This document shows positions 1 to 64,000 of a stretch of 64,000 bases of DNA, in pieces. How positions within the stretch are numbered: position 1 is the stretch's first letter; each line of letters starts with the position of its first letter. Under the pieces are notes generated by a model. It was not told where the DNA came from. It made no database searches and saw nothing but the letters and a program-made list of their open reading frames with translations. A program made the position numbers and the translations under genes. The DNA is from Escherichia phage vB_EcoP_PE007. The DNA is taken from sequence record OQ938542.1; one strand, 5' to 3'.

Positions 1-1
1 T

Positions 2-559
2 ACCAAACTGCCACGTGTAGTCTCTGCTATTGAAGGTGAAGATATTAACTGGCACGTTGATGTAGCAGGTGGGAAAGCACCATTTACTTATAAATGGCAA
101 TTCAAAGCTGATACTGCTGGTGCAGCATTCGCTGATATTAGCTCCAGTACTAACCCATCTGCTGCTACTGCAACATTGACCCTTAATGATGTAACAGCTA
201 CTTCTGCTGGTACTTACAAAGTGATTGTTACTGATGCTAATGGAACCACGGTAGAGGATGGGTCACTATTAGCTGTAGGCTATTACGAAGCAAGCTCACT
301 GGTAGCTACTCCTGCTTCACTGGCTCTGTCTGTTGCTGCCGATGCTGTTGCTGGTAAGACTGTAACAATTGTTGCTATGCCCGTTGGTTCATCTGCTGGT
401 ACTTTGTCTATCAAGACTGCTCCAGATTCTGCTCGTGCTACGGCTACCATTGCTGGTAACGTACTGACAGTTAAACCAGTGGCTGCTGGTGATACTACTT
501 CTGTAGTAGTTACCAACGGTATAGTCGATGTAACCATCCCTGTTACTGTTGCAGAATAA
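2..559 (+). CDS. Ig-like domain protein, 5' partial (possible capsid decoration protein)
   Basis: Frame is open from window start to the stop at 557-559 (track start at 176 is TTG inside the frame); Thr/Val/Ala-rich beta-strand repeats such as TYKVIVTDANGTT and VVVTNGIVDVTIPVTV. Confidence 0.45.
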   Translation, partial: TKLPRVVSAIEGEDINWHVDVAGGKAPFTYKWQFKADTAGAAFADISSSTNPSAATATLTLNDVTATSAGTYKVIVTDANGTTVEDGSLLAVGYYEASSLVATPASLALSVAADAVAGKTVTIVAMPVGSSAGTLSIKTAPDSARATATIAGNVLTVKPVAAGDTTSVVVTNGIVDVTIPVTVAE

Positions 560-581
560 TAGTACTTCTTTTTGTGGTTAT

Positions 582-601
582 AGCCCTCCTTAGTGAGGGC
601 T
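582..601 (+). terminator. hairpin attenuator/terminator
   Basis: agccctc-cttagt-gagggct followed by ttcttgtat; near-identical copy at 27631-27649. Confidence 0.4.
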
Positions 602-626
602 TTCTTGTATCTATAGGAGAGTAAAA

Positions 627-935
627 ATGACACAGAAATTACGTGTATGGCACATTCCCCAAATGCCAATGAAGGCATTTCATGTAGAAACTGATAGTCT
701 TCAGGAAGCTGTTAAGATTAAGAATGCGTTAGCAGACTATGACCTATTCCAGTATGAGAACAATGTCAAAGGCGATTATGCTAATGCTAACGGTATTGAG
801 ATGTGGGATGAGTCCCTCACTGACCAAGACCTTATTGATAGGGAATTGGAGGACCGTTGGGTAGATTGGTATATTGAAACTGAAGACGATTTCTTTGATG
901 ACCCAGAAGAATATCTGAATTATCTAATCAAGTAA
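627..935 (+). CDS. small acidic hypothetical protein
   Basis: ATG at 627 preceded by aggaga RBS; strongly acidic C-terminus (ETEDDFFDDPEEY). Confidence 0.6.
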   Translation: MTQKLRVWHIPQMPMKAFHVETDSLQEAVKIKNALADYDLFQYENNVKGDYANANGIEMWDESLTDQDLIDRELEDRWVDWYIETEDDFFDDPEEYLNYLIK

Positions 936-987
936 GTATGATTGCTTTATTTGGGGTTATAAACCCTGAAATGAAACCCTCAAGTTT

Positions 988-1017
988 GACCTCCCTATTG
1001 AAGGGAGGTCTTTTTTT
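988..1017 (+). terminator. rho-independent terminator
   Basis: gacctccc-tattgaa-gggaggtc followed by T7. Confidence 0.75.
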
Positions 1018-1042
1018 GACTTAAACATCCTGGAGCCAGGAA

Positions 1043-1231
1043 ATGTACAAAGAGATTGCGTTTTTCTCATTCTTACTAGGTGGTTTGATAGGTGCAGGAT
1101 TTGTAGCTATTTCTAATACCTACTTTGGTTCTACTCCAAACTCTGTAACACAAACCCTCAAGCATGAATGTGAATTGAATATCCCTCGTAATCAAAACTG
1201 TGTAATGCAGTTCGTACCGGAGAAGAAATGA
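1043..1231 (+). CDS. small membrane protein
   Basis: ATG with ggagccagg RBS; hydrophobic N-terminal segment FFSFLLGGLIGAGFVAI. Confidence 0.5.
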   Translation: MYKEIAFFSFLLGGLIGAGFVAISNTYFGSTPNSVTQTLKHECELNIPRNQNCVMQFVPEKK

Positions 1232-1488
1232 ATATTCATAATCTACATTTGGTTGAAAAACTGTATGAAGAATACAACGACAACCGACAGCAATTAGCTA
1301 GTTTGAAGAAAGCTCCACATATGGTGAAAGTATCCTTTTACGATAAGGATTTAGGACCGCAAGCTCGTACAAGAATACTACCTGAGCTACTGTCATTTTA
1401 TCAAAATAAGGTAGATGACTTAGAGAAACGCCTGAAGCATTTAGGTGTAGATTTATCAACGCTACCGGATGAAGGAGAAGATGAGTGA
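1228..1488 (+). CDS. hypothetical protein
   Basis: ATG overlapping upstream stop (ATGA), operon-style coupling. Confidence 0.5.
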   Translation: MNIHNLHLVEKLYEEYNDNRQQLASLKKAPHMVKVSFYDKDLGPQARTRILPELLSFYQNKVDDLEKRLKHLGVDLSTLPDEGEDE

Positions 1489-1694
1489 AAGTAACAAATC
1501 GTTCTGAGAACAATGAGGTAACTTTCGGTGATGTGGAGCCTGCTAATGGTTTTATTTATAACCAGACAGTGTGTTTAAAGATTCACTTACCTGATGGTAA
1601 ACCTGCTGCTGTTGCTGTAGAAACTGGTAAATCATTCTGTCTATCTGCAAGTACATTCGTAACACCAATAAACCTGGAAGGATATTACCTTTGA
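1485..1694 (+). CDS. hypothetical protein (GTG start)
   Basis: GTG at 1485 with gaaggag RBS 5 nt upstream; no internal Met. Confidence 0.4.
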   Translation: MKVTNRSENNEVTFGDVEPANGFIYNQTVCLKIHLPDGKPAAVAVETGKSFCLSASTFVTPINLEGYYL

Positions 1695-1876
1695 AATTAA
1701 CACAGTCCCAAGCAATCTTCCTTCGTATGGTTCAAGGTGGCTCTGCCACCAGCAACCGTAATAACAAAACCGCACAGTCTCTTAAAAAGCTGGGCTTAGT
1801 TCAGTTCAATACTGGTCTTGGGTGGTCATTAACCCCTATCGGTGTACTTCAACTCAACGAAATGAAAGGTAACTAA
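1691..1876 (+). CDS. hypothetical protein (TTG start)
   Basis: TTG at 1691 with ggaagga RBS; alternative ATG at 1727. Confidence 0.35.
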   Translation: MKLTQSQAIFLRMVQGGSATSNRNNKTAQSLKKLGLVQFNTGLGWSLTPIGVLQLNEMKGN

Positions 1877-2206
1877 ATGAAAACTTTACTTAAAGGTATT
1901 GCAGTAGCTGCACTGATAGCTTTGGCCCCAAGTGCACAGGCAATTGAACCAGAACCAATTCTGGAAGGTGCTCAGGCTTACCTGGATGACACCCGTGATG
2001 TGTTCGGGCAAGGGTTCTTCATGGGCAGCATGGTTGCTTACATTGAGAACACAAATAACTGTGTTCCTGATGGTATTAAGTATTCAAGCATTCTGCCTAA
2101 GATTGCCAAAGTAGTTATTTATGACTCTGCGATCCTTAAGATGAAGAATACATCTCAAATTATTGCGTACTCAGTGCACAAGGCATATCCCTGCACCAAA
2201 TCTTAA
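1877..2206 (+). CDS. secreted/periplasmic small protein
   Basis: N-terminal signal peptide MKTLLKGIAVAALIALAPSAQA with AQA-I cleavage-type site; two Cys. Confidence 0.55.
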   Translation: MKTLLKGIAVAALIALAPSAQAIEPEPILEGAQAYLDDTRDVFGQGFFMGSMVAYIENTNNCVPDGIKYSSILPKIAKVVIYDSAILKMKNTSQIIAYSVHKAYPCTKS

Positions 2207-2240
2207 TTAGTAATTCCATTAGCTTTAGGAGAGTAAGTAA

Positions 2241-3293
2241 ATGGCAAGCATTGACTCCTTGACCGTATGTAATTCACGTCAAGCCCGTAACTTTATTATC
2301 CGTGCCTTGAAAGCAGGTAACGTACCGTTCCTGACTTCATCCCCGGGTATGGGTAAATCTGCAATCATTCGTTCTATTGCAGAAGAATTTGGTATGAAGC
2401 TGATAGATCATCGTCTGTCTACTTCTGCCCCAGAAGACCTGTCTGGCTTACCATTCCGTAATGGTGACCGTGCAGAGTTTATTCCATTCGCTGACTTATT
2501 CCCCATTGAAGGGGATGAAGTACCAGAAGGGTATAATGGCTGGCTCCTGTTCCTTGATGAGTTCAACTCAGCTAAGAAAGAGGTAGTGGCTGCTGCATAC
2601 AAACTAATTCTCGACCGTATGACTGGTCAGAAAAAACTTCATCCTAATGTGATGATTGTATGCGCTGGTAACAAAGCTACTGACCGTGCCATTGTTAACC
2701 CATTAGGTACTGCAATGCAGTCCCGTGTGGTTCACTTTGAAATGGAACTTAACTTCGACATCTTTGTTGAAGACGTAATGATTCCTCAGCAATGGGATGA
2801 ACGTCTGGTTGCATTCTTACATGCTAATCCAGGCTATCTGCATGACTTCGACCCAGCTCATAAGAACAAAACGTTCTGTTGTCCTCGTACTTGGGACTTT
2901 GTTAATAAAGACCTCAAGAACCTGCCAGAAGGTGCTCTTCCTGATGAAGATTCTATCTACTATGCAGGTCACGTTACTGCTGGTAAGGCTACAGAGTTTG
3001 TTCAGTTTACTCAGGTATATAATCGTATCATTACGATTGAGAAGGTAGTCAAAGACCCACTGGGCTGTGCACTACCGGAAGATAACAACCTGTGTTGGGC
3101 TACCGTTAACCATCTGGCTAACAAGACTACTGAAGAGAACTTTGTTGATGTTCTTCAGTACATTGAACGCTTTAAAACGTTCACCCATAAGATTCTGTAC
3201 TTCCGCACAGTAGGCAAGGCTTTACCAGAAATTCAGGCTACACCTGAATGGCGTAAGGCTGCTGCTAACGTCTCTCGTTACATTCACGGATAA
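2241..3293 (+). CDS. MoxR-like AAA+ ATPase
   Basis: Walker A SSPGMGKSAI, Walker B LFLDEFNS; aggagag RBS. Confidence 0.75.
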   Translation: MASIDSLTVCNSRQARNFIIRALKAGNVPFLTSSPGMGKSAIIRSIAEEFGMKLIDHRLSTSAPEDLSGLPFRNGDRAEFIPFADLFPIEGDEVPEGYNGWLLFLDEFNSAKKEVVAAAYKLILDRMTGQKKLHPNVMIVCAGNKATDRAIVNPLGTAMQSRVVHFEMELNFDIFVEDVMIPQQWDERLVAFLHANPGYLHDFDPAHKNKTFCCPRTWDFVNKDLKNLPEGALPDEDSIYYAGHVTAGKATEFVQFTQVYNRIITIEKVVKDPLGCALPEDNNLCWATVNHLANKTTEENFVDVLQYIERFKTFTHKILYFRTVGKALPEIQATPEWRKAAANVSRYIHG

Positions 3294-3300
3294 TCACAAC

Positions 3301-4476
3301 ATGAACCAATTTCCTCAGCACACACTTAGTGATGAACAACTCATGCGTGAGTATGACCGTATTCAGGCTCAAGCCTTCCTGGGTAAGTCTGCTGCGTTCT
3401 TTGGTTCATTGCTGTGTAGTCTTAAATTCTCATGGAAACGCGAGGATTGCCCCACTGCATGTACTGATGGGATAGAACTCCATTTCAACCCAGACTTCTT
3501 TATCTGGATGTGTCCAGATGCAAGAGAAACAGTATTAATGCACGAGTTATGGCATGTGGCATATCTACATGACATTCGTCGTGGAAGCCGTGACCCGGAA
3601 GTCTGGAACCAGGCTTGTGACCACTTCATTAACCTTCAGTTAGAAGAGGATGGTTACAAGTTCACTGGTATTGACAAAGGCATTTGCAAAGACCCTCAAT
3701 ATAAGGATTGGGTCGAAGAAGACATCTACGATGACCTGATGAAGAACCCTCAGAAAAGGCAGAAGCCGTCAGGGGGTGCTGGAGCAGGTCTTGCTGGCGA
3801 CATAAAATCCCCCACTTCGGGGCAGTCCCAGGGTGCTGTTGTCAACAACGTAGTTCGTGCAATGCAGAGCCAGAAAATGGCTGGTGGACAGATGCCTGGT
3901 AAGGGTGCTGGACGTATGGAAGAGGTTATTACCCAATTCCTTAAACCAGTGGTTCCTTGGCAGGAAGTTCTGATGAACTTCTTTACCGACATTGATGACA
4001 CTCACTATACGTGGGCCAGACCAAACCGTCGTTATACTGACACCTATCTACCTTCACTGGAAGATGATGAAGGACGCCTACGACACTTAGCTTATTTTGA
4101 GGATGTATCCGGTTCTATTAGTAGTGCTGACTCTCTGCGTTTTAACTCAGAGGTTGCCTACGTTAAGAGCCAGTTCAATCCTAAGAAGATGTCCCTAATT
4201 ACCTTCGACGATATTATCCAGGAAGAAATAGACATCACTGAAGAAGATACTTTCGAAGAAATTAAAATTACTGGTCGTGGTGGTACAAGCCTCGTGCCTG
4301 TACGAGATTGGATTATTAAGAATAAGCCAACCGCTGCAATCATATTCTCCGATATGTATGTTCGTCCAATGGAAGAATTGCCATTTGATATCCCTATCAT
4401 CTGGTGTGTTCTGAATAATCCCAATGCTACCGTACCTTTTGGGGAGGTAGTTCATATCCCTAAAGGAATGAAATAA
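3301..4476 (+). CDS. VWA-like domain protein with HExxH metallopeptidase-like N-domain (DUF2201-type)
   Basis: HELWH motif; C-terminal half resembles a VWA-like fold; immediately follows the MoxR ATPase as in bacterial MoxR-VWA pairs. Confidence 0.55.
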   Translation: MNQFPQHTLSDEQLMREYDRIQAQAFLGKSAAFFGSLLCSLKFSWKREDCPTACTDGIELHFNPDFFIWMCPDARETVLMHELWHVAYLHDIRRGSRDPEVWNQACDHFINLQLEEDGYKFTGIDKGICKDPQYKDWVEEDIYDDLMKNPQKRQKPSGGAGAGLAGDIKSPTSGQSQGAVVNNVVRAMQSQKMAGGQMPGKGAGRMEEVITQFLKPVVPWQEVLMNFFTDIDDTHYTWARPNRRYTDTYLPSLEDDEGRLRHLAYFEDVSGSISSADSLRFNSEVAYVKSQFNPKKMSLITFDDIIQEEIDITEEDTFEEIKITGRGGTSLVPVRDWIIKNKPTAAIIFSDMYVRPMEELPFDIPIIWCVLNNPNATVPFGEVVHIPKGMK

Positions 4477-4982
4477 TGGTTGTTAATGGTAATTCTCTAT
4501 ATCGTTCATCTCAGTTGCTGGATGTCCCAGACCGTAAGATATCCGAACATGGTGTAAGCTATGGATTGGGTGAAGCTGGTTACGATATTCGTATCAAACA
4601 AGATATTACCTTCTATCGCTTATTTGGGTTGATTCCAATGGTGAAAGTCGTTGATGGAAACAAAGTATCACGCCATCTCGGTAAATTCACATTGGCTTCA
4701 GCAATTGAGAAGTTCAACATGTCCCCATCCTGTGTAGCTATCGTTCACGATAAGTCTACGTGGGCAAGACGTGCATTATCAGTGTTCAATACCGTAATAG
4801 AACCAGGATGGAAAGGGTATCTCACCCTTGAACTGGTCTATCATGGTCGTAAGAAATTGCATATCCCAGCTGGTGCTGGGATAGCTCAAGTATTATTTCA
4901 TCTGGTTCAAGAACCTGCTAATTACAATGGCAAGTATATGAACCAGGAAAACAAACCAGTAGCTGCAAGAAGCAGTAAATAA
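4476..4982 (+). CDS. dCTP deaminase / dUTPase-family protein
   Basis: GYDIRI motif and C-terminal VIEPGWKGYLTLELV resembling the dCTP deaminase signature. Confidence 0.6.
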   Translation: MVVNGNSLYRSSQLLDVPDRKISEHGVSYGLGEAGYDIRIKQDITFYRLFGLIPMVKVVDGNKVSRHLGKFTLASAIEKFNMSPSCVAIVHDKSTWARRALSVFNTVIEPGWKGYLTLELVYHGRKKLHIPAGAGIAQVLFHLVQEPANYNGKYMNQENKPVAARSSK

Positions 4983-4991
4983 GGAAACAAC

Positions 4992-5201
4992 ATGTCAATA
5001 TTTCAAGTAACTCATGCAACCTCAGATGTACGTGTAACCATTAATGCTGCAAATGTAGTAGGAGTGGAACAAATTCCACTGTCTGATTGTGCACGTATCA
5101 CATTCGTAAATGATAGTACTATGGACACCAAAGAAACCTATCGTTCGGTACGTAATTACCTGAAGAAAGCTCTTGCTCCTACAAGCAAAGACGCTGAGTA
5201 A
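4992..5201 (+). CDS. hypothetical protein
   Basis: ATG with aaggaaa RBS. Confidence 0.45.
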   Translation: MSIFQVTHATSDVRVTINAANVVGVEQIPLSDCARITFVNDSTMDTKETYRSVRNYLKKALAPTSKDAE

Positions 5202-5274
5202 GTAACTGCCTAAATAGCCCAGCATAGTTGGGCTATTTGTGAAGAAACTAACTCAACCCCACATAGGAACCATC

Positions 5275-5517
5275 ATGGAATCTTTAGCAGCAATCCTTGT
5301 TATGTTGTTTGTATTAGCTGTATACCTTATCCCTACTATCATTGCTTTCTCACGAGGCCATGCCTCTAAGTGGGGTATTGGTGTGCTTAATATCGTATTA
5401 GGCTGGTCTTTAGTCTTCTGGGTAGTAGCACTGATTTGGTCGCTGTCCAACAAAGGACAGAACCAAGTTACAAATGTAACTGTTGTCCAAACCAATGGTG
5501 GCAGTAAAGCAGAGTAA
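5275..5517 (+). CDS. superinfection immunity (Imm-family) membrane protein
   Basis: YLIPTIIAFSRGHASKWGIGVLNIVLGWSLVFWVVALIWSL matches the Imm_superinfect pattern; ATG 5275 with aggaa RBS (track start 5239 is GTG). Confidence 0.55.
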   Translation: MESLAAILVMLFVLAVYLIPTIIAFSRGHASKWGIGVLNIVLGWSLVFWVVALIWSLSNKGQNQVTNVTVVQTNGGSKAE

Positions 5518-5591
5518 CTAATCGTAATAGTCTCATGAGGCTATTACTGGAAGTTACTTCCAGCTCATTGCTTATCCATCTCCTAATCCAA

Positions 5592-5616
5592 GCCCACCTA
5601 ACCCGTGGGCTTTTTT
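5592..5616 (+). terminator. rho-independent terminator
   Basis: gcccac-ctaaccc-gtgggc followed by T6. Confidence 0.7.
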
Positions 5617-5632
5617 AATTACAGGTACTCTT

Positions 5633-6013
5633 ATGTCAAACAGACGAAATGGTAAGTCTATCTTTCAAGGGATGGACTTCGGTAAGCTGGAACAAACTGC
5701 AATGCTTGCTTTGGGTAAAACTGTCCATGACCAAGTGGAGAGTAAAATTGAATTAGATCTTTATGCAACAATGCAGACTCTTATTCAGAAAAAATGGATT
5801 ACTAGCAGACCTTTTCCTTCATACATTCCCCCAGAACCACATCTGAAATCTAAGGTAGACCGTATCATAGATAAGTTCTGGCTTAGCCCGTGTTATGACG
5901 AAATGCATCTTTACTTGGCTCAAATACAAAAGAATCCTTATACCAAAGATGTATTTAAGGGCAAGAGCACTACCCATCACTACCCCTGGTATAGAAGAGG
6001 TAGTAAATACTAA
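5633..6013 (+). CDS. hypothetical protein
   Basis: ATG ORF following terminator 5592-5616. Confidence 0.45.
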   Translation: MSNRRNGKSIFQGMDFGKLEQTAMLALGKTVHDQVESKIELDLYATMQTLIQKKWITSRPFPSYIPPEPHLKSKVDRIIDKFWLSPCYDEMHLYLAQIQKNPYTKDVFKGKSTTHHYPWYRRGSKY

Positions 6014-6456
6014 TGCGTATCCCATTCCTAAGAAAAAGAGAACGAAATCCTGTTCTTTATAATAAAGGCATAGAGGATGAGTATGAACTCAACCGTAAAG
6101 CCCGTTCCTACATAACAAAATTATTCATGGGGACTAAAAACCCTGATAGATTATTAGACTTTGTTTTTGAACAAGTCTTTATCATATACAGCTTAGCTAT
6201 GTCTGCTGGTTCACAAGAAGTAAGTGATAAGGCAAGAAATGCTCTCTGTATGCTCCGTAAAGAGTATGAAGCTCTCATGTATGGAGACTTGTACTCATTT
6301 AAGGAAGAAACCGCTGTAGCGTGTTCTGTGGCTCTTACTGAAGGTGTAGCAGTATTACAGGAACTACCTCGTAGTGAGTTTAAACTGGTATATGTTCAGG
6401 TTAAGAGAATCACAGAAACGAGAAGTGGTATCACTAACTATCTAAGGTCATTCTAA
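6013..6456 (+). CDS. hypothetical protein
   Basis: ATG overlapping upstream stop. Confidence 0.45.
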   Translation: MRIPFLRKRERNPVLYNKGIEDEYELNRKARSYITKLFMGTKNPDRLLDFVFEQVFIIYSLAMSAGSQEVSDKARNALCMLRKEYEALMYGDLYSFKEETAVACSVALTEGVAVLQELPRSEFKLVYVQVKRITETRSGITNYLRSF

Positions 6457-7400
6457 TGATTAAGGCATCAGTAATTGCAGATTCCGTTCATCCAGAAACA
6501 GGAACCCGTATCACAACCTTTGAATTGGTTTATCCCCGATTCATTCACAGTGAGTTTATGACTCACCGTGTATTCAACCGCAATGCTTCAAGTAGCCGTG
6601 CTATTCCTACCTCTAAGTTAATCGAACAGGTTCGCAATGAACCAGTGATGCCAAGTCACTGGGGCAAGAACCAGAAAGGTATGCAAGCAGATGAAGAACT
6701 CACTCCTATGGAGATTGAGGATGCTAAGTTTATCTGGGATAACGCTGCATCTGCTGCTGCTGTGTATGCTGAACAGCTACGTCGTGGGCAAGTACATAAG
6801 CAGATTGTTAACCGCATTCTGGAACCATTCACTCATATCCGTGTAGTAGTAACTTCAACTAGCTGGGCTAATTTCTATGGACTGCGTGACCACAAAGATG
6901 CACAGCCAGAGATTCGTGAACTGGCTCAAGCAATGCGTATGGCACATGAAGAAAGTACACCAAGGGCATTACCATATGGACAATGGCATCTGCCATATGT
7001 TGCTCATATTGATCGTGTTGGGGCTTACAATTTCTGCAAACGCAATCGAATTACACGCGATGAACCAAGTGATGCAGAAGTGCATGGACTACTCCTCAAA
7101 GTAAGTGCTGCACGCTGTGCCCGTGCCTCATATAACAACTTTGAGGGACGCCCTTCTACTATCGAAGAAGATCTTGGCTTATTCGCTAAGTTAGTAGAAA
7201 ACCAACCTATTCATGCTTCTCCAACGGAACATCAGGCTACACCTATGAACCTTGGTGAGAAGTATGTGAATAACATGAACCCAGTTACCTGGGAACAAGG
7301 TGTTACATCCATGGATAAAGAAGGGAATCTGTACTCAGGTAACCTGCTCCACTTTATCCAATTCCGTAAATTAATTCCTGGTGAGACTATTACTGAATGA
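6456..7400 (+). CDS. ThyX-like FAD-dependent thymidylate synthase
   Basis: THRVFNRNASSSRAI resembles the ThyX RHRxxSxNxxSxR signature, with Thr in place of the first Arg. Confidence 0.5.
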   Translation: MIKASVIADSVHPETGTRITTFELVYPRFIHSEFMTHRVFNRNASSSRAIPTSKLIEQVRNEPVMPSHWGKNQKGMQADEELTPMEIEDAKFIWDNAASAAAVYAEQLRRGQVHKQIVNRILEPFTHIRVVVTSTSWANFYGLRDHKDAQPEIRELAQAMRMAHEESTPRALPYGQWHLPYVAHIDRVGAYNFCKRNRITRDEPSDAEVHGLLLKVSAARCARASYNNFEGRPSTIEEDLGLFAKLVENQPIHASPTEHQATPMNLGEKYVNNMNPVTWEQGVTSMDKEGNLYSGNLLHFIQFRKLIPGETITE

Positions 7401-7636
7401 AAAAACTAGCTCTATACGCAATGCTAATTAGTACCCTACTAACACTGACCTACGCATACAAAGTTGCCTTTGTCGTAGAAACAGATATGCAGTTCATTCG
7501 AGCTAGTATTCTGTTCTTTGTAAGCGAGATTGGTTTATGGTGTGTTTACTACTTTGCTCGTGACTACGAAGCAATTCGTGAGCAAGAAGAAGTGAAAAAA
7601 CAAATGATACGATTTGTAGAACAAAATCGTAAGTAA
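7397..7636 (+). CDS. small membrane protein
   Basis: Two hydrophobic segments; followed by terminator 7643-7667. Confidence 0.5.
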   Translation: MKKLALYAMLISTLLTLTYAYKVAFVVETDMQFIRASILFFVSEIGLWCVYYFARDYEAIREQEEVKKQMIRFVEQNRK

Positions 7637-7642
7637 ACCTAA

Positions 7643-7667
7643 GACCTCCTCCGGGAGGTCTTTTTTT
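7643..7667 (+). terminator. rho-independent terminator
   Basis: gacctcc-tccg-ggaggtc followed by T7. Confidence 0.75.
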
Positions 7668-7696
7668 GGTTTCAATTAACTCTTTTAGGAGGGCAT

Positions 7697-7909
7697 ATGC
7701 CTGCTAAATACCGTATCAAAGACACACCCGTAATGTGTGAGGGTGAGAAGGGCGACATTGTATATGCCTGTATCCAGGATGATTTCAATGCTGCTCAGAT
7801 GCTAACCCAAATGACAAATACACTGCATGTGTCAGTAACACTGGACCCTACCGGTGACTATCCATGCTTCCCTATTCCTGCCCATAACCTGGAGCAAATT
7901 CATGATTAA
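7697..7909 (+). CDS. hypothetical protein
   Basis: ATG with aggaggg RBS. Confidence 0.5.
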   Translation: MPAKYRIKDTPVMCEGEKGDIVYACIQDDFNAAQMLTQMTNTLHVSVTLDPTGDYPCFPIPAHNLEQIHD

Positions 7910-8216
7910 CCCTGAAGTAATTCATAGTAAAACCGGTAAGGCTGTCCCACTCAGTGAGATTGCAGTAACTGGTGATATTGCTGCTTGTCCAGCAAACATT
8001 GCCTCTCTATGTATGTGCATTGCTGCACTGGCAGAGGAACGTAAGTTATGGCTGGAGCCAAGCAAGGAAATGGTACTAGCTGGTATGGCTGAACTGAATG
8101 CACTTCTGAAAGAAATGTATGACGAGAATGGTCAATTAGTTGAACCTACTGATGACCAAATTTCAGACGCTGTAGTATTTGTCCTTCAAGCAATGGCAGG
8201 TAAACGCAATGGTTAA
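7902..8216 (+). CDS. hypothetical protein
   Basis: ATG at 7902 with ggag RBS, ATGA overlap with upstream stop; track start 7854 is further upstream in frame. Confidence 0.45.
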   Translation: MINPEVIHSKTGKAVPLSEIAVTGDIAACPANIASLCMCIAALAEERKLWLEPSKEMVLAGMAELNALLKEMYDENGQLVEPTDDQISDAVVFVLQAMAGKRNG

Positions 8217-8400
8217 TGTAAATATCGCCTCAGAGAAAACGTATAGCATTCAGATTAATGGCTTAACTGAGTATCAAGTCTTATTCCTAATGAATGCTTT
8301 TCAAAATAGTCCAGTGGGTCACCATCCTAATGATGAACCACGAGAAGAAGCTGAACTTCGTAAAGCTATTTTTGATAAGTGTAAACAAGTTCTAATGTAA
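8209..8400 (+). CDS. hypothetical protein
   Basis: ATG at 8209 in frame with the TTG track start at 8179. Confidence 0.35.
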   Translation: MVNVNIASEKTYSIQINGLTEYQVLFLMNAFQNSPVGHHPNDEPREEAELRKAIFDKCKQVLM

Positions 8401-8427
8401 GCAACATTTAATCTGGAGAGTAAATAA

Positions 8428-10995
8428 ATGTTAGTTGCAGATACCAACGAAATAGCTACCTCAGCGACACTGGGTAGCAAAGAAACAATTGCCTTTGGCA
8501 TCTCTGATGACCCGGCATTCTTTCATGTATTAAGTACTTCCCTGTATAACAATCCTACTCTGGCAGTAGTCCGTGAGACTATCTGTAACAGTTGGGATGC
8601 TCATATTGAAGCAGGTAAGACTGATACCCCTATTCGTATCACTATTGATACAGACAACTTTATTACCTTCCGAGACTACGGTAACGGCATTCCAGATGAA
8701 CTCATTGGTTCCATTTATGGTGTCTATGGTGCATCTACTAAGAAGGCCAACAGTAGCGTTACTGGTGGCTTTGGCCTGGGATGTAAATCTCCATTCGCTT
8801 ATACAGATAGCTTCCAGGTTACTTCATGGAACCAGGGAAAGATGTCGGTATATAACGTAGCTAAGGCTGCGATTGAGAATGATGGTAAGCCCGGTATTGT
8901 TCCTATTGTTACTGGTATTCCTACTGAGGAATCTGGCCTGGAAGTTAAATTCCAGTTAGGCAAACATGACGTAAATACCTTCGTGCATTACATCACATCA
9001 ATCGTATTTAACGGTGAGATTAAAGCTGAGCTTAGTATCCCTAAACTAGTTAAAACAGAAGCAGGCAATAGTATTCAACAGGGTGATTACACTTTATTGA
9101 ATACGCTGGGTATGTCATTTGAACCTGGTTCATATGATATGTCTGATAGATGGTATCAAGGCTATATGGGTAGCAGTAACATATACGTTCGCTACGGTAA
9201 TGTAATGTACCCAATTGTATCCAGCCCAGCTAGTGAAGAAGCTGTAGACCTTATCCTCAACTTCATGAATATTATTGGTGCTTCTAATCTAGTAGTTCAG
9301 GCTGCACCAGACACTTTAGCTATTGCTCCTAGTCGTGAAACGCTGTCTAACCAGAAGTTAACCGACGATGGTATTACTACTCTATGTGTAGATTTAGTAG
9401 ACCGTATGGAGAAAGAGATTAAGGCTAAGATTCCTGAAGCTATTAAGCAAGTTGAAGAATATGCCTCTAAATCCTCTACTCGCTTTTGGGAATATCCATC
9501 TTTCCTACTTGCTGTTACAGACAGAACCGTCCAACGTTATATGTCCTCTAGCTTATGGGCTAAGCAACGTAAGCATCACATCAAACACTGGCGTAATCTA
9601 TCCAATAAGGCTTTGTTAGCTCGCCCTGAGTATGCAGGTCTTAAGAAACTGTATGGCAAGGCTATGTGTGCTCTTAAGGATACTCGTGAAGAAAGTACAT
9701 ACTCTCCGTTCCAGGAATTAGTATATCGCCATCTACACTTACCACAGCTTGCTGCTTTGAAAACCTCTGGTATTAAGTGGTCTGGTTACATAATGAACCA
9801 AGGTAATCGTGTTGACCTGGTGAAGGGTAGACTTACTGACTACTTTAAGATGTATCATAACTCCCATCAGGGTATTGGCATATTTACTACCAAGAACGTT
9901 GTAGTTACTCGCCGTTTATCTGATTGTGCAGACTCTTTTTCATACTTCCCTGAGTACAATCGAGGTGATCTGGAGCGTACAGCTTTTGTTCACGTCGTTG
10001 GTCCTAAGAAGGGTGCAGCAGAAGAAGCTGTAACTAAGTTCACTGCTATGGGTTATCGGGTAATTGACCTTACTCAATATAATGAGTGGGACAAACCAAC
10101 TAACTTCCGCAGAGAACAAGCTAAGATAGCTGCCGAGAAACGGGCTAAGACAATAGCTGCCAATAAAACCAAAGCAACTAGTAAAACCAATGCTCTGATT
10201 TCATTGAATGCAGTTCTTGGTGCTACCCAGGTGCGGAATAAAAATGGAGATTGGGAACCCAAGCCGTATATTCAGAAAGAATTTGCTGACCCAAGTCGCC
10301 ATGAAAAGTACGGTTTCGTTGAAGTAGAACAGCCTAAGTACTACGTACTAGCCAATCAGGTTGGTTCAGGTAACCCAGTAACTGCCAGTATTGGAACCAT
10401 GTGGAAATGGTATGAGTTATCCGATGAGATGAAAGCAGAGACTGTTGTCTGTCGTAATCAAATTGAAGCTAACAAGGCCAAACGACGTGGTGCTATCCAC
10501 ATTGATGATGTTCGCTTTAGTGAACTGATGTCTGTTATTACCAGTAAAGGATTCAAGAAATATGTTACTGAACATCGTATAGGTATTCTGGAATACGTAG
10601 GACTGGATGACAGAGAGTATTGGGAAATCCTAGACATACTGGGTCTAACCTTCAAACCATTACAGAATCTGATTTTTAAACCAGAATATGAATGGGCATA
10701 TGACTTTCTACGGAATCGACCACACGACAACAAAGAAAAACTTGTTGAAATGGGTTGTATTAAGTCAGTGGATGACTTAGAGCCATATGCAATAATGACT
10801 AATCCGCGTAATCATAAGTACTTTAAAATACTTAATGATTACAAAGAATTATTCAGTTATAGCTGGAATAAAAATGACATCCTACAGACGCTGGACTTAG
10901 GTAGTTTGGTCAAACACCTTAAGAAGAATCCAGAGGATATTCCTGGGTTTAAGTCCCTCTACCGTAATCGTCTAAATAAACTGAAAGGTAACTAA
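8428..10995 (+). CDS. rIIA: rIIA-like protein (GHKL ATPase domain)
   Basis: N-terminal GHKL boxes: RETICNSWDAH, DYGNGIP, GGFGLGCKSPFAYTDS; paired with a downstream large partner as in rIIA/rIIB. Confidence 0.6.
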   Translation: MLVADTNEIATSATLGSKETIAFGISDDPAFFHVLSTSLYNNPTLAVVRETICNSWDAHIEAGKTDTPIRITIDTDNFITFRDYGNGIPDELIGSIYGVYGASTKKANSSVTGGFGLGCKSPFAYTDSFQVTSWNQGKMSVYNVAKAAIENDGKPGIVPIVTGIPTEESGLEVKFQLGKHDVNTFVHYITSIVFNGEIKAELSIPKLVKTEAGNSIQQGDYTLLNTLGMSFEPGSYDMSDRWYQGYMGSSNIYVRYGNVMYPIVSSPASEEAVDLILNFMNIIGASNLVVQAAPDTLAIAPSRETLSNQKLTDDGITTLCVDLVDRMEKEIKAKIPEAIKQVEEYASKSSTRFWEYPSFLLAVTDRTVQRYMSSSLWAKQRKHHIKHWRNLSNKALLARPEYAGLKKLYGKAMCALKDTREESTYSPFQELVYRHLHLPQLAALKTSGIKWSGYIMNQGNRVDLVKGRLTDYFKMYHNSHQGIGIFTTKNVVVTRRLSDCADSFSYFPEYNRGDLERTAFVHVVGPKKGAAEEAVTKFTAMGYRVIDLTQYNEWDKPTNFRREQAKIAAEKRAKTIAANKTKATSKTNALISLNAVLGATQVRNKNGDWEPKPYIQKEFADPSRHEKYGFVEVEQPKYYVLANQVGSGNPVTASIGTMWKWYELSDEMKAETVVCRNQIEANKAKRRGAIHIDDVRFSELMSVITSKGFKKYVTEHRIGILEYVGLDDREYWEILDILGLTFKPLQNLIFKPEYEWAYDFLRNRPHDNKEKLVEMGCIKSVDDLEPYAIMTNPRNHKYFKILNDYKELFSYSWNKNDILQTLDLGSLVKHLKKNPEDIPGFKSLYRNRLNKLKGN

Positions 10996-10999
10996 TCTG

Positions 11000-13048
11000 A
11001 TGAAAATCGAACTGATTTCTATCATCGCACTGGCAGTTGACAGTCGTAACCTTACATTGTGGAAGCCTGATGGCTCCACGATTGTATATCCTCAGAGCGA
11101 CCCACGGGTTGCTCGTATTGTATCTGAAGCACAAACCAAGGGTCTGGGAACTACCAAAGACCAAATAGAAGTAAACATTGCACCGGAAGTAAACCTGCGT
11201 ACTGAATATCTGGAAGCAGAGAAGAACACTAACGGATTCGTCCGTTTCTTCAAGGTAGCCAAAGCTAAGCTTAAAGATTTCTTCCAAGATGGTACGGGTA
11301 CTCAACCTGACCGTATCATTTCTGATATTAAGCTAGGCAATCCAACCAAAACATTAGTGTCTAAAGCTATGGATACATTCCTGGCTGTACAAGCTAATGA
11401 ACCAGAAGTAACAGTATCTGACGGTTTCTACGACAGACGTGACAACCTAATGTGGGTTACTGGCTGGGATAAGGACCATAACCATCCTGCATTGGTTCGT
11501 TTTATTAACGATGTATTGTGTTGGGGCTATGCTCATACCGACCGTACTCTTGCACAGGAATGGCCTATTGCAATTCGTGCAGTATCCGATGATGAAATGT
11601 GTGAGTTTGCTAAACAAGCTAAACACATCAAAGGGGTACACATTGTATTCACCAGTCGTGATGTAACACCATTTCCTTACGTAGAAGTAGCTAAAACTAC
11701 GAACCAGGACAAACTGGCTGCTGCTTCTGAAAAGTTAGCTGCATTGGGAGCTATCAGTACCGATGATGCTAACTTCCACACTGAAGTGAAGGAGGATGAA
11801 GTGGTTGTTGCTGTTACCAACAATGGGGTTATCCCTGGAGTTGAGAACCTGCATCGTCACTTACGTCAGTCTGCCAAGCTGAAAGACTACAAGGGCTTTA
11901 CTAAGTTCCTTGAACGCCTGGCTCCGGTTATTAAAGACCGTCTGCACTCAGTAGAAGACCTGATGAAGTTCATGGAAACTGCTGAATTACCTATTGCCGA
12001 TGATGGTTCAATCCTGTTCCTTAAACGCCTTAAGTCTAGTGGTATAGAAAATGGTAAACGTGTATTCGTTGACTGTCACTCAGGTAACATTCGTCAATGG
12101 GTAGGCTGTAAAGTGCAGGTACGTGAAGACCTGGTAGACCCTGACCGTCGTCAGGATTGTTCTAACGGTCTGCACGTAGCATCCATGAGCTATCTACGTG
12201 GCTTCGGTGGTAACGTAACTATCCTTGGTAAAGTAGCACCGGAAGATGTATTTGCTGTTCCTGAGTACAGCACTAATAAGATGCGTGTATCTGCGTATCA
12301 CATTATTGCTGAACTACCGGAAGAGGAACGTAATAACGTTAACAATGGTATCTACCTGTCTAAGACAGAAGTAGGTAAGAAGTTGCTTAATGATGCCATC
12401 GTTGGGAACCATAGCTCACCTACCACACTTATTATGGTTGGGGGTCATTATGGTACTAACCTCAAATACACTAATCTCACATCTGGTTCTGTAGAACAAT
12501 TCCGTACAGTTGCTAGCAAAGAAGCACTGAACATGGAAGAGTCACTGAATGAAGCTGTAGCTGCTGAACCAGTGAAGGCTACTGACCTTAAACCTGTTAT
12601 TAAGAAGGCTCCTACTGTGAAAGAACAAATCCAGGAACTGGTCAAAGAGTTCCTTACTGCAACAACCCCAGAAGATAAGTTAGCTGCTGCTGACCTTCTG
12701 GTAGAACTGCGTGGTAAAGCTCGTAAGCCTTGGGCTGCATTCGATGTGGGTAATGATGTAGTAGCTAAGATTGCTGATGTACGTGCTACCTATACAGCTA
12801 AGCCTATTGGTAAACCTAAAGCTGTTAAGCAGGATAAGACAGTTAAACCTACTAAATCTAAGCCTGCTATTAATAGTACTAATGCCAACATCATCAGAGG
12901 TTATCTAGCAGATAGTGGTATGTCTGATTATCAGAAAGCCCACTCCATTCATGACCTGAAACGTGCAGCTAAGAAGTCTTATGCTGCTATGGGTCTTACT
13001 GAAGAAGAGTGCAAAGCCATTGATAAGCTGAAGCACCACCTTAAGTAA
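11000..13048 (+). CDS. rIIB: rIIB-like protein
   Basis: Large ORF immediately downstream of the rIIA-like gene; call is by synteny only. Confidence 0.4.
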   Translation: MKIELISIIALAVDSRNLTLWKPDGSTIVYPQSDPRVARIVSEAQTKGLGTTKDQIEVNIAPEVNLRTEYLEAEKNTNGFVRFFKVAKAKLKDFFQDGTGTQPDRIISDIKLGNPTKTLVSKAMDTFLAVQANEPEVTVSDGFYDRRDNLMWVTGWDKDHNHPALVRFINDVLCWGYAHTDRTLAQEWPIAIRAVSDDEMCEFAKQAKHIKGVHIVFTSRDVTPFPYVEVAKTTNQDKLAAASEKLAALGAISTDDANFHTEVKEDEVVVAVTNNGVIPGVENLHRHLRQSAKLKDYKGFTKFLERLAPVIKDRLHSVEDLMKFMETAELPIADDGSILFLKRLKSSGIENGKRVFVDCHSGNIRQWVGCKVQVREDLVDPDRRQDCSNGLHVASMSYLRGFGGNVTILGKVAPEDVFAVPEYSTNKMRVSAYHIIAELPEEERNNVNNGIYLSKTEVGKKLLNDAIVGNHSSPTTLIMVGGHYGTNLKYTNLTSGSVEQFRTVASKEALNMEESLNEAVAAEPVKATDLKPVIKKAPTVKEQIQELVKEFLTATTPEDKLAAADLLVELRGKARKPWAAFDVGNDVVAKIADVRATYTAKPIGKPKAVKQDKTVKPTKSKPAINSTNANIIRGYLADSGMSDYQKAHSIHDLKRAAKKSYAAMGLTEEECKAIDKLKHHLK

Positions 13049-13110
13049 TAGCCTGTTCAAATAGCCTCACTTATAATAAAGTGAGGCTATCTTTGAAGAG
13101 GAAATAAGCT

Positions 13111-13506
13111 ATGTCTAAAATATTCAGAAGTAATCGCAAAGCAACTGATGAAGACATCATTCGTATGAATGCTGTTGGTCTGTCCCTCGCAACTATCGCT
13201 AAGACGTTGGGGGTTCACCCCACTACGGTTACTTTGCGATTGCGTTCTCTAAACATTGAACCAGCCGACACACGTCGGACGTTCATGGAAAACGTATTAC
13301 GACCTTTACCAACCCATGTGGCTGATTGGCTGTCAGAACAAGTTGGTCCTGCTTATGAGATTCGCTCATATGTAAGAGACTTGATTCTGGAAGCGTATAA
13401 TAATCGCCACCTTAACCAAGAGAGTGAGCATGACAAGTTCATCCGTTTGTACGCTGGCAAATACGGAAGCCTGGTTCCGGAAAGCAGTACCAAATCCGAC
13501 AAGTAA
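13111..13506 (+). CDS. HTH DNA-binding protein
   Basis: N-terminal helix-turn-helix GLSLATIAKTLGVHPTTVTLRL. Confidence 0.5.
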   Translation: MSKIFRSNRKATDEDIIRMNAVGLSLATIAKTLGVHPTTVTLRLRSLNIEPADTRRTFMENVLRPLPTHVADWLSEQVGPAYEIRSYVRDLILEAYNNRHLNQESEHDKFIRLYAGKYGSLVPESSTKSDK

Positions 13507-13522
13507 GAACATTAGTACCCAG

Positions 13523-13885
13523 ATGGGTTGCCATCTGGAAGAAGTAGAAGAAATGCTTCAGACCATTTATCCAAATGGTAGTTACGATGCAGAATTACTG
13601 CAACGTGCACAGGATGCTCTTACAAACCTGGCAAACCATATGAAACGTAATGACGATGCTTATCGCATTGATGCTAGTACCAACCTGCTGGATGCACTGG
13701 CAGACCAGATTGTTACAGCAACTGGCGTCGGTACTTTCCTTGGGATGAATGTCCCTGGAGCATTGGCTGAAGTCAATCGCTCAAACTATTCTAAGTTTGA
13801 AGATGGTGAACCTGTCTTCAATGAGAATAAGAAAGTTATGAAAGGGAAAGACTACACTCCCCCGGATTTAAGCCCTTACATCTAA
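13523..13885 (+). CDS. MazG-like nucleotide pyrophosphohydrolase (putative)
   Basis: ATG at 13523 (track start 13424 overlaps the upstream gene); all-alpha NTP-PPase-like pattern EEVEEML ... LDALADQIV ... EVNRSNYSKF. Confidence 0.4.
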   Translation: MGCHLEEVEEMLQTIYPNGSYDAELLQRAQDALTNLANHMKRNDDAYRIDASTNLLDALADQIVTATGVGTFLGMNVPGALAEVNRSNYSKFEDGEPVFNENKKVMKGKDYTPPDLSPYI

Positions 13886-13905
13886 CCCTCTACGGAGGGT
13901 TTTTT
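13884..13905 (+). terminator. rho-independent terminator
   Basis: aaccctc-tacg-gagggtt followed by T-run. Confidence 0.7.
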
Positions 13906-13918
13906 ACTGGAGATTTTA

Positions 13919-15229
13919 ATGTTTTCCAAACCTACCAAAGCCCCACTGAACAAGGGGCAAGAAGCGGTTGCGAAGGAGTTCTTCGACTTCCTGCTCAACC
14001 CTAATGCTACCGAATTCAATATTAGTGGCCCTGGGGGAACTGGCAAGACATTCCTGATGTCGCACCTCATTGATGACACTATGCCTGCATATATGGAAAC
14101 TTGCTCCCTTATGGGAACCAAGCCCCTGTATAACGAAGTTGTTATGACTGCGACCACGAACAAGGCTGCTGAAGTTCTGGCTCAGGCTACTGGACGTCCA
14201 ACATCTACCTATCATTCCTTCCAGGGACTGATTGTTAAGAATGACTTTAAGACCGGTGAGGCTAATGTCGTACCGTCTAAATCATTCAATATTAAGAAGA
14301 ACAAAATCATCTTCGTAGATGAAGCATCCATGATTGACCGTCAGTTACTTAAATATGCTCGTGAAGGTACTCACCAGTGCAAACTGGTATTCGTAGGCGA
14401 TGCTTCTCAGCTTCTGCCTGTTAAAGAGAATAAGTCTCCCGTGTATGCAGGTAATATCCCAACACACTATCTGACTGAACAGATGCGTACCGATGCACCG
14501 GAACTAAAAGCATTGCACCAGCAATTGCGTGATACGGTAGAAGGTAAGACAGGTTTCCTGCCTATTAAGTGTATTCCAGGCATTATTGACTGGGTACAGG
14601 GAGAAGAGATGGAGAAACTGGTTCTCAGTCACTTCACTCAACCCACCAACAGCCGTATTGTTGCTTACACAAATGACCAGGTTATTAATTACAATAACTA
14701 CATTCGTGAAGCCAATGGTTACGTGGGTGAGTACTCCATCGGTGAACAGTTAGTTTCTAACTCTGCTGTTCGCTTAGGTGTGGAAGACCGTCTGTCTATC
14801 GAGCAAGACGTAAAACTCATCGACCAGGATAGCAGTACTCGCATGATTCAGGTTACAGGTGACCTGGAACTGGAAGTCCGTGATAGTACTCTGGACCTTG
14901 GCTATGGTGGTATTGTAAGTGAAGTCCCAGTACCTACCGACCCAGAATACTTCAACCGTTTGGTTAAGTGGCTAGGTAAGGAGAAGAACTGGGAACCTTA
15001 CTTCCGTCTTAAAGAAACCATTCCAGACCTACGTGCTACTCATGCATGTACTGTCCATAAATCACAAGGCTCTACTTACGACACAATCTTCATTGATGCA
15101 GATGACCTCTCAAGCTGTCGCCAACCGGATATGGTTGCTCGTCTGCTTTACGTCGCTGTGTCTCGTGCCCGTAAGCGAGTAGTGTTTTATGGCAATCTTG
15201 CCAGTAAGTATGGTGGTCTAACTTTCTAA
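13919..15229 (+). CDS. Dda/RecD-like SF1 DNA helicase
   Basis: Walker A GPGGTGKT, Walker B FVDEASM, motif TVHKSQGSTYD. Confidence 0.85.
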   Translation: MFSKPTKAPLNKGQEAVAKEFFDFLLNPNATEFNISGPGGTGKTFLMSHLIDDTMPAYMETCSLMGTKPLYNEVVMTATTNKAAEVLAQATGRPTSTYHSFQGLIVKNDFKTGEANVVPSKSFNIKKNKIIFVDEASMIDRQLLKYAREGTHQCKLVFVGDASQLLPVKENKSPVYAGNIPTHYLTEQMRTDAPELKALHQQLRDTVEGKTGFLPIKCIPGIIDWVQGEEMEKLVLSHFTQPTNSRIVAYTNDQVINYNNYIREANGYVGEYSIGEQLVSNSAVRLGVEDRLSIEQDVKLIDQDSSTRMIQVTGDLELEVRDSTLDLGYGGIVSEVPVPTDPEYFNRLVKWLGKEKNWEPYFRLKETIPDLRATHACTVHKSQGSTYDTIFIDADDLSSCRQPDMVARLLYVAVSRARKRVVFYGNLASKYGGLTF

Positions 15230-15239
15230 GGGAGGATAT

Positions 15240-15770
15240 ATGCCTCAGATTGGTTCAGCGACTATTGGTCAGGTTGCCAATAGCAGTGAGATAGTCAAAC
15301 ACCTGTTCTTAGCAGAACTGGTTCGTCTTGATAATGTGTTAAACGGTATCATTGATAAGAACGACCGTATCAATGGTATTGATGTATCGGCTGGATTCCT
15401 TTATCAAGGGGAGTTCTATCAGCGTTCTAATGCTTCCAGACCTCCGACCTACGGTGAGCGATTAACGCTTAATCCAGAACTTTGGCCTGCAATGGACAAG
15501 TATCTGAAAGCCTCCAGTCGTCTGATTATGGAAGTACACCTAGTGAACCAGACTGTTTATCGCCTGGTTCGTGGTTGTATGTCTTATCAGGATGTACGTG
15601 ATGCTTTGCCTGAATGCCTGGTAGCCCAGGACCAGACTGGTAAGTACAAGGAACTACCACGTACTCGTGAAGCAGCCTGGACACTTGCTGGTGATCCTAT
15701 GGCAATAAAACAGTATGAGAAGATTCTTCCCTCTATTGAGTACTATGCAGCTTCTCATCTGATTTTCTAG
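15240..15770 (+). CDS. hypothetical protein
   Basis: ATG with gggagga RBS. Confidence 0.5.
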   Translation: MPQIGSATIGQVANSSEIVKHLFLAELVRLDNVLNGIIDKNDRINGIDVSAGFLYQGEFYQRSNASRPPTYGERLTLNPELWPAMDKYLKASSRLIMEVHLVNQTVYRLVRGCMSYQDVRDALPECLVAQDQTGKYKELPRTREAAWTLAGDPMAIKQYEKILPSIEYYAASHLIF

Positions 15771-15779
15771 GGTAAAGCT

Positions 15780-18359
15780 ATGCGTTACATCACCTCTCAA
15801 GATACGGGTAAGTATCCTATTGCTATCCTCGGTCATCAAATCCGAAGGGAGGAGATGATTAAAACCTACCTGCTGCCTAATGACCTAAGCATGGAAGATT
15901 TTATCTTCATTGAACTTCATTCTGCCCCTGGCAAGAAGAAGACTCCTGCAAGGGAAATTAAAGAGTTCATACAGCAGGAACTGCAACAGGTACTGGATGA
16001 TGCAGAAACTCAATACATTATCTGTACCGATTCTGATTACTTCAAAATACTGACTAAAGAAGCTAAAGCAGAGGCTAATCTCGGCTATGTTTGTGATTCA
16101 GTATGGGGTAAGCAGAAGGTTATCTATGCACCTAGCTACAGGCAGGTCTTTTACGATCCTCCTGTAGTGAAAGCCAAGATTGCTCAGGGTATGGATGCAT
16201 TACTTAACCACATACGTGGACAGTATGCTGAACCAGGACAAGGAATTATTGAATTTGAAGCCTATCCAGATACTCCAGAGAAGATTAAAGCCTGGCTAGA
16301 CCAGTTGCTTGAGATGAATAAGCCACTGGCTATAGACATCGAAGCATTCGGTTTAAAGCACTATAACGCCGGTATAGGGACAATTACATTCTGTTGGAGT
16401 AAGACACAAGGCATAGCCTTTAATGTGGACTACGAGCCAATTCCTGGGGCTACTGAAGCACCTTACGGGCGTATCAACAGAAATGGTGTTGTTCGAAATC
16501 TTCTGCGTGAGTTCTTCATTAAGTACACTCAACGGCAGATGTATCACAACATTAGCTATGACGTGTATGTGCTTATCTATCAGTTATTCATGGATAACCT
16601 GATTGATACAGAAGGCTTACTGCATGGCATGGAAATCATGCTACGTAACTGGGATTGCACTAAGTTAATCACCTACTTAGCTACTAACAGTTGTGCAGGT
16701 AATCACCTTAGTCTGAAAGACCAGGCTCAGGAATATGCTGGTAACTATGCTCAGGATGACATTAAAGACATTCGTCTTATTCCTAATGAGCAATTGTTAC
16801 GCTACAACCTCATTGATGGTTTGTGTACGTGGTACACCTACGAGAAGCACTGGGATACTCTTATTGCTGATGACCAACTGGATGTTTACAACAACATCTT
16901 TAAGCCAGCCTGTGAAGATATTATTCAGATGCAGTTAACCGGTATGCCCATAAATATGGAAACCGTTAACCAGGTAGCTAAGGAGATGGAAACTGACAGG
17001 AACCAGGCTCTGAAAACTATTCGTGAGTCCAAGCTCATGAAGAATTTCACCATGATGCTTCGTCAGGAATGGGTAGATGATAAGAATGCTAAGCTCAAGA
17101 AGAAACAAGTAACACTTGCTGATTGTGACATCGAGTTTAACCCTAACTCAGGTCCACAATTACAGAAGCTGTTATTTGATTATATTGGCTTACCGGTACT
17201 TGGTCTTACTAAGAGCAAGCAACCTGCTACTGATGGTGACACCATTAAAGCACTGCGTACGCATACGCAGAGTGAAGATGTTAAGGAACTGCTCAATGCA
17301 CTTATCGACTATAAGCTCGTGGATAAGATTATCACTTCATTCATCCCGGATTTCCGTAATGCACAACCTGGGCCAGATGGATGGCACTACCTATTCGGCA
17401 ACCTCAATCTGGGGGGAACGGTTTCTGGTAGATTATCTGCCTCTGAGCCAAACCTGCAAACCATTCCGTCTGGTTCCAAATACGCCAAGAAGATTAAGAA
17501 ATGCTTCGAAGCACCACCGGGTTGGATCTTTTGTGGACTGGACTTTGCAAGCCTTGAAGACCGTATCTCAGCTTTAACTACCAAAGACCCTCAGAAGCTT
17601 AAGGTATATACCGATGGCTATGATGGTCATAGTCTCCGTGCATATGCTTACTTCGGTGAGCAGATGCCAGACATAGAAGACACAGTAGAATCTATTAACT
17701 CCATTCAGCATAAGTACAAATCATTGCGTAGTGACTCGAAGGCTCCAACCTTCTTGCTTACCTATGGTGGTACGTATATGGGCTTAATGAAAAACTGTGG
17801 CTTCTCAGAAGAAAAGGCTAAGACTACAGAGAAACGTTATCACGACCTCTATGTAGTTAGCGATATGTGGGTTCAGGCTAAACTAGACGAAGCTGCCAAA
17901 ACTGGTTATGTTACTGCCGCATTCGGTTTGAGAGTGCGTACTCCTTTACTGGCTCAAGTATTACGTGGGACATGTAAGACTCCGTATGAAGCAGAAGCAG
18001 AAGGCAGAACTGCTGGTAATGCTTTAGGGCAAAGCTGGTGTCTACTGAATAACCGTGCTGGTTCAGAATTTATGCGTAAAGTCAGAGCCAGTGAGTTCAG
18101 GTTAGATATTCGTCCTAGTATTCATATTCATGATGCTCAGTACTTCATGATTCGTGACAACATGGATACCTTGCAATTCACGAACAAGCACTTGGTTGAA
18201 GCCGTTAACTGGCAAGACCATCCTGATATTGCTCATCCAGAAGTTGGTTTGGGTGGGGAACTATCCTTGTTTTACCCAACGTGGGCTAACGAGATTGAAA
18301 TTCCAAATCACGCTACCCCAGAAGAAGTTCATCAAATAATTCAAAAGGCATTCGCATGA
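15780..18359 (+). CDS. family A DNA polymerase with 3'-5' exonuclease domain
   Basis: Exo I LAIDIEAFG; motif A DFASLEDR; motif B RSDSKAPTFLLTYGG; motif C IHIHDAQ. Confidence 0.9.
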   Translation: MRYITSQDTGKYPIAILGHQIRREEMIKTYLLPNDLSMEDFIFIELHSAPGKKKTPAREIKEFIQQELQQVLDDAETQYIICTDSDYFKILTKEAKAEANLGYVCDSVWGKQKVIYAPSYRQVFYDPPVVKAKIAQGMDALLNHIRGQYAEPGQGIIEFEAYPDTPEKIKAWLDQLLEMNKPLAIDIEAFGLKHYNAGIGTITFCWSKTQGIAFNVDYEPIPGATEAPYGRINRNGVVRNLLREFFIKYTQRQMYHNISYDVYVLIYQLFMDNLIDTEGLLHGMEIMLRNWDCTKLITYLATNSCAGNHLSLKDQAQEYAGNYAQDDIKDIRLIPNEQLLRYNLIDGLCTWYTYEKHWDTLIADDQLDVYNNIFKPACEDIIQMQLTGMPINMETVNQVAKEMETDRNQALKTIRESKLMKNFTMMLRQEWVDDKNAKLKKKQVTLADCDIEFNPNSGPQLQKLLFDYIGLPVLGLTKSKQPATDGDTIKALRTHTQSEDVKELLNALIDYKLVDKIITSFIPDFRNAQPGPDGWHYLFGNLNLGGTVSGRLSASEPNLQTIPSGSKYAKKIKKCFEAPPGWIFCGLDFASLEDRISALTTKDPQKLKVYTDGYDGHSLRAYAYFGEQMPDIEDTVESINSIQHKYKSLRSDSKAPTFLLTYGGTYMGLMKNCGFSEEKAKTTEKRYHDLYVVSDMWVQAKLDEAAKTGYVTAAFGLRVRTPLLAQVLRGTCKTPYEAEAEGRTAGNALGQSWCLLNNRAGSEFMRKVRASEFRLDIRPSIHIHDAQYFMIRDNMDTLQFTNKHLVEAVNWQDHPDIAHPEVGLGGELSLFYPTWANEIEIPNHATPEEVHQIIQKAFA

Positions 18360-18661
18360 CAAAAAGTACTAAAGAAACCGTAGTCAGAAAATATCATTGG
18401 ATGGTAGCAGCACAGGTAGTCTTCCAGCTTCCTAAAGTGGATGATGGTTCCCTGCTTACCATGAACACAATGTTGCTCACTGATGAACCTTATGTGACCT
18501 ATAAAGATTTGGCTCGTGCCAATCATTCCCTGAAGATTAGTCTGGACCAGCGTTTCGACACTTCGGTTGACTTGAAGGACATTGTTTACCTGTCTCTTAG
18601 CAATCTGGGTCTGATGTCTGAACCAGAGTTCCAGGCAAACATGATTCCTAAGGAGAAATAA
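18356..18661 (+). CDS. hypothetical protein
   Basis: ATG overlapping polymerase stop. Confidence 0.45.
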   Translation: MTKSTKETVVRKYHWMVAAQVVFQLPKVDDGSLLTMNTMLLTDEPYVTYKDLARANHSLKISLDQRFDTSVDLKDIVYLSLSNLGLMSEPEFQANMIPKEK

Positions 18662-19137
18662 TGGCTAAGCTCTCCGGTGGATTGAATAACTGGTATGTAG
18701 TACCAGTTAAGAACCCTCAACGGAAAGAGCAAGAGCCATATCAAGCAGAGTGTGAGGATATTATCCAAGCACTGGGCATGACCTTCGATGAGGGTTGTGC
18801 CTTTAAAGCTCTGTGGCGAAATGCTGCTGCCCGTATGGGTAATGGTAAACCTGGAAACACTGCTGTTTACGATGCAGAGAAGCTGGTTCATTATGCTAAT
18901 CGTATTCTTGCTAAGGAGAAGTTAGCTAGTGAGTTATTTCCGGATCCTGCTACGAATGTAAATACCGTTGGTAGTTATTGGCACCATACAAACAATGGTA
19001 AACCTCACTTCACTAAAGAATTTTCATTCATTGAGATTGTTTATAAAGATGAACGAGATGAAATTTACTCGTATAACTTCAATCAGCTAAGTGAAATTAA
19101 GTGGAACTGGGTTCACAGATACAGGATTACTTACTAA
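18661..19137 (+). CDS. hypothetical protein
   Basis: ATG with aggag RBS. Confidence 0.45.
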   Translation: MAKLSGGLNNWYVVPVKNPQRKEQEPYQAECEDIIQALGMTFDEGCAFKALWRNAAARMGNGKPGNTAVYDAEKLVHYANRILAKEKLASELFPDPATNVNTVGSYWHHTNNGKPHFTKEFSFIEIVYKDERDEIYSYNFNQLSEIKWNWVHRYRITY

Positions 19138-20117
19138 TGAAGATAACCAACAACCATGATGTATCACTGGCCCTGGCTGTATGGCTATTACATGATGAGT
19201 ATGATTACGTAGACAATCCTAAGTATCTGTCTGTTACCACATTGCTTAAGCCCATTAAGCAAATCGTCATGAAGCATCGTGTAGATTTAAGTGACCAGTC
19301 AATTGATGTTATGGATTTCGTCTCTACATCAATGGGTACCGGTTTACATGATTCTATCGAGAAAGCCTGGAAGCTAGGTCATAAGACTGCATTGAAGAAG
19401 TTGGGTTATCCTCAACGAGTAATTGATGCAGTAGTCATTAACCCAACCAAAGCAGACTTTGATGCTAACCCTGACCTTATCCCAATCTACATTGAACAAC
19501 GTGGAACCAGGGTAGTTAAGGGTTGGACTATCGGTGGTAAGTTCGACATCGTAACAGAAGGTCTGTTGCAGGACTTTAAGTCTACCTCAACCTATTCCTG
19601 GGTTGCTGGTTCCCGTGATGATGAACACAAGATGCAAGGCAGCTTGTACCGTTGGATTCACAACGACATCATTACTGAGGATGTAATTCGCATTAACTAC
19701 ATCTTCACTGACTTCATGAAACACATGGCTAATAGCAATCCGAACTATCCTGCTAATCGTATTATGCATAAGGACATTCCGTTGCTATCTGTCGAGAAGA
19801 CTGAACGTTGGGTAGAAGAAAAGATTCACCTCATTGAGAAGTACTGGAATGCACCTGAAGAGGAAATTCCTGAATGTACTGACGAGGAGTTGTGGCGAAC
19901 AGAGCCACAGTTCAAGTACTTCTCTGATGCTTCTAAGGTAGATGTACCTGGAGCCAGAAGTACCAAAAACTTTGACGATATGGCATCTGCTCGTATCTTC
20001 ATGGCTGAAAAAGGTGGCAAAGGTGCTATCAAGGTCGTGGAGGGGCAGGTTAAGCGTTGTCTGTACTGCCCTGTCGCGTCCATTTGCAAACAAAGAGAGA
20101 GATATTTTCCATCATGA
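19138..20117 (+). CDS. PD-(D/E)xK Cas4/RecB-like nuclease
   Basis: GKFDIV ... QDFK nuclease-core pattern and C-terminal CLYCPVASIC (Cx2Cx5C); ATG 19138 abuts the upstream stop. Confidence 0.5.
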
Positions 20118-22267
20118 GTATTGACCTGACCGGAGTCACTCACCACCCTGCAATTGAAGAAATTGTAGATGTGCTGTGTAACAAGACACAAAACAACGAC
20201 AGAGGATTCTTCCGTGTCGAAGTAGCCTACTTCCTGGCTAAAATGGCATCCTGTATGGGTGCAACCATTGTCACTAAAGACCGTGGTGACTTACCAGTCA
20301 ACATTTACGCTATGGCATTAGCAACGTCTGGCTTCGGTAAAGGTCACTCGGTAAATATTATTGAAGACGGATTCATGACTGGCTTCCGTAAACGCTTTAT
20401 GGAAGACACCATGCCCGTCATTGCAAATGACCGTCTATGGAAGATTGCTAACGAACGTGCTGCTCGACAAGGTACAGACCAGAATGATGAGTTTGATAAA
20501 GTTGAAGCAGAATATAAACGTGCTGGAGCATATCCGTTTACGTTTGACTCTGGTACTCCACCAGCAGTTAAACAACTACGTCATAAACTGTTAATGGCTG
20601 GGTGTGGTTCAATCAACCTTCAGATTGATGAAATTGGTTCTAACCTGCTGGCTAACACAGATGTATTAACTCTGTTCCTGGAACTGTATGACCAGGGTAA
20701 GGTTAAGCAGAAGTTAACCAAGAATACTGCTGAAAGTGTTCGTGGTGAAGAACTGGATGGTAAGACTCCAGCTAACCTGTTGCTGTTTGGTACACCCAGT
20801 AAGCTACTGGATGGTGGTCAGACCGAAGATCAGTTCTATGACTTCCTTGATACAGGGTATGCACGTCGTTGTCTGTTTGCCATTGGGCATTTAGACAAAC
20901 GAGCACATGCAACGCTAACTCCAGAGGAAATCTACCGTAACCTGATTAAGCAGGATAACGTACAGTCCCTTGGTAAGTGGGCTAATCACTTCCATAGTCT
21001 GGCTGACCCAAACCTGTTTGGTTTTAAGATGGTTGTGGAAGATGCTGTGGGTATTGCTCTGATTACTTACAAGATTGATTGCGAGAAACAAGCAGAAGCT
21101 ATGGCTGACCACGAAGAAATTCGTAAAGCTGAAATTTCCCACCGTTACTTCAAAGCTCTTAAGCTGGCTGGAGCACTGGCGTTTGTTGACCAGAGTTCAT
21201 TCATTGAAATGTCTCACCTTAAACAAGCAATCCTGCTCGTAGAGGAATCTGGGGCAGCATTCCAGGGTATTCTCAATCGTGAGAAAGCTTATGTGAAGCT
21301 GGCTAAGTATATCGCTTCTGTAGGTAAAGAAGTGACTCATGCTGACTTACTGGAGTCATTGCCGTTCTATAAGAGTGGCAATGCAGCTCGTAATGAGATG
21401 ATGACTCTTGCTACAGCATGGGGCTACAAACAGCACATCATCATTAAGAAAACCTTCAATGAAGGTATTGAGTTCTTCCGTGGGGAAACTCTGAAAGAGA
21501 CTGACATCAATGAGATGATAGTGGCATATAGTGATAGCTTTGCTTATGACTACATTGGTGAACGTGTACCGTTCGACCAGTTGCATGTATTAACTCAAGC
21601 TCCCGGTATGCACTGGGTAAACCATCACATGAAGAATGGACATCGTTCCGAAGAGAACGTTATTCCAGGATTTAACATGATTGTTATTGACTGTGATGGT
21701 GGAGTACCACTGCATACGTGCCATGAACTGATGAAGGAATATAAGTTCATGACCTATACCACTAAGCGTCATTCTGATGAAGAGAACCGCTTCCGGCTGA
21801 TTATTCCAATGAACTATGAGTTACACCTCGATACTGAGGAGTACAAAGAGTTCATGAATAACGTTATGTCTTGGCTACCGTTCGAAACGGATGAATCTGC
21901 TAACCAACGAGCCAAGAAGTGGATGTCCTGCGAGACTGGTTCCTATCATTACAATCTTGAAGCAAATCTGTTGGACGTGCGTGACTTTATTCCTCGTACT
22001 AGTAAGAACGAGCAGTTCCAGAACCAGATGAAGGAAGTACAGTCGTTGGATAATCTGGAGCGTTGGTTCGCTAGTCGTATTGCTACCGGTAATCGTAATA
22101 ATCAAATGATTAAGTACGCACTGGCATTGGTTGACAGTGGTTGGGATTTTGCCCAAGTACAGCAAGCCGTCCACTCATTCAATAAGAAACTGGCTAATCC
22201 ATTACCAGATGATGAATTGAATGCAACCGTAATGGTCACCGTGGCTAAACGCTTCGCTGGCAAATAA
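20114..22267 (+). CDS. putative DNA primase (prim-pol-like C-terminal region)
   Basis: ATG 20114 (ATGA overlap); IVIDCDGG Asp motif; N-terminal P-loop-like GFGKGHS and QIDEIG; sits in the replication module. Confidence 0.45.
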   Translation: MSIDLTGVTHHPAIEEIVDVLCNKTQNNDRGFFRVEVAYFLAKMASCMGATIVTKDRGDLPVNIYAMALATSGFGKGHSVNIIEDGFMTGFRKRFMEDTMPVIANDRLWKIANERAARQGTDQNDEFDKVEAEYKRAGAYPFTFDSGTPPAVKQLRHKLLMAGCGSINLQIDEIGSNLLANTDVLTLFLELYDQGKVKQKLTKNTAESVRGEELDGKTPANLLLFGTPSKLLDGGQTEDQFYDFLDTGYARRCLFAIGHLDKRAHATLTPEEIYRNLIKQDNVQSLGKWANHFHSLADPNLFGFKMVVEDAVGIALITYKIDCEKQAEAMADHEEIRKAEISHRYFKALKLAGALAFVDQSSFIEMSHLKQAILLVEESGAAFQGILNREKAYVKLAKYIASVGKEVTHADLLESLPFYKSGNAARNEMMTLATAWGYKQHIIIKKTFNEGIEFFRGETLKETDINEMIVAYSDSFAYDYIGERVPFDQLHVLTQAPGMHWVNHHMKNGHRSEENVIPGFNMIVIDCDGGVPLHTCHELMKEYKFMTYTTKRHSDEENRFRLIIPMNYELHLDTEEYKEFMNNVMSWLPFETDESANQRAKKWMSCETGSYHYNLEANLLDVRDFIPRTSKNEQFQNQMKEVQSLDNLERWFASRIATGNRNNQMIKYALALVDSGWDFAQVQQAVHSFNKKLANPLPDDELNATVMVTVAKRFAGK

Positions 22268-22323
22268 GCAAACAGGAGTCTTTCTTTGGTTTGAAGGACT
22301 CCTAAATTAAATGAGGAAAAATA

Positions 22324-23076
22324 ATGTCCGAAGTAATTCCCAATGATATGAACACTCAGCTAATCCTGATTGCAGGATTCTCAGCGAGTGGTAAATCAGC
22401 ATCACTGCGTAACATCAGGAACCAGGAACGCTGGCTCTATCTGAATACTGAAGCAGGTAAACGTCTGCCTTTCCGTAACAAGTTCAATACTTACAACATC
22501 GAAGACCCGTACCAAATCTGGGAAGCATTTGATGTTGCATCTCCGGGTGGAGAAATGGCAGACGATGTTGATGGTATCATCATTGACTCAGCAACCTTTA
22601 TGATGGATATGCTGGAATCTCAGTACGTATTGCCTTCTGCAAATACGCAAAAGGCATGGGGAGATTTTGCACAGTTCTTTAAGATACTGCTGCAACAGAA
22701 AGTCGTTAAGTTTGGTAAGCCAGTAATTATTACTGCTCATGCTAAAGACGAACTTGATGAAGCTGCTGGTGTAATGAAAACATTCATCCCAGTGAAAGGC
22801 TCTCTGAAGAATAACGGGCTTGAAGCCTACTTCTCTACAGTGGTTTACGCAGAACGTGTAGACATTAAAGAACTGGAGAAGTATGGAAACAAGATGCTTG
22901 AAATTACGGAGGAAGAACGTGATTTAGGCTATAAACATGTATTCCAGACCCGTCCAACCAAGAAGTCTGTTGGTAAACGACTTCGTTCTCCTATGGGTAT
23001 GTTCGATAAGTCCGAGACTTACATTGATAACGATGCCCAGAAACTCTTAGACCACCTGGCTGAATACTACGCTTAA
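22324..23076 (+). CDS. P-loop NTPase (RecA-like/Sak4-like ATPase candidate)
   Basis: Walker A GFSASGKS; gaggaaa RBS. Confidence 0.5.
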   Translation: MSEVIPNDMNTQLILIAGFSASGKSASLRNIRNQERWLYLNTEAGKRLPFRNKFNTYNIEDPYQIWEAFDVASPGGEMADDVDGIIIDSATFMMDMLESQYVLPSANTQKAWGDFAQFFKILLQQKVVKFGKPVIITAHAKDELDEAAGVMKTFIPVKGSLKNNGLEAYFSTVVYAERVDIKELEKYGNKMLEITEEERDLGYKHVFQTRPTKKSVGKRLRSPMGMFDKSETYIDNDAQKLLDHLAEYYA

Positions 23077-23115
23077 GCGTTTGTCTGGTTGTTAATCACT
23101 TATTAGGAAAATCAT

Positions 23116-23919
23116 ATGTCATTGTTCAGTAATCTGAAAGAAAAAACCAAAAACGTTGAAGCTGCTAAAGACTCTCTGGGTGGTGGTGGCTTCGGTGCAA
23201 AAGAAACCGATATCTACACTGGTACTGTAAAAGTAGCTTACGTAGGCAAAGCTGATTCTGGTGCAGACTGGATGCAGTTAATTATTGAAGACCTGAAAAA
23301 CTCTGATGGCGTGCCTGCTGGCGAGTTCCGTGCTCAGGTGTACTTCACTTCTGGTAATGCTAAAGGCAACAAGCCGACTTACGAGAAAAATGGTAAAGAG
23401 TACTTCCTGCCTGGCTACACTGTCATTAACGACATGATGCTGATGGCTACTGGTACTGAACTGCCTGAAGCAGACTTCGAAGAGAAGATTGTTAAAGTCT
23501 ACGACTACGACGCTAAAGCAGAAGTTAATAAATCTGTCATGGTTCCAGTTGACCTGGTAGGCCAGACTGTTACCTTCGCTCTGGAAAAAGTTCTGGAAAA
23601 CAAGCAGGTTAAAGGCGACAACGGTTATGTAGACTCTGACGAAACTCGTGAAGTAAACGAGATTCAGAAAGTGTTTCACCCAGAACTGCTGGTCACAGTC
23701 GTCGAGGCTCAGGAAGCAGAGAAGGCTGAAAAAGAACTAACCCCAGAACTGGCTGTATTCTATGCAGCATGGCTGGAAAAGAACAAAGGCAAAACTCGTG
23801 ACAAGACTAAGAGTTCTGCTGGTGGTAATGGTAAAGGTGGCTTGCCTCCTAAACCAGGTGCGGGTGCTGGCACGGGTACTGCTCCTGCTGGTGGTAAATC
23901 ACTGTTTGGTAAACGTTAA
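23116..23919 (+). CDS. SSB-like protein (N4 gp45-like by size and position)
   Basis: 267 aa, Gly-rich termini, position between replication genes and resolvase; no motif-level proof. Confidence 0.45.
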   Translation: MSLFSNLKEKTKNVEAAKDSLGGGGFGAKETDIYTGTVKVAYVGKADSGADWMQLIIEDLKNSDGVPAGEFRAQVYFTSGNAKGNKPTYEKNGKEYFLPGYTVINDMMLMATGTELPEADFEEKIVKVYDYDAKAEVNKSVMVPVDLVGQTVTFALEKVLENKQVKGDNGYVDSDETREVNEIQKVFHPELLVTVVEAQEAEKAEKELTPELAVFYAAWLEKNKGKTRDKTKSSAGGNGKGGLPPKPGAGAGTGTAPAGGKSLFGKR

Positions 23920-24473
23920 TGAAAATCCCAATTGTCGGTGCAGACATTAGTCTCCGCAATTGGGGTTTAGCTCGTGGGATGCTGGACATTGAGTCCGGCG
24001 TCTTCGAGCAGGTCGAACTTAAACTGGTTCAAACTGAAGTTGACCACAACAAACAAGTTCGAACCAACTCCAAAGATATACAAGCCGCTCACGATTTGTT
24101 TCTTGGTTGTGAGGAATGGTTACGGTCTGCTAAAGCAGTATTCGTAGAAGTACCAGTAGGCTCTCAGTCTGCTAACGGTATGAAATCCTATGGCGTATGC
24201 GTAGGATTAATAGGTGCATTTCGTGCATTGGGTTGTCCAATCTTTGAAGTATCCCCAATTGAAAACAAACTTGCACTGGTCGGTGATAAAACTGCATCTA
24301 AGGACACGATGATTCGTGCTGCTCATGCCATCTATCCTGAAGCCAACTGGCTCACAGATAAGAAGGGCAAACTTATGAATAAGAATGAGCACTTAGCTGA
24401 TGCAATCGGTGCAATCCATGCTGGTGTAAATCTCCCAGCTTTCCAAAACCTCCTTAATTTAATAAAGGCGTAA
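23919..24473 (+). CDS. RuvC-like Holliday junction resolvase
   Basis: N-terminal IVGADISLRNWGLA, central FVEVPVGS, C-terminal DAIGAIHAG resembling RuvC catalytic regions. Confidence 0.5.
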   Translation: MKIPIVGADISLRNWGLARGMLDIESGVFEQVELKLVQTEVDHNKQVRTNSKDIQAAHDLFLGCEEWLRSAKAVFVEVPVGSQSANGMKSYGVCVGLIGAFRALGCPIFEVSPIENKLALVGDKTASKDTMIRAAHAIYPEANWLTDKKGKLMNKNEHLADAIGAIHAGVNLPAFQNLLNLIKA

Positions 24474-24474
24474 C

Positions 24475-24915
24475 ATGCAAATCATTTTGAACCAGTCCGA
24501 AGTAGAAGCTGCTGTACAGGCTTATGTCGATGATCAAATCAATCTTGCTGGTGACATCAATATTGTCATCAATGCAGACGGTACAGCTTCCGTTGGTATC
24601 AACGAAGAGGTTCATGAAGATACTCCACCCGTGGGAGTAGAGAAGAAAACTCGTCGTTCTCGTAAGAACCCACAGGAAGCTAAACATCGTCCGGTAGAAC
24701 CAGAGCCGGAAGAAGTAGTTGAAGAGGTAAAGGTAGAAGAAACCCAGACCTCTACTGGTGGTCAGAACGAGAGTTCTACGCCGGAACCTGAAGAAGAAGC
24801 AGTAGCTGAACCAGAAGCACAAGAAGAAGTTGTGCAGGAAGAAGTTAAGGCTGAAGAACCAGCAGAGAAACCTGCTACTAAGCCTTCACTGTTCGCTGGC
24901 CTTAAACGTAGTTAA
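24475..24915 (+). CDS. highly acidic hypothetical protein
   Basis: C-terminal half rich in Glu (EPEPEEVVEEVKVEE ... PEPEEEAVAEPEAQEEVVQEE). Confidence 0.5.
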   Translation: MQIILNQSEVEAAVQAYVDDQINLAGDINIVINADGTASVGINEEVHEDTPPVGVEKKTRRSRKNPQEAKHRPVEPEPEEVVEEVKVEETQTSTGGQNESSTPEPEEEAVAEPEAQEEVVQEEVKAEEPAEKPATKPSLFAGLKRS

Positions 24916-25149
24916 TCTGGTAGGTGGCTCAGAAGCTGCTGCTATTTGTGGTAGTGTTCGTAATTCTGATGCTATTGCTTATCAGGATTCTGGACGTGTC
25001 GGCTCCATACATAGCATTTATCATCACTGTGCTTATACTTTGGAAACTCAGTGATAAAAACGGTGGTGACAAGCCGCCAGAGTAACAACAACAACCGAAC
25101 CAGTGTGCAGGAATACTCTCCCCTGTGCATTGGTTCAACTGAGGCTAAT

Positions 25150-25320
25150 ATGAACAAATTTACTATTCACTGGCTCAATGGGAAGGTTAGTTCTTTCATG
25201 GGTGGAGAACCCGTTGAAGGAAAGAAAGCATTTCACATTGAATCGGAAGGCTGCAAAATCTTAGTACCATATGCTTGGTATAAAGAGGGTGAAGTAGAAG
25301 CATTAAAAAAGAGTAGTTAA
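25150..25320 (+). CDS. small hypothetical protein
   Basis: ATG 25150 with gagg RBS; last ORF before the ORF-poor locus. Confidence 0.4.
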   Translation: MNKFTIHWLNGKVSSFMGGEPVEGKKAFHIESEGCKILVPYAWYKEGEVEALKKSS

Positions 25321-26267
25321 TATCGTGAAGGGTTCTGTTAGAATCCTTTGAGATAGGAACTCCTATCATAACCTTTCTTATCTTAATCTTTGCCGTATGG
25401 CACTGACGCTAGGGTTGATGCCCATCCGTCAGGTAGACTATTTTAAGAATGGGTTATCACAGAAAATGTAAAGCAACATTCGGGTTAATCAATGGCCTCT
25501 CCCTATAGGGGCCATTTCTGAATCTTAGGCTATATCCCAAAGGTTAGTATCTTTAGGATAAGGCTTCAGATCCCTTATCAACTAACGCTCATGTTGAGCA
25601 CAACATTAACCAATAATGTCGGATAGTTCGTTATACTATTCATCCAGCATTGAGATGTTAGGTCTTACATGTAAACTAAATCATAGGGTAAAGAGGGACT
25701 CGTCATCCCTCCCCTATTATGACATCCTATCAATGAGTACATTAAGCTAACGTGCGGAGGTTTACACTGTAGCCGGTGTAGGTGGAGAAGACGGCAGGGT
25801 AGCTACCTGTGCTTAGTGTACTCTTTGATAGTTTTCGTAAGCGATTATGCGGTTTTTTAGAAATGAACCAATAACATAAATGCAAACGATGATGTTGTTC
25901 TGATGGCGGCGTAATAGCCTGTAAGTCAGCAAGGTCTTCCGACTCCTTGTAAGCAAATTCGGCGCAGTGGCCCGCTGTGATTAATAATGGGCACACAACA
26001 GGTAAGAGCATTTAGGCTACTGAGAAATCATCCGAGGCAATCAGACCTATCTTCTGTTAAGTGCTCTTTCCGTTGTGGTGAATGTGCAGGCTGATGCGCA
26101 GTGGGACGTGGCTGACTCACGAGGATGGCTCAAGCGAATAAGCAAGCTCGACGCCGCCGAATAAGCGCCTTATGCCGGAGATCAGTACCGGCCACCACAA
26201 CAAGTCCAGACGATATCTGAGTGACTATAAAAACAGATGGAGCCAGGTGGAATCCCTGGCAATTAAT

Positions 26268-26334
26268 TCCGGTGTAGGTACTAGCGTTGTGCACAAACGT
26301 GAGTGTTCTGGTTCGAGTCCAGACGCCGGAACCA
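26268..26334 (+). ncRNA. tRNA-like element (degenerate or D-arm-less tRNA with encoded CCA)
   Basis: 7-bp acceptor tccggtg/cgccgga (one GU), T-arm tctgg-TTCGAGT-ccaga, anticodon-like arm gcgtt-gtgcaca-aacgt, discriminator A plus CCA; no D-arm, so only about 64-67 nt. Confidence 0.3.
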
Positions 26335-26405
26335 ATTCAAAGTAGCATTGCACTAATCCATCCCGGAGTTCAAAGGCCAAACATGGAGCAGTGCTACTTT
26401 GAATT
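26334..26405. repeat. long inverted repeat (14 bp perfect, about 18 bp with one mismatch)
   Basis: aattcaaagtagca at 26334-26347 pairs with tgctactttgaatt at 26392-26405; left arm overlaps the CCA end of the tRNA-like element. Confidence 0.6.
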
Positions 26406-26779
26406 AGAAAGATTATGGGGGTAAGTCGTAACCATACGACGGCGTAAGTACCAGATGAGACTTCTGGACGCCCCTACCAGATTTGGGGTGTAACAGTTAA
26501 ATCCAGTTGCCGGAAGTGCTATTCTAGATACGCTGCCAATGTGTGAACGGTAAGGCTGTACAGGACTCGGACTCCCGCCTCAAACCAAAGTCGCCAGGTA
26601 CTTATGGCAAACGGGTAGTAACGAACTAGTCATTCGTCAAACGCCCACCCTATTATGAGTCAGCAAGAACGCCTTCACTTAAACTTAAACAATATAAGCT
26701 TAACGCAATAATTATGTAGGGGTATGTAAGGATTGCGAAGAAGGAGCCAGTTAAAGTCTGGCATGACTCACTCATTTAT

Positions 26780-26853
26780 GCCCACTTAGCTTAGACGGGG
26801 AAAGCAACCGACTAATAATCGGAAGGTCACTGGTTCAAATCCAGTAGTGGGTA
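26780..26853 (+). tRNA. tRNA (hand-folded anticodon AAU; identity uncertain)
   Basis: Acceptor gcccact/agtgggt (7 bp, one GU), D-arm gctt/aagc, anticodon arm accga-ctaataa-tcgga, 5-nt variable loop, T-arm actgg-TTCAAAT-ccagt, discriminator A; 74 nt. Confidence 0.65.
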
Positions 26854-27080
26854 CTTATTAATAGAGAACATAGTCCTGATTGCATTGCACTCTAAAGACA
26901 ATGCCGGTGAGACAGTCCGGCACTCTAATTATTGAAAACATACCTAACGGTGTGAGTATGAGCAGACTATAATGCTCAATTACAGTTAACTATTATCGGA
27001 CTATCAATCCTGTTTGCTGGTACAAGCACCGGTGGTAATAGTTAACTGGCCTAGCCTCGTTAGCTGCGTTAAAGCTACTA

Positions 27081-27105
27081 AGTCCCTCTTCGGAGGGACT
27101 TTTTT
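27081..27105 (+). terminator. rho-independent terminator closing the tRNA/structured-RNA locus
   Basis: agtccctc-ttcg-gagggact followed by T5. Confidence 0.75.
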
Positions 27106-27169
27106 ATTTGAGTATTGATGAACGCAATCATGCTTAAGTACAAATTCAAACCACTCTATGAGGCTAATA

Positions 27170-27550
27170 ATGGCAACAGTAAGTAAAGAAGCAATCGAAG
27201 CTAAGATTAAGAGCATTTACTTTTTCAATGGTGCAGATGCAGTGAAGTCTGCATTCGTTGACCCTTCTGCACTACCGGCAGATGATTTGGCTAACCTGGG
27301 TCTGACAACCCATTGTGTAATCATTCTGGAAAATGGATTTAAAGTTGAAGGTGTATCTGCTTGCGTAGACCCAACTATCTATGATGAGCAGTTAGGTCGC
27401 CAGTATGCATATGAAAATGCATTCAATAAGATTTGGGAATTAGAGGGCTACCTACTACGTCAGGCACTGCATGAGAAGGAAGAGACTGCTAAAGCTTTGG
27501 CTTCCTTTGCAGAAAACAATACCTGTGATGGTGGTGGTTGTACAATTTGA
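27170..27550 (+). CDS. hypothetical protein
   Basis: ATG 27170 with gagg RBS; first gene after terminator 27081-27105. Confidence 0.5.
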   Translation: MATVSKEAIEAKIKSIYFFNGADAVKSAFVDPSALPADDLANLGLTTHCVIILENGFKVEGVSACVDPTIYDEQLGRQYAYENAFNKIWELEGYLLRQALHEKEETAKALASFAENNTCDGGGCTI

Positions 27551-27630
27551 TTCAAAGGTGTATGGTAGTTTTTACCGAAAGGTACTGAACTACCCGACAT
27601 GTGGTAAGGCTCATGAAGCCAAAACAAAAC

Positions 27631-27655
27631 AAGCCCTCCTAGTGAGGGCTTTCTC
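27631..27655 (+). terminator. hairpin terminator/attenuator
   Basis: agccctc-ctagt-gagggct followed by ttctcattt. Confidence 0.45.
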
Positions 27656-27668
27656 ATTTGAGGTAGTT

Positions 27669-28184
27669 ATGTCAGAAGAAATTAAAGTCCATTTCACCAA
27701 CTACATTGGAACCAAGTGTGTAAATGGTTTCCGAATGAACAAAGAAACATACTGCAAACTTCGAGGCTGGGATGTACCAGCAGATGAAGATCCACTAGAA
27801 GAAGGTTACTTAGTCGAGTACCCAGACTCTAAGTCCAACCAACCTCAATTTCGTGGTTATCCTCAGTTCCGTGGCTATATTAGCTGGTCACCTAAAGCTG
27901 CATTTGAAGCTGCATACCATGACGTAGAAAAAGGTTGTACCTTTGGTCATGCAGTAGAGCTTCTCAAATCAGGCTTCAAACTAGCCCGTAAAGGCTGGAA
28001 TGGCAAAGAGATGTATATTTCCTATGTTGACCCAAAAGAGTGGAATAGTAGTGAACTGGAGCGTCCATGGGATGAAGACCTTAAGCCACGCCCGTGGATT
28101 GGTATCAAAACCGTCGATAATGAGTATATGCCTTGGGTTCCATCCCAATCGGATGTATTAGCAGAAGACTGGGTAATTCTATAG
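27669..28184 (+). CDS. protein with possible DUF2829/Tad2-like C-terminal domain
   Basis: ATG 27669 with gagg RBS; C-terminal FGHAVELLKSGFKLARKGWNGKEMYISYV ... PWVPSQSDVLAEDWVIL; assignment is from recalled family motif, not a search. Confidence 0.45.
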   Translation: MSEEIKVHFTNYIGTKCVNGFRMNKETYCKLRGWDVPADEDPLEEGYLVEYPDSKSNQPQFRGYPQFRGYISWSPKAAFEAAYHDVEKGCTFGHAVELLKSGFKLARKGWNGKEMYISYVDPKEWNSSELERPWDEDLKPRPWIGIKTVDNEYMPWVPSQSDVLAEDWVIL

Positions 28185-28192
28185 GAAACTAT

Positions 28193-28486
28193 ATGGAACT
28201 CTTTAAGAAAGGGCAGCTTATACCTAAGCGTATTGGTGGATTGCATGTTCATCGTAAAACAAGACACCGTTTAACCTTTGGTTGTGATGTACAAATTGAC
28301 GGTAACAATTGGATTGCTGTGCCAGATACTGGAAATTCAATGGTTCATTGTAAGAAGTTAGGTATTCGCAGAAACAACGGTACTTACCAAAAGGTACATG
28401 CTGATTTTGTAGATATTTACTTTAATGCCAACAAGATTGATTATGTAATCAAAACTGACCGAAAAGCTCTTGTAGTTAAGAAATAA
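28193..28486 (+). CDS. hypothetical basic protein
   Basis: ATG 28193 with aggaaa RBS; followed by hairpin terminator 28493-28517. Confidence 0.45.
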   Translation: MELFKKGQLIPKRIGGLHVHRKTRHRLTFGCDVQIDGNNWIAVPDTGNSMVHCKKLGIRRNNGTYQKVHADFVDIYFNANKIDYVIKTDRKALVVKK

Positions 28487-28492
28487 AATAGA

Positions 28493-28517
28493 AGCCCCTC
28501 ATTAGAGGGGCTTTTTC
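28493..28517. terminator. bidirectional terminator between convergent genes
   Basis: agcccctc-atta-gaggggct with T-rich flanks on both strands; lies between the + strand gene ending 28486 and the vRNAP stop at 28520. Confidence 0.65.
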
Positions 28518-28519
28518 AT

Positions 28520-31500
28520 TTAGTTAGTAAGATTGAGCCACGGGTTCAGGGTATGAGCACGTAAGCCTTGACCGAAACCGAAGGAGTAACCAAGATTGCC
28601 CTGTGCAGCAATACTAAAGATGTTGTCCTGAATAGGCAGACCAACGTTACCAAACATGGTAGGGGTTGGAGCCAACATAGCTATAGCAGCATGCACCGGG
28701 TTATTACGAATCATGGACACTGCAACTTTTGCAGAACGAATCTTAAAGTTATAGAACCACATTAAACCAACACTTTCCATATACCCACGGAAGCGACCCG
28801 GTAGACGGTCATAGTTAATAAACTCTTCCGTTACACGTCCTAGTGCTTCTTCACGGGTCTTACCTTTACGCTGAGTCAGTTCATCATAAATGATTGCTTT
28901 AGCGATAAAGTCAGAGTACTCAACCGTCTTCTGGATACCCTGGAACAGAGCAGTATCCTTAGTGATAAGTGCATAACGACCTGCGTTACGTACAGACTTA
29001 GGCAGCTTATCAGCCAGCTTATCCATGTATTCGTGAAGTTTGCCTTCAGTAATAAGGATATCATCACGACCAATACCAGCATCTGCAATTGAGGAGAACT
29101 CACCAGCTTCCAGCAGAGGCCAGATACTCAAACGTTTATGGCTATCAGAGATGGACTGAATCTCAGCCTTAAGTTTACGAATCTGGTTCGGGTTAGTAGC
29201 TGCACGTAATTCTGCTTCTGCATCTACCTGACGCAGACGAGATTTCAGGTACTGGTTAATCTCAGCAGTCTTCTGTGGAATGCTCTTAGCAATGTTCTTA
29301 ACCGGTACACCACGAGCAATCATCTGATAAAGGTTAGCCAGGAAGTTAACAGCAGGTACGACTACTGACTTAACCACAATCAGAGTCTTAGCTTCTTTAA
29401 CTAAGTTCTGAACCAGGTTCTCACCACCCATTACATACTTATAGGCACGGTTGCCAAAGACACCCAGCATAGCTTTCTTGAAGGTATCCAGTGTTTCTGG
29501 TGACCAACGGGAATTACCAGACCAGGCATCACCTACAGAAGCTGCACGATAACCCAGAGCATCGTTGAGCATGTCACGACGTACCCATAATTCACCCGGA
29601 CCAAACAAACTTTCTGCTTTCTGACGGGTTTCACTGTTCATCAGCTTAAGTGCATCGGCAGTTACTGGGTCCAGTTTAGAACCAAGAAGGTTAACGTACT
29701 GGGACTTATTAGAAGCAGACATCTTAATGTCGTTCTCATACATGCTATGCAGGTTCTCAATCAGCATATCATTGAAACGCTGAGCCTTAGCTTCTTCCAC
29801 CTGACGACCACGCCATACACCGATTGCACGAGCAAGATGGTTCTCACCTTCAATGTGCTTCAGCATATTAGGGTCAATGGATTGCTCATAAGCAACCACA
29901 TTACCATTGGCATCATATACAGGCAGCAGTGGTTCATTACCACGTTCACCACGAGCCAGTGCTTTAGTGATACGGTCTACGGAAGGCTTGTCAGTGATAC
30001 GACCAGCTACCATGGTTCCCATAGTAAAGCCCGTACCGAGATCTACACCACCAGCAGTATTACGAACGTTCTGTAAGATACCTTGCGAGAAAGGAGCCTG
30101 TGCCTGTACTGGTGCAAAGTAGTAGCTACGTGCTGGTCCACGATTAGCAGAGCTACCCTGATAAGTACCAAGACGTACATAGGATTTCTCAATCAAATCA
30201 GCAAACTGACTATCTTCAGCAACAATCAGGTTAACACCCTGTTTGTTCTCAGTTGGGATGTATCCTTTGTACTGATTCAGGGTTGCACGAGTATCAGACT
30301 TAGCTTTAGCCATTTCATCTTTACGCTGACCAACCAGGTAAGAAGTAGCAAAGTCCATGCCTTCAATTTCTGTCTGAGCCAGTGAAGATAACATCTCACG
30401 GTCAGTCTTATTCATTGCTTCCAGTGCATACAAAGTAATCAGTTTATCCAACTGAGCTACATCTACAACAGAACGTGTAGTCTTACGTTCACCCAGTAAA
30501 CGAGAAATTGCAGTAGCATTACGTAGCAGGTTGTTACCAACCGTACCATTAATCATGTATTGAGCCAGTTGCTTAGATTTACGATTAATCAGAGGCCAGT
30601 TACGTCCTGCTTGTTTCTGTAAATCTGCTTCCAGTTTATTAACCTCACGGTCAACAATCTTCTGGTCAGTCAGCAGGTCACGGATTTCAGCCAGAGACAT
30701 AGTGTCGCGAAGAACAGCTAAGTCAGTTTTACCCATACCAGTATGCATTGCTTTCCACTCATCGTTAGTCAGCTTACGGCTGAACTTAGATGCGATAGTA
30801 GTAGGCAAATGCTCACGGAACTGCTGACGGTCAGCCTGTACCTGTGCACGTACTGCTTTAATCAAATCATATACAGAAGCATTGCTCTTAGTACGACCAG
30901 TTAAGTCATTAACCAGGTCATGGAAAGGTTGCCATACTTTACCCTGGTTCATTGCAGCCATAACACCTTCAGCTACGATTGCACCATTCTTCTCTGTAGC
31001 AATAGCAGCTATCAATTGTGCAGCATGAGCAGCACCTTTAACCAGTGGGTTCTTGGTATTAGCTGCAACTTCACGAGCACCTTCCAAAGCACGGGTAGAC
31101 AGTACATCAATAGAGTCCACCAGATACTGGTTAGCACGGTCAATAGCATTACCGGTAGGAGTAGCAACGGAATCATAGAAGGACTCTGCATTAAGACTGG
31201 TCTGCATAATTGTCTGAGCCAGTGCATCCATACCTTCCTGTACGTTAGTGGCTTTAGTATCACCTGCTACACGAGCATTCAGGCTAGCCATTGCAGCAGT
31301 ACCGATGTTAGTCAGCATTGCATCAACGGTATTGCCTGATTTCTTATCTGCTTTCATAACAGGAATATCAGCCAGTACCTTACGTACCTCTTCGCTTACC
31401 ATTGCCAGACCAACAAAGGTAGGCAGTAAGGAAGAACGACCTTGTGCATCAAATTCAATGTTGTTAGCACCCATGATGGTATCGAACTTCTGCTGTGCAT

Positions 31501-34500
31501 AGTAACGGTCAGCAGGGTTAGTACTATCCGGGTCAGCCATGAATGATTCGACGGTCAGATTCTTAGTAACATGCGTGTAGTATTCCTGTGCACGAGCCAT
31601 AGCAGCAGGGTTAATAGCAGCCTCGGTAGCCAGTGCAGCAACAATGTTAGTAAAGAGACGCTGTTCCTGCATATTCATGGTGAAGCCATGTGCCTGAACA
31701 TCACGAGTTACTTTAGTTGCATTTACTACTGCATCAGAGAACTTACCTTTACGAATTACTTGCTGTACTGGTTCTGAACCAATGTAGTTAGTAATCAGCT
31801 TATCGAAGGTTTTCCCTAGCTCTTCCAGACGAGTATTGTCACCGTATGCTTTGTTATGGAACAAGGTAGTATCTTTAGCTACAGCAGTAGTAGGGGCCTG
31901 CCCACGCATTACTACAGCAGAGTTAAACAGTAAGCCAGAGAACATATCATCTGCATTAGCAGGAGCTTTCTTACGTCCGAATACCAGACGTTTGATTGCT
32001 TCATATACAGCCTGAACCATAGTTTTAAGTGCAGTGGTTTTCTTCTGCTTACTTATAAGTTCACGGTTGGTTAAACCCCAAGCCATGTACTCATTCAGTG
32101 CAGCAGCTTTAGCCATCGCTGGTTCAATAAAGCCATTAGACAAGTGACCATTAATGGTATTCAGTGCATTAGCATATGCTTCACGTACTGCCGGAGATTC
32201 ATCCTTAACATCCAGAGCACGGAACTGATTCATCAGGTCTTCAATATTCTGTACTGCTTCATTAGGAGTACCTTCATAGTGAGCCAGTACAGATTCAAAA
32301 GTAGAAGCATGTACTAATTCATGAACCAGAGTCTCTAAGGAAGGAGTAACTAAGTAGATGGTTTTATCTTCAAAGTTAGTCCAGCCATATGCATTACCAG
32401 CCTCAGCAGCTTCAATATCTTCTGGTGCTGGGCGAGTAATATTCTTCTCAATAGCGTAGGCATCCAGTTGAGAAGGCGTACCGTAAACAACCTTATAGTC
32501 TTTAGCAGCAAGAGATTTCTGTATTTCTTTCAGTACTGCTTGTTGTTCAGGGGACATCTCTTTAGCCAGTTTAGTAATGGCAGCATTAGACAGCAGACGT
32601 ACACCAGACTTCAGTACACGACCGACCTGTTCCATTGCTGGCACTTCTTTCACTGGTTCTGCTTTAGCAGCACGTACTGCATCACGACGCTTGTTTAATT
32701 CAGCATCAAACAGTTCGTTCAGCTTAGCTACTTGCTGGTCTACAGTCAGACCTTCCAGAGAGATTTTACCGTTGTTCACATAAGGAGCACCAACAGCAGC
32801 CATCTGGTCAACAGTGACTTGTACCTGGTCCATTACCTTGTGGCGAATATCTACACCCAGAGCAATATTACGCAGATTACGTTCAATCTGTTCAGCACCA
32901 ACACGTAACAGGTCATCAGTAGCACCCTCACGTTGGTCGTATTCCAGTGCAGATTTAGCGATAGCTTGTTTGGTTTCATCAGACAGTTTGCTGAAGTCTA
33001 CGTTCTTCATGAACTTAGCAAAGGAGTCATAAACATTCTTGATAGGGTTACCCTGCCAGGAAGTATATACAGCCTCATTAGCTTTACGGCTTGCATCAGT
33101 AATGTCATTAATACCAATGTTCATACCATCAAAGATTTTCAGGGTATTCTTCGGAGCACCTTTCATAGTAGAAAGGGTCTGCATCATCATGCCATCACCT
33201 GTACCGATGGTCATAAATGGAATACCTGCTACACCTGCCTGTGAAGGAGCATAGATGATCATTGGCACACGCATACGGTCATCTAAGTTGGTAGCCAATA
33301 CTTGGTTAGCAACATCAGTATTCTCACTACCAGCAATGTAGAAAGTCTGTGAACCAGTCTCAATCATTGGAGCCAGTGGAGACAATGAAGCCTGGATTTC
33401 ATTCAGTTCTTTCTGTGTTAAGAAATCACCTTTCTTCCATGTTGGGTCTTTTTCTTTTTCTGCCAGCTTAGCCTGTACAGCTTGTTGGAACATATCCTGC
33501 AATACCAGAGATTGAATCTGAGTAGCCTTCTGTAAGTTCTCAGTAGAATACATCAGACCCTCACCAACAGTATTTCGGATACCAGTACGCATTGGTTCAA
33601 CGAACAGATGAAGCATGTTCTCTTGTAAGTTCTTCAGAGCATTACCGGATACAGTAAACTTCTGAGGGTCTAACTTACCAGTCAGAGCACCATCTACCTG
33701 CTGAATAGACAACTCACCTTTACGCATAACCGGAACATTACCAGTTAGTGCTTCCATAGAAGTAAGGAAAGTATCCAGCATAGCCTGAGCATCAGCCTCA
33801 GACGCAGCCTCCTTACCAAACATAGCCATAGCTGGGGAAATGCTAGGGTCAGCAGCACGGGCTTGTAGAACGTCACTGAAGCGTTCGTAGATGGTATCAG
33901 TAATTGCACTAACCATCTTGCCAGCAATACCACGAGCACCAGAACCATAGATGGTAATGGTCAGTGGGTTTTTAGCGATACCACGTTTCAGGTCCAGAGT
34001 ACCATCTTCATTAAGATTGAAGTCTTTAATGAACAGGTCCATTAACTTCTGAAGATGCTTCATCTGGTTCGTAACAGGAACGTTGTTACGGTAAGTATTG
34101 CGTAATTCATTCAGTGCCTGTTGCAGACTATTAGTAGATGCTTCATACAGGTCAACACTGTCATCATGCGAATGATGCTCGTTCATAGTCTTGCCAGCTT
34201 TACCGAAGAACAAGCCACCCTTAGCAGTATTCTTAATCCAGTCTGAAGTGAACTTACCACCAGTCATTAATACCATTGCGTTGATTGGTCCGTTGGTTAC
34301 ACCATCGGCTTCAACGTACAGTGGGGTATTAAAGTTAGCACGGTCATCACTGTTAAGGTAACGGGCATATTCCATAAGAGCCATGAGAGCTACGAATGAT
34401 TTATCATTCCCCAAGGAAGTCTTCAGAATATCCACTGCATTAGCAGGTAAGTGACCAGACTTATCAAACTCAACCATCATATCAACAGCAGGTTTCAGTT

Positions 34501-37500
34501 TACCTTCCAGAGCTTTAGTCAGCTCATCTGACATAACTTCACGGGACATTTTATGAACTTTAATGCCTAATGCCTGAGCCAGTCCAAGCTGGAAGTCAGA
34601 GAACGTTTGACTGTTTTCATTACTTAAGTCGATGGTAGAGAAGGTTGGAAGGATTGCTTCACGAACCAGCTTACTGGATTGTGGGTTGTTCTTACCAAGC
34701 ATCTGCATACGACCTACACGGGTCATGTTGTAGCCGTAGTGAATAGGTGTATCCAGTCCATTCTCCTGTTCCTTAATTTGATTGATTACACCAAACAAAG
34801 AATCATATGCCATGGACACGGACAGGTTCTTACCTTCCAGTGATTTAGCAGTATTCACATTAAGCAACTCTGGGGTAAGAGCACCAGCACCCATTAATTC
34901 CAGAATGTTGTCACGACCCAATGCTTCATAGAAGTTAACCATAGGCATATGTACACGAAACTCAGTAGCTTGTTCTGCTTTGAGAGCAGCTTTCTGTTCC
35001 GGGGTATTATTAACAGCAGGGTTACGTAACTGAGTTTGAGCCACGGAAGGAATGTCATCACCCAGATACAATTTCTCTACTGGTTCTAAAAGGACAGTTT
35101 CCTCAATAGCAGTAGGGAATTTATTAATGGCATCGTTATCATCCAGCTTCTCAATGGTATACAGACCAACAGTCTTATTAGATTCTGGGTCAATCTCAGA
35201 CACATCTAACATGGACTCTTTAACTTCACCCATCTCAATAAGGGAAGACAGAATCTCTGTAGCCATTGCCATTGGGATACCCTTGGTATACCCCAAAGGT
35301 GCATTAGGATTACGATTCAAACCCCAATAGGATTCAATCTTTTGAGCTAGTGAGTTAGTAGCTTCAACCAGGGTCTGAGCATTCTCGAAGTCAGCCAGAA
35401 TACCTTCTGGTAGCAGAGATGCTTCCACACCAGTAATAGCAGCTACGTCTTTCATGTCTTTAACAGCAGCATTCTGTGTAGCAGTCAATCGCCATTGCAG
35501 ACCAGCAAGTACAGCAGTTTCTAATAGCTGGTCATTGAACTTAAAGGTGTCACCATCTTTCTCTACGATGTTAAGTAACTTACCACCTACCCAACGGTTA
35601 GCCTCAGTACCTTCCGCAAAACGTTTACCAACGTTCTTGTTAGCAAGGAACTTAGCCAGACGGTCAGACAGAGTAGTCTTCAGAGTTTCACCAAACTCAA
35701 ATAAGTCCTGGTAACGCTTAATCACATCACTTGTGAGAGCGTTATTTTCTTTTTGAGTAAATGCTTCAAAGCGAGCAGCAGAAGACAGTGCTTTCTTAAC
35801 ATCAGTCAAAGGAGACTCAGAGCCAATGGTACGAGACTTAGGTTCTTCTGGAAGACTAAATGCTTTAAGGAACTGGTTCGGTGTCTTGTCATTGTTGTAG
35901 ACAGGGAACACTGTTTCCATTTGAGATAAAGGTTTACCACCAACGGTATAGTCTGCTTTCAACTGAGCCAGTGATACTTCTTCCTTCTCTACATTATTGG
36001 TATTACGCCCAGACGTATCTACACCAATCTGAATCAGTGCATTGTTTGCTTCTACGAATGATTGAACAGTATTGAATTGTTCAGGAGTCAGCTTCTGATT
36101 ATCAAACAGTTGTAATGATACAAATGGTTGCTCACTTCCTTTGTAGAAAGTGGAGCGTACAGCACCAGTATCCAGAGACATATCACGGTAACCATCATGA
36201 CCAAATACATCAGACAGACTGATATGGTCACCATTGGAACCAACAACAGTACCATCATCAAAGAGCCAAGGACTCTCCTTACGGTCACCATACTTATTAA
36301 GAGTATCCTGTGAAATAGTATTCTCTTTCACATAAGAATCTCTTTCAGATTCAGTAGGCTGTTCAACGGTATCCTGTTTTTCAGATTGGTTCTCAGGTTC
36401 TTTTACAGTCTGTGGTTTAGACTCTTTAATAGTAGGTTCTGTTTTAACAGCTTCACTAACAGAGGGTTTAGTCTGTACAGTAGGGGTAACTGGTTCCTGT
36501 TTTGTAACAGGAGTTTCATCAACCTGATTCACTGGTTCATTGGTCTGTTGGGATTGAGCAGCATCAAGATTGCCCTGACGGAACTCTTTAACTACCTGGG
36601 CGGCAGGCTTGTCCAAACGTGAATCCAATGGGGTAACTTTCACATGAGAAACATTAAGCTCCGGGTAAGCCGTAGCAAGTGCGTTAGCAATATCAGCTAC
36701 GGTCTTGGCTTCCAGTCCTACTTGCTGGGCAAACTTAACAGACTTGGTATCATACGGATTGACACCGAGGCCAGTACGACTACGTACCCATTCACGCGAG
36801 GGAGTAAGAGCCTGATAATGGACAGACTTATTCTTATCCGCATTCCCAGAAATCAAATGCTCATTCAACGCTCCGACCTTATTCTGCATGTGCTGGGCGA
36901 ACTTCATAAAATCGCTCAGATAAGCGGAGGCCAAATCGAAGTTACCAGAGTTATACGCAGAACGAATGCGTTTCGCATGTTGCAACGCAGAGTACTGTCC
37001 TTCATTAGAACGAGACTCATCGGTTTTAATCTGTTTACTAACAATATCTTGAGGACGTAAGCCTAGTTCTTCTGCTTTAGCGTCGAACTCTCGTGCACCC
37101 TGTAATAAGGCAGCAGCAGATTGCAGGGCAGCACGTTGACGATTCCCCAGTGTAATCTTACCTTCACTTGCATGTTTCAGAACCATGTTCACTGAATCTG
37201 CATCCAGCACTTCTGGAGATACATCAGCAGCCATAGCAATGTTGTTTGCTTGGGCTTGGTTAGCTTCTTCAGTAGCTTTCAGTTTACCTGCTTCAGCCTG
37301 TTCCTGAATCATGGAATGGATGGCACGGAATGCACGAAGTACCTTCGGTGTATTCTGAACGTTAGCCATCAGGCCGGAGAATTGGTCTACGATTGCAGCA
37401 GCAGGGGAACCTTGTTCCAGATTAGCCAAAGCACCCGGGTCACGGTTAATGAAGCTATCCATAGACATGATATTGTCATACATCTGGATTGCAGCTTCCA

Positions 37501-39274
37501 TTTGAACGTTAGGGTCTTCGGCAGTATTAACCAAGTCAGCCATCTTCTGAATAGCTTCTACACGGTTAGTGGAACCAGAAACAGCTTCACGGATTGCTGG
37601 GTTAGTTTGTTCCAATTCTACCGGGTCAAACTTCATTGCCTGAGTTAAGTCAGCAGCATACTGGGTAGCAGCAGCTTTCTCTTCTGGAGAAATATCCATT
37701 GCATCCACTGCTTCCTGAACAGTTGCTTGAGCTTGTTCTGCCTGAGCAGTAGCTTCTTGTGCAGCAGCGTTAACCGTAGCATCAGATACGGGGGATGCTT
37801 GTTCATTACGCTTAGCAACTTCTTCCCCACGTTGAACCAGGATGTTAGTAATAGGTGAAGCTACTTTTGCTAGTGCCTTACCAGCCAAAGAAGCACCAGC
37901 CAGGGTAGTACGTACAGCAGGACCAACGGCAGCACCAGCAGCCTTAACAGTTGCACCAGGAGCTTGAGCAACTCCAGCAGAACCGAAGCCATACAATGCA
38001 CCCAGACCAGTTTGTTCACCCACACCTTTAAGCAAATCACGCTCAGCATCTACATTGCCATGAATTGCCTTGTTTTGTGCAAACTGACTTGTACCAGACT
38101 GGATACCTTCTTCTACAGTCTCACGCAGCATGTTAGAACCAGCACCAGCCAGTGAACCTACCTTAAGTGGGTTAAGTTCAAACTTGGATACCAGTGGAGC
38201 AGTAAGAGCAGCAACTGGAGCAGTTAAGCCAGCAGCAGTGATACCTGTTTCAGATGCAGTCTGGCGACGTGCTTCTTCAGGAGACAGACCGTCTTTAATA
38301 TGCTGTTGGTATACAGGAGATTTAGCAGCCAGTTCACTGAATGGCATTTCCATAATTTCATTAGCAGTCTGTTGGTATGCACCACCAGCTTCCATACCAC
38401 CAATTGCTATAGCAGGTGCAGCAACACGACCAGCAGTCTGTGCAATACGTGCAGGACGATAACCTAATTCAGCAGCTAGGGTAATACCCTTAACAGCTTT
38501 ATCACCACCTACCATTACTTTACCAAGTGCAGATACACCACGGATAAGTGGACCACCTGTAAAGAGGGAACCAACACCTTCACTCAGTCCGTCAGAAGCA
38601 GCCATACCATTATCAAGTGTGTTAGCAACAGAATCAAAAGCGTCACGACCAATACGAGACAAGGAGGCAACCAAATCGCTCCCCCCATTTTTGATATCTT
38701 GTTCATAGAGCTTCTGGTTCTTCCGTGCAGAAATCTGGTTCTGATTCTGAACAACTTTACGTGTAGCATTCAGTGCATCAGACTGTAGATTGTGTACACC
38801 CTCATTCAACCAATCCATCCCGGAAGCAATGGTTGCCCCGGCATTATTATTGACCAAACCTGCGCCAAGAGCAGCAATGCCCCCAAGGGTATTAGCAACA
38901 CCAAGACCAACACCAGAAAGAGTATCGCCAAATGCTTCTGCGTTAGTACGTTGTTTAGATAAGTCCTGACGTACAACATCAGCAGCATTAGCTCGGCTAT
39001 TAAGAATCTGTAAACCTTGCTCATTACCGTACTTATTAATGATTTCTAATGGGGAGGCTTGAGTGAAATCTGCCTGAAGTGAACCTGGTTCGAATGCACC
39101 GATTCCAAGATTACCTACTCGTCCAGTCTGGAGATTGTAAGCATTCTCTGGGGTTAATTGGAAAGGGCTTTGCCCTTGTGCAGCTTGCTTCTGAGAGGTT
39201 GCAGTAGAGACATCGACTTGCTTAGCATTAGTGATGCTGTCTGCGAAACCTGCCAGACGGTCAAATGTTGACAT
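28520..39274 (-). CDS. virion-encapsidated RNA polymerase (vRNAP, N4 gp50-like)
   Basis: Single uninterrupted ~3584-aa ORF, a size characteristic of N4-like vRNAP; ATG at 39274 with aggaaa RBS (track start 39292 is TTG). Confidence 0.85.
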   Translation of the reverse strand: MSTFDRLAGFADSITNAKQVDVSTATSQKQAAQGQSPFQLTPENAYNLQTGRVGNLGIGAFEPGSLQADFTQASPLEIINKYGNEQGLQILNSRANAADVVRQDLSKQRTNAEAFGDTLSGVGLGVANTLGGIAALGAGLVNNNAGATIASGMDWLNEGVHNLQSDALNATRKVVQNQNQISARKNQKLYEQDIKNGGSDLVASLSRIGRDAFDSVANTLDNGMAASDGLSEGVGSLFTGGPLIRGVSALGKVMVGGDKAVKGITLAAELGYRPARIAQTAGRVAAPAIAIGGMEAGGAYQQTANEIMEMPFSELAAKSPVYQQHIKDGLSPEEARRQTASETGITAAGLTAPVAALTAPLVSKFELNPLKVGSLAGAGSNMLRETVEEGIQSGTSQFAQNKAIHGNVDAERDLLKGVGEQTGLGALYGFGSAGVAQAPGATVKAAGAAVGPAVRTTLAGASLAGKALAKVASPITNILVQRGEEVAKRNEQASPVSDATVNAAAQEATAQAEQAQATVQEAVDAMDISPEEKAAATQYAADLTQAMKFDPVELEQTNPAIREAVSGSTNRVEAIQKMADLVNTAEDPNVQMEAAIQMYDNIMSMDSFINRDPGALANLEQGSPAAAIVDQFSGLMANVQNTPKVLRAFRAIHSMIQEQAEAGKLKATEEANQAQANNIAMAADVSPEVLDADSVNMVLKHASEGKITLGNRQRAALQSAAALLQGAREFDAKAEELGLRPQDIVSKQIKTDESRSNEGQYSALQHAKRIRSAYNSGNFDLASAYLSDFMKFAQHMQNKVGALNEHLISGNADKNKSVHYQALTPSREWVRSRTGLGVNPYDTKSVKFAQQVGLEAKTVADIANALATAYPELNVSHVKVTPLDSRLDKPAAQVVKEFRQGNLDAAQSQQTNEPVNQVDETPVTKQEPVTPTVQTKPSVSEAVKTEPTIKESKPQTVKEPENQSEKQDTVEQPTESERDSYVKENTISQDTLNKYGDRKESPWLFDDGTVVGSNGDHISLSDVFGHDGYRDMSLDTGAVRSTFYKGSEQPFVSLQLFDNQKLTPEQFNTVQSFVEANNALIQIGVDTSGRNTNNVEKEEVSLAQLKADYTVGGKPLSQMETVFPVYNNDKTPNQFLKAFSLPEEPKSRTIGSESPLTDVKKALSSAARFEAFTQKENNALTSDVIKRYQDLFEFGETLKTTLSDRLAKFLANKNVGKRFAEGTEANRWVGGKLLNIVEKDGDTFKFNDQLLETAVLAGLQWRLTATQNAAVKDMKDVAAITGVEASLLPEGILADFENAQTLVEATNSLAQKIESYWGLNRNPNAPLGYTKGIPMAMATEILSSLIEMGEVKESMLDVSEIDPESNKTVGLYTIEKLDDNDAINKFPTAIEETVLLEPVEKLYLGDDIPSVAQTQLRNPAVNNTPEQKAALKAEQATEFRVHMPMVNFYEALGRDNILELMGAGALTPELLNVNTAKSLEGKNLSVSMAYDSLFGVINQIKEQENGLDTPIHYGYNMTRVGRMQMLGKNNPQSSKLVREAILPTFSTIDLSNENSQTFSDFQLGLAQALGIKVHKMSREVMSDELTKALEGKLKPAVDMMVEFDKSGHLPANAVDILKTSLGNDKSFVALMALMEYARYLNSDDRANFNTPLYVEADGVTNGPINAMVLMTGGKFTSDWIKNTAKGGLFFGKAGKTMNEHHSHDDSVDLYEASTNSLQQALNELRNTYRNNVPVTNQMKHLQKLMDLFIKDFNLNEDGTLDLKRGIAKNPLTITIYGSGARGIAGKMVSAITDTIYERFSDVLQARAADPSISPAMAMFGKEAASEADAQAMLDTFLTSMEALTGNVPVMRKGELSIQQVDGALTGKLDPQKFTVSGNALKNLQENMLHLFVEPMRTGIRNTVGEGLMYSTENLQKATQIQSLVLQDMFQQAVQAKLAEKEKDPTWKKGDFLTQKELNEIQASLSPLAPMIETGSQTFYIAGSENTDVANQVLATNLDDRMRVPMIIYAPSQAGVAGIPFMTIGTGDGMMMQTLSTMKGAPKNTLKIFDGMNIGINDITDASRKANEAVYTSWQGNPIKNVYDSFAKFMKNVDFSKLSDETKQAIAKSALEYDQREGATDDLLRVGAEQIERNLRNIALGVDIRHKVMDQVQVTVDQMAAVGAPYVNNGKISLEGLTVDQQVAKLNELFDAELNKRRDAVRAAKAEPVKEVPAMEQVGRVLKSGVRLLSNAAITKLAKEMSPEQQAVLKEIQKSLAAKDYKVVYGTPSQLDAYAIEKNITRPAPEDIEAAEAGNAYGWTNFEDKTIYLVTPSLETLVHELVHASTFESVLAHYEGTPNEAVQNIEDLMNQFRALDVKDESPAVREAYANALNTINGHLSNGFIEPAMAKAAALNEYMAWGLTNRELISKQKKTTALKTMVQAVYEAIKRLVFGRKKAPANADDMFSGLLFNSAVVMRGQAPTTAVAKDTTLFHNKAYGDNTRLEELGKTFDKLITNYIGSEPVQQVIRKGKFSDAVVNATKVTRDVQAHGFTMNMQEQRLFTNIVAALATEAAINPAAMARAQEYYTHVTKNLTVESFMADPDSTNPADRYYAQQKFDTIMGANNIEFDAQGRSSLLPTFVGLAMVSEEVRKVLADIPVMKADKKSGNTVDAMLTNIGTAAMASLNARVAGDTKATNVQEGMDALAQTIMQTSLNAESFYDSVATPTGNAIDRANQYLVDSIDVLSTRALEGAREVAANTKNPLVKGAAHAAQLIAAIATEKNGAIVAEGVMAAMNQGKVWQPFHDLVNDLTGRTKSNASVYDLIKAVRAQVQADRQQFREHLPTTIASKFSRKLTNDEWKAMHTGMGKTDLAVLRDTMSLAEIRDLLTDQKIVDREVNKLEADLQKQAGRNWPLINRKSKQLAQYMINGTVGNNLLRNATAISRLLGERKTTRSVVDVAQLDKLITLYALEAMNKTDREMLSSLAQTEIEGMDFATSYLVGQRKDEMAKAKSDTRATLNQYKGYIPTENKQGVNLIVAEDSQFADLIEKSYVRLGTYQGSSANRGPARSYYFAPVQAQAPFSQGILQNVRNTAGGVDLGTGFTMGTMVAGRITDKPSVDRITKALARGERGNEPLLPVYDANGNVVAYEQSIDPNMLKHIEGENHLARAIGVWRGRQVEEAKAQRFNDMLIENLHSMYENDIKMSASNKSQYVNLLGSKLDPVTADALKLMNSETRQKAESLFGPGELWVRRDMLNDALGYRAASVGDAWSGNSRWSPETLDTFKKAMLGVFGNRAYKYVMGGENLVQNLVKEAKTLIVVKSVVVPAVNFLANLYQMIARGVPVKNIAKSIPQKTAEINQYLKSRLRQVDAEAELRAATNPNQIRKLKAEIQSISDSHKRLSIWPLLEAGEFSSIADAGIGRDDILITEGKLHEYMDKLADKLPKSVRNAGRYALITKDTALFQGIQKTVEYSDFIAKAIIYDELTQRKGKTREEALGRVTEEFINYDRLPGRFRGYMESVGLMWFYNFKIRSAKVAVSMIRNNPVHAAIAMLAPTPTMFGNVGLPIQDNIFSIAAQGNLGYSFGFGQGLRAHTLNPWLNLTN

Positions 39275-39344
39275 AGCATGTTTCCTGTTCAAACTTATAT
39301 CGTATATAGGTAACTTACTCTACAGTAAGCCAGTTAAAGAAAAA

Positions 39345-39358
39345 AGCCCCGTAGGGCT
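39345..39358 (-). terminator. terminator/attenuator upstream of vRNAP
   Basis: agccc-cgta-gggct; on the minus strand followed by a T-run (complement of aaagaaaaa). Confidence 0.5.
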
Positions 39359-39368
39359 TTTATTAGTA

Positions 39369-41333
39369 TTACCGATTTTGTCTGGGTTGCATATACTCAG
39401 GCAGTCCTTGTGCCTGACGTAAGTACCGTGCAGCACGTTCTTCATCTTCCTTGGCTCGTGCTCTATCCACACTAGCCTGTGACTGGAAACCTCTTGGAGC
39501 CAGGTTAGCTGGGTCAGCCTGTACTTGTGCCTGTGCAGCTTGGAGCATTGCAGCAGCTTTAGTAACAGCCTCCTGACGTGCAGGTAAAAGAGCAGTAAGA
39601 CCGCTTTGTCCGGTGTTAATCTTATTCTGGGTATTTGCCAGTGCAGCTACAGCAGCATCATATGCAGTCTGTGCCGCCTGAATATTCTGCATAGCTTGAG
39701 CACGACCAAGGTTACGAACACTACCTTCCAGTGGTTCACCCCGTTTCACACCCTCGATTAACTGTTCTACCTGACGGTCATTAAGACGCATACCATTACC
39801 TGCTTCATTGGTAATGAATGGGTTAACTGCATCAATAGCACGACTAATATAACCCTCTGGTACACCAGTCTGTGCACGTTGCATAACAGCAGCAGCCATA
39901 GCAGGTGACATATTCCCACGTTGAGAAATATCGTTCAGTCGATTCAGTACCCAGTTACGGTCAGCACCTTTAAAATCACCCTCCAGCAAACGATTAGCAA
40001 TCTCACCTACTGGGGTATTATCAGTGACAGTACCAAGGAAGTCTGTGTTAAGACTACCAGTGTTATCCTGCATAGAACGAGTACCAATCATACCCTGAGC
40101 CAGAGTAGATACTGCCTGATTACCTTGATTATTCTGAACCATAGCAAGTGGGTCAGCCCCTACTTCAGCTTGAGCAATAACAGGTTTAATCTGTTCCCAA
40201 GTCATATCCTTATAAGCACCTGGGGTAGAGTTAGGCAGAGCAGCCCAAGTATCTTTAAGGTTACCGTTCTTACGAGACTCGAAGATAGCCTTACCAATCT
40301 TATCCTGGTTCTCAGGAGAAAGAGGCTGGCTTTGCCAATCTGAACCAAGAACTTTGGGAGCGAAGTCTTTCAGAGTAGCTTGGTTAATCTGGAATGCACC
40401 AACAGGTGAAGCACCTTGATTCGACTTCATACCATCCTGGTGTTTAATTACATCACCAATACTCATTTGAGTAATAGGGGTAGATGTACCGGCAAACTGG
40501 TAAGTAACATCGTAAGGGGAACCCTGACGAGTACCAGCAGTGCCAGGAGCAGACGCAGCACCTACGCCATTGCCGTATACACCCGGGTAAGTACTAGCCA
40601 GTAAACTCTGTAAACGTGCCTGTGCAACTGGGGACAAGTTCTTACTGTATGCTTCTGCCAACAGACGGGCATCATTAGGGTTCTCAGCACCACGGGTAAT
40701 CTGTGACATTACACCCATAGCTGCCTGACTGTCAGCATCATTACGTTGAGCAACACCTAAATCAAAACGATTCTGTGCCTGATTAATAGCCTGACCACCC
40801 TGACCTTGTAGACGACCCATCATCTCCAGTTGTTGGTCAGCAGGGAGTGCAGACAGTGCATCACGGGTCTGACTTAATGCAGCATTAATACGGTTCTGGT
40901 CACCGGACTGATAAGCCTCAGACAGTAAACGAATAGCCGGGGAAGCATTATCTAATGCAGTGTTAGTATCCTGTAAACGACCAAAGCGATAAGCAATGTA
41001 GTCATTGGTTCCCTGCTGTCCTTGTTGTGTCAGTAATGTACCTGCTCGTTCATCCAGGTTTTGGAGGGTACGTTGATTTACCAGTGAAGGATCAACCCCC
41101 TGAAACAGTGCACCAGATGCCAAAGCATTACGGTACTCATTCGGGTCTTGGTACTGCATAGCATTCATCATGACGGCATTGCCAGCCTCCTGCTTGGCAG
41201 CGTTCTGGAAATTACCCAGTGCATCACTTAAGCCGGAGGTGGCGTTACCAATCATGCTACCAAATGTGCGAATGCTGTCACCAACTCCAGAGAAGTTAGG
41301 TGCATCAACATTTCTCCACGTTATCTGAGCCAT
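39369..41333 (-). CDS. virion protein (N4 gp51-like position)
   Basis: ATG 41333; Gln/Ala-rich; a weak SLT-like GAFQI motif. Confidence 0.5.
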   Translation of the reverse strand: MAQITWRNVDAPNFSGVGDSIRTFGSMIGNATSGLSDALGNFQNAAKQEAGNAVMMNAMQYQDPNEYRNALASGALFQGVDPSLVNQRTLQNLDERAGTLLTQQGQQGTNDYIAYRFGRLQDTNTALDNASPAIRLLSEAYQSGDQNRINAALSQTRDALSALPADQQLEMMGRLQGQGGQAINQAQNRFDLGVAQRNDADSQAAMGVMSQITRGAENPNDARLLAEAYSKNLSPVAQARLQSLLASTYPGVYGNGVGAASAPGTAGTRQGSPYDVTYQFAGTSTPITQMSIGDVIKHQDGMKSNQGASPVGAFQINQATLKDFAPKVLGSDWQSQPLSPENQDKIGKAIFESRKNGNLKDTWAALPNSTPGAYKDMTWEQIKPVIAQAEVGADPLAMVQNNQGNQAVSTLAQGMIGTRSMQDNTGSLNTDFLGTVTDNTPVGEIANRLLEGDFKGADRNWVLNRLNDISQRGNMSPAMAAAVMQRAQTGVPEGYISRAIDAVNPFITNEAGNGMRLNDRQVEQLIEGVKRGEPLEGSVRNLGRAQAMQNIQAAQTAYDAAVAALANTQNKINTGQSGLTALLPARQEAVTKAAAMLQAAQAQVQADPANLAPRGFQSQASVDRARAKEDEERAARYLRQAQGLPEYMQPRQNR

Positions 41334-41345
41334 GGTGGTTTCCTA

Positions 41346-41789
41346 TTAACGGGTTAGTTTATTGGCTGCAATATAAGCATCAGCCGAAGACTGGTCACGA
41401 TTTTCTGCTGTAGCACGGCTACGAGCACGGTCTTCCAGTGCAGTGTTATAAGACTTAATCTGGTTATTCAGGTTAGTGTTAGTAACACTCTTAGTAAAGT
41501 TCAGCTGGTCTTTGGCTAACTTGTTAGCCTGGAAACCACTATAGATACCAGCTAAGGAACCAAGTGCACCGAGTCCTAGTTGGAAGGTGGGTACATTCAT
41601 ACCCAACTGATTAGCTGAACCAGACAAGAAGGAAGTAGGGGAGGCTACTCCTGTACCTGCATTCATACCAATAGCTGCACCCGGATTGTAGTTCATAGCT
41701 GGGGTATTAAAATTCTGATTGTTATTAGACATCCAAGACATAGCAGCTGGCTGTGGGGTTTGGTTGCCTGTTAAGAATGACAAATCCAT
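41346..41789 (-). CDS. virion protein (gp52-like position)
   Basis: ATG 41789 with aggaga RBS (track start 41810 is TTG). Confidence 0.45.
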   Translation of the reverse strand: MDLSFLTGNQTPQPAAMSWMSNNNQNFNTPAMNYNPGAAIGMNAGTGVASPTSFLSGSANQLGMNVPTFQLGLGALGSLAGIYSGFQANKLAKDQLNFTKSVTNTNLNNQIKSYNTALEDRARSRATAENRDQSSADAYIAANKLTR

Positions 41790-41802
41790 AGGGATTCTCC
41801 TG

Positions 41803-44457
41803 TTAAACAAGGTCAGTATTAAGAGTCATATCAGAGTAGCTTCCAATCATGTTTAAAGACATGTCAGCTATATCCGAACCAGTCATGAGAGTACGTGAGA
41901 GGAAAGAATCCATCGACTCCATTGACACAAATTGCATAGGGTCAATTACACCCTGCCCAGCAGTACCAAACATCTCTTCATACTGCTTATTGATTGCCAT
42001 CATATCAGTATTGTACTGCTGCATTACTTTCTCTGCTTTCTGAATAGTAGCAGCCGTAGATGCATTAATATACTGGCTAATACCATTACCTACTGAACTG
42101 GTAAGCTGCATGATGTTCTGAGCATTCATCATTTCACTGGCTAAGGTAGATAAGGATGAACCAGTAGATAGAGCAGTACCAACATTCATAGCTACCATTG
42201 AAGCAACAGCAGCAATGATAAAACCTAGCTTATCACCAAAGAGTGAAGTGGATACTTTAGTGATAATAGATACCAGAATCATTGCAGCAATGGCGTTTGC
42301 TACAGCACCTACTATTACAGCAGCTAATCCAACAAAACCGAGTGACGCCCCAACTGCTCCATATGCCCCAAGTATACCTGCACCACCAGTACCCATAGTG
42401 AATACGGATACAACGACAGCAACCACAACAACCACAATCTTAAAGGCAGATGTTTGATACCACTTCTGCTTAACCTTCTTATATGAGTTCATCACCAAGT
42501 AAGAACAGGCAGTAGATAACTGAGTACTACGAACCAGTGACATTGAACGGTAGATGTTAGTATGTAGTGGAATAATGAACCCACTCTCCTCTGCATCACC
42601 CATTGCTTCGGCAACATCAATATGCACTGACTTATTCTTATATACCCTGTTATTGTGATTTAGACCCAGTACTCTAAGTTTACGATAAGTGTTATTACCA
42701 TCCTGCCAAAGCAGTTCATACTCCTGCATAGAATAGAATGTAGTGGTAACCTCTAACTTCTTAGCTGAACCGGAGTTACTAGCAGTTCGTATGTTCTTGC
42801 GAGTAAGAGTTATATCCCCTGCATACCTGGCTCGAAGTTGTCCTTGCTTAGCACCAGACCATGCTTGCCCTGAGTGGGTAGTTTCAGATACGTAATTCCA
42901 ACCAATGGTCATGTCATACTTGTAATGCTTATTACTATGTACCCTAAATTCTCTCTTAGGTATGACTGGGTATTCTGGCAGTGGTGGAGGAGTTCCAATA
43001 GTGTGCCCTTCAGTCCTATTCCACCATTCTACATATGCATCAACTGCATCATTAGCTGCCTGATAACCTGCAATCACTGCCTCCAAGGTTGGATAGGTTG
43101 GGTCAGGTGGGAATGCTTCAGTAGCCATCTGAAAGAAACGGTAGATGTATTCCTTAGCAGTATCTTCAGGAGTATTAAGAGATACGCCAAATGTGCCATA
43201 AATGTACTGAATATCACCTATATCATCATTCTTCTTAAGCTCTGTTACTACCTTATCAATTTTTCCACCGGTAGCTTTATAAAGAGCTTTCTTACAGTAT
43301 GGATAGATTGGGTCATTCTCTACCCATTGTTTATCGTTCCTGATTGGAATAAATGGATAGAATCGATTATCGGTAGCCTCAGTATCGAACAGTGAGTCTA
43401 GTGCAACGTTACCAGAGTTCTGCTTATAGATAAGCATCTTAGGTGTACCAACAGCAGTCATCTCTGTATCTGTACGAGTAGTCTGGGAGGAATACTTACG
43501 AACCAGTGTCTCTGTGGTTGTAGTGATTGTATCGGTACGAGTAACACCACCACCTATATCAACTACATTGGTAGTTACAGAAGTACTGGATTGAATCTCA
43601 CCAAACTTTTTATGAGTCATTACCCTGTCAGATACAACTACAGTTACGTCATCAGGTTTTTCAGTGAATCCTCTACGGTAAACCTTAATGTAAGAGTTCC
43701 AGTTATCTACACTTGGTTCGGTGACAGTACTGTCTTCATCTGGTCTACCATCAGAATAAACAGAATGAGTCTGTATAGTCTTAGTGAGATTAGTTGTATT
43801 AGCTGTTGTATCACTTGAAACAGTAGTCCATAACAAAGTAGAAGGTAAGTCATCCTCATCATCATAGACAGTAGTCGGTCCCTCTACCGGTGGATTGATA
43901 GACGGGGACTTATAGAATGAGTAATCAGCATAGAGATACAAAGCACCTGGTTCAAAGTTAGTAGGTGTGAATTTAATAGTAGAACCACCATCCAGGGAGA
44001 TCATAGTAATTTCATTAGTATCTTCATTGATGTCTATGTCGAATCGTTCCATGATTCGACTAGGAGCATTTTCATAAAGATATTGGTCACACCATTGCTC
44101 AAAGTCAGCAAAGCCAATTTCTGCTGCCTGAACATAGACAGACTCTCCAGCAGGTGGTGTAATTTGACCCTCTATAACAGTAGGGTCAATCTTAGCCAAT
44201 ACACCCAACGAAGAACCAGCCATACCAACTTCTGAATCATAGTGGTTCTTACTCCAGCTGGAGAACAATCGCATACGAATACCAGGTCCATTCAGATAAC
44301 TATCAGAGATAGTGTCTGCCATAGTGAATCCTGTATTGGAAACAATGTTACCGATGACTACAGTCTTCATATAGTTAGGACGTTTGTGTATATCCCCTGC
44401 CATGTTATAGACAGAGGATGCTACGTATACTTTAGTCTTCCCACTGAATAAGCCCAT
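41803..44457 (-). CDS. large virion protein with hydrophobic Gly/Ala/Val-rich C-terminal region
   Basis: ATG 44457; C-terminal VVVVVAVVVSVFTMGTGGAGILGAYGAVGASLGFVGLAAVIVGAVANAIAAMILVSII. Confidence 0.55.
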   Translation of the reverse strand: MGLFSGKTKVYVASSVYNMAGDIHKRPNYMKTVVIGNIVSNTGFTMADTISDSYLNGPGIRMRLFSSWSKNHYDSEVGMAGSSLGVLAKIDPTVIEGQITPPAGESVYVQAAEIGFADFEQWCDQYLYENAPSRIMERFDIDINEDTNEITMISLDGGSTIKFTPTNFEPGALYLYADYSFYKSPSINPPVEGPTTVYDDEDDLPSTLLWTTVSSDTTANTTNLTKTIQTHSVYSDGRPDEDSTVTEPSVDNWNSYIKVYRRGFTEKPDDVTVVVSDRVMTHKKFGEIQSSTSVTTNVVDIGGGVTRTDTITTTTETLVRKYSSQTTRTDTEMTAVGTPKMLIYKQNSGNVALDSLFDTEATDNRFYPFIPIRNDKQWVENDPIYPYCKKALYKATGGKIDKVVTELKKNDDIGDIQYIYGTFGVSLNTPEDTAKEYIYRFFQMATEAFPPDPTYPTLEAVIAGYQAANDAVDAYVEWWNRTEGHTIGTPPPLPEYPVIPKREFRVHSNKHYKYDMTIGWNYVSETTHSGQAWSGAKQGQLRARYAGDITLTRKNIRTASNSGSAKKLEVTTTFYSMQEYELLWQDGNNTYRKLRVLGLNHNNRVYKNKSVHIDVAEAMGDAEESGFIIPLHTNIYRSMSLVRSTQLSTACSYLVMNSYKKVKQKWYQTSAFKIVVVVVAVVVSVFTMGTGGAGILGAYGAVGASLGFVGLAAVIVGAVANAIAAMILVSIITKVSTSLFGDKLGFIIAAVASMVAMNVGTALSTGSSLSTLASEMMNAQNIMQLTSSVGNGISQYINASTAATIQKAEKVMQQYNTDMMAINKQYEEMFGTAGQGVIDPMQFVSMESMDSFLSRTLMTGSDIADMSLNMIGSYSDMTLNTDLV

Positions 44458-44458
44458 A

Positions 44459-45301
44459 TTAGTTCAGCCCGTTGTTAGTCTTCAGCTTGGTCAAAATGGT
44501 ATCAATACTTGCGTTAGTGAAACCATTAGGAGGATTCAAGCCTTCATCAATAGTCTTCTGTGTAATCCATGCATCAGTAAACAACTTAGATGCTTTGACT
44601 TCTGCATCACGTTGGTAAGAAGTAATCTGTTGAGAGTACAACTCTTTCTGTTTACCTACAGAACCAGTAACAGTAGCACCATCACTACGAGTATCCAGTG
44701 TCTGTGCACGTTGTGCTTCTGTCTGCTCAGTAAGCAATTTAAGCTGTTGAGGTAGCATCTGATTAGCATTAAACAATGCAGCACAATACGTCTCAGACTC
44801 AGTAGCAATCTTCATCTTAGTAAGAGCGTATTCACTCTTAGCAGACAATGCCTGAATCTTAGCCAGTACAAACTGAGCCTTAGAAGTAGCCAGTTGAACA
44901 CGAGCAGTAACTGCCTGAATCTGTGCCATAGCAGCAGCCCAGTATGCCTGGTCACGTCCAAGTAAGAACTGAACAGCATTACTCATGCATGATTCCATCA
45001 TAGCAATGTATGCTTTGGTATATTCACCACCAGTAATACGGTTAGCTTTAAACTCAGCTTTAAGGTGATTGTGAGCAGATTCCATTAATGCATCAAACGT
45101 ACCACTGCCTCCTACTTCACGGGTAGTAAGAGATTCATTGGTTATTTTAGTAATAGCCCCAAAGATTGTAGAATCATCTCCACCAGGGATATCCCATTCA
45201 GGACCAGACATATCAATATCAGGAAGGGTAAAGTCATCACCCTTAGTTAACTCTTCTAGGAGTCGGTTAGCTTCTACCTCAGCAGAACAAGACATAATCA
45301 T
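44459..45301 (-). CDS. virion protein (gp54-like position)
   Basis: ATG 45301; synteny within the structural module. Confidence 0.45.
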
Positions 45302-45371
45302 TCCTCTTGGTTCAAAAAGAAACGGCCCACGGAGTTACCCCAGTGAGCCGTGTTGAACTGTAGCTTATACG

Positions 45372-46013
45372 TTAATCGTTAAGGCTACCAGCAGCAATCT
45401 GTGCTTGAGCCAGTTGAGCTAATTCAGCTTCAGTCAACGGAGGCAGTACTTCAATGGAGAACTCACGTGCTTCTGTTGCACGGATGTCCGGTAAGCCATT
45501 CTTACCTTTACGAGTCGTAATGTTGATGAACTTGCGTTCTTTAAGGAACTCGTAGATACAGTACGGAATATGATAACCATTGTCGGTTACTTCACCGAAT
45601 GGAACAAACTTACGTACAGTACCCATATATTCGTTAGCTACGGTGATAATTTCACCCGGCAGGTCTTTCTTCTTAGGGTCAAGGTTCTGGATACGTACAC
45701 GAATCAGTCGAGTCTGTTCTGCACGAATCTTCTGACCCAGGGTCATCTTCTTAACGCCAGCTTCTTGTTTTTCGCCAAGTGGGTTAACAGCAGCTTCTTC
45801 AACTACTGGTTCATCTTTTACTTGTGCAGCTTCAATCTTCTCACGAAGCTTCTCAACGGAAATGTTGTTAGAGAACTTGATATTCATCAACGTTGCACGT
45901 TGCTTAAGAACTTCAAGTTCGCTAGGCATTGCAATATCGTTAACGGTATCTTCGTTGCCCTGTACGTTCACTTCTACGTCAGTGGTCGGTTTATCGTTAA
46001 TGCTCATGTTCAT
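45372..46013 (-). CDS. structural-module protein (gp55-like position)
   Basis: ATG 46013; immediately upstream of the capsid gene. Confidence 0.45.
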   Translation of the reverse strand: MNMSINDKPTTDVEVNVQGNEDTVNDIAMPSELEVLKQRATLMNIKFSNNISVEKLREKIEAAQVKDEPVVEEAAVNPLGEKQEAGVKKMTLGQKIRAEQTRLIRVRIQNLDPKKKDLPGEIITVANEYMGTVRKFVPFGEVTDNGYHIPYCIYEFLKERKFINITTRKGKNGLPDIRATEAREFSIEVLPPLTEAELAQLAQAQIAAGSLND

Positions 46014-46080
46014 ATTTCCTGTGGTTCATTTAGTTTTATTAAGAGGGGGACTTATGTCCCCCTTGTTTTATTTCGGACTA

Positions 46081-47283
46081 TTACAGAGGAGCAACAGTCT
46101 TAATCAGAGCCAGACGTTCTGGGCGTTTAACCAGGATACCATAGTACCACTTGATAGAACTGAAGCCAGTTTCACCATACGGGTCGTTACGGTCAGCAGT
46201 TTCTTTACCAGGCATCTTAGTCATGATGGTGAACTTAACAGACTTACCATCAGTCTGGAAGCCAATGGTAGAGAAGGAGTCGTCACCAACTACCAGCATC
46301 GGGAATACGTCGTAGTGTTCCTGACCAGATACCATAGAAGTACGATAACCCGGGTTAGTAGTAACCTGAGCACCAGCACCTGCCCAATGAAGCATCTCAG
46401 GAACCTGGATAATACGGAACTTATCAATACAACCGATTTCACCATTCATCAGAGTACCAGCATCAGCATAGTGCTGAACTTCGATGAATGCTTTATTACC
46501 AAACAGGTCTTTCATCGCTTTCAGTTCTGGAACCAGTTCAGAACCAACGTACATTACACGAGTACCACCAAGTACTTTGGTATCTGTCAGTTTAGAACCA
46601 GTGATGATAGTAGTCTGGGTCGGAGTACGGTTCTCAGTAAGAATCTGGTCAAGACGCATCAGGTTCTTATAAGAAACTACAGACGGGGTAGAACCTTCAC
46701 CAGTGATGGTTGCATCAGAGACAGCAGCACCTGCATACAGTACAGTACCAGCAGCAGCCAGCAAGTCTTTCTGGAGAACAGCTTCAGTCAACTGTACAGC
46801 ACCGTTCATCAGTTCACGAGACAGGTGTTCTTTCAGCTGGTCATCGGAATCAAAGTCCAGAGACTCTTGGGTAAATTCGTAGAAGAAGCCGAACTTATGA
46901 ATGGAACCTTCACGAGCCAGACGAGTGAAGCCTACACGGTTAACACGACCACCATTCTCTGACAGCAGAGGCAGTTTAGAGGTGATGTTACCAACGTCTT
47001 TGGAAGAACCGTACAGGTTACCGTTAACGATGGTAGCACCATTAGCATCAATACCCTGGTCGTTAATGTTCTTATCATCGAGCAGAGGAACGTACTCGTA
47101 CACCTTAACAGTCTTGCCGTAGTTCTTCGGCATGTTAACGGTGTTAGCCAGAGGCATAAAATACTGGTCTTTACGAGACTGAATAATAGCCTTCTTCAGC
47201 CAGTAATAGGTATTCATCTGGTCGGAACCAGCACCATCAATGCTAGATTTCTGACCGTCAATTGGAGCGTTATAGTTTAACAT
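46081..47283 (-). CDS. major capsid protein (N4 gp56-like)
   Basis: 400 aa, between scaffold-like and gp55-like genes and near portal; by size and synteny. Confidence 0.6.
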
Positions 47284-47299
47284 ATCATCTCATTCCTGT

Positions 47300-48520
47300 T
47301 TAAAGACTACCCGGTACTGGGAGTTTAGCGAAATCTTCATCACTCATAGCGAGTGGGTTTACAATAGGTGTTGCTTTACGTGTAGCAGCCCGATTAAGGG
47401 AAGCTGCTTTAGCTTGCTCATTGTTAGCCAGAGTCTGCTTAGGTTGTGCTACACGCACTACCGGCTGAACTGCTGGTTTAACTGCTTGTACTGGTTCAGG
47501 CTTAGCTACTTGGTTAAATGCTCCTTGTTGTGCAAGAAGGTTACCAACGTAGTTATAAGCCTGAATAAACGGAGTACCTACCGGAATCTGACCTAACACC
47601 TGAAGACGATTCACTTCATTAGCAATGGTGTCATAAATACCATTCTCACGCTGTTCGTGAATGGTGTGGAGTAAGCCACGATTCTGATAAAGAGCATCTT
47701 TACTGGCAGCATCCCATGTCGAGCTAATAACACCTAATGTAGCTTGTCCTTCTTGAGTAGACTTTAAGTCGTCAATTTCGGTTGCAAAATCTGCTTCGGT
47801 GTCTGTAACACGGTGTTTGCCACCCTGGTAGTTAATTTCCTCTTCTGGATTAAAGTCCAGAGGATCTGTACCAGAGTCTTTCAACAACTTTTTAATGGCT
47901 TCAGGATTCTTCTTATCCAGGTCAATCAGGAAAGAAAGTTTTTCCTCATCCATTAAACCGTTGTTCTGTAGCATCAGCATTACCTTACGGTACGGCTGAA
48001 GTTCTTGCATCTTACGAGTATAGTTAGCACCCATCTGCATCAGGCTAATGGCCTCCTCCGGAGAACGGGGAGTAATCATTTTGCCGTTAGCTTTAAAAGG
48101 AGCCATCAACTTCTCATAACCTTCCTTATAGTTGAAGTCAGCAGGCAGACCTTCAGACTGTTTGCCTTCTTCTTTCTGTTCCTGGCCTGGTTCAGCAGTA
48201 GAAGGTTCAGCTTCAGTAATCGGCTTACCGTTACTATCAACTTCTGTGTCAACAACTTTATCATCAACTTTATCAGAAGTTAAAGAATTTGCTGAATCAT
48301 CTTCATCTGCGTCAGTTTCGGGGGAGGTTTCTTCGGTTGGTAGTTCTTCAACAGCAGGGGTGTCAACTTCTTCATCAGGAGTCTGTACGCCGTTGGTTTC
48401 TGGGTTGTTCTGAGTGGAAGTATCTTCCTCAGCAATAATAGCTGGGGCTTCCATATTCAGAATCTCATCATCCGACATTGCGAGAATGTCGGAAGCTGTG
48501 GTTGCAGCTTCCGTAGTCAT
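47300..48520 (-). CDS. acidic scaffolding-like protein
   Basis: Acidic low-complexity N-terminus, placed between portal and capsid genes. Confidence 0.4.
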   Translation of the reverse strand: MTTEAATTASDILAMSDDEILNMEAPAIIAEEDTSTQNNPETNGVQTPDEEVDTPAVEELPTEETSPETDADEDDSANSLTSDKVDDKVVDTEVDSNGKPITEAEPSTAEPGQEQKEEGKQSEGLPADFNYKEGYEKLMAPFKANGKMITPRSPEEAISLMQMGANYTRKMQELQPYRKVMLMLQNNGLMDEEKLSFLIDLDKKNPEAIKKLLKDSGTDPLDFNPEEEINYQGGKHRVTDTEADFATEIDDLKSTQEGQATLGVISSTWDAASKDALYQNRGLLHTIHEQRENGIYDTIANEVNRLQVLGQIPVGTPFIQAYNYVGNLLAQQGAFNQVAKPEPVQAVKPAVQPVVRVAQPKQTLANNEQAKAASLNRAATRKATPIVNPLAMSDEDFAKLPVPGSL

Positions 48521-48539
48521 AGGAAATATCTCCGGTTAA

Positions 48540-48884
48540 TTATTCGTCTTCAGGTTCAGCACGAACTACATCGAGTTCTTCTTCTACCTGTAGAATAACG
48601 TCAGCTTCACGTTCGCCCATACGAATGGCGAGGTCGAGCCAACGACGTAAGTGACCAGCAGCTTGAGCCATGTTGAGTGCATCTGCACGATTGTTAGCTT
48701 CAAGCAGTGGGTCACCAGACTCTTGCACGTAACGTGCACAATCTTCTACACAGAACTGGCGAAGGATTACTTTACGGAACAGTGGATTCTCCAGAAGTTT
48801 ACGTACATCCTCTGCGTGTGCAACTGCACCTTTAGCAGCTTCCAGTCGATGTTCCAGTCCTGCGATTGTTGATTCTTTACTCAT
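48540..48884 (-). CDS. hypothetical structural-module protein
   Basis: ATG 48884; between portal and scaffold-like genes. Confidence 0.45.
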   Translation of the reverse strand: MSKESTIAGLEHRLEAAKGAVAHAEDVRKLLENPLFRKVILRQFCVEDCARYVQESGDPLLEANNRADALNMAQAAGHLRRWLDLAIRMGEREADVILQVEEELDVVRAEPEDE

Positions 48885-48897
48885 GTGAAGGTCTGCC

Positions 48898-51168
48898 TTA
48901 TAAGTTCATACCAAGAGCCGATGCTGGGTCTTGGCTAGGGTCATAATGTTGGGAACTAAGTGAATAAGTCGGGTCTTGCTGTGCAGCTAAGTCACGTTCC
49001 TGTAAAGAGTTCCCGTTAGTCAAAGCGTTATATCCGACAGCAGCAGATATGTTGGGGGTAGTTTCACCTTCTTTAGTAGGTGTTGTCAACGCCTTAGTTA
49101 TTTGAAGGTTCTGGTTTCCTTGAGATTGTGCTTTTTGTTTTTCCATATCACGAGCATGTTTAGTACCAGATTCCTGTTCCAGATAATCCAGGTCTTTAAG
49201 GTCACCACTAGAAATAGCTTCTTTAGCCTTAGCATTATTGAGTGCAATCTTACTTTTCAACTCTTCATTCTCAAGCTGTGCTTTTTGAATTGCCAATTGC
49301 TTAAGCTGTTCTTCCATAGGGTCTGGTTGTGGTCGCCAGGTACGTAATTCATGAGCAAGGTCTGGCATACGCTTAAGTTCTGCAATTTTAGCTACGAGAG
49401 ATAATGTAATAGTCTGGTCAACTGTATTACCTAACGTTTGAACCATGAAGCTCAAGTCCTGAGATTTCTGGTTATCAATTTCAGCAGTATTAATATCAAC
49501 CTCAATATCGAAATTACCTTTAAGGTCTTCACGGTTAATTTCTACGTACTGTTCATTGGTAATACGTACTACTTCCTTCTCAGATAAGAATACGGCATTC
49601 ATTGCACAAATCTTAGTACCAATGTCTGCCATACCCTTAGCTAATCGACGAAGGATTGCCATCTCACGTTTGGATGCTGCATCGAGTGCACCACGAATAC
49701 CAGCAGCCACATCTCCATAAGCTGCACCAGTTACACCTCCAGAGAATGCTTTAACACCAGTTAGTGCTTCTGCTTCCTGGTTCTGCATCTGAGTCATAAC
49801 TATTGCCGACTGAGGTAACTCAGGGAACTTATGTTCCATAATGGCCTGACTAGGGTTGCCCTGCATTGGGTTATACTCATAGTCTTGTCCGTCATCATAT
49901 CGACGTCGGTTCAGAGTATCTAACATCCCTTTAGGATAACCACGTTGCCCGTTTGCACTTCGACCTAACAGGTCAATCATCCCACGCATAGTTGCACCAA
50001 GAATTGCTTGGTTATCCCCCAACAGTTCAGCATCAGCTTCACCAAAGAGTTCACGTTTACGGGGCATGTAAGGAACAACTACCAGAGGTAACTTACCATC
50101 TGGGAACGGGTTCTTCTCCATACGAATAAGAGTAGAACCAATCCAGGTAGCAACAATTGGTTCCAGTGAACCGTCATCATTAATGTCGTAAAATCCCCAG
50201 TATTCATAAGCAATGACTTTCTTACGAAGTGCATCCTTAAACTGGAAATCACCAGGAGTTTTACTTTCATGGTCTGGGTCTGTCATAGGACTAGAACTTT
50301 CCCAGTCAATCTTATCCAGGTTGTGGTAACGGTCCTTGTTCTTCATGAGGTCTGCTTTGCAAGTCTCAAATGAGATAACTGCATAAAGAGCCTTATCCAA
50401 ATCACCATTACAGCTTGGGTCAATAACTACGTTGTTTGGGTTAAGCATTTCAACAGTAGGTCTGTTAACCAGTGCTTTCTCTACTTCAACTTCAGTAACA
50501 CCTGTCTGGATTGCATAAGTAGCTTCCCCAGTTTCATTGAAGTAATTAACAGCTTCCTTAATATCTTCTGGCATTGTTTCGTCGTACTCACGGGGATTCT
50601 CTGCCTGAAGCTGTAGTGCCTGCTGAAGAATATCTGCTTGTTCTTGGTTCTCAATTGGATACAACTGAAAGACTGGTGTTTCTGTTTTAATCTTAACAGT
50701 CTTACGTTCCCAACCAATACGAGCAATACCAGTACCGTCATCTACGACACTATGTACGTAATCATCCACCAGTTTTACTTTATTAAGCTGGGTACGGAAT
50801 TGGTAGTTAAGAACTAATTCATTCTGACGTGCAGCTAACTCATCTTCAAAAGTAACGGGAGTTACCTTAAAGAGTTTATTAGATGAGAGGAATGGTTCAG
50901 ACAATGGTGCATAACGCCATTCTGCCTGACGGCGAACCAGTCTAGGTTGGACTTGGGAACGCCCCTTCACCTTTGGAGGTTTAGCCTTACCCTTAACTTC
51001 CATCAAGTCATTCCACTCACGAATCTGGGCCATGATTGCATCGTGAGCAGGTTTAGCTGATTCCAAATCACCTTTCAGTAATTGGATACTTGGTTCCTTC
51101 TTCCAGTCCGTTAACTTCTCTGATTGAGCCGGGTCTGGTAAAGGCTTAAAAGTGTCTTGGTGTTCCAT
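48898..51168 (-). CDS. portal protein (N4 gp59-like)
   Basis: 756 aa, position upstream of capsid assembly genes; by size and synteny. Confidence 0.6.
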
Positions 51169-51170
51169 AG

Positions 51171-51698
51171 TTATTCCTGTTCAAAAAGTTTACGGTCAGC
51201 CTGGATCTGTTTACCCAACTCAATTAGTTGGCTGTCACGGAGTCTAACAGTTGCCCTGAGTTCTTCAACCAAACGTCTGCCTTCTTCAAGATTGTTGTCG
51301 AGTCTGGCTGCATGGCTTGCAAGACTTCTGCACTCAAAGGTTCCGGTTTCGGCTTGACGTTTATATACCGATGCTCGTCTTTCAGACTGTTGCATCCGGC
51401 TGTCATAATCACTGCTAACGCGAGCAAGCTCGCTTGCGTAATTACTCTCAGCCGTCTGCAACCGGGAAGTGAGTAACCCGACTTCATAACTATGGTTTCT
51501 TTGGAGAGCATTGTATTTGTCCTGTAATTTTTGTGTTGCCTTTTGGTCTTCAACCTTTTGGGCATCCCACTTCTTTTGAACAGTAGACTGTCCGTTGGAA
51601 TTACCCCAAAAGTAAATGGTGGCCCCGAGGACCACCACTAGAAGATAAGGCCAACCTTTAGAGATTAGCATCTTCATTACATGCCTCCAGTGGCACAT
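51171..51698 (-). CDS. i-spanin (Rz-like)
   Basis: N-terminal TM segment [22 protein letters not shown] followed by a charged coiled-coil-like region; contains an embedded lipoprotein ORF in another frame. Confidence 0.6.
51224..51565 (-). CDS. o-spanin (Rz1-like), embedded within the i-spanin gene
   Basis: Alternative frame wholly inside 51171-51698; signal peptide plus lipobox-like [12 protein letters not shown]; Pro-rich mature region; likely start at an internal ATG (51511 or 51487). Confidence 0.55.
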   Translation of the reverse strand: MPKRLKTKRQHKNYRTNTMLSKETIVMKSGYSLPGCRRLRVITQASLLALAVIMTAGCNSLKDEHRYINVKPKPEPLSAEVLQAMQPDSTTILKKADVWLKNSGQLLDSVTAN

Positions 51699-52293
51699 TG
51701 CCTATTCGGTTAGCTATCCAACCATACGTAAAGTCTGGCATGTTTAATGAGGTGTAGTGGTTCAGTTGTTTAGCATCTAGTAACTTAATCATTACCCGAC
51801 ATGCTGCAACTTTGCCTCGTTTTTTCTGTAATGCTTTATATGCATTAACAGTACTTACACCGACTTTACCATCAACCTGTATTTTAGGGTAGTCTTTGCC
51901 ATCACGGGACATTTCATTAAGAGATTGCTGTAACCACTTAGCCGGACGAGTTACACCAGTGTTAACACCGGCATCTACCAGCTTGTGTGTTACAGCAGGA
52001 GATATATCAGCGAAGGCTACGAAGTTAGGCTTAAGTACGTAGTCATCGATGTATATCTCAGCAGCCATCTCTTTAGATAAACCCTTCATAGAACCATCCC
52101 AGCCGTACTCAGTAGCCAGAACTTCTTTATGGGATTTAGCTACAGATTGGGTAATTCCATGATTAGTTTCCCCACCTGGGTCACGAGGATTATTTACATA
52201 ACCCCCTTCCATATAAAACACTGCCCCCAGGATAGCAGCGACAACTCCTCCCACTGCACCACCTTTCGCAGCAAGTTTCTGTTTAGCTTTCAT
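51658..52293 (-). CDS. N-acetylmuramidase endolysin (GH108-like) with N-terminal signal-anchor
   Basis: EGGYVNNPRDPGGETNHGIT signature; N-terminal hydrophobic Gly/Ala-rich segment GGAVGGVVAAILGAVFY suggests SAR-type export. Confidence 0.75.
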   Translation of the reverse strand: MKAKQKLAAKGGAVGGVVAAILGAVFYMEGGYVNNPRDPGGETNHGITQSVAKSHKEVLATEYGWDGSMKGLSKEMAAEIYIDDYVLKPNFVAFADISPAVTHKLVDAGVNTGVTRPAKWLQQSLNEMSRDGKDYPKIQVDGKVGVSTVNAYKALQKKRGKVAACRVMIKLLDAKQLNHYTSLNMPDFTYGWIANRIGNVPLEACNEDANL

Positions 52294-52543
52294 GTGAATC
52301 TTCCTTTGGTCGGAATCGTATTAATCTGCCTATGATGTTTAAGGCAAACAGTGCGATTACAATATTGGAGCCATGGGGAATATCTTCCAGGATGTGACGA
52401 GGTAATCCTGTCAGCATTGGTTGAATGATATCTATGGCAGAAAACATAATTAACCCGAGCGTACTAATCTGGATGGATGCCCACTTCCAGCATCTTTTCC
52501 AGTTAGGTACTAGCTCTACCTTTCTTTTTAGCCTGCGAACCAT
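52283..52543 (-). CDS. holin candidate (two TM segments)
   Basis: ATG 52543 with gggaga RBS (track start 52609 is GTG); two hydrophobic segments; adjacent to endolysin. Confidence 0.5.
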   Translation of the reverse strand: MVRRLKRKVELVPNWKRCWKWASIQISTLGLIMFSAIDIIQPMLTGLPRHILEDIPHGSNIVIALFALNIIGRLIRFRPKEDSHES

Positions 52544-52857
52544 GCGAATATCTCCCGTCTTGCAGCAGCCAATACACCAATAATTGCACCTGCCCCAGCC
52601 CACACCCACTTACCAAAAATTCCAGCACCAACAACTTTATGCTTAATGGTGATGAACTCTTCAATAGTAGGTTCATTCTTAGCTAAGCTATCCTCCACAT
52701 TCTTTAGTCTATTGCCTATGTCATTTATTGAATCCCGTAGTTCTACCAGAGTTTCCTCCAGTTTCTCACGGTCCTGCCTGTCCCTTGTCTGGTTCTCAAA
52801 CAGAGTCTTCAATCGTTCCTCCAGTCTGACTAGAAGCAGTTCGCCTGATTCGTTCAT
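52528..52857 (-). CDS. lysis-cassette membrane protein (holin/antiholin candidate)
   Basis: Charged coiled-coil-like N-terminus and C-terminal TM GAGIFGKWVWAGAGAIIGVLAAA; first gene of the lysis cluster. Confidence 0.45.
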   Translation of the reverse strand: MNESGELLLVRLEERLKTLFENQTRDRQDREKLEETLVELRDSINDIGNRLKNVEDSLAKNEPTIEEFITIKHKVVGAGIFGKWVWAGAGAIIGVLAAARREIFAWFAG

Positions 52858-53077
52858 AGTATTACCGTAGTTGTGTAGTTAGAATCCCCAATAGGGTCGT
52901 ATCATAAGATGACTCTTAGATAATACTTAGTATGATGGGGTACATCCAGACATAGTGTCTGGTAGCAACCCATGGTGGATGGTATTTAGTTAGGTATGTT
53001 TAACATATCCGGGCAAGTAATTACCCTAACAGCAGTATCGGTTAGGGTAATGCAAACAGTAAACTCTATATGAGAAA

Positions 53078-53094
53078 AGGCCCAAACTGGGCCT
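53078..53094 (-). terminator. terminator after tail fibre gene
   Basis: aggccc-aaact-gggcct directly after the stop at 53104; T-rich on the minus strand. Confidence 0.5.
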
Positions 53095-53103
53095 TAGTTT
53101 TAA

Positions 53104-55218
53104 TTAAATCAATCCATAAACTGCATTGTGTATTACGACACCCCCAACAACTGAAGAAACATTAAAATTAATTTCAGCTTTGTAGGCTCCTTGTGGAACG
53201 CAATCCACCAAAGCATAAAAGTTGAACGTGTTTACCACTGGGATGATATATCCTATGGAATCCGCAACAGTATTTCCTTGCTGGTCCAGGAATCTAATTG
53301 ACGCCAGGGTGGTTGTTGTATTTTTAGCCCAAAAACCAAGCTGAAAATAACGACCCGGTTCACAATCAATGATTGTTTGGGTGAAGTTAGCTGCTGCATC
53401 TGCTGATGGTACAGATAAAACAAAAGAAGTTGTAAACATTAAATTGTTAGGAACATCGTTTGCTGTAGTAGCAGTGACAACGCCTGTTCCAGTTTGCGAG
53501 AGTGTCCAGTTAGATGTGTTTTCAAACTGTCCTGAGCCATTGCTAATGCTATTAATATAAGGGCTTACAATGCTTCCTAGATTCCAGTTAGTTGTAATAA
53601 ACCCTGCACGAGGGAAGCACCCTCTGGACATTACTTTTTTGCTAGCGCCACCTATCAACTGTCTTGTAGCAAATCCAGTAGCAATCGTTGTGTTACCGTA
53701 GAGGGGCAATGAGCAGTTATTTAAACTAACTACCCCGTCACCATTACTAACAATAGGCACTGTACTGTAGCCTTCCGGAAGCAGAATAGTAGAATCTTTA
53801 ATACTGAGGCGTGAGCTTCCACTCACAGTAAAGCCTACAAAACTCTGCCCAGGTTGATACTCAATATTACCGTTAGCAAATACTAAGGTAGCATTACCAC
53901 TTAATGCCACTACTGGATCGAAGTAGCCTGCCTTTTTACCTGCTGGTAATGAGCATGAATCAAAGATGAACTGCCCATTCTCAAATGTAAATGGACCCCC
54001 ATTATCAACCATCCAGCAGTGGTTGAATTTTATAACCTCACCAGCATTAGCCGGGGAATTAAAGATTACAGAGTTAGTAAAACTGCGAGAAATGGTGCAC
54101 TTATCAAACAGGATACGGTATGCATTATCTTTAAACTCAATACCTGCGGTAGATATAAACCCGCAGTTAGATATACGTAATTCTGCTATCTCCCCTCCAG
54201 TACTACTGCCCAAGCACATCTTTCGAGTACCTTTACCTACAAAGGAAATACCTGTTAATAGGGCAGTAGCATTAATGGCATCACGGGCTGTGTAATCTGT
54301 ATTAGAATTGATTACGGTTAAGTAATACTCTCCTGTTACACCTTCCACTTCCGTAAGGGTACACTTATTGGCTCCTACTAAAGCCCCCTTAGATACATCC
54401 AGTACGATAGGTGTACTAATAGTCCCTGATGTAGGTACAAGACAATCGTAACCGGCAGAGTTTACCTTGTTAATGAACGGAGCAATGTCCCCAGTACCAG
54501 TATAGCCTGCATCGTATACCGTAGCAGTACCTTCAAAGAACTTACGCTTCCAGACCACACCTGCACCGGTGAAAGTTACAACTTCATCTACAGGAGTAGT
54601 ATTAGGAACCGCAATCATAATACCCCCACCAACGGAAGAACCTGAGTATGAATCTAGCATTACACTAGACCCTACTGTTGCTCCGACAGAGGCCAGGGCA
54701 GTTACGTCGGGTACACTACCAATTAAAGTCATACCATCCTGAGATGCCAACTGAGCACGCAAATTAGGATCCGTTTGGGACTTCCAATCCGTGTTGCCAA
54801 CAGGGTTGGCCCCTTCAACAATAGTTACGGGTAGAGAACCTAAGTAGGTATAACCAATACCATTATGCATCAAAAGCTCATTTCGAGTATTTACTACTAA
54901 GCCCGTAGTAAATGAATCAGATAAGCATACAAACTCTCTACGTGCAGCAGCCAGTTCGCCTAAATCAATAGTACCAGCTGAATGAACCAGGACTGCGTGT
55001 TCGTTAAGACTAACAGCAGTAGTTCCTACCGGAAGTACAGGTAATGAGTAAGCACGTTGGGTAGCCTTATCATAAATTACTTTGTATCCACCCAAGTCCA
55101 CACCTACAGAAAAATAAACCACCTCATTCTGCTTAACACCAAACTTACGGGCAATGGCTTGCTTATTGGTAAGAATACCAGTGGAGCCTTTACCACCTTG
55201 GGAGAACATCTCGTTCAT
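53104..55218 (-). CDS. tail fibre / tailspike protein
   Basis: 704 aa, Gly/Thr/Ser/Asn-rich beta-rich composition, adjacent to the second spike gene, followed by terminator. Confidence 0.5.
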   Translation of the reverse strand: MNEMFSQGGKGSTGILTNKQAIARKFGVKQNEVVYFSVGVDLGGYKVIYDKATQRAYSLPVLPVGTTAVSLNEHAVLVHSAGTIDLGELAAARREFVCLSDSFTTGLVVNTRNELLMHNGIGYTYLGSLPVTIVEGANPVGNTDWKSQTDPNLRAQLASQDGMTLIGSVPDVTALASVGATVGSSVMLDSYSGSSVGGGIMIAVPNTTPVDEVVTFTGAGVVWKRKFFEGTATVYDAGYTGTGDIAPFINKVNSAGYDCLVPTSGTISTPIVLDVSKGALVGANKCTLTEVEGVTGEYYLTVINSNTDYTARDAINATALLTGISFVGKGTRKMCLGSSTGGEIAELRISNCGFISTAGIEFKDNAYRILFDKCTISRSFTNSVIFNSPANAGEVIKFNHCWMVDNGGPFTFENGQFIFDSCSLPAGKKAGYFDPVVALSGNATLVFANGNIEYQPGQSFVGFTVSGSSRLSIKDSTILLPEGYSTVPIVSNGDGVVSLNNCSLPLYGNTTIATGFATRQLIGGASKKVMSRGCFPRAGFITTNWNLGSIVSPYINSISNGSGQFENTSNWTLSQTGTGVVTATTANDVPNNLMFTTSFVLSVPSADAAANFTQTIIDCEPGRYFQLGFWAKNTTTTLASIRFLDQQGNTVADSIGYIIPVVNTFNFYALVDCVPQGAYKAEINFNVSSVVGGVVIHNAVYGLI

Positions 55219-55269
55219 AACGACCTCTTTGTTTTTCTAGTAAACCCCTCCGAAGAGAGGGGTATAGAT

Positions 55270-58125
55270 TTAACTAATTTGGTACATAGTTGCTGTACCA
55301 TCATCAATGCATCGCCACAGGGTATGATGATACTGCGGTATAGTGAAGTCCACAGAACCCTTAGGAATAATATTGTTTGCTGCATATTTAACAACACCGT
55401 CTGTGGTATTAGATGCAATCATCAAATCTCTTCCGTAAGGTGCTCCATAGATATGGAATATATTAACAGCAGCACCGGTAATGCGTAGGTTAGCAGCCGG
55501 ATGTATTTTAGTAAGGTCAATATCACCAGAATCAGTAACATCAACAAAGAATGGTTTACCCCCATCATACCCATTCATAGTAAGACCTGAATCGGCATAG
55601 ATGTTAATACGAGCATCAATAGGCAACTCATTGCCAGAGCAGTGTGCACCACCAACAAGTAAACCACCTTCAGTACGACGTCCATTAGAGTCTGATTCGT
55701 AGAAACCAAATTTAGTATTGTTAATGTTGCCACTAACTACCTTAATTCCACACAGGCTTACTGAGTCAGCAGTGGCATCAATGCCGTAACTACAGTTGAC
55801 TACCTTACCATTTCCAACAAACAATCCATAATCTGATGGGTCACATCTAATGAACTTAACCCCATTAAAGTCAATATCTGTACCTGACAGATAAGCTGGT
55901 TTAATAGTACCCTCTGGAGCCATAAAGGTATCGCCAGTAAAGCTAATTACACTACCAGAACCAGTAATGAAATAGGGCACATTCTTACGAGGTACAGATA
56001 ACTTCGTAGCAAGATATCCAACATCTGTTGGAATAAATACGTTATTACAGAAAAAGACTCTGTAACTAGTACCTAAATCAATAGGAGCTTTAACATATGC
56101 AAAACGGTCATCAAGAGTAGAACCTGTACTAACTGGTTGAGCTACCTCAAAGTGGCAATGATTAAAGAACACAAACCATGGGTTACCGAATTTAATCATG
56201 TAAGGGGTAAGCTCAAAATGACAACCAGTGAAGTATACGTAGTTACTTTCCTGAATCATGGTCACAGCAGGTTTATCAACGCTACCACTTTGCAAGAATG
56301 AGCAATTGGTAAAGTATGTATCCTGAATATACCCAATTTCCAATGCTTGGTTCGGGAAGAACTGGATATTAATACCTTCAACTATACCCATCCAACCTAT
56401 GGCATTAAGATACAATCCTACATCACACTGACCATCTACACCCCAGATAGCAAAGTCACGTAAAGTCATACCAAAGCAATAAGCACTACCCGAATCTACG
56501 GATAGCATACGACCAGTAGCAACATGCGAATTAAATACAGTACCTCGCACAGGTGATGGTGAATGCATATTAGTATCTACAGTACGTAGACCTTGAGCGC
56601 CTTCCCCATACATACAGAGTGCATAATCAGCCACCAACGGACTATTGATAGCGTATTTACCGGATGGAGCAAATACAGCATACCCGACCTTGGCTGCATT
56701 AATTGCTGCTTGCGTACCTGCATAGTCCTGGCTTTGTGACAGGCTAGTCACAAAAGGATAAACCATCTGAGCAGCGGTGAGTGTACTAAACTTCTCACTC
56801 AGTGGATGTAGCTGTCCATCCCCAATTGCACCAAAATCTTTGATATTGATAGTGTCAGCTAACTTCAACTGAAGACTACGTTCAATAGAAGCTGCCATTG
56901 GGGACTTGTGCCCAATTCTGGAAGTACCTTGCTCAGATGCAAGAGAATCCTGGTACTGTTTGAGTGCAGTAAGTGCAGGATATGGTGCAGCAAGTAAATC
57001 CACTTCAATGTTACCTGGTGCGTAAACAAGTTTACCAGCAGCAACACTCACGATGTAAACGTTAGATGGTAATGCAGGTAATCCGTAGGAAGTCTGCTCT
57101 GCTACCGAATAAACAACCTTCTTGCCATTCAGAGTCTGAGTAGTATCAGTACTCAGGATTACATCTGAGTCTTTTACATTAAGGGTACGAGCAACTTCCT
57201 GAAGAGTATGGTCTGATGTTTCCAGTACCTGCGTCTCTCCACCAATCTGTACAATCAGACGGTCATTGGTTGTCAGTGGTTCAGTAAGAAGTATACGTTG
57301 GTTATCCGGGTCAGCAGTATAGGACTCAGTAGTTAATCCTTTATACAAACGAAGTCCATTCTTATACACGGCAGGAATAGACTGGAAGGTATAAGGAATA
57401 GCAATAACCTGCTCACCACCTACAGCAGCACCATTGTTGTATAACCAGTTAATCTGAACCCAGTCATTAACATTGGGGTTGTCCGGTACAGCAGGAACCC
57501 CAGTCAGAAGGAATACTACTTCATCACCCTCTTCCAGAGGCTGAGCCAGAGTTACGGACAGGTTATCTGCGTTAAACTCAAAGCCTCGCCCTACATACTG
57601 CATGTCACCATTAATAATGATAAAAGGTACACCCACAGTACCGTCAGGTACGTTAATTGTGGTTTCACCACCAGTAGCGGAACCATTGCTGTATACCCAA
57701 GGAATATAAGCACCTTCACTGGAAGAAGTACCACCACCACCAGTAGAGCCAGAAGTAGCAACAGTAATCCATGAACCGGTTGCAGTAGTGTCATCGGGTA
57801 AAATACCTGTACGGTCACCCTCTACGTATAAGTAGTCAGTTACCTGATGGTCACCTGTACGAGAGAAGCCGTAGATACGTGCATACTTAGCTTTAGTAGT
57901 TAATGCTTTAAGTTCTGCTTCAGACTGTACACCAAGTACCATTCCATACTGGTTAAGGAAGTCATAAATGAGTTTAAGATTACCCAAGTTACAGTAGACA
58001 GTTCGAACCACATGGTAAGCATTACCAAGTAATGCATCTACCATTGGGTCATTGGAACTGTTTTGGCAGTAAGGATTGGTCCAATCCTGCTTTGCATCAA
58101 AGGGGGTATGTGCGTTCATCGCCAT
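55270..58125 (-). CDS. tailspike with pectate-lyase-like beta-helix domain
   Basis: DFGAIGDGQ motif typical of the pectate lyase superfamily; N-terminal tandem duplicated ~85-aa domains. Confidence 0.6.
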   Translation of the reverse strand: MAMNAHTPFDAKQDWTNPYCQNSSNDPMVDALLGNAYHVVRTVYCNLGNLKLIYDFLNQYGMVLGVQSEAELKALTTKAKYARIYGFSRTGDHQVTDYLYVEGDRTGILPDDTTATGSWITVATSGSTGGGGTSSSEGAYIPWVYSNGSATGGETTINVPDGTVGVPFIIINGDMQYVGRGFEFNADNLSVTLAQPLEEGDEVVFLLTGVPAVPDNPNVNDWVQINWLYNNGAAVGGEQVIAIPYTFQSIPAVYKNGLRLYKGLTTESYTADPDNQRILLTEPLTTNDRLIVQIGGETQVLETSDHTLQEVARTLNVKDSDVILSTDTTQTLNGKKVVYSVAEQTSYGLPALPSNVYIVSVAAGKLVYAPGNIEVDLLAAPYPALTALKQYQDSLASEQGTSRIGHKSPMAASIERSLQLKLADTINIKDFGAIGDGQLHPLSEKFSTLTAAQMVYPFVTSLSQSQDYAGTQAAINAAKVGYAVFAPSGKYAINSPLVADYALCMYGEGAQGLRTVDTNMHSPSPVRGTVFNSHVATGRMLSVDSGSAYCFGMTLRDFAIWGVDGQCDVGLYLNAIGWMGIVEGINIQFFPNQALEIGYIQDTYFTNCSFLQSGSVDKPAVTMIQESNYVYFTGCHFELTPYMIKFGNPWFVFFNHCHFEVAQPVSTGSTLDDRFAYVKAPIDLGTSYRVFFCNNVFIPTDVGYLATKLSVPRKNVPYFITGSGSVISFTGDTFMAPEGTIKPAYLSGTDIDFNGVKFIRCDPSDYGLFVGNGKVVNCSYGIDATADSVSLCGIKVVSGNINNTKFGFYESDSNGRRTEGGLLVGGAHCSGNELPIDARINIYADSGLTMNGYDGGKPFFVDVTDSGDIDLTKIHPAANLRITGAAVNIFHIYGAPYGRDLMIASNTTDGVVKYAANNIIPKGSVDFTIPQYHHTLWRCIDDGTATMYQIS

Positions 58126-58826
58126 CCTCGTTGTTCAAATTTAGTTTCGGTAATTGAAATACTTCCATTAGCCAGGTCGTAATCAACAACCTCACCACAG
58201 ATGCTTTCATACGTTTGCAGATACTCTGCTGCCTTAGCGTTAGCTTCCGGAGTATTCAAACCAGTGTGGTAACGATAACCCACCCAGTTATGAAGTGCTG
58301 TCATTAGTGTGTCTGCTAAGTCAACTTCCTGTTCTTCATCACCCGTGAGTACTGGGTGCTTAGCTTGATAAGTTACGTTAAGTGCCTCGAAGTGTCGAGG
58401 TCGCATACACTGAATAGTATCAGGCCGAGGAGTGAAGATTGCATGGGGGTCTGAATCGTCGTTAAGTCTACGTCGATTCCCTGAGTTATCAAACACATTT
58501 AAAATTTTAATAACATCATCCTGGAAAGGTTTCATGAACCCATCCATGATGTATGGATATTGAATCTCAAGCGTAGGCTTAGTAAATCTGGAGTAAGCAT
58601 ATCTGGATTGAAGAGGATAATCAGTACGACCTTCCTTCATCTCCACAATGCAGCTATTAGTCCTCAAAGGAAAACGACTATGTAATCGTACCAGCCCCTC
58701 ATTAATAGCAGCCAGTATCTCAGGCTTACTATCTGGTTCAATACCCAATCTGTCATCCGTGACTGCACCAGTACCCTTCAAGGTACTTAATGCCAAGCCA
58801 CGGTATACTTCCGATAATTTCTGCAT
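58116..58826 (-). CDS. hypothetical virion/packaging-module protein (gp67-like position)
   Basis: ATG 58826; between terminase large subunit and tailspike. Confidence 0.45.
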   Translation of the reverse strand: MQKLSEVYRGLALSTLKGTGAVTDDRLGIEPDSKPEILAAINEGLVRLHSRFPLRTNSCIVEMKEGRTDYPLQSRYAYSRFTKPTLEIQYPYIMDGFMKPFQDDVIKILNVFDNSGNRRRLNDDSDPHAIFTPRPDTIQCMRPRHFEALNVTYQAKHPVLTGDEEQEVDLADTLMTALHNWVGYRYHTGLNTPEANAKAAEYLQTYESICGEVVDYDLANGSISITETKFEQRGWR

Positions 58827-58832
58827 GGTTCC

Positions 58833-60422
58833 TCACACAATGTATGAACGTAGTGGGTTAACACTATCTTCTTCTTCATCATCCCACATAGGGTCACCCT
58901 TGTTATCCACCATAGTCATACCTGCCTGTGGTTTCCAAGGATTGAGATAACCCAGCATGGAGATAGTATCAATACAGTCATCCTTACCTTTGATTCCATT
59001 AATGGTAGCTAGTTTAATCTGGCCCATGAACAGACCCATAATAGTTGAATCTCTCAACTCTTCCGGGAAGTACATCTTACCAGCTTTGAACCATGGAACT
59101 ACCAGGTTAAATCGTGACAGCTTAGAGGTTACAGGACGTATACCCGGCTTACCACCTTCAGAAGATGCAAAGTTAAAGAAGACATTACGGTTAATCATTT
59201 CTTTCTGAAGGAGCGAAATGAATCCACCTTGCTGCCCTGTGATTTCGACACCAACGTTTTGTGGTTGGTATTCTTGAACCAGACGGAACAGGTCATCAAA
59301 GTTTTTATCCATAAGCTGACGATTAGCCACACCATCAACCCAGAACCAATCTCCATTAGAACTATAAGCCCAAACTGATATGACACTATAGTCACTGGTC
59401 TGTTTCTCCGATGTAGCAAAGTCAGTTGTAATATAATAGTTGTAGCAGGACTTCATCCTTAATAGTTGCTGTCTGCTATACCATCTAATTTCACTATCCT
59501 GAACCAGTCTCTCATCTTCAGAGCTAATACGGAGCATAAGTTCCTGATAGAAGCCTGCCAGCTTACCCGTCTTAACTGCCATGTCATATTGGGCTTTGAT
59601 GTAGTCGTAGGAGAAACGGTCATCCCATGCACCTTGAAATTCTTCCCTACTACAAGGGAACTTCTCACACACAGGCCATACGTTGACATCCCATGCACCA
59701 GACTCTACTGCTTCAATGATAATATCTTCCTTATTAAAGGGAGTACCATTGAAGATTACTTTACGACGTGTAGGGTCAAGAGCATGGTTCACACCTTTAT
59801 AAACGGTGTCTTTAATAGCTTCCATGCTAGTCTTGGAGTTAGCATCACCATCACTAATCAAGTCATCTAGTACACAGAGTGTTGGACGCTTACCATATAT
59901 CTTCGTACCACGAAGACCTGTCTTAGCACCAAACAGCTTAACACCAAGACGATGCCCTTCTACATTACGGAACTCCAGAAGGTTATCCGTAAAGGTAGCT
60001 TCTGGTATCCATTGCTGGAGGAACTCACTATTTTTGTAACGGAACTCAATATTCTTACGTGCAGACTTAGCACCGTTATCCATTGAGTCAGATACGTAAA
60101 TCATTCCTTCTACTTTACCCAGACTAGGTAAGTGACCAAACACTGCCAGGAACAAAGTAAAGTATTCCATGAACACAGCAGTCTTACCTGCACCACGGAA
60201 GCACAGGTTAACTACATACTGGTTCGGGCTAATCATCTTATCCAGCATCTTCAAGTGAACTGGGGGTGTTTTGTTGGATTCACCTTCTTTGCCATTAACC
60301 AACTTAATAAAGTTGGCAAAGGTAAGAGCAAACTGACTGGGAACATAGTTGGAAGAGTTTAGGTGGGAGTAATCCACCTGGTCTAGCCATTCATCCAGTT
60401 CCTGTTTAATTAACTCAGACAT
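58833..60422 (-). CDS. terminase large subunit
   Basis: Walker A-like CFRGAGKT, Asp-rich nuclease region CVLDDLISDGD; ATG 60422 with gagga RBS (track start 60443 is GTG). Confidence 0.75.
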   Translation of the reverse strand: MSELIKQELDEWLDQVDYSHLNSSNYVPSQFALTFANFIKLVNGKEGESNKTPPVHLKMLDKMISPNQYVVNLCFRGAGKTAVFMEYFTLFLAVFGHLPSLGKVEGMIYVSDSMDNGAKSARKNIEFRYKNSEFLQQWIPEATFTDNLLEFRNVEGHRLGVKLFGAKTGLRGTKIYGKRPTLCVLDDLISDGDANSKTSMEAIKDTVYKGVNHALDPTRRKVIFNGTPFNKEDIIIEAVESGAWDVNVWPVCEKFPCSREEFQGAWDDRFSYDYIKAQYDMAVKTGKLAGFYQELMLRISSEDERLVQDSEIRWYSRQQLLRMKSCYNYYITTDFATSEKQTSDYSVISVWAYSSNGDWFWVDGVANRQLMDKNFDDLFRLVQEYQPQNVGVEITGQQGGFISLLQKEMINRNVFFNFASSEGGKPGIRPVTSKLSRFNLVVPWFKAGKMYFPEELRDSTIMGLFMGQIKLATINGIKGKDDCIDTISMLGYLNPWKPQAGMTMVDNKGDPMWDDEEEDSVNPLRSYIV

Positions 60423-61104
60423 CTGTAATGTCCTCATCTGCACGTACTAGTTTAGAACCAGCAACCTCTTTGGTGGGTACACCACTATTGATTGCATTAA
60501 TTTGCTGCTCAGCCAATGCAGCAAGTGTTGCCTTGAGGTCAGTTAATCCGGAGTTCTCTCTCAAGTCCAGATTGATATTCGTTACCTGATCTTTCGGTTT
60601 AGCTAAGTGAGTAAGGATAGAGTTAGCTGCATCACATCTTACCTTCTCACTTGCTGCTGTAGTCATCAGTTCGACCTGAACGTTGATTGCCTTCTGATAG
60701 TTGTCCTGGTTCACAATCCACACTGGAACCAAACTTTGTTCCATGATGAGGTTAACTAACTTACCTCTGTGATATGCAGATACATAAGCACTAATATCTT
60801 TCTCGCTGGTTCCTCGTGCAACAAGTTCTGCTTGTCGGTTAGGGAATGTCTTGAAGTAGGCTTCCTTATTGGAATAACCCATGTGTTTATAAGTCACATA
60901 CTGAACTGCATTCATGTAGTCCTGTGTCTTAAACTTACCTTCCTTCATTACACCAGAGTAGGAGATAAAGTTTTCACGGAAGGACTCAGCAACCAGTTGG
61001 TCTTGGGTTATGTTGTTGATCGTGTCTACCAACTCCTGGGTCACACTGTTTTTGAAGTTAGCAGGTAAGGCATTAACAATCTGCTGCTTAGTTAGTTCAC
61101 TCAT
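60415..61104 (-). CDS. putative terminase small subunit (gp69-like position)
   Basis: First gene of the leftward late operon, directly upstream of the large terminase; by position only. Confidence 0.35.
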   Translation of the reverse strand: MSELTKQQIVNALPANFKNSVTQELVDTINNITQDQLVAESFRENFISYSGVMKEGKFKTQDYMNAVQYVTYKHMGYSNKEAYFKTFPNRQAELVARGTSEKDISAYVSAYHRGKLVNLIMEQSLVPVWIVNQDNYQKAINVQVELMTTAASEKVRCDAANSILTHLAKPKDQVTNINLDLRENSGLTDLKATLAALAEQQINAINSGVPTKEVAGSKLVRADEDITDV

Positions 61105-61166
61105 ACTTATCTCGCTACAAAGTTATGTCTATTAAAGAAGATTCTTTTCTTGGGGTGAGTTACCCC

Positions 61167-61195
61167 TTGAAGAAACGATACCATACAGTTACACT
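61167..61195 (+). promoter_or_regulatory. candidate sigma70-like promoter for the right-end array
   Basis: TTGAAG, 17-bp spacer, TACACT in the divergent intergenic region; weak match. Confidence 0.2.
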
Positions 61196-61275
61196 TTAGT
61201 CATGATATAGAAAAAGTTCATGATACTAAATAGTATGTAATGTTCCGATGACCCTATTCCCAAAAGGAGTAACCT

Positions 61276-61566
61276 TTGAGAATCTATATGAGAGTCCAAG
61301 ACTCTAAAGATGAATACAAAGAGCTAGACCACACCAAGGCTGGTATTCTTTCAGATGATATCATCATTACACATGATGAAGACACCTACCATGAATTAGC
61401 TGGGATGATGTTGTTAGAGAATCGTCCGGGCATTAAGATCTTAGAACCAAGAGAAACTTACTCTTTAGAAAAGAGACTTTCAGCTCTTGTGTTCTTCACA
61501 AAATTACCTCATAGTGTCTCCGTCAGGCGAAGCAAAGACAGTGTTCGGATGACGGTGACGATGTGA
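61276..61566 (+). CDS. paralog-family small protein 1
   Basis: TTG start with aaggag RBS 6 nt upstream; motif IIITHDEDTYHELAGMMLLEN shared with downstream genes. Confidence 0.5.
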   Translation: MRIYMRVQDSKDEYKELDHTKAGILSDDIIITHDEDTYHELAGMMLLENRPGIKILEPRETYSLEKRLSALVFFTKLPHSVSVRRSKDSVRMTVTM

Positions 61567-61714
61567 TTAGTCATGCCGCCTAGTAGACAGTGGCGGTACT
61601 CGTAAAGAGTTAATAACTTCTACAGTCAGGGTTGCCCGGCTCCTTTCCTACCTAGTAGGCTAACGATACACATGTATCTAGGGTGATGAACTGACCCGTG
61701 ATAGAAAACGGTAA

Positions 61715-61750
61715 GGGGTAGAGTCGAGAGGCTCTACCCCATTTCTTTTT
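61715..61750 (+). terminator. rho-independent terminator
   Basis: ggggtagag-tcgagagg-ctctacccc followed by atttcttttt. Confidence 0.65.
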
Positions 61751-61766
61751 CAGGAGGTATGCAAAT

Positions 61767-62156
61767 ATGAGCATCTACTGTTTTGATATTGATATTACCG
61801 GAGTACTACTTAAACAGGAACCTTATTACCTTGGGGAACCAGAAGTAGTAAGTAAGTTCATTACCCCGTGGCAAACAGTATTCTTACCTGACTGCGAAGA
61901 GTCCCATGAGGTTATTGGTTCTCTTTTCCTATCCAACCTGCAACTCAATACTAAGATACTTACTGAACCAAAGGTGTATGATCTTTCCTTTTACAGCGAC
62001 TTTCAAATGATCTTCCCTGGTGTACGTTTCTATAAGATAGATGGTTGGGAATTGATAGCTGACCATAATGTTTTTAATAAAACACTTTCCATTTACTTCA
62101 GACCTATTCCTAAAGGAAGGAAAATCAATCATGAAATTCATAATGACCATCCCTAG
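61767..62156 (+). CDS. paralog-family small protein 2
   Basis: ATG with aggagg RBS; motif VFLPDCEESHEVIGSLFLSN. Confidence 0.5.
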   Translation: MSIYCFDIDITGVLLKQEPYYLGEPEVVSKFITPWQTVFLPDCEESHEVIGSLFLSNLQLNTKILTEPKVYDLSFYSDFQMIFPGVRFYKIDGWELIADHNVFNKTLSIYFRPIPKGRKINHEIHNDHP

Positions 62157-62445
62157 TTTTACTGGAAGGGGGGCTATGTATGCAGGAGACTTCACTTTAG
62201 AAGAAGTCATGGACAGCAACCCCCAGCAAGTAATCCTGGTTCCTACTTTAGAGGACTACCATGAGGTAAGGGGTCAACTCTTCTTAGCAGGTAATGACCG
62301 TAAGGTTGTATGTATTGTTCCTCCATCTGTCTATACCAACTTTAACTCCGGGGAACCTATCCCATACATGATGGTGTCTGATGATTACCAATGGGATTGT
62401 CGCTATGAGGATGGTGAATCCCGTTACTACTATGTAAGGAAGTAA
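62131..62445 (+). CDS. paralog-family small protein 3
   Basis: ATG 62131 with aaggaagg RBS; motif ILVPTLEDYHEVRGQLFLAGN. Confidence 0.5.
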   Translation: MKFIMTIPSFTGRGAMYAGDFTLEEVMDSNPQQVILVPTLEDYHEVRGQLFLAGNDRKVVCIVPPSVYTNFNSGEPIPYMMVSDDYQWDCRYEDGESRYYYVRK

Positions 62446-62448
62446 GGT

Positions 62449-62766
62449 ATGCGCTTCTATGGTTTGAGTTATCGTAGTACCAGTCCCCTTAATCTGGGGG
62501 TAGGTAAATCTCACTGGATTAGAATAAGCACGCCTATGACCATGTACTACGAACAATGCGAAAAAGCAGATGAGTTCATCGGAACCTGCCTCATGTTGGG
62601 TGTACCTATTACCTTTATTAAAATAGATACCTCCATTGAAGTTCCAGAGAATGTAGTTGTGTATATCTATTCCTCCAGTGAACCTATGGTAGTTACTACC
62701 CTTACAGGTAGACTTATTACCCTCTATCCTTCTACCTCATATTTATCTAGCGACGAGAGCTGCTAA
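62449..62766 (+). CDS. small protein (possible divergent family member)
   Basis: ATG with aggaag RBS; weak similarity ADEFIGTCLMLG. Confidence 0.4.
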   Translation: MRFYGLSYRSTSPLNLGVGKSHWIRISTPMTMYYEQCEKADEFIGTCLMLGVPITFIKIDTSIEVPENVVVYIYSSSEPMVVTTLTGRLITLYPSTSYLSSDESC

Positions 62767-63050
62767 TGGTTATCAGTAAAATTTATTCAGAAATACCTTG
62801 GGATGAATACATCCACCATAAAAAAGTAGCTAACCTAGATGCTGATATACTTATCCTGGTTCCAGACGAACAGTCCTTGCATGAACTACAAGGATTGCTT
62901 TTCTTACACAATAAGAAAGCAGAAGTACATCTACTTGAACCAGGTACACCAATGTCCTGGCAGGGTAGATTCAGTCCATGGCATCTCAATACAGACAAGT
63001 ACATCCTATCCTTCGAGGATAACACCCCAATCTATAAGGAAAGACAATGA
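62766..63050 (+). CDS. paralog-family small protein 5
   Basis: ATG overlapping upstream stop; motif ILILVPDEQSLHELQGLLFLHN. Confidence 0.5.
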   Translation: MVISKIYSEIPWDEYIHHKKVANLDADILILVPDEQSLHELQGLLFLHNKKAEVHLLEPGTPMSWQGRFSPWHLNTDKYILSFEDNTPIYKERQ

Positions 63051-63089
63051 AACTAAACATCTCCTTCTATCTGGTACAGGTACTGAAGT

Positions 63090-63428
63090 ATGAACGTTAA
63101 GCTATTGGGTATGAGTGGTACAGACTTGCTGTACTACTCCTCTGAACCAGAGAAAGCAATCATTCACACTATGACCTATGGAACCTCAACACTAATAATG
63201 GAACCGGGAGAGTTAGCAGACTTTGCACAAGGGCATAAACTCCTTACTAACAGTAATGCGGAGATAGTTATCCTGCAAAATGGTGAGTCAGTATTCATAC
63301 CATTGGGGGATTATGCTCATGTGTTTATCAAAGATGCTACCGTAAGGAATAGTAGTGGTAATCCTAACCATCCGGACTATTACTCAGGTATAGCTCGTAT
63401 CATCACCAGAGAACTTTCTCCTATTTAA
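63090..63428 (+). CDS. small hypothetical protein
   Basis: ATG ORF at the end of the array; family membership unclear. Confidence 0.4.
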   Translation: MNVKLLGMSGTDLLYYSSEPEKAIIHTMTYGTSTLIMEPGELADFAQGHKLLTNSNAEIVILQNGESVFIPLGDYAHVFIKDATVRNSSGNPNHPDYYSGIARIITRELSPI

Positions 63429-63608
63429 CTGCTTATAAGGATTAACATGTGGTATGTAACAGTCAAGGGCTTACCTGAACCAGTGATAATGCACAGCCTT
63501 GCTTTCGTAGAAGTAGGTGGACCATTACTTGTAAATGGTAAGCTCTATGAGGTTTTAAGTATCAAACGCTATGATGAATAGGGGATAGATAGTTATCCCC
63601 CATAGTAT

Positions 63609-63734
63609 TTACAGATAAGGTAGAACCAGTGACAAGAGTACAATACCTATGAATCCTACAGCACAGGCACAGGCAATAAAGTGTAACCAGTTCTCAGGGT
63701 CTGTAGGATTGTATTTACCCCAACCATCTTTCAT
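63609..63734 (-). CDS. possible 41-aa membrane protein (not in the ORF track)
   Basis: ATG with gaggt RBS; hydrophobic FIACACAVGFIGIVLLSLVL; stop abuts hairpin 63583-63602. Confidence 0.25.
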   Translation of the reverse strand: MKDGWGKYNPTDPENWLHFIACACAVGFIGIVLLSLVLPYL

Positions 63735-63833
63735 GTTAGTACCTCAAAGTTATCTGCTTATAGAGATAGTGCCTATAATATTTTTGCATGTCAAAATTGT
63801 GATAGCTATGTATGACTGTAGTGGTGTGGCTGG

Positions 63834-63889
63834 GGCTACACCCTTACACTCAACTAGCCCCCCCCCCCCGGTATGTTGACGGTGTAGCC
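63834..63889. repeat. C12 homopolymer flanked by a 9-bp inverted repeat
   Basis: ggctacacc at 63834-63842 and ggtgtagcc at 63881-63889 flank a run of 12 C at 63858-63869. Confidence 0.5.
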
Positions 63890-64000
63890 ACTACCCTACC
63901 CCACCTTACACGTTACACATGCTTGACTCACTTCGTTCGTCAGCGATGCTCCGCATGTTATGGACATGTCGTCCTATCATCAACTATTGGAGCTATCATC

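Follow-up and report, generated by a model that had tools for sequence, protein, structure and literature searches.

A soluble acidic protein of an N4-like coliphage belongs to the P22 gp17 family and is probably a counter-defence protein

The gene at positions 627-935 (+ strand) of the DNA analyzed here, a 64,000-nucleotide stretch of Escherichia phage vB_EcoP_PE007 (OQ938542.1) that we refer to in its entirety as the window, is not an orphan and encodes a member of the already known, curated and widespread family of P22 gp17 and N4 gp18. Within the window it is an ordinary representative of this GP17 family and, by analogy with P22 gp17, counter-defence against prophage-encoded exclusion is probably its best-supported role. 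The explanation that we favour, and to which we give somewhat better than even chances, is that of a soluble, acidic alpha/beta protein that most likely serves in counter-defence by neutralizing an exclusion protein of the abortive-infection type, as P22 gp17 is reported to do for a Fels prophage of Salmonella. An earlier note, made from the sequence alone, had described the product as a strongly acidic early protein and a possible Ocr-like DNA mimic that blocks restriction or other DNA-binding defences. The counter-defence category contained in that proposal is plausible by homology to P22 gp17, whereas its Ocr-like part found no support in our analysis.

The coding sequence (102 aa) opens with an ATG, ends with a TAA at 933-935 and is preceded by a Shine-Dalgarno sequence, AGGAG (615-619, +), which was read from the sequence and lies 7 nt 5' of the ATG. 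The upstream ORF encodes a Hoc-like head-decoration protein (phrog_2973) and ends at 559; because this ORF runs off the start of the window and is incomplete there, the gene at 627-935 is the first complete gene, just as the earlier note had it. A terminator-like hairpin with a 7-bp stem, a 6-nt loop and a weak T tail (582-601, +) follows the head-decoration gene, and N4-like records carry a 'terminator' annotation at the equivalent position. The cassette is closed by a strong intrinsic-terminator-like hairpin (988-1017, +), in which the hairpin proper (988-1010), with a 9-bp stem containing 6 G-C pairs, is followed by T7. An Rfam search of the locus returned no match above threshold. The 12.3 kDa product contains 25 aspartate and glutamate residues (24.5%) against 9 lysine and arginine residues, resulting in a net charge of -16 (-0.157 per residue) and a pI of 4.13, and it includes 14 aromatic residues. 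Its acidity exceeds chance and ranks first among the window's 53 + strand ORFs that reach 80 aa. The strong acidity claimed earlier is confirmed by these values and is retained in the relatives of the protein, with net charges of -10 to -19 in 59 close homologs and a mean domain charge of -11.5 in 148 representatives of 1,158 family clusters, the few outliers being truncated or frameshifted. Analysis of the product demonstrated neither a signal peptide nor a transmembrane (TM) segment, the highest Kyte-Doolittle hydropathy of any 19-residue stretch being -0.06, where a TM helix would require about 1.6. The protein is soluble and cytoplasmic.

The window is approximately 93% identical to the E. 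coli Gamaleyavirus phages St11Ph5, IME11, ECBP1 and Bp4, which belong to the N4-like Schitoviridae. A Pfam scan of the 627-935 protein, carried to E=10, returned PF17420 alone ('GP17, superinfection exclusion gene product 17'; E=1.1e-44, 151 bits against a gathering cut-off of 25 bits, profile positions 2-96 of 98), and the protein likewise matched phrog_1510 (E=8.4e-49), while PADLOC and NCBIfam gave no match. The family-invariant residues P11, Q12, F18, Y38, D39, F41, Q42, K48, D50, G56 and W78, together with RVWHIPQ, are all present. Members of the GP17 family are mostly 85-130 aa long, and the 627-935 protein, with its 102 aa and net charge of -16, fits a standalone acidic domain of about 90-110 aa. 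P22 gp17, on which PF17420 was founded, is 64% identical to it over the full length (103 versus 102 aa), carries a similar net charge (-17 versus -16) and has the invariant motifs in common with it; the C-terminal module contains ETEDDFFDDPEEY in the 627-935 protein and SECQCYDDPREY in P22 gp17. The sequence P0014 has a P22-like N-terminal part joined to a window-type C-terminal part. N4 gp18, the positional ortholog, sits directly 3' of the gp17 decoration gene of N4 and is 61% identical in a full-length alignment that includes the FFD[DN]P[EK]EYLN tail. Its record carries the note 'similar to P22 gp17', and it is somewhat less acidic than the 627-935 protein (net -12, pI 4.32). For N4 gp18 and for any Gamaleyavirus ortholog the literature yielded no function or experiment, no genome-wide N4 fitness data were found there, and the GP17 family goes unmentioned in the accessory-gene screens of Silas et al. 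The RefSeq entry for the ortholog in phage PGN829.1 (NC_070871.1, 2125-2439) has its start cut to leave 92 aa, and the true ORF runs from the same ATG (MTQKLRVWHIPQ...).

Homologs of the 627-935 protein were detected by tblastn in 325 phage records, which include most Kuttervirus/Ackermannviridae phages, one Stephanstirmvirinae Klebsiella phage and phages labelled Bacillus PK-3, Nocardia P69 and Mycobacterium WXIN. Among these 325 records, occurrence within the Schitoviridae is limited to the enterobacterial N4-like group. An exhaustive profile search produced the 1,158 GP17 clusters at 50% identity, 748 of them with E<=1e-10. At the DNA level, the gene is 72% identical to the P22-like gene 17 even though the genomes are unrelated, and this identity together with the hairpin-flanked cassette fits a mobile accessory gene. 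No conserved neighbour gene was found across phage families beyond the lambdoid P_L context, and a search for informative domain fusions in 150 representatives recovered sporadic ones without a consistent partner. These rare fusions (P0169, P0214 and P0158) join the GP17 domain to Phage_gp49_66 (the N4 gp49 / Sf6 gene 66 family), to DUF6166 or to a sub-threshold RNAP alpha-CTD-like segment, and they may be gene-call fusions or real.

Invariant columns and predicted secondary structure delimit a conserved core at residues 4-57 (636-797, +), arranged as beta1-loop-beta2-alpha1-loop-beta3. Its invariants are RVWHIPQ.P, F18, Y38-D39-x-F41-Q42, K48-x-D50-Y51-x-N53 and G56, and identity across the core still amounts to about 50% in the members from Bacillus and Nocardia phages; in the C-terminal half W78 is the sole invariant residue. 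That half corresponds to an acidic C-terminal module (residues 58-102; 798-932, +), which is folded and varies in length across the family, with short forms lacking the insertion at residues 61-77. The module holds the acidic/aromatic signature W78-V-D-W-Y-I-E-T-E-D-D-F-F-D-D-P-E-E-Y96 (858-914, +), in which ETEDDFFDDPEEY occupies residues 84-96. The acidic C-terminus with interleaved aromatic residues, to which the earlier note had drawn attention, is the form taken here by a signature common to the whole family, W-x-[DE]-W-x-D-[DE]-E-[TS]-G-x-DD-P-x-x-Y. Some 14 acidic positions are retained throughout the family. An AlphaFold2 model built from the 59-sequence alignment (pLDDT 93.9, pTM 0.83) is a compact, single-domain alpha/beta structure composed of beta 5-10, beta 18-22, alpha 25-44, beta 54-60, alpha 66-71, beta 78-80 and alpha 93-101. 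In this model the acidic C-terminus is folded within the domain (pLDDT 89-96) and forms no disordered tail. A mimic of the SSB C-terminal tail, with its acidic and aromatic tip, was set aside because the segment is confidently predicted to be folded and not a free tail. Foldseek against the PDB returned nothing significant (best E=0.84), PDB sequence searches started from the protein and from the family profile gave best E values of 0.059 and 0.042, respectively, which are spurious, and a BFVD structure search recovered GP17 family members only.

Comparison with the PGN829.1 ortholog yielded a dN/dS of 0.17 for the whole gene, which therefore represents a real gene under purifying selection. 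The two parts of the gene differ in their divergence, codons 1-69 displaying a dN/dS of 0.02 with a dS of 0.24 and codons 70-102 a dN/dS of 0.14 with a dS of 1.8. A test for positive selection on the acidic tail gave this dN/dS of 0.14. Because dS is 1.8 in one part versus 0.24 in the other while dN/dS is low in both, recombination is favoured over positive selection as the source of the tail's divergence. These comparisons of sequence suggest a recombination breakpoint near codon 70 (about position 834), with the acidic C-terminal module having been swapped between lineages.

The escape phenotype of the family comes from the literature on the P22 homolog. A passage in PMC6486243, citing Semerjian, Malloy & Poteete 1989, states that P22 needs gp17 to counteract exclusion by the Fels-2 prophage, and a passage in PMC9409062 likewise has gp17 countering Fels-2 exclusion for P22, with a SieA paper given as reference. 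According to a passage in PMC4837284, which cites Susskind & Botstein 1978, gp17 releases Fels-1 exclusion. The secondary sources are split between Fels-1 and Fels-2, and all agree that gp17 is an escape function. Given this phenotype, a counter-defence category is plausible for the 627-935 gene by homology, and the label 'superinfection exclusion' is misleading because the phenotype of P22 gene 17 is the reverse, an escape from exclusion. In P22, gene 17 belongs to the early P_L operon, where it is flanked by ral (anti-restriction) on one side and c3-kil-arf-erf-abc1-abc2 on the other; in lambdoid prophages, those of E. coli included, the GP17 gene lies between N and cIII-kil-(gam)-recT, and in these lambdoid relatives it is a delayed-early gene of the P_L operon. 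In N4 the early class extends as far as genes 15/16 (RNAPII), and the rightward genes that follow belong to the middle class, transcribed by RNAPII (PMC4496689). The N4 gp18 ortholog is located just beyond genes 15/16 and is therefore probably a middle, pre-replicative gene. The word 'early' in the first description of the 627-935 product consequently suits the lambdoid relatives, while the position of the N4 ortholog points to the middle class. P22 gene 17 and the 627-935 gene are alike in appearing to be pre-replicative accessory genes, although their settings differ, P22 being a temperate lambdoid podovirus and the present phage a virulent N4-like one in which the gene follows the head-decoration gene.

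In the counter-defence explanation, the 627-935 protein would be made before replication or at about the time it starts, and would bind and neutralize a component of an exclusion system encoded by the host or by a prophage, by what we infer to be protein-protein inhibition. The invariant N-terminal patch would probably provide a specific interface, while the acidic C-terminal module would probably occupy a basic patch on the target, one that may bind nucleic acid. Inhibition would probably be stoichiometric, with the conserved acidic module contributing to it. Weighing against this explanation, the escape phenotype is known for P22 only, through the passages of secondary literature that divide between Fels-1 and Fels-2. 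In addition, the core identity of about 50% across E. coli, Bacillus and Nocardia phages is more than one usually sees when the inhibited defence protein evolves fast, and may instead reflect a universal host target or ligand.

A lead to the excluding protein is offered by Fels-2 (NC_010463), a P2-like prophage with two cargo genes between portal gene Q and the replication module. In P2 this position is that of the tin/old defence hotspot. The gene STM2723.1 (Fels-2 positions 22639-24336, - strand), annotated as hypothetical, encodes a full-length AbiU/AIPR protein (PADLOC AbiU, E=5.4e-112; Pfam AIPR, E=8.8e-43), while its neighbour STM2726 (242 aa) gave no match. Of ten cargo genes sampled from Fels-1, none matched a defence system, apart from generic helicase-domain matches to the replication helicase of this prophage. 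Since AbiU/AIPR is encoded by Fels-2 and was absent from the sampled Fels-1 cargo, it is a candidate for the exclusion countered by gp17, and we infer that STM2723.1 is the leading candidate target. A bolder version, which we regard as a speculation with little probability behind it, would make the GP17 family the first known AbiU/AIPR inhibitors, with STM2723.1 causing the Fels-2 exclusion and the acidic module acting as a nucleic-acid mimic that plugs the substrate-binding site of the effector. Such anti-AbiU/AIPR activity would account for the spread of the family over phages of Proteobacteria, Firmicutes and Actinobacteria, in which AbiU/AIPR is also present. In E. coli the AbiU allele of Fels-2 is a rarity, occurring in 7 of 5,426 complete genomes, which weighs against the counter-defence explanation with this target.

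The same conservation of the core can be read as the mark of a host-takeover factor directed against a conserved housekeeping protein, for instance one that binds nucleic acid in replication, recombination or transcription, in which case the escape from Fels would be an indirect effect. We consider this unlikely. A housekeeping target would suit a core that keeps about 50% identity whether the phage host is Gram-negative, a Firmicute or an Actinobacterium, the very large size of the family, the tight constraint on codons 1-69 and the company of kil, cIII, gam, erf and recT in the lambdoid phages. The distribution of the gene is nevertheless patchy, as exemplified by its restriction to one group of the Schitoviridae, the gene behaves like a mobile cassette, and the sole reported phenotype depends on a prophage.

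The Ocr-like DNA mimic of the earlier note, whose acidic surface would imitate DNA phosphates and titrate type I R-M, BREX or other DNA-binding defences, is at most a minority possibility, and we judge it distinctly improbable. T7 Ocr (gene 0.3) and the 627-935 protein are alike in being small, cytoplasmic and very acidic, with Asp/Glu-aromatic interleaving near the C-terminus, and the 627-935 protein, like Ocr, plausibly inhibits a defence protein stoichiometrically. In composition (small, pI below 5, high Asp+Glu) it resembles the DNA mimics, its size, pI of 4.1 and acidic content lying within the range of the known ones. The family-wide conservation of acidity, including the acidic positions noted above, therefore makes nucleic-acid mimicry possible. 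Ocr itself, with 29% Asp+Glu, a net charge of -28 and a pI of 4.05, is nevertheless more densely charged (-0.239 versus -0.157 per residue), and the 627-935 protein has no similarity to Ocr (BLASTP E=5.8; hhalign probability 0.26%) or to any other Pfam anti-restriction family, whether by sequence or by profile. Ocr is all-helical and dimeric, and its all-alpha fold is shaped like bent B-form DNA, whereas the 627-935 model is alpha/beta. Membership in the Ocr family was rejected on the absence of similarity and the different fold. The predicted alpha/beta fold is unmatched by any solved DNA mimic, and known DNA mimics were absent from all lists of structure matches. Moreover, the highest conservation resides in the non-acidic N-terminal core, unlike in charge-array mimics, and the one known phenotype of the GP17 family is escape from prophage exclusion, whereas that of Ocr is anti-restriction, a function for which P22 possesses a separate gene, ral, near gene 17.

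Restriction sites in the window bear on the same question. EcoKI sites (AACN6GTGC) number 8 versus 8.1 expected and EcoBI sites (TGAN8TGCT) 8 versus 12.1 +/- 3.0 expected; both occur at about chance frequency, in favour of a mimic, and type I restriction sites are not avoided in the window. The Enquatrovirus phages of the BASEL collection, relatives from the N4 group, are reported to be highly resistant to all tested defences, R-M systems included, for reasons that are partly unexplained (PMC8594841). Chance-level sites combined with this resistance make an anti-restriction function somewhere in these genomes plausible, and nothing ties it to the 627-935 gene.

There is a small chance that the protein is instead a binder of small molecules (a signal 'sponge') or a small enzyme, in which the invariant polar cluster H9, Q12, D39, Q42, K48, D50, Y51 and N53 would make up a pocket for sequestering or modifying an immune signalling molecule. 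That it is a true superinfection-exclusion protein, blocking the entry or development of secondary phages as the RefSeq, PHROGs and Pfam annotation has it, is hardly credible, given that the label traces to P22 gene 17 with its reverse phenotype, that gene 17 lies in a P_L operon repressed in lysogens, that no superinfection exclusion system has been characterized for N4 (PMC12642591), and that the product has no signal peptide or TM helix, unlike the Imm_superinfect protein of the window at 5239-5517. Its likeness to T4 Imm, P22 SieA and Pfam Imm_superinfect is one of database label only. Proteins of that kind reside in the membrane and act on DNA as it enters the cell (PMC10883804 for SieA), whereas the 627-935 protein is soluble and acidic, and the Pfam scan gave no match to PF14373 (Imm_superinfect) in it.

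The gene at 5239-5517 (+) encodes a 92-aa membrane protein that has a TM segment and matches PF14373 (E=7.5e-17) and phrog_1039 ('immunity to superinfection'); in contrast to the 627-935 gene with its 'sie' label, it is a genuine superinfection-immunity candidate. The gene at 1877-2206 (+) encodes a 109-aa protein (phrog_11132, no Pfam match) with the signal-peptide-like N-terminus MKTLLKGIAVAALIALAPSAQA, and the product could be a periplasmic immunity-like protein. In phage 24-32N a gene in the matching region is annotated as 'tai4 protein'. An AAA ATPase (2241-3293, +) and a protein with DUF2201_N putative metallopeptidase and VWA-like features (3301-4476, +) make up the first and second members of a pair resembling N4 gp24/gp25, and the RefSeq name 'HNH endonuclease' for the PGN829.1 counterpart of the second looks like a mis-annotation.

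GP17 is a hallmark gene family of Kuttervirus and N4-like coliphages used in phage therapy, and databases throughout list it under the mistaken label 'superinfection exclusion'. Should the counter-defence role be true, this label misleads assessments of therapy safety, because the gene would extend the host range of its phage and not block co-administered phages. The pairing with the AbiU/AIPR protein of Fels-2 makes the question of mechanism directly testable with simple genetics.

Follow-up and report, generated by a model that had tools for sequence, protein, structure and literature searches.

Organization of the region

The window is a stretch of 64,000 nucleotides from Escherichia phage vB_EcoP_PE007 (OQ938542.1), a Gamaleyavirus (G7C-like Schitoviridae, N4-family coliphage) with about 93% identity to ECBP1 and Bp4. 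Three open reading frames on the + strand encode products directed to the envelope: a 62-aa membrane peptide (1043-1231), a 109-aa protein carrying a signal peptide (1877-2206) and an 80-aa Imm homologue (5275-5517). All three were confirmed at these coordinates, and the envelope location given to their products in the preliminary description agrees with the predicted transmembrane (TM) segments and Sec signal peptide. Each frame is conserved in 50-100 sequenced phages, which together with the invariant cysteines of the 109-aa protein and the absence of non-synonymous changes in the tail of the 62-aa peptide identifies the three as real genes rather than chance reading frames. Dozens of sequenced relatives carry all three, in part with annotation, and Imm and Rap1a/Tai4 labels already stand in the database records of these relatives.

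Adjoining the 1043-5517 stretch, positions 627..935 (+ strand) encode a very acidic (net -16), cytoplasmic protein of 102 aa belonging to the P22 gp17/N4 gp18 family ("superinfection exclusion gp17"), which matches PF17420 with 151 bits (cut-off 25, E=1.1e-44), falls in phrog_1510 and is 61% identical to N4 gp18, itself annotated as "similar to P22 gp17". The protein was found by tblastn in PGN829.1 and in the metagenomic phage L004 and was absent from the stretches of G7C and 24-32N examined. The terminator scan places terminator-like hairpins on either side of this gene (582-601 and 988-1010), with the 62-aa peptide gene being the first after the second hairpin. The peptide gene is followed on the + strand by three soluble ORFs of 86 aa (acidic, 1228-1488), 69 aa (1485-1694) and 61 aa (basic, 1691-1876), all assigned to PHROGs of unknown function. 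They have no hydrophobic segments or envelope signals and are coupled in translation to the adjacent genes. The first two are missing from G7C, and 24-32N lacks 1485-1694 only.

Directly after the secreted protein gene lie three conserved core genes on the + strand encoding an AAA ATPase (N4 gp24, 2241-3293), a vWA/DUF2201 protein (N4 gp25, 3301-4476) and a dCTP deaminase (N4 gp26, 4476-4982), identified by 61-64% identity to N4 gp24-26, by the annotations of relatives and by the Pfam families of homologues. A 69-aa soluble protein with 38% identity to N4 gp27 (4992..5201, + strand) closes the transcription unit that begins at 1043. A hairpin read from the sequence at 5214..5236 (+ strand), with an 8-bp stem ATAGCCCA/TGGGCTAT followed by TTT, sits directly 5' of imm at a site where the equivalent position in the G7C record carries an annotated stem-loop. 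Three consecutive hairpins on the + strand are placed 3' of imm at 5524-5547, 5547-5563 (7-bp stem, 3-nt loop) and 5590-5612, the last being terminator-like and followed by TTTTT according to both the sequence and the terminator scan. Searches of the region were otherwise unproductive, with PADLOC giving no match for any of ten small ORFs, NCBIfam giving nothing relevant for the same ten (one sub-threshold match was to an unrelated enzyme) and Rfam giving no RNA family within the region.

The three envelope-directed genes had previously been described as an early cluster, and neither term fits the arrangement found. They are not contiguous but interspersed with nucleotide-metabolism genes, the gp24 ATPase, gp25 vWA protein and dCTP deaminase lying between them, and the terminator-like hairpins divide them among at least two transcription units. 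The equivalent region in relatives is located directly 3' of the phage RNAPII genes, and in N4 the genes directly downstream of the RNAPII genes are of the middle class, not early (PMC13434306). From this synteny we infer that 1043-5517 is an N4-type middle region. In this phage family, accessory genes for envelope proteins gather in the slot that separates the Hoc-like gene from the gp24 ATPase, a hot-spot whose envelope genes change from genus to genus. N4 fills it with the membrane protein gp19, the HflC-like lipoprotein gp20 and the membrane protein gp23, which resemble the PE007 products in being small envelope proteins encoded between Hoc-like/gp18 and the gp24 ATPase, but which have no sequence similarity to the 62-aa or the 109-aa protein. 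In N4 none of the three envelope genes is present, and only the neighbour gp18 (P22 gp17-like) was found.

The membrane peptide and the Imm homologue

The product of 1043..1231 (+ strand; phrog_7508) is by hydropathy a bitopic membrane peptide, with a single hydrophobic segment at about residues 5-23 (Kyte-Doolittle 19-residue mean up to 2.28), in keeping with its earlier assignment as a membrane protein, and with two cysteines, Cys43 and Cys53. Its homologues form 75 clusters, all of 55-67 aa and many on phage-sized contigs of ~70-77 kb, and no known relatives were found outside these clusters. The N-terminal TM helix is variable in the family, whereas the C-terminal tail is invariant and reads C-E-L-N-I-P-R-N-Q-N-C-V-M-Q-F-V-P-E (C-x9-C-VMQFVPE, Cys43 to Cys53). 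Comparison of 19 codons of the tail with those of a Klebsiella phage gives 8 synonymous and 0 non-synonymous differences, indicating protein-level purifying selection on this family-wide tail; conservation of the tail as a nucleotide element was rejected because synonymous changes are frequent. The peptide also occurs in KBNP1711, a podophage outside the Schitoviridae. The positive-inside rule places the C terminus inside in 62 of the 79 family members, and the Gamaleyavirus type is weakly opposite; since the subfamilies contradict one another, the cysteine pair is not assigned to the periplasm. The C-x9-C-VMQFVPE motif recurs in both Schitoviridae and Gordonclarkvirinae, two groups of podophages, which suggests a conserved partner that the invariant tail of the membrane-anchored peptide presumably binds.

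The product of 5275..5517 (+ strand) had been named as an Imm-family homologue, and the profile and sequence comparisons place it firmly within the family of T4 Imm (immunity to superinfection). Its match to PF14373 (Imm_superinfect) scores 61.9 bits (cut-off 27.9) and spans the whole profile (positions 1-42 of 42), compared with 58.2 bits for T4 Imm itself. BLASTP aligns 61 aa with T4 Imm at 30% identity and 52% positives (E=4e-10), and its PHROG, phrog_1039, is "immunity to superinfection". The start is ATG 5275, preceded by an AGGA Shine-Dalgarno, and not the upstream GTG 5239, and relatives annotate the same start. The annotation is already present in G7C (gp27.1) and many relatives, and proteins of the family number 970 records across very different phages. 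The two proteins are alike in length (80 aa versus 83 aa for T4), in the full-length match to the 42-residue Pfam core and in having two hydrophobic helices, which in PE007 span approximately residues 1-27 and 33-59 (Kyte-Doolittle 19-residue mean >1.6). They differ in setting, as PE007 is an N4-family podophage whose apparatus for DNA ejection (gp51/gp52/vRNAP) has no relation to the T4 tail, and its imm stands alone without T4-type neighbours, enclosed by hairpins and inserted between the homologues of N4 gp27 and gp28. This arrangement suggests that imm was acquired as a self-contained unit. By homology, Imm, as a two-helix inner-membrane protein, most likely blocks the DNA of secondary phages from crossing the inner membrane.

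Fold and allelic variation of the secreted protein

The 109-aa protein (1877..2206, + strand) has a canonical Sec signal peptide encoded by 1877-1942, MKTLLKGIAVAALIALAPSAQA, with predicted cleavage after AQA to leave a mature N terminus of IEP, and a mature 87-aa domain of five helices encoded by 1943-2203. The signal peptide comprises a basic n-region (MKTLLK), a hydrophobic core and the AQA-I junction, has no lipobox and is kept in all full-length homologues; the mature protein is thus predicted to be periplasmic. As first reported, the protein contains exactly two cysteines, Cys62 in the loop that joins model helices 2 and 3, and Cys106 after helix 5, and both are invariant in every full-length homologue although identity is only 27-41%. 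The family is restricted to N4-like phages, and every homologue whose context was seen lies in the middle region of such a phage.

The AF2 model of the mature domain used here was calculated on 22 diverse sequences (a run with 12 near-identical sequences gave a pLDDT of 47) and shows a compact five-α-helix fold, as in the Rap1a/Tai4a family. Foldseek comparison of the model with Rap1a-fold structures gave E-values of 0.3-2.6 at a sequence identity of about 8%, and the fold search also covered BFVD. The 44-residue spacing of Cys62 and Cys106 equals that of the structural disulfides Rap1a C78-C122 and AtTai4 C80-C124, and from the sequence and helix assignment the two cysteines occupy the same α2-α3 loop and C-terminal positions. 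The protein scores 15.0-15.8 bits against PF18602 (Rap1a/Tai4a), below the cut-off of 27.7, with the best homologue reaching 24 bits; matches at E<=0.1 occur in 20 of the 22 family members, and no other Pfam family recurs. Searches against PDB sequences using a close-homologue profile, a diverse profile and the most Rap1a-like member returned nothing or noise, so that the link to Rap1a consists of the fold and the sub-threshold Pfam matches. The resemblance is at the level of the modelled fold, and small helical bundles can converge. In UniProt the orthologues from Bp4 and SP5M are entered as Rap1a-domain proteins, and the name Tai4 appears in several GenBank records; our literature search found no paper linking Gamaleyavirus or lytic phages with Tai4 or Rap1a. 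Conservation by helix is slightly higher in the N-terminal half, including the dimer helix α2 (0.34-0.37), than in α3-α5 (0.22-0.26), a difference too weak to be used as an argument.

A hypervariable allelic swap cassette occupies bases 1910-2182, with its boundaries at 1909 and 2183. The cassette is exchanged between phages that are otherwise near-identical (>90% identity), with the other allele being 37% identical. Such cassette exchange of the mature domain is what would be predicted of a protein that determines specificity towards a variable target.

Candidate targets and biological role

[quoted passage not shown] The 109-aa protein differs from them in its approximately 8% identity and Pfam score below the gathering threshold, and in being encoded by virulent phages, only of the N4-like group, away from any effector or T6SS cluster. 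No effector or T6SS is found beside any homologue, the PE007 neighbours being the 61-aa basic protein and the gp24 ATPase, and together with the restriction to N4-like phages this means that the target may be unrelated to T6SS. Seven virion-block proteins scanned against Pfam (E<=0.01) matched no family and thus showed no NlpC/P60 or Tae4 domain. The phage's own endolysin is a GH108 muramidase that is 94.6-98.4% identical whichever 109-aa allele the phage carries; it was rejected as the partner on account of this family and because its identity does not track the allele type. There is no recognisable cognate effector among the phage proteins scanned.

The functions given for all three products are inferred. 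The putatively disulfide-stabilised Rap1a/Tai4a fold would most likely work as it does in bacteria, so that the 109-aa protein would bind tightly to, and sterically block, a peptidoglycan hydrolase reaching the periplasm from outside. Candidate hydrolases are a T6SS Tae4/Ssp1-type endopeptidase of a neighbouring bacterium or a foreign-phage lysin, and inhibition would keep the infected cell from losing its wall before the phage itself brings about lysis. Orphan T6SS immunity genes occur on mobile elements, for instance in the acquired interbacterial defence clusters of gut Bacteroidales, where their carriers are chromosomes or integrative elements of bacteria and the lineage that they protect lives on. 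By analogy, the 109-aa gene resembles them as an immunity-type gene without an effector, fast-diversifying or cassette-exchanged, on gut-associated mobile DNA, but it is carried by a virulent phage, which kills the cell, and any benefit would thus last for one infection cycle only. Protection of the host from T6SS would be a plausible benefit to such a phage. We propose, tentatively and as one possibility among several, that this orphan, cassette-swapped Rap1a-type protein shields the peptidoglycan of the infected cell from T6SS Tae4/Ssp1 amidases or the wall enzymes of rival phages during the long latent period, with the alleles neutralising different attackers.

The preliminary description had read all three products as superinfection-exclusion or receptor-masking factors. 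Extended to a joint system modelled on T4, in which Imm is paired with Spackle (gp61.3), the periplasmic inhibitor of the gp5 tail lysozyme (PMC7677548), the 109-aa protein would take the Spackle role against the wall enzymes of incoming phages. The Imm homology is solid, and the 109-aa protein shares the general design of Spackle as a small, secreted helical bundle with one disulfide (putative in the 109-aa protein), produced ahead of lysis, with Imm encoded by the same virulent phage (PMC7677548). The N4 family shows superinfection-linked lysis inhibition, yet N4 has no identified exclusion system (PMC12642591). Against this, the 109-aa protein does not have the Spackle fold, and self-exclusion of the Spackle type would have no obvious target, the N4 ejection proteins being reported to have no peptidoglycan hydrolase (PMC13434306). 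We regard joint action of the three as doubtful. Of the three products, only Imm has homology in favour of exclusion; the fold of the 109-aa protein is that of a peptidoglycan-endopeptidase inhibitor and not that of a known exclusion or receptor-masking protein, and nothing was found in support of receptor masking.

It is unlikely that the Rap1a resemblance is convergent, with the periplasmic helical bundle having an unrelated role (chaperone-like, or binding an outer-membrane or receptor component) in a set of three ordinary accessory genes that share no theme. Control of lysis or the wall from within, by inhibition of a host NlpC/P60-type endopeptidase (e.g. MepS or MepH) or of the phage's lysis enzymes so that the sacculus stays stable through lysis inhibition or the long latent period of the N4 type, draws on the neutralisation of papain-like, NlpC/P60-superfamily peptidoglycan endopeptidases by Rap1a-fold proteins (PMC3852654), on the occurrence of lysis inhibition in the N4 family and on the position of the gene in a pre-late block (expression placed by synteny), but is improbable, as a swap to a 37%-identical allele between phages of the same host species is hard to square with a conserved host enzyme and the endolysin, a muramidase and not a papain-like peptidase, is 95-98% conserved with no co-variation with allele type.

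Taken as a whole, the region is probably the start of an N4-type middle block in which three accessory envelope genes, encoding Imm, a Rap1a-like inhibitor and a tail peptide, lie among core genes, and these three would be independent modules rather than one system. As first described the genes are routine, Imm being present in the G7C reference record and the other two being conserved hypothetical proteins. What is added is that the secreted protein has a T6SS-immunity fold, that no partner effector accompanies it in the virulent phages that carry it, and that it is swapped between them as a precise cassette. Lysis-inhibition studies of the N4 family still lack an exclusion function, for which imm is a concrete candidate, although N4 itself has no imm. 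If the 109-aa protein neutralises incoming peptidoglycan hydrolases, it would be a functional analogue of T4 Spackle unrelated in fold, and it would link phage infection to interbacterial antagonism; if it is indeed an orphan immunity protein, immunity in interbacterial warfare would be a phage-borne trait of lytic infection.

Genomic setting of the three genes

Over positions 900-5700, the window shares 92-95% nucleotide identity with Escherichia phages ECBP1, Bp4, PD38, St11Ph5 and IME11; of 70 matching records, 55 fall within the 90-95% identity band. Those of the closest matches that are RefSeq entries, for example G7C and PGN829.1, are assigned to Gamaleyavirus, the genus of G7C-like Schitoviridae. 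The gene order is N4-like and runs from a Hoc-like decoration protein through small ORFs to the gp24 ATPase, the gp25 vWA protein, the gp26 dCTP deaminase, gp27-gp29 and ThyX. Two RNAPII genes are placed directly upstream of the equivalent stretch in relatives, and RNAPII transcribes the middle genes of N4 (PMC13434306), so the region, labeled early in the preliminary description, is on its synteny with N4 better read as middle, pre-late. Across both strands of positions 1-8000, 5 sigma-70-like promoter matches occur, fewer than the 17.9 +/- 3.9 expected from shuffles, a depletion consistent with the block being transcribed by a phage RNA polymerase and not by the host sigma-70 holoenzyme.

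The three ORFs under study, encoding a 62-aa membrane peptide (1043-1231), a secreted 109-aa protein (1877-2206) and an 80-aa Imm homologue (5275-5517), are all present on the + strand as had been described, and they are real genes since each has its reading frame conserved in phage records numbering from 56 to several hundred. Their description as a cluster holds in one sense only. Approximately 2.7 kb of conserved core genes separates the 109-aa gene from imm, and the terminator-like hairpins at 988-1010, 5214-5236 and 5590-5612 (+) mark off at least two units, one spanning 1043-5201 and the other consisting of imm alone, so that the genes are not contiguous. In N4 other envelope genes, coding for two membrane proteins that differ from the one here and for an HflC-like lipoprotein, occupy the slot between gp18 and gp24, which indicates that the envelope-directed accessory genes at this site vary from genus to genus.

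Small indels are frequent in the block. In G7C the ATPase and vWA genes are separated by an HNH endonuclease gene, gp24.1 (3918-4394 of the G7C stretch compared), whereas the window has a gap of just 7 nt there (3293-3301); the ORF at 1485-1694 is absent from G7C and 24-32N, and that at 1228-1488 is also absent from G7C. An acidic 102-aa protein (net -16) of the P22 gp17/N4 gp18 family (PF17420, superinfection exclusion gp17, E=1e-44) is encoded at 627-935 (+) in its own cassette bounded by hairpins 582-601 and 988-1010. The protein has no envelope signal, and tblastn locates a homologue in PGN829.1 and a metagenomic relative and not in the G7C or 24-32N stretches compared. P22 gp17 aids escape from resident-prophage exclusion and is not known to exclude by itself.

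Elsewhere in the window, the ThyX unit ends with a 79-aa gene at 7397-7636 (+), followed by a terminator at 7641-7662, whose product has two weakly hydrophobic segments, the first signal-peptide-like, and 42-51% identity in relatives, and is putatively another variable membrane protein. The C-terminal 80 residues of a 237-aa protein at 27471-28184 (+) match PF11195 (Tad2-like domain, Thoeris anti-defense 2-like) with E=4.7e-24, making it a candidate anti-Thoeris sponge in this Gamaleyavirus. A single tRNA gene at 26780-26854 (+) is assigned by ARAGORN as tRNA-Ile with the unusual anticodon AAT (Rfam tRNA, 64.8 bits).

The 62-aa membrane peptide and the Imm homologue

The 62-aa peptide contains one hydrophobic segment and two cysteines, and its homologues, all 55-67 aa long, form 75 clusters, many of them on contigs of phage size (~70-77 kb), with tblastn matches in Escherichia, Klebsiella, Shigella, Erwinia and Enterobacter phages. 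There is no counterpart in N4. A homologue in Escherichia phage KBNP1711 (Gordonclarkvirinae, outside the Schitoviridae; 1498-1689 of the stretch compared) adjoins the dCTP deaminase gene and ends in the same C-x9-C-VMQFVPE tail, showing the peptide is common to two podophage groups. The tail, E-C-E-L-N-I-P-R-N-Q-N-C-V-M-Q-F-V-P-E, is near-invariant among members only 41-54% identical overall, whereas the transmembrane helix varies freely, and distant members retain C-x9-C-V-(M/Y)-Q-F-V-P-E. Comparison with a Klebsiella phage over the 19 tail codons gives 8 synonymous and 0 non-synonymous differences, so the constraint is on the peptide and not on the DNA. By the positive-inside rule the tail is predicted to be cytoplasmic in 62 of 79 members and, weakly, the reverse in the Gamaleyavirus subtype; because these predictions conflict, a periplasmic disulfide is not claimed. 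The product is correctly described as a conserved membrane protein with a striking invariant tail.

The Imm homologue has two hydrophobic segments and matches PF14373 (Imm_superinfect) well above threshold, scoring 61.9 bits in a scan that gave T4 Imm itself 58.2 bits. The two proteins are 30% identical over 61 residues (E=4e-10) and are alike in length and two-helix layout. The ATG at 5275 is favored as the start as it is preceded by an AGGA Shine-Dalgarno sequence, whereas the alternative GTG at 5239 abuts a hairpin; the resulting 243-nt gene is annotated identically in relatives. Comparison with the N4 proteins reveals no counterpart, and in place of the 113 nt between N4 gp27 and gp28 the window has imm and its flanking hairpins inserted between the homologues. 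The closest versions listed outside Gamaleyavirus are in 44-kb Acinetobacter phages (~54%) and ~165-kb Klebsiella and Providencia phages (~44-46%), a distribution that suggests horizontal acquisition. This part of the finding is not new, since the G7C reference record already labels gp27.1 as Imm. From its family membership and the note in the T4 record, the protein should hinder the transfer of secondary-phage DNA across the inner membrane.

The 115-nt spacer 3' of imm contains three consecutive hairpins on the + strand (5524-5547, 5547-5563 and the terminator-like 5590-5612). The second, with a 7-bp stem (CTGGAAG/CTTCCAG) and a 3-nt loop, may share its geometry with the N4 vRNAP hairpin promoters.

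Fold and allele exchange of the secreted 109-aa protein

The 109-aa protein has a textbook Sec signal peptide, with cleavage between MKTLLKGIAVAALIALAPSAQA and IEP and no lipobox, and two cysteines, Cys62 and Cys106, which are invariant within the family. The family is tiny: a search of 1.8 billion proteins yields 8 representatives at E<=0.001 and one of 5.8 billion yields 19 clusters at 90% identity, and all genomic contexts examined are the middle region of N4-like phages. The sole Pfam match is a sub-threshold one to PF18602 (Rap1a immunity proteins); it is also the one family that recurs when members are scanned singly, matching 20 of 22 at E<=0.1 (best 5.5e-5). The mature 87-residue domain, modeled from a 22-sequence alignment spanning 26-99% identity, is composed of five helices with pLDDT 93.1 and pTM 0.84, compared with a pLDDT of just 47 for an earlier model based on near-identical sequences. 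Rap1a and AtTai4 are periplasmic dimeric five-helix proteins that sterically block the T6SS peptidoglycan DL-endopeptidases Tae4/Ssp1 (PMC3852654, PMC6277958), and each has a structural disulfide linking the α2-α3 loop to the C terminus (C78-C122 in Rap1a, PMC3852654; C80-C124 in AtTai4, PMC6277958). Cys62 and Cys106 of the phage protein are located in the corresponding elements with an equal 44-residue spacing. On the predicted structure, the 109-aa protein is a Rap1a/Tai4a-fold protein. The label itself is not new, as the UniProt entries of the Bp4 and SP5M orthologues are named Rap1a immunity protein domain-containing protein, a few GenBank records carry Tai4 and a metagenome record cites the Rap1a complex; a literature search found no paper discussing it for the phage protein.

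Two forms of the gene occur in Gamaleyavirus, 88-92% and 33-41% identical to the window protein. Identity to G7C and PGN829.1 is 93-95% for the 61-aa ORF alongside, 96-97% for the ATPase and 37% for the 109-aa protein. DNA similarity ends at 1909, past the first 11 signal-peptide codons, and restarts at 2183 for the last 7 codons and the stop codon, with the same breakpoints in both comparisons, meaning that the whole mature domain has been replaced between conserved arms. This is the pattern expected for a specificity determinant facing a variable partner.

Proposed role of the secreted protein

The endolysin (51658-52293, - strand), a GH108 muramidase with a PG_binding_3 domain, is rejected as the partner because it is the wrong enzyme class and does not co-vary with the allele, being 94.6-98.4% identical across Gamaleyaviruses whichever form is carried. 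No NlpC/P60 or Tae4 domain is identifiable in the seven virion-block proteins scanned against Pfam (no family at E<=0.01). With no partner among these proteins, the 109-aa protein is an orphan immunity-type protein.

It most likely acts as an inhibitor of an external hydrolase. The protein would be secreted, then oxidised by the host Dsb system, and would probably dimerise and bind a peptidoglycan hydrolase entering the periplasm from outside, either a T6SS amidase or the lysin of a foreign phage, and this inhibition would keep the infected cell intact up to its programmed lysis. A fair rival is that it pairs with Imm in an Imm/Spackle-type exclusion pair, taking the part of Spackle, the T4 periplasmic inhibitor of the gp5 tail lysozyme; the design is comparable (PMC7677548), but there is no Spackle fold match and no known target. 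The preliminary description, which proposed superinfection exclusion or receptor masking, is partly supported, exclusion being backed by homology for Imm and not by the Rap1a/Tai4a fold of the secreted protein. Action on conserved host enzymes fits poorly, being at odds with the cassette swapping. Inhibition of an external hydrolase would give the protein a notable biological role, in which the phage brings protection against wall hydrolases delivered from outside; this role is put forward tentatively as a possibility. The orphan status, the restriction to phages and the cassette swapping make the 109-aa protein a reasonable experimental target.

Follow-up and report, generated by a model that had tools for sequence, protein, structure and literature searches.

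A MoxR-clade AAA+ ATPase and a putative metallopeptidase-VWA protein encoded as an obligatory pair in an N4-like Escherichia phage

The gp24-gp25 locus

The window, by which we mean the whole stretch of 64,000 nucleotides analysed from Escherichia phage vB_EcoP_PE007 (OQ938542.1), carries an AAA+ ATPase gene followed after a 7 nt gap by a gene for a protein with an N-terminal putative zinc metallopeptidase and a C-terminal VWA domain (Table 1). The ATPase open-reading frame starts with ATG and has AGGAG 9 nt upstream, and the stop codon of the partner overlaps the ATG of a dCTP deaminase gene (TAATG). Both frames lie on the + strand at the positions given in the preliminary description, which had the partner directly after the ATPase, and the motifs that it quoted (SSPGMGKS, LFLDEFNS and HELWH) all translate exactly. 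Both proteins have strong Pfam matches, given below, and strong PHROG matches (E 1.9e-133 for the ATPase and 3.2e-143 for the partner, phrog_1314), and the region shares 93-96% nucleotide identity with ca. 55 sequenced Gamaleyavirus genomes, so on sequence grounds these are real genes, not chance open-reading frames. By the same comparison the source phage is a Gamaleyavirus, a G7C/St11Ph5-like N4-like phage, and the pair are orthologues of phage N4 gp24 and gp25; the St11Ph5 orthologues carry these labels, which we use here.

The pair is already catalogued in N4-like phages, having been listed among their conserved genes in 2009 (PMC2784036), and the annotation stands. Literature searches on DUF2201, on Schitoviridae with metallopeptidase, on N4-like RNA-seq and on N4-like phages with von Willebrand returned no functional work on gp24/gp25, the CRISPRi-ART paper holds no essentiality data for N4 gp24/gp25, and a phage TnSeq preprint deals with phiKZ only.

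Table 1. Features of the gp24-gp25 locus, in positions of the window
Feature	Position	Strand	Remarks
Probable transcription unit	988..5612	+	Between two terminator-like hairpins, 988-1010 and 5590-5612
gp24-type AAA+ ATPase gene	2241..3293	+	350 aa, 39.5 kDa; MoxR-like/AAA_5 clade
Walker A SSPGMGKS (K39)	2337..2360	+	G38/K39/S40 invariant; K39 in 141/141 aligned homologues
Beta2-beta3 insert, residues 56-100	2406..2540	+	Candidate helix-2 insert/pore loop; motif DHRLSTSxPxDxxGxP
Walker B LFLDEFNS (D106, E107)	2547..2570	+	D106 and E107 in 149/149 homologues
Stretch with candidate sensor 1, arginine finger and sensor 2	2670..2888	+	Each residue in 149/149 homologues
Candidate sensor 1, N144	2670..2672
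Candidate arginine finger, R162	2724..2726
Candidate sensor 2, R216	2886..2888
gp25-type gene	3301..4476	+	391 aa, 44.7 kDa; N-terminal putative zinc metallopeptidase, C-terminal VWA
DUF2201_N region, residues 17-253	3349..4059	+	Pfam envelope
HELWH, zincin HExxH (H81, E82, H85)	3541..3555	+	H81/E82/H85 in 158/158 homologues
Candidate third zinc ligand, H90	3568..3570		155/158 homologues
Candidate third zinc ligand, D107	3619..3621		158/158 homologues
Segment WARPNRRYTDTYLPS, residues 238-252	4012..4056	+	Conserved, predicted disordered, directly before the VWA domain
VWA domain (DUF2201), residues 263-386	4087..4458	+
MIDAS residues	4102..4353	+	Each in 158/158 homologues
MIDAS D268-x-S270-G-S272	4102..4116
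MIDAS T329	4285..4287
MIDAS D351	4351..4353
dCTP deaminase gene	4476..4982

The pair lies downstream of the RNAPII genes gp15/gp16, and N4 gp24/gp25 were reported as middle transcripts (PMC4193335); gp24/gp25 are therefore middle genes and not, as had been supposed, part of the early region. Their probable transcription unit also holds five small open-reading frames, the dCTP deaminase gene and two further small frames, its boundaries at 988 and 5612 being consensus matches only (terminator scan), with N4 middle promoters invisible to a sigma-70 scan. The surroundings form a nucleotide-metabolism/replication block (dCTP deaminase, ThyX, rIIA/B, helicase, polymerase), not the late structural block. 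About 1.5 kb upstream of the pair, N4-likes carry the capsid decoration gene gp17, and in roseophages a 'second structural module' adjoins gp24/gp25 (PMC4193335).

Domain content of the ATPase and its partner

The assignment of gp24 to the AAA+ ATPases is supported by a match to Pfam AAA (27.1 bits against a cut-off of 21.2), by an alpha/beta core with a helical lid, and by candidate sensor 1, arginine finger and sensor 2 residues, N144, R162 and R216, whose roles are suggested by their positions in the AF2 secondary structure. Its description as 'MoxR-type' holds at the level of the clade (dynein-midasin-CbbQ/NorQ): the best matches of the predicted structure are dynein, midasin, CbbQ and NorQ, a VWA-partner gene adjoins it, and homologues of the same family in S-TIM61 (24.9 bits) and L012 (27.9 bits), to which hhalign ties the PE007 protein (E 1e-38 and 7e-27), exceed the gathering cut-off of 22 for AAA_5 (PF07728). 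The PE007 sequence itself falls below that cut-off (17.5 bits) and has no match to AAA_3 (PF07726). A PDB sequence search with the ATPase returned midasin only, weakly, and NCBIfam matched neither gp24 nor gp25.

Residue conservation was counted over ca. 150 homologues of each protein (149 for the ATPase, 158 for gp25). The catalytic motifs of gp24 are intact, and from its sequence the enzyme looks active. A helix-2 insert is a feature of clade 7, and the candidate for it here, 45 residues long, conserves R58, P64, D66, G69 and P71 in at least 147 of 149 homologues; it is modelled at low confidence (pLDDT 57-78) with no clear helix 2. The insert motif recurs in cyanophage, jumbo-phage and cellular homologues.

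In gp25, the HELWH motif and VWA-like C-terminal half noted earlier are borne out by matches to DUF2201_N (PF13203, putative metallopeptidase, E 2e-56) and DUF2201 (PF09967, VWA-like, E 2e-34). A zincin-like core is predicted at about residues 1-150 (pLDDT ca. 90 at residues 10-150), with HELWH inside a predicted helix (72-87), and is followed by a Gly-rich low-confidence linker and more helices (pLDDT 42-68 at 150-260). As the structure search with gp25 returned VWA hits only, the zincin fold of the N-terminal domain is unconfirmed. The C-terminal domain has both the DUF2201 profile match and a Rossmann-like VWA fold, and its MIDAS motif is complete; a NorD-type 'finger', which enters the pore, was not recognised in gp25, and a PDB sequence search with gp25 returned nothing real. 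With HExxH, D107 and the five MIDAS residues all invariant, the putative peptidase looks active. Directly before the VWA domain, the segment at residues 238-252 (pLDDT 42-52) keeps W238, P241, R243, R244, Y249 and P251 invariant in N4-likes, with R243 present in 155 of 158 homologues, and is a candidate for engagement by the ATPase.

These domains bear on a label that gp25 has acquired elsewhere. The family phrog_1314, which it matches at E ~3e-143, is named 'HNH endonuclease', a name repeated across many RefSeq records, and on this account gp24 would be an unrelated ATPase and its adjacency coincidental. Pfam scans of gp25 found no HNH family even at E up to 10 on its two halves, DUF2201_N and DUF2201 account for its whole length, its fold is that of a VWA protein, and pairing with the ATPase in every one of 38 loci speaks against coincidence. 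We therefore reject the annotation, which is almost certainly wrong. The preliminary observation is confirmed and its interpretation partly supported; in practical terms the annotation is confirmed, the expression class is corrected from early to middle, and annotators should be warned that the widespread HNH label on gp25 is unsupported.

Conservation of the module and its possible roles

A gp24-type ATPase gene lies within ca. 5 kb of a peptidase-VWA gene in 38/38 loci from nine clades, and when all open-reading frames within ca. 6 kb were clustered, these two were the only gene families common to all nine. The pair is a fixed, obligatory two-gene module. In rV5-like phages the gene upstream of the gp25 homologue is not an ATPase, and the ATPase is found ca. 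4 kb away on the opposite strand. Besides rV5-like phages, the module occurs in jumbo phages and cyanophages, and homologues fall into 14,694 clusters at 50% identity (E ≤ 1e-10) spanning thousands of cellular and metagenomic lineages; a viral-contig scan with the archaeal-type protein gave no match.

The remaining cross-clade clusters are antisense shadow frames or are confined to three jumbo-phage clades. A conserved third partner was rejected, no third family being shared in the nine-clade clustering, as was thymidylate synthase (ThyX/ThyA), which lies near the pair in three of the nine clades and forms no shared-neighbour cluster.

We read gp24 and gp25 as one two-protein machine, most likely a zinc peptidase targeted through the MIDAS and joined to a remodeller that runs on ATP, with a phage complex that matures from middle to late infection as its guessed client, and give this reading a probability of roughly 45%. 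We infer that gp24, as a MoxR-like AAA+ ATPase, presumably forms a hexameric ring with which gp25 would physically interact as adaptor and effector: the C-terminal VWA domain of gp25 would dock on the ring, its MIDAS metal site would grip an acidic residue of the client, and its N-terminal HExxH zincin domain would cut either the client or a chain next to it. As gp24 hydrolyses ATP it would exert a pull on gp25, perhaps through the linker or through the WARPNRRY segment, which is conserved and predicted to be disordered. The result would be a remodelled client or an activated peptidase, as NorQ-NorD, CbbQ-CbbO and midasin suggest by analogy. The precedent in NorQD is an AAA+ ring plugged by the VWA domain, with the target bound at the MIDAS and the linker of NorD remodelled by the ATPase (PMC9976466; PMC13036017). 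The client might take part in virion morphogenesis or another phage assembly. If an AAA+ motor does drive a MIDAS-targeted zinc peptidase here, viruses would have in this pair a split ATP-dependent protease of a new type.

A morphogenesis role was proposed for the jumbo-phage MoxR and peptidase-vWA pair by Iyer et al. (2021), who cited the tail-assembly MoxR-vWA pair of Acidianus two-tailed virus (ATV; PMC7824862), and several contexts hint at one, among them the gp17 and roseophage neighbourhoods noted above. In PBECO4, phAPEC6 and Serratia BF the pair stands last in a run of structural genes that share its orientation, it sits between Hsp20 and a virion structural protein in cyanophage S-TIM61, and the phAPEC6 ATPase, gp265c, was found in purified virions by mass spectrometry, although it may be a contaminant because thymidylate synthase is in the same virion proteome (PMC7247149). 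Against an assembly role, the pair lies in a middle-class nucleotide-metabolism block, and podoviruses, myoviruses and jumbo phages all carry the module with no structural gene travelling along. Cellular homologues adjoin UvrD-like helicases and WYL regulators, which points to DNA-linked or conflict functions over virion assembly.

Such functions are at the centre of a possible, if rather unlikely, reading in which gp24/gp25 is a host-directed or counter-defence protease that captures a host protein via the MIDAS, then unfolds and cleaves it as the phage takes over the cell; the target might be a factor of defence, of the nucleoid or of DNA repair. In favour, the catalytic residues do not vary, the middle-class genes stand beside rIIA/rIIB and beside genes with superinfection-exclusion or immunity annotations, and MoxR-vWA systems with peptidase effectors have been described as counter-invader (PMC7159879; PMC12839542). 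GajB-like UvrD helicases and WYL/WCX regulators are encoded in the same operons as cellular homologues of both proteins, and among the defence-like neighbours of these homologues are septin-like GTPases, a NERD-UvrD protein and an IetA-like ATPase. Yet anti-defence genes are usually accessory and host-specific, whereas this pair is kept throughout the N4-likes of Alpha-, Beta- and Gammaproteobacteria and in cyanophages, and the data point to no host target. Neither window protein matches any PADLOC model significantly: in PADLOC 2.0 the ATPase gave weak matches to DolB (E 0.0064) and IetA (E 0.066) only, and gp25 and the cellular homologues of both proteins gave none. A bolder version, which we hold to be unlikely, takes the module to be no assembly chaperone but a protease complete in itself, driven by ATP and targeted through the MIDAS, that phages turn on one particular host or DNA-associated protein. 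Its cellular relatives, in the three-gene operons described below, would form an anti-phage or DNA-conflict system not yet catalogued, and phages and hosts would wield one and the same machine from opposing sides.

The nucleotide-metabolism setting also allows a role analogous to that of NorQD, CoxDE, CobST and BchID, in which the pair would serve a phage complex of DNA or nucleotide metabolism as a chaperone or by inserting a cofactor, and the HExxH domain would trim a precursor or hold a metal. Most of the MoxR-VWA pairs that have been characterised activate enzymes or insert metals (PMC13036017; PMC7159879), the TAATG overlap couples the PE007 pair to dCTP deaminase in translation, N4-likes, Asteriusvirus/Eneladusvirus and cyanophage S-TIM61 have a ThyX/ThyA gene at 2-4 kb downstream, and cellular versions are linked to helicases. 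The thymidylate synthase link extends to only 3/9 clades, however, and did not come out as a conserved neighbour family, no specific client enzyme is kept beside the pair, and the metal-insertion partners NorD, CbbO and CobT have no HExxH peptidase domain, all of which makes this role distinctly improbable. Knowing which protein the pair acts on would account for its retention in phages so different from one another.

Comparison with known systems

NorQ-NorD and CbbQ-CbbO belong to the CGN subfamily of MoxR (Pfam AAA_5) and have a VWA partner. In PDB sequence searches the similarity of the PE007 ATPase to CbbQ or NorQ was not significant, and it differs from both in an extra helical C-terminal region of ca. 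130 residues; gp25, at 391 aa, is small beside NorD and CbbO, and an HExxH peptidase domain replaces their N-terminal domains. Their clients, cNOR and Rubisco, are irrelevant to a phage.

Among viruses, the MoxR-type ATPase p618 and VWA protein p892 of the archaeal virus ATV are, as far as their published description goes, another virus-encoded AAA+ and VWA-MIDAS pair, described as having a chaperone role in virion (tail) development (PMC7824862; PMC7911831); the ATV partner is described as having no peptidase domain (PMC7824862). In multicellular bacteria, the vWA-MoxR ternary conflict systems (Kaur et al. 2020, PMC7159879) combine a MoxR ATPase with vWA fused to peptidase effectors, among which metallopeptidases are rare, and need a third component, VMAP or iSTAND (iSTAND versions, PMC12839542). 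The phage pair differs in having no conserved third gene in the nine-clade clustering, and the cellular relatives that were found carry an unannotated protein of 550-625 aa or a UvrD-like helicase in place of VMAP or iSTAND. The cellular genes form three-gene operons in which those for the ATPase and the peptidase-VWA protein are joined by one for a UvrD/GajB-like helicase or for the 550-625-aa protein, and WYL regulators are often close by. A Lentisphaerae locus (3825-8368, with a downstream gene at 8486-9817) is one example of the helicase type.

The same two-protein architecture as in PE007 is found in group 2.2 jumbo phages, whose MoxR AAA+ ATPase and metallopeptidase-vWA protein were described as a 'chaperone-cochaperone' pair by Iyer, Anantharaman, Krishnan, Burroughs and Aravind in 2021 (PMC7824862). 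The PE007 proteins are homologous to the pair of Asteriusvirus PBECO4 (ATPase, hhalign E 3e-30; partner, 27% identity with the same invariant motifs), and a role in virion assembly is a prediction in both groups, with the genes at the end of the structural block in jumbo phages and in the middle-gene nucleotide-metabolism block in N4-likes. In the N4-like phages (Schitoviridae), gp24 (AAA ATPase) and gp25 (vWFA superfamily protein) are orthologous to the PE007 pair and stand in the same order, gp24-gp25-gp26 (dCTP deaminase) and, further on, gp30 (ThyX). Identity between the PE007 proteins and their counterparts in St11Ph5 and further Gamaleyavirus phages is 97-99%; PE007 differs from these phages in nothing substantive and adds one more Gamaleyavirus genome.

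The gene pair and its probable transcription unit

The two genes are the gp24/gp25 pair of N4, which is already known: N4 gp24 (AAA) and gp25 (vWFA) were tabulated among conserved N4-like genes in 2009 (PMC2784036), and the MoxR plus metallopeptidase-vWA architecture has also been described for phages. The 2.2-kb region containing them shares 93-96% nucleotide identity with about 55 Gamaleyavirus genomes, including HK2, ZQ2, St11Ph5, pSb-1, ECBP1 and IME11, G7C-like phages in the N4-like family Schitoviridae. In St11Ph5 the orthologs are annotated 'gp24' and 'gp25'; upstream of them come gp15/gp16, which encode the RNAPII subunits, and gp17, for the decoration protein, and downstream follow gp26 (dCTP deaminase), gp30 (ThyX), gp33/34 (rIIA/B) and gp37 (helicase). 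The window has the same gene order, with the giant virion RNA polymerase encoded on the opposite strand; a single tRNA-Ile (anticodon AAT) separates the plus-strand replication block from the minus-strand late block. The preliminary description, a MoxR-type ATPase with a VWA/HExxH partner, holds in substance and fails on timing: it placed the genes in the early region, which is incorrect because published work places N4 gp24/gp25 among the middle transcripts (PMC4193335, citing Kazmierczak and Rothman-Denes).

An ORF listing of window positions 1-9000 recovered both long plus-strand ORFs exactly where they had been located, 7 nt apart, and the three motifs quoted from them translate as described. 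The gp25 stop overlaps the start of the dCTP deaminase gene, an arrangement that suggests translational coupling of gp25 to this nucleotide-metabolism enzyme. Two terminator-like hairpins, found by consensus scan only, probably bracket a transcription unit of five small ORFs, gp24, gp25, dCTP deaminase and two small ORFs. Positions 1-9000 contain far fewer sigma-70-like promoter matches than shuffles predict (6 vs. 19.7 ± 4.6 expected), consistent with transcription by phage RNA polymerases and not the host holoenzyme.

Coordinates of features in the window and in related loci collected for comparison (L handles)
Feature	Record	Position	Strand	Length or basis
gp24 ORF	window	2241-3293	+	350 aa, ORF listing
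gp25 ORF	window	3301-4476	+	391 aa, ORF listing
AGGAG box	window	9 nt upstream of gp24 ATG	+	
SSPGMGKS	window	2337-2360	+	translation
LFLDEFNS	window	2547-2570	+	translation
HELWH	window	3541-3555	+	translation
gp25 stop/dCTP deaminase start, TAATG	window	4474-4478	+	
Terminator-like hairpins	window	988-1010; 5590-5612		consensus scan only
ThyX	window	6456-7400		
tRNA-Ile	window	26780-26854		
Thymidylate synthase (ThyX or ThyA)	L002; L004; L039; L008	6961-7890; 6633-7304; 8505-9434; 11329-12279		
N4-like block, Mesorhizobium yinganensis	L008	4785-12279		
Split gp24, pSb-1 (= window 2241-3293)	L050	501-2421		
phAPEC6 ATPase gp265c	L041 (MK817115)	7065-8390		
Cellular pair loci (Lentisphaerae, other bacteria, Poseidoniales)	L044; L046; L047; L042; L048; L012	3825-9817; 3320-8434; 2039-7083; 4095-8245; 3931-9497; 48-4133		

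Domains and conserved residues

From its sequence, gp24 is catalytically competent and belongs to the dynein/midasin/MoxR (AAA_5) clade of AAA+ ATPases, and it is divergent enough to fall below curated thresholds. Pfam searches upheld the AAA assignment (27.1 bits) and left AAA_5 sub-threshold in gp24 itself (17.5 vs. 22 bits), a cut-off passed by its relatives in cyanophage S-TIM61 and a Poseidoniales-type contig. NCBIfam gave no match to gp24, PHROG 1297 'ATPase' matched at E 1.9e-133, and the sole relative in a PDB sequence search was the midasin AAA ring (E 3.6e-4, or 0.005 with a profile). In profile comparisons the N4-like ATPases matched the S-TIM61 'MoxR-like ATPase' (E 1e-38), the PBECO4 ATPase (E 3e-30) and that of the Poseidoniales-type contig (E 7e-27). 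Over about 149 homologs there is no variation at the Walker A Lys, the Walker B Asp-Glu, N144, R162 or R216, nor in a distinctive DHRLSTSxPxDxxGxP segment between beta2 and beta3, where the clade has its helix-2 insert. The family also conserves an additional helical region at the C-terminus.

The HExxH and VWA assignments of gp25 were both confirmed by Pfam, with residues 17-253 matching DUF2201_N ('putative metallopeptidase domain', E 2e-56) and residues 263-386 matching DUF2201 ('VWA-like', E 2e-34). The predicted model (pLDDT 78) has two confident domains, and their low-confidence join includes a Gly-rich stretch. H81, E82, H85 and D107 are invariant in 158 phage and cellular homologs, as are all five positions of the MIDAS, the metal site of the VWA domain (D268, S270, S272, T329, D351), and H90 is present in 155 of the 158. 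Almost no variation is seen in the segment W238-ARPNRRY-x-D-x-YLPS252, although it is predicted to be disordered. Structure searches returned lists filled by VWA matches, and the N-domain is a putative zincin on the strength of its Pfam family and motif.

Many RefSeq and Pharokka-style annotations (e.g. NC_070873, NC_070874, NC_013692) take the name 'HNH endonuclease' for gp25 orthologs from phrog_1314. The protein has no HNH domain that can be detected, DUF2201_N and VWA explain the whole protein, and the label looks like a propagating misannotation.

Distribution and pairing in phages

Both active sites and the MIDAS are strictly conserved, and the two genes never part. With tblastn we found gp25-like genes in 717 phage records, spanning N4-like phages (Schitoviridae) of many host genera, Asteriusvirus/Eneladusvirus jumbo phages, Vequintavirinae, a T4-like cyanophage, Wroclawvirus and others; the family is very large and, clustered at 50% identity, has 21,573 representatives at E ≤ 1e-3 and 14,694 at E ≤ 1e-10. 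Six-frame ORFs from 39 loci in nine clades, including viral metagenome and genome contigs, were searched with the ATPase profile, and a gp24-type ATPase lay within about 5 kb of the gp25-type gene in all 38 loci with enough flank, mostly immediately upstream, sometimes with inserted genes between, and in Vequintavirinae about 4 kb away on the opposite strand. All-against-all clustering of neighbouring ORFs left the gp24 and gp25 families as the only ones common to all clades, and the module is therefore a self-contained pair.

Inserted genes separate the pair in Callisto, Pra-JY27 and two further loci (L007, L013). In Shigella phage pSb-1 (NC_023589) a ~0.9 kb insertion encoding the HNH endonuclease gp63, perhaps a mobile intron or a homing element, divides gp24 itself into gp62 (68 aa) and gp65 (224 aa), and gp25 is likewise annotated as two pieces. 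Such splitting events are probably reflected in the fragment PHROGs 21479, 16335 and 30358 and the truncated database proteins P0021, P0025 and P0051. Separately, contig2 of the isolate genome of Mesorhizobium yinganensis CN2-181 (L008, 727 kb) holds mid-contig a block in N4 order, from gp24-type ATPase, gp25-type protein and dCTP deaminase to ThyX; L007, a 297-kb contig of a Roseococcus MAG, was grouped with it. The Mesorhizobium block could be an integrated or carrier-state element, which would be unexpected in a family considered strictly lytic, or else an assembly chimera.

Candidate clients, cellular relatives and proposed mechanism

The remaining interest of gp24/gp25 lies in their substrate and role. 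We favour phage morphogenesis or complex maturation, tentatively (probability roughly 0.45). This role was put forward for jumbo-phage pairs of the same architecture, with a precedent in Acidianus two-tailed virus (ATV) (PMC7824862). The Asteriusvirus/Eneladusvirus pair ends a co-oriented structural block, in S-TIM61 Hsp20 and a virion protein flank the pair, and in N4-likes gp17 or a 'second structural module' is nearby. The phAPEC6 ATPase gp265c, annotated 'MoxR ATPase', was detected in virion mass spectrometry (6 peptides, 19% coverage); the adjacent 'N4 gp25-like' gp264c is absent from that table, which also lists gp262c and thymidylate synthase gp259c (PMC7247149), and because of the latter contamination is possible.

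A search seeded with an archaeal-type homolog found many Poseidoniales and bacterial proteins, on contigs up to 356 kb. In all five cellular contexts inspected the ATPase directly precedes the peptidase-VWA gene and is detected by the gp24 profile (E 1e-37 to 4e-42). The pair is preceded by a UvrD-like helicase in three bacterial contexts, the one helicase scanned against PADLOC matching GajB-type models (E 6e-72), and by a Pfam-less protein of 550-625 aa in the others. WYL/WCX regulators flank two loci, and neighbours include an IetA-like ATPase, a NERD-UvrD protein and septin-like GTPases. The cellular ATPase and peptidase-VWA core proteins had no match in PADLOC 2.0, and the helicase-linked operon, built on the same module, may represent a conflict or repair system not yet catalogued. 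These conflict-like surroundings, together with middle-class expression near rII and exclusion genes, would suit a host-directed or counter-defence protease, but N4-like phages whose hosts differ greatly all conserve the pair, which speaks against a host-specific target. We consider this role less likely than morphogenesis or complex maturation.

The helicase linkage would also suit a chaperone for nucleotide- or DNA-metabolism enzymes, as would the apparent coupling to dCTP deaminase and the ThyX or ThyA gene 2-4 kb downstream in N4-likes, Asteriusvirus/Eneladusvirus and S-TIM61. No client is conserved beside the pair, and thymidylate synthase proximity, found in only three of the nine clades, may for that reason just reflect a shared 'metabolism' neighbourhood. 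We rank this as the least probable of the three roles.

For the most likely mechanism, our template is the characterised MoxR-VWA pairs. In NorQ-NorD a 'finger' of the VWA domain enters the pore of the hexamer on which this domain rests; client binding falls to the MIDAS, and ATP hydrolysis drives remodelling of a NorD linker (PMC9976466, PMC13036017). By analogy, gp24 would form a ring engaging gp25, whose MIDAS would capture an acidic residue of the client; ATP-driven pulling would either reshape the client or turn on the peptidase, with cleavage by the HExxH domain to follow, giving in effect a split, adaptor-borne ATP-dependent protease. The pair resembles NorQD/CbbQO in logic, but gp25 is much smaller and bears a peptidase, and gp24 is divergent with a C-terminal extension; compared with vWA-MoxR ternary conflict systems, gp24/gp25 lack the third component.

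Follow-up and report, generated by a model that had tools for sequence, protein, structure and literature searches.

Few open questions in phage biology are older than the mode of action of the rII proteins, and the rII module is very widespread, its cores being present in over 2,600 sequenced phage records. T4 rIIA and rIIB are both reported to be membrane-associated without containing a transmembrane segment. The RIIB of phage T6 is toxic to E. coli and sets off CARD-gasdermin systems. CRISPRi-ART knock-down of RIIA or RIIB in the phages T4, MM02, EdH4, SUSP1, and N4 led to less plating only on E. coli with lambda RexAB (PMC11879866), and T4 transposon data concur with the RexAB-specific need for rII (10.1101/2025.11.20.689424). 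The Enquatrovirus rIIAB locus was noted in the BASEL paper (PMC8594841). In N4 the pair is encoded by gp33 (rIIA-like) and gp34 (rIIB-like), and the same genes, in the same order and with the same spacing, are present as orthologs in G7C, St11Ph5, ECBP1, Bp4, and PD38.

We analysed the pair in the window, i.e., the whole stretch of 64,000 nucleotides of Escherichia phage vB_EcoP_PE007 (OQ938542.1). The two genes are the rIIA/rIIB module of an N4-related Gamaleyavirus coliphage, quite probably with a role in counter-defence; they are orthologs of N4 gp33/gp34 and remote homologs of the T4 genes.

Locus and family identity

The earlier note on this DNA had proposed an 855-aa protein and a 682-aa partner as an rIIA/rIIB-like pair in a podophage. 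Both ORFs are listed exactly as it gave them, and terminator-like hairpins were found on both sides of the gene block:

8428..10995, + strand: rIIA-like gene, ORF of 855 aa with ATG start (96.7 kDa, pI 8.6)
11000..13048, + strand: rIIB-like gene, ORF of 682 aa with ATG start (75.6 kDa, pI 8.2)
7641..7662, + strand: terminator-like hairpin 5' of the gene block holding the pair, 9-bp stem with 5 GC pairs, then TTTTTGGTTT (consensus match only)
13884..13901, + strand: terminator-like hairpin 3' of the block, past the HTH-like and MazG-like genes, 7-bp stem, then TTTTACTGGA (consensus match only)

The gap between the two genes is 4 nt (TAA TCTG ATG), and GGAG is located 9 nt 5' of the rIIA ATG. 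ORFs this long, with homologs at E = 0, are far beyond chance origin. T4 rIIA and T4 rIIB gave one significant tblastn match each over the whole window, on the 855-aa and the 682-aa ORF, respectively.

The window is from a Gamaleyavirus (G7C-like, Schitoviridae), in agreement with the podophage assignment. The stretch with both genes has 94.4% DNA identity to the Escherichia phages PD38 and Bp4, whose records label them rIIA/rIIB, the relative St11Ph5 is classified as Schitoviridae; Enquatrovirinae; Gamaleyavirus, and a 3590-aa ORF in the window is of virion-RNA-polymerase size. The rIIA protein is 95% identical to the PD38 "rIIA lysis inhibitor" and rIIB is 85-94% identical to the rIIB-like proteins of G7C, SP5M, and E20. 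Nucleotide-metabolism genes (thymidylate synthase, dCTP deaminase) flank the pair on one side, and replication genes (Dda-like helicase, DNA polymerase) on the other.

The RIIA/RIIB profiles, BLASTP and hhalign alignments to T4, and the annotated relatives all agree on the rIIA/rIIB identity. The best HMM match of rIIA is phrog_2979 RIIA (E 1.9e-299), followed by the T4-type phrog_612 (E 2.9e-68, aa 12-390), and the best match of rIIB is phrog_2886 RIIB (E 1.8e-214), with the T4-type phrog_609 at E 7.3e-28. Relatives including G7C label the genes rIIA/rIIB-like, and also N4 gp33/gp34. The top profile matches are the RIIA and RIIB families rather than gyrase, Hsp90, or MutL, and the partner does have rIIB homology, so the outcome that the earlier note had set against its own reading did not occur. 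The rIIB homologs bear the precomputed Pfam domain PF26926.1; the Pfam and NCBIfam search gave no family for rIIB and none for the C-terminal half of rIIA. No solved structure was found by sequence for either protein, and the PADLOC defence-system models gave only a negligible GHKL match for rIIA (TmtA, E 0.0015) and nothing for rIIB.

A small HTH-like gene (13111-13506) with sub-threshold HTH matches follows rIIB, and in Schitoviridae rIIB is always trailed by a small HTH-like protein. An origin of this gene by fission of the T4 rIIB HTH is unsupported, the similarity being nil (E 1.1).

Architecture of the two proteins

The alignments and models divide the proteins into the following parts:

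8443..9480, + strand: rIIA part common to T4 rIIA (aa 6-351), GHKL ATP-binding domain at ~aa 20-196 and second transducer-like domain at ~aa 197-350
9481..10992, + strand: C-terminal half of rIIA (aa 352-855), specific to the lineage, confident model with helical and alpha/beta parts mixed
11000..11290, + strand: beta-rich N-terminal domain of rIIB (aa 1-97) seen in alignments, kept in Schitoviridae rIIB, pLDDT 66-93
11297..11704, + strand: rIIB insertion (aa ~100-235), in E. coli N4/G7C-type phages (Enquatrovirinae) only, pLDDT 30-50
11855..12337, + strand: rIIB core common to T4 rIIB (aa 286-446), three helices, then a beta-rich domain
12608..12775, + strand: rIIB C-terminal repeat 1 (aa 537-592), helical module with motif KKxAKxSWxxLG, helices H540-599
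12872..13024, + strand: rIIB C-terminal repeat 2 (aa 625-675), homolog of repeat 1, helices H628-681, pLDDT 93-95

The homology to T4 is partial: it extends over the first ~40% of rIIA and, in rIIB, over a core of ~155 aa. The rIIA region aa 6-351 aligns with T4 rIIA (725 aa) at 29% identity (BLASTP E 1e-27; hhalign 99.7%), and the GHKL plus second-domain module has all motifs in common with T4, including GGFGLGxKSPF and APSRE. Past aa ~351 no alignment with T4 rIIA was obtained by BLASTP, PHROG, or hhalign. The rIIA-family membership stands without full-length collinearity, since the published family description expects a variable C-terminus (PMC7824862). The C-terminal half (aa 352-855) has no recognisable relative.

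The GHKL N-domain claimed in the earlier note was recovered by Pfam HATPase_c_3 at aa 47-155 (E 3.7e-9, 37.2 bits vs the cut-off of 25), and the Bergerat motifs E50/N54/D57, D83-x-G85-x-G87, and G113-G114-F-G116-L-G118 are invariant in 59 homologs. Structurally, the N-terminal module groups with the dimerising Hsp90/topo II/MutL/MORC ATPases, with every ATP-binding motif kept; Hsp90 is the top structural match. These GHL/MORC-class relatives (Hsp90/TRAP1/GRP94, topoisomerase II/GyrB/ParE, MutL, MORC, SMCHD1) are only 13-17% identical to the module, and unlike them rIIA has no Toprim, MutL endonuclease, CW/zinc-finger, or Hsp90 C-terminal dimerisation domain, while its C-terminal half is without counterpart in the class. 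The N-terminal arm (aa 1-17), conserved yet disordered, is a candidate for the strap of GHL ATPases, and the invariant R303/E304 loop for their catalytic-loop residue; R303 may correspond to the catalytic-loop residue of Hsp90/GyrB/MutL, judging from position and invariance rather than superposition. No transmembrane segment was found in rIIA or rIIB (maximum Kyte-Doolittle 19-residue means 1.61 and 1.20, respectively).

The rIIB protein consists of a strongly conserved ~160-aa core between lineage-specific modules and is more than twice as long as T4 rIIB (312 aa). Its aa 286-442 align with T4 rIIB 161-310 at 30% identity (BLASTP E 3e-18; hhalign 99.2%), with the CSxGLHV and KMR motifs in common. 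The core residues D358, C387-S-x-G-L-H392, D416, K427, R429, and Y433 are invariant from T4 to N4-like phages, and no solved structure related to the core was detected. In T4 rIIB the core is C-terminal, after an HTH-like N-terminus, whereas here it is central, preceded by the beta-rich N-domain and the insertion and followed by the two helical repeats. The N-domain (aa 1-97) is absent from T4 rIIB and has no Pfam match. T4 rIIB aa 7-50 gave sub-threshold Pfam HTH_7/HTH_28/HTH_23 matches (best E 5.6e-5) and matched phrog_867 "DNA binding domain", whereas Pfam searches detected no HTH in rIIB here, whose N-terminus is modelled as beta-rich; the N-terminal HTH-like segment is a feature of the T4 lineage rather than of the rIIB family in general.

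Among 128 Schitoviridae-type rIIB proteins, the column occupancy of the insertion is 0.08-0.31 at aa 121-220; the insertion is present in the Enquatrovirus phage BEU44 and missing in Stenotrophomonas and Vibrio phages. A weak BLASTP match of rIIB aa 112-144 to T4 183-212 (E 0.025) gave rise to the idea of a degenerate core copy, which was rejected when aa 100-260 vs aa 265-450 gave E 1.9. The two C-terminal repeats are homologous (hhalign of aa 535-600 vs aa 622-682, probability 97.8%, E 1e-12), K654, K658, K659, W661, L664, and G665 are near-invariant in repeat 2, and the final ~200 nt of rIIB (the linker ahead of repeat 2) are more variable across relatives.

Proposed function and alternative roles

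The earlier note had called the rII function poorly defined, which is partly outdated, since N4 rIIA/rIIB were shown to be specifically needed on RexAB-expressing hosts (PMC11879866). By analogy, the function of the pair here is likely counter-defence against Rex-like abortive infection. The anti-RexAB function is common to N4 and T4. Because the N4 proteins are just 39% and 49% identical, we infer the anti-Rex role only through the N4 knock-downs, and the specificity may differ from T4, since the T4-common parts are under half of each protein.

We propose that rIIA and rIIB would be made together, in early or mid infection, and would work as one ATP-driven machine with rIIA as a nucleotide-gated clamp or switch and rIIB as its partner or effector. 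The pair would prevent the RexAB-triggered membrane depolarisation, would permit phage growth on lysogens with Rex-like abortive-infection systems, and would be dispensable where the host is without them.

An unlikely alternative is a DNA-metabolism machine, in which a GHL ATPase and a DNA-binding partner organise or anchor the replicating phage DNA and the anti-Rex effect is indirect, for instance by masking the DNA-protein intermediates that set off RexA. The flanking nucleotide-metabolism and replication genes, the action on DNA or chromatin of most proteins structurally related to the ATPase module (topo II, MutL, MORC, and SMCHD1), the HTH-like segment of T4 rIIB (sub-threshold, as given above), the treatment of rIIB as a transcription factor by Iyer et al. 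(PMC7824862), and the small HTH-like protein constantly following rIIB in Schitoviridae are consistent with such a role. However, in five phages, N4 among them, the rIIA/rIIB knock-downs caused no loss of infection on hosts free of Rex (PMC11879866), no HTH was detected in rIIB here, the top structural match is Hsp90 and not a DNA enzyme, and DNA binding by the C-terminal repeats would be a guess from their motif.

It is rather doubtful that the invariant cluster of the rIIB core is an enzymatic or ligand-binding site and the core no mere passive scaffold, that rIIA regulates rIIB as an Hsp90/MORC-like ATP-gated clamp, and that Rex-type defences are neutralised chemically. If so, the duplicated KKxAKxSWxxLG modules specific to Schitoviridae and the insertion confined to Enquatrovirinae would set targeting or specificity.

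It is very improbable that the proteins are true lysis inhibitors, delaying holin-triggered lysis and so helping to keep the latent period of N4-like phages long. The "RIIA/RIIB lysis inhibitor" product names in RefSeq records and PHROGs and the historical T4 r phenotype of rapid lysis suggest it, but the name was carried over from the plaque phenotype that T4 shows on particular lysogens, and the T4 record itself ascribes the phenotype to effects of specific prophages. Furthermore, the knock-downs had no phenotype when RexAB was absent (PMC11879866), the pair is in the replication-gene block, away from the lysis genes, and neither protein has a membrane segment.

The identity of the 855-aa protein as some other GHKL enzyme (topoisomerase/MutL-like ATPase, chaperone, or histidine kinase) with an unrelated neighbour, suggested by generic matches to topo VI-B, sacsin, the BbrUII restriction enzyme, and DevS and by the "histidine kinase" label on homologs in some records, has a negligible probability and was refuted for histidine kinase, topoisomerase, MutL, and Hsp90: the topo VI-B, sacsin, and histidine-kinase matches are at E >= 1e-5, far under the cut-offs (23 bits vs 381 for topo VI-B), against E 1e-299 and 3e-68 for the RIIA profiles, the searched Toprim, MutL C-terminal, Hsp90 C-terminal, and DHp domains were not found, and the neighbour is clearly an rIIB homolog.

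Relation to known rII systems

Abutting rIIA and then rIIB genes are also found in St11Ph5, Stenotrophomonas phage Piffle, a Vibrio phage, and Streptomyces phage Larnav, and this adjacency spans phages of proteobacteria and actinobacteria. The two cores occur in 2606 and 2820 phage records with a similar spread. At 50% identity, the protein clusters matched by the rIIB core number more than 6,000. The length of phrog_609 (1055 positions) hints at natural rIIA-rIIB fusions; none is visible among the top 150 rIIB-core representatives, and the Larnav genes abut but are separate.

The modest by-products of the analysis are the description of the rIIA common part as a two-domain GHL/MORC-class ATPase module with fully intact active-site motifs, the rIIB core without a solved structural relative, and an N4-like rIIB architecture that differs from T4 in lacking an HTH, in having the C-terminal helical module in duplicate, and in carrying a lineage-specific insertion. 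Mutagenesis now has concrete residues and domain boundaries to target, in a podophage that is small and amenable to genetics.

In T4 the genes are likewise adjacent, rIIA before rIIB, and lie at opposite ends of the linear record. N4/G7C-like phages carry the pair at the same site as here, between the thymidylate synthase gene and the Dda-like helicase/DNA polymerase genes. The proteins are full-length collinear with those of Enquatrovirus (N4) at 39% identity for rIIA and 49% for rIIB, and with Gamaleyavirus proteins at 85-96% identity. The pair is already known, a correct but ordinary finding, since the annotations of dozens of sequenced relatives include it and the N4 pair was shown to overcome lambda RexAB; as an ortholog to be expected in a phage genus that is well sampled, this copy adds no new kind. 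Compared with the G7C-like orthologs, nothing is different in kind, and the pair is a slightly diverged allele with 94% DNA identity to the nearest records.

Identity and lineage of the gene pair

The two proteins encoded at 8428-13048, which the earlier note had called an rIIA/rIIB-like pair, are almost certainly rIIA and rIIB. PHROG profile comparison assigned the 855-aa protein to RIIA phrog_2979 (1.9e-299) and, over aa 12-390, to T4-type RIIA phrog_612 (2.9e-68); the 682-aa protein matched RIIB phrog_2886 (1.8e-214) and, over aa 286-446, T4-type RIIB phrog_609 (7.3e-28). BLASTP aligned T4 rIIA with rIIA aa 6-351 (29% identity, E 1e-27) and T4 rIIB aa 161-310 with rIIB aa 286-442 (30% identity, E 3e-18). 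Profile-profile comparison with the T4 proteins recovered the same regions (probability 99.7% for rIIA, 99.2% for rIIB) and nothing outside them, and each T4 protein has just one significant match within the window. The only domain found by Pfam was GHKL (HATPase_c_3, rIIA aa 47-155, above threshold), confirming the N-domain proposed earlier, and NCBIfam and PDB sequence searches gave only weak generic GHKL matches far under family cut-offs. Gyrase, Hsp90 and MutL families were not the best matches of rIIA, and the partner does have rIIB homology.

The rIIB gene directly follows rIIA in the window, in St11Ph5, in Stenotrophomonas phage Piffle, where the annotation refers to N4 gp33/gp34, in a Schitoviridae phage of Vibrio and in Streptomyces phage Larnav. 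Phage records with the rIIA core (2606) and the rIIB core (2820) are similar in number. The rIIB core is very common, also matching 6279 protein clusters (50% identity) with E <= 1e-3. In phrog_609 ('RIIB', 1055 positions) rIIA N-termini match ~18-310 and rIIB cores ~750-1050, a profile layout suggesting a fused rIIA-N/rIIB protein in some phages; this was checked on the Larnav locus (L007 1790-4666), where rIIA and rIIB abut, yet are separate genes.

The 4.6-kb stretch with the pair matches Escherichia phages PD38 and Bp4 at 94.4% identity and about 55 further records at 80-94%, and almost all of these records carry the rIIA/rIIB annotation on these genes; the gene pair is already known, and its phage genus is heavily sampled. 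The St11Ph5 (Schitoviridae; Enquatrovirinae; Gamaleyavirus) counterparts are gp33 and gp34, with thymidylate synthase and small ORFs to one side of them and genes for a Dda-like helicase and a DNA polymerase to the other. These relatives, the St11Ph5 taxonomy, the gene order and a 3590-aa ORF of virion-RNA-polymerase size in the window therefore uphold the description as an N4-like podophage.

Elsewhere in the window, a tRNA gene at 26780-26854 (+) was called tRNA-Ile, anticodon AAT, by ARAGORN (Rfam tRNA, 64.8 bits). Bp4, ECBP1 and PD38 carry the identical sequence, labelled tRNA-Ile or tRNA-Xle or left without annotation. Ile anticodons with A34 are uncommon in bacteria and in phages that infect them. 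The 391-aa ORF 3301-4476 (+) corresponds by position to St11Ph5 gp25 'HNH endonuclease', between ATPase and dCTP deaminase genes.

Organization of the gene block

The two ORFs were placed correctly in the earlier note.

7641-7662, terminator-like hairpin upstream of the block (consensus match only)
8428-10995 (+), rIIA, 855 aa
11000-13048 (+), rIIB, 682 aa
13111-13506 (+), 131-aa protein (phrog_6377), directly 3' of rIIB
13523-13885, MazG-like NTP pyrophosphohydrolase
13884-13901, terminator-like hairpin downstream of the block (consensus match only)

The hairpins enclose small genes, rIIA/rIIB, the HTH-like gene and the MazG-like gene. GGAG lies nine bases 5' of the rIIA ATG, and four bases separate rIIA from rIIB. 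The 131-aa protein has sub-threshold HTH matches at aa 16-44 and is kept in 159 Schitoviridae records; in three loci inspected and several annotated matches its gene lies between rIIB and the MazG-like gene or adjoins the latter, and it may be functionally associated with the rII pair. T4 rIIB starts with an HTH-like segment, whereas none is detectable in the window's rIIB, and the 131-aa protein has no similarity to the T4 HTH.

Domain architecture

In an alignment of 59 rIIA homologs (30-95% identity), motif I (E50, N54, D57), motif II (D83-x-G85-x-G87), the lid (G113-G114-F-G116-L-G118 and K120) and R303-E304 of the second domain are invariant. From these motifs and the AlphaFold2 model built on the same alignment (mean pLDDT 82.6), the T4-shared part is therefore a two-domain GHL/MORC-class module, ATP-binding plus transducer-like. 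Model confidence within this module is low only for the N-terminal 17 residues, which are highly conserved, and loop 298-311, which carries R303/E304; by inference, these are candidates for the exchange arm and the catalytic loop, elements that become ordered when ATPases of this kind dimerise. Full-length rIIA similarity is confined, among phage records, to N4-like coliphages (39% identity in Enquatrovirus phage AlfredRasser), whereas in other Schitoviridae the similarity is limited to aa 1-320. No transmembrane-like segment is present in either rIIA or rIIB.

For rIIB (predicted model, mean pLDDT 74.7), we used alignments covering the proteins of T4 and of N4-type, Stenotrophomonas and Vibrio phages, as well as 128 Schitoviridae-type homologs.

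aa 1-97, beta-rich N-domain, common to Schitoviridae
aa ~100-235 (11297-11704, +), ~135-aa insertion, E. coli N4/G7C lineage only
aa 240-495, core; residues 286-446 common to T4
aa 537-592 (12608-12775, +), C-terminal helical module 1, motif KKxAKxSWxxLG
aa 625-675 (12872-13024, +), C-terminal helical module 2, same motif

D358, C387, S388, G390, L391, H392, P414, D416, K427, R429 and Y433 of the core are invariant in both alignments. The insertion, whose column occupancy drops to 0.08-0.16 at the centre and whose pLDDT is 30-50, shows no homology to other proteins that could be detected; it may be a module that sets specificity for a host or a defence system. The two small helical modules of Schitoviridae rIIB are mutually homologous (hhalign 97.8%, E 1e-12), and their motif presumably resembles helix-extended-helix (SAP/Rho_N-like) nucleic-acid-binding motifs. 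These details are of use for experiments and leave the nature of the pair unchanged.

Possible function and comparison with known rII systems

Of the published work, a CRISPRi-ART study comes nearest to this locus: RIIA or RIIB knock-down in T4, MM02, EdH4, SUSP1 and N4 lowered plating on lambda RexAB-expressing cells, with no effect on Rex-free E. coli (PMC11879866); T4 transposon data agree (10.1101/2025.11.20.689424). The favoured reading, by analogy with N4 (39-49% identity), is that rIIA and rIIB would together counter Rex-like abortive infection as a two-protein module driven by ATP. In the main rival reading the pair works on DNA under replication, and Rex is overcome only as an indirect consequence. 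The surrounding genes and the DNA-related relatives of the rIIA ATPase speak for this rival; the lack of a phenotype on defence-free hosts argues against it. 'Lysis inhibitor', the name used in databases, goes back to history rather than to a tested activity. In E. coli, T6 RIIB is toxic on its own and sets off a CARD-gasdermin defence system. The rIIAB locus of Enquatrovirus phages was pointed out earlier in the BASEL paper (PMC8594841).
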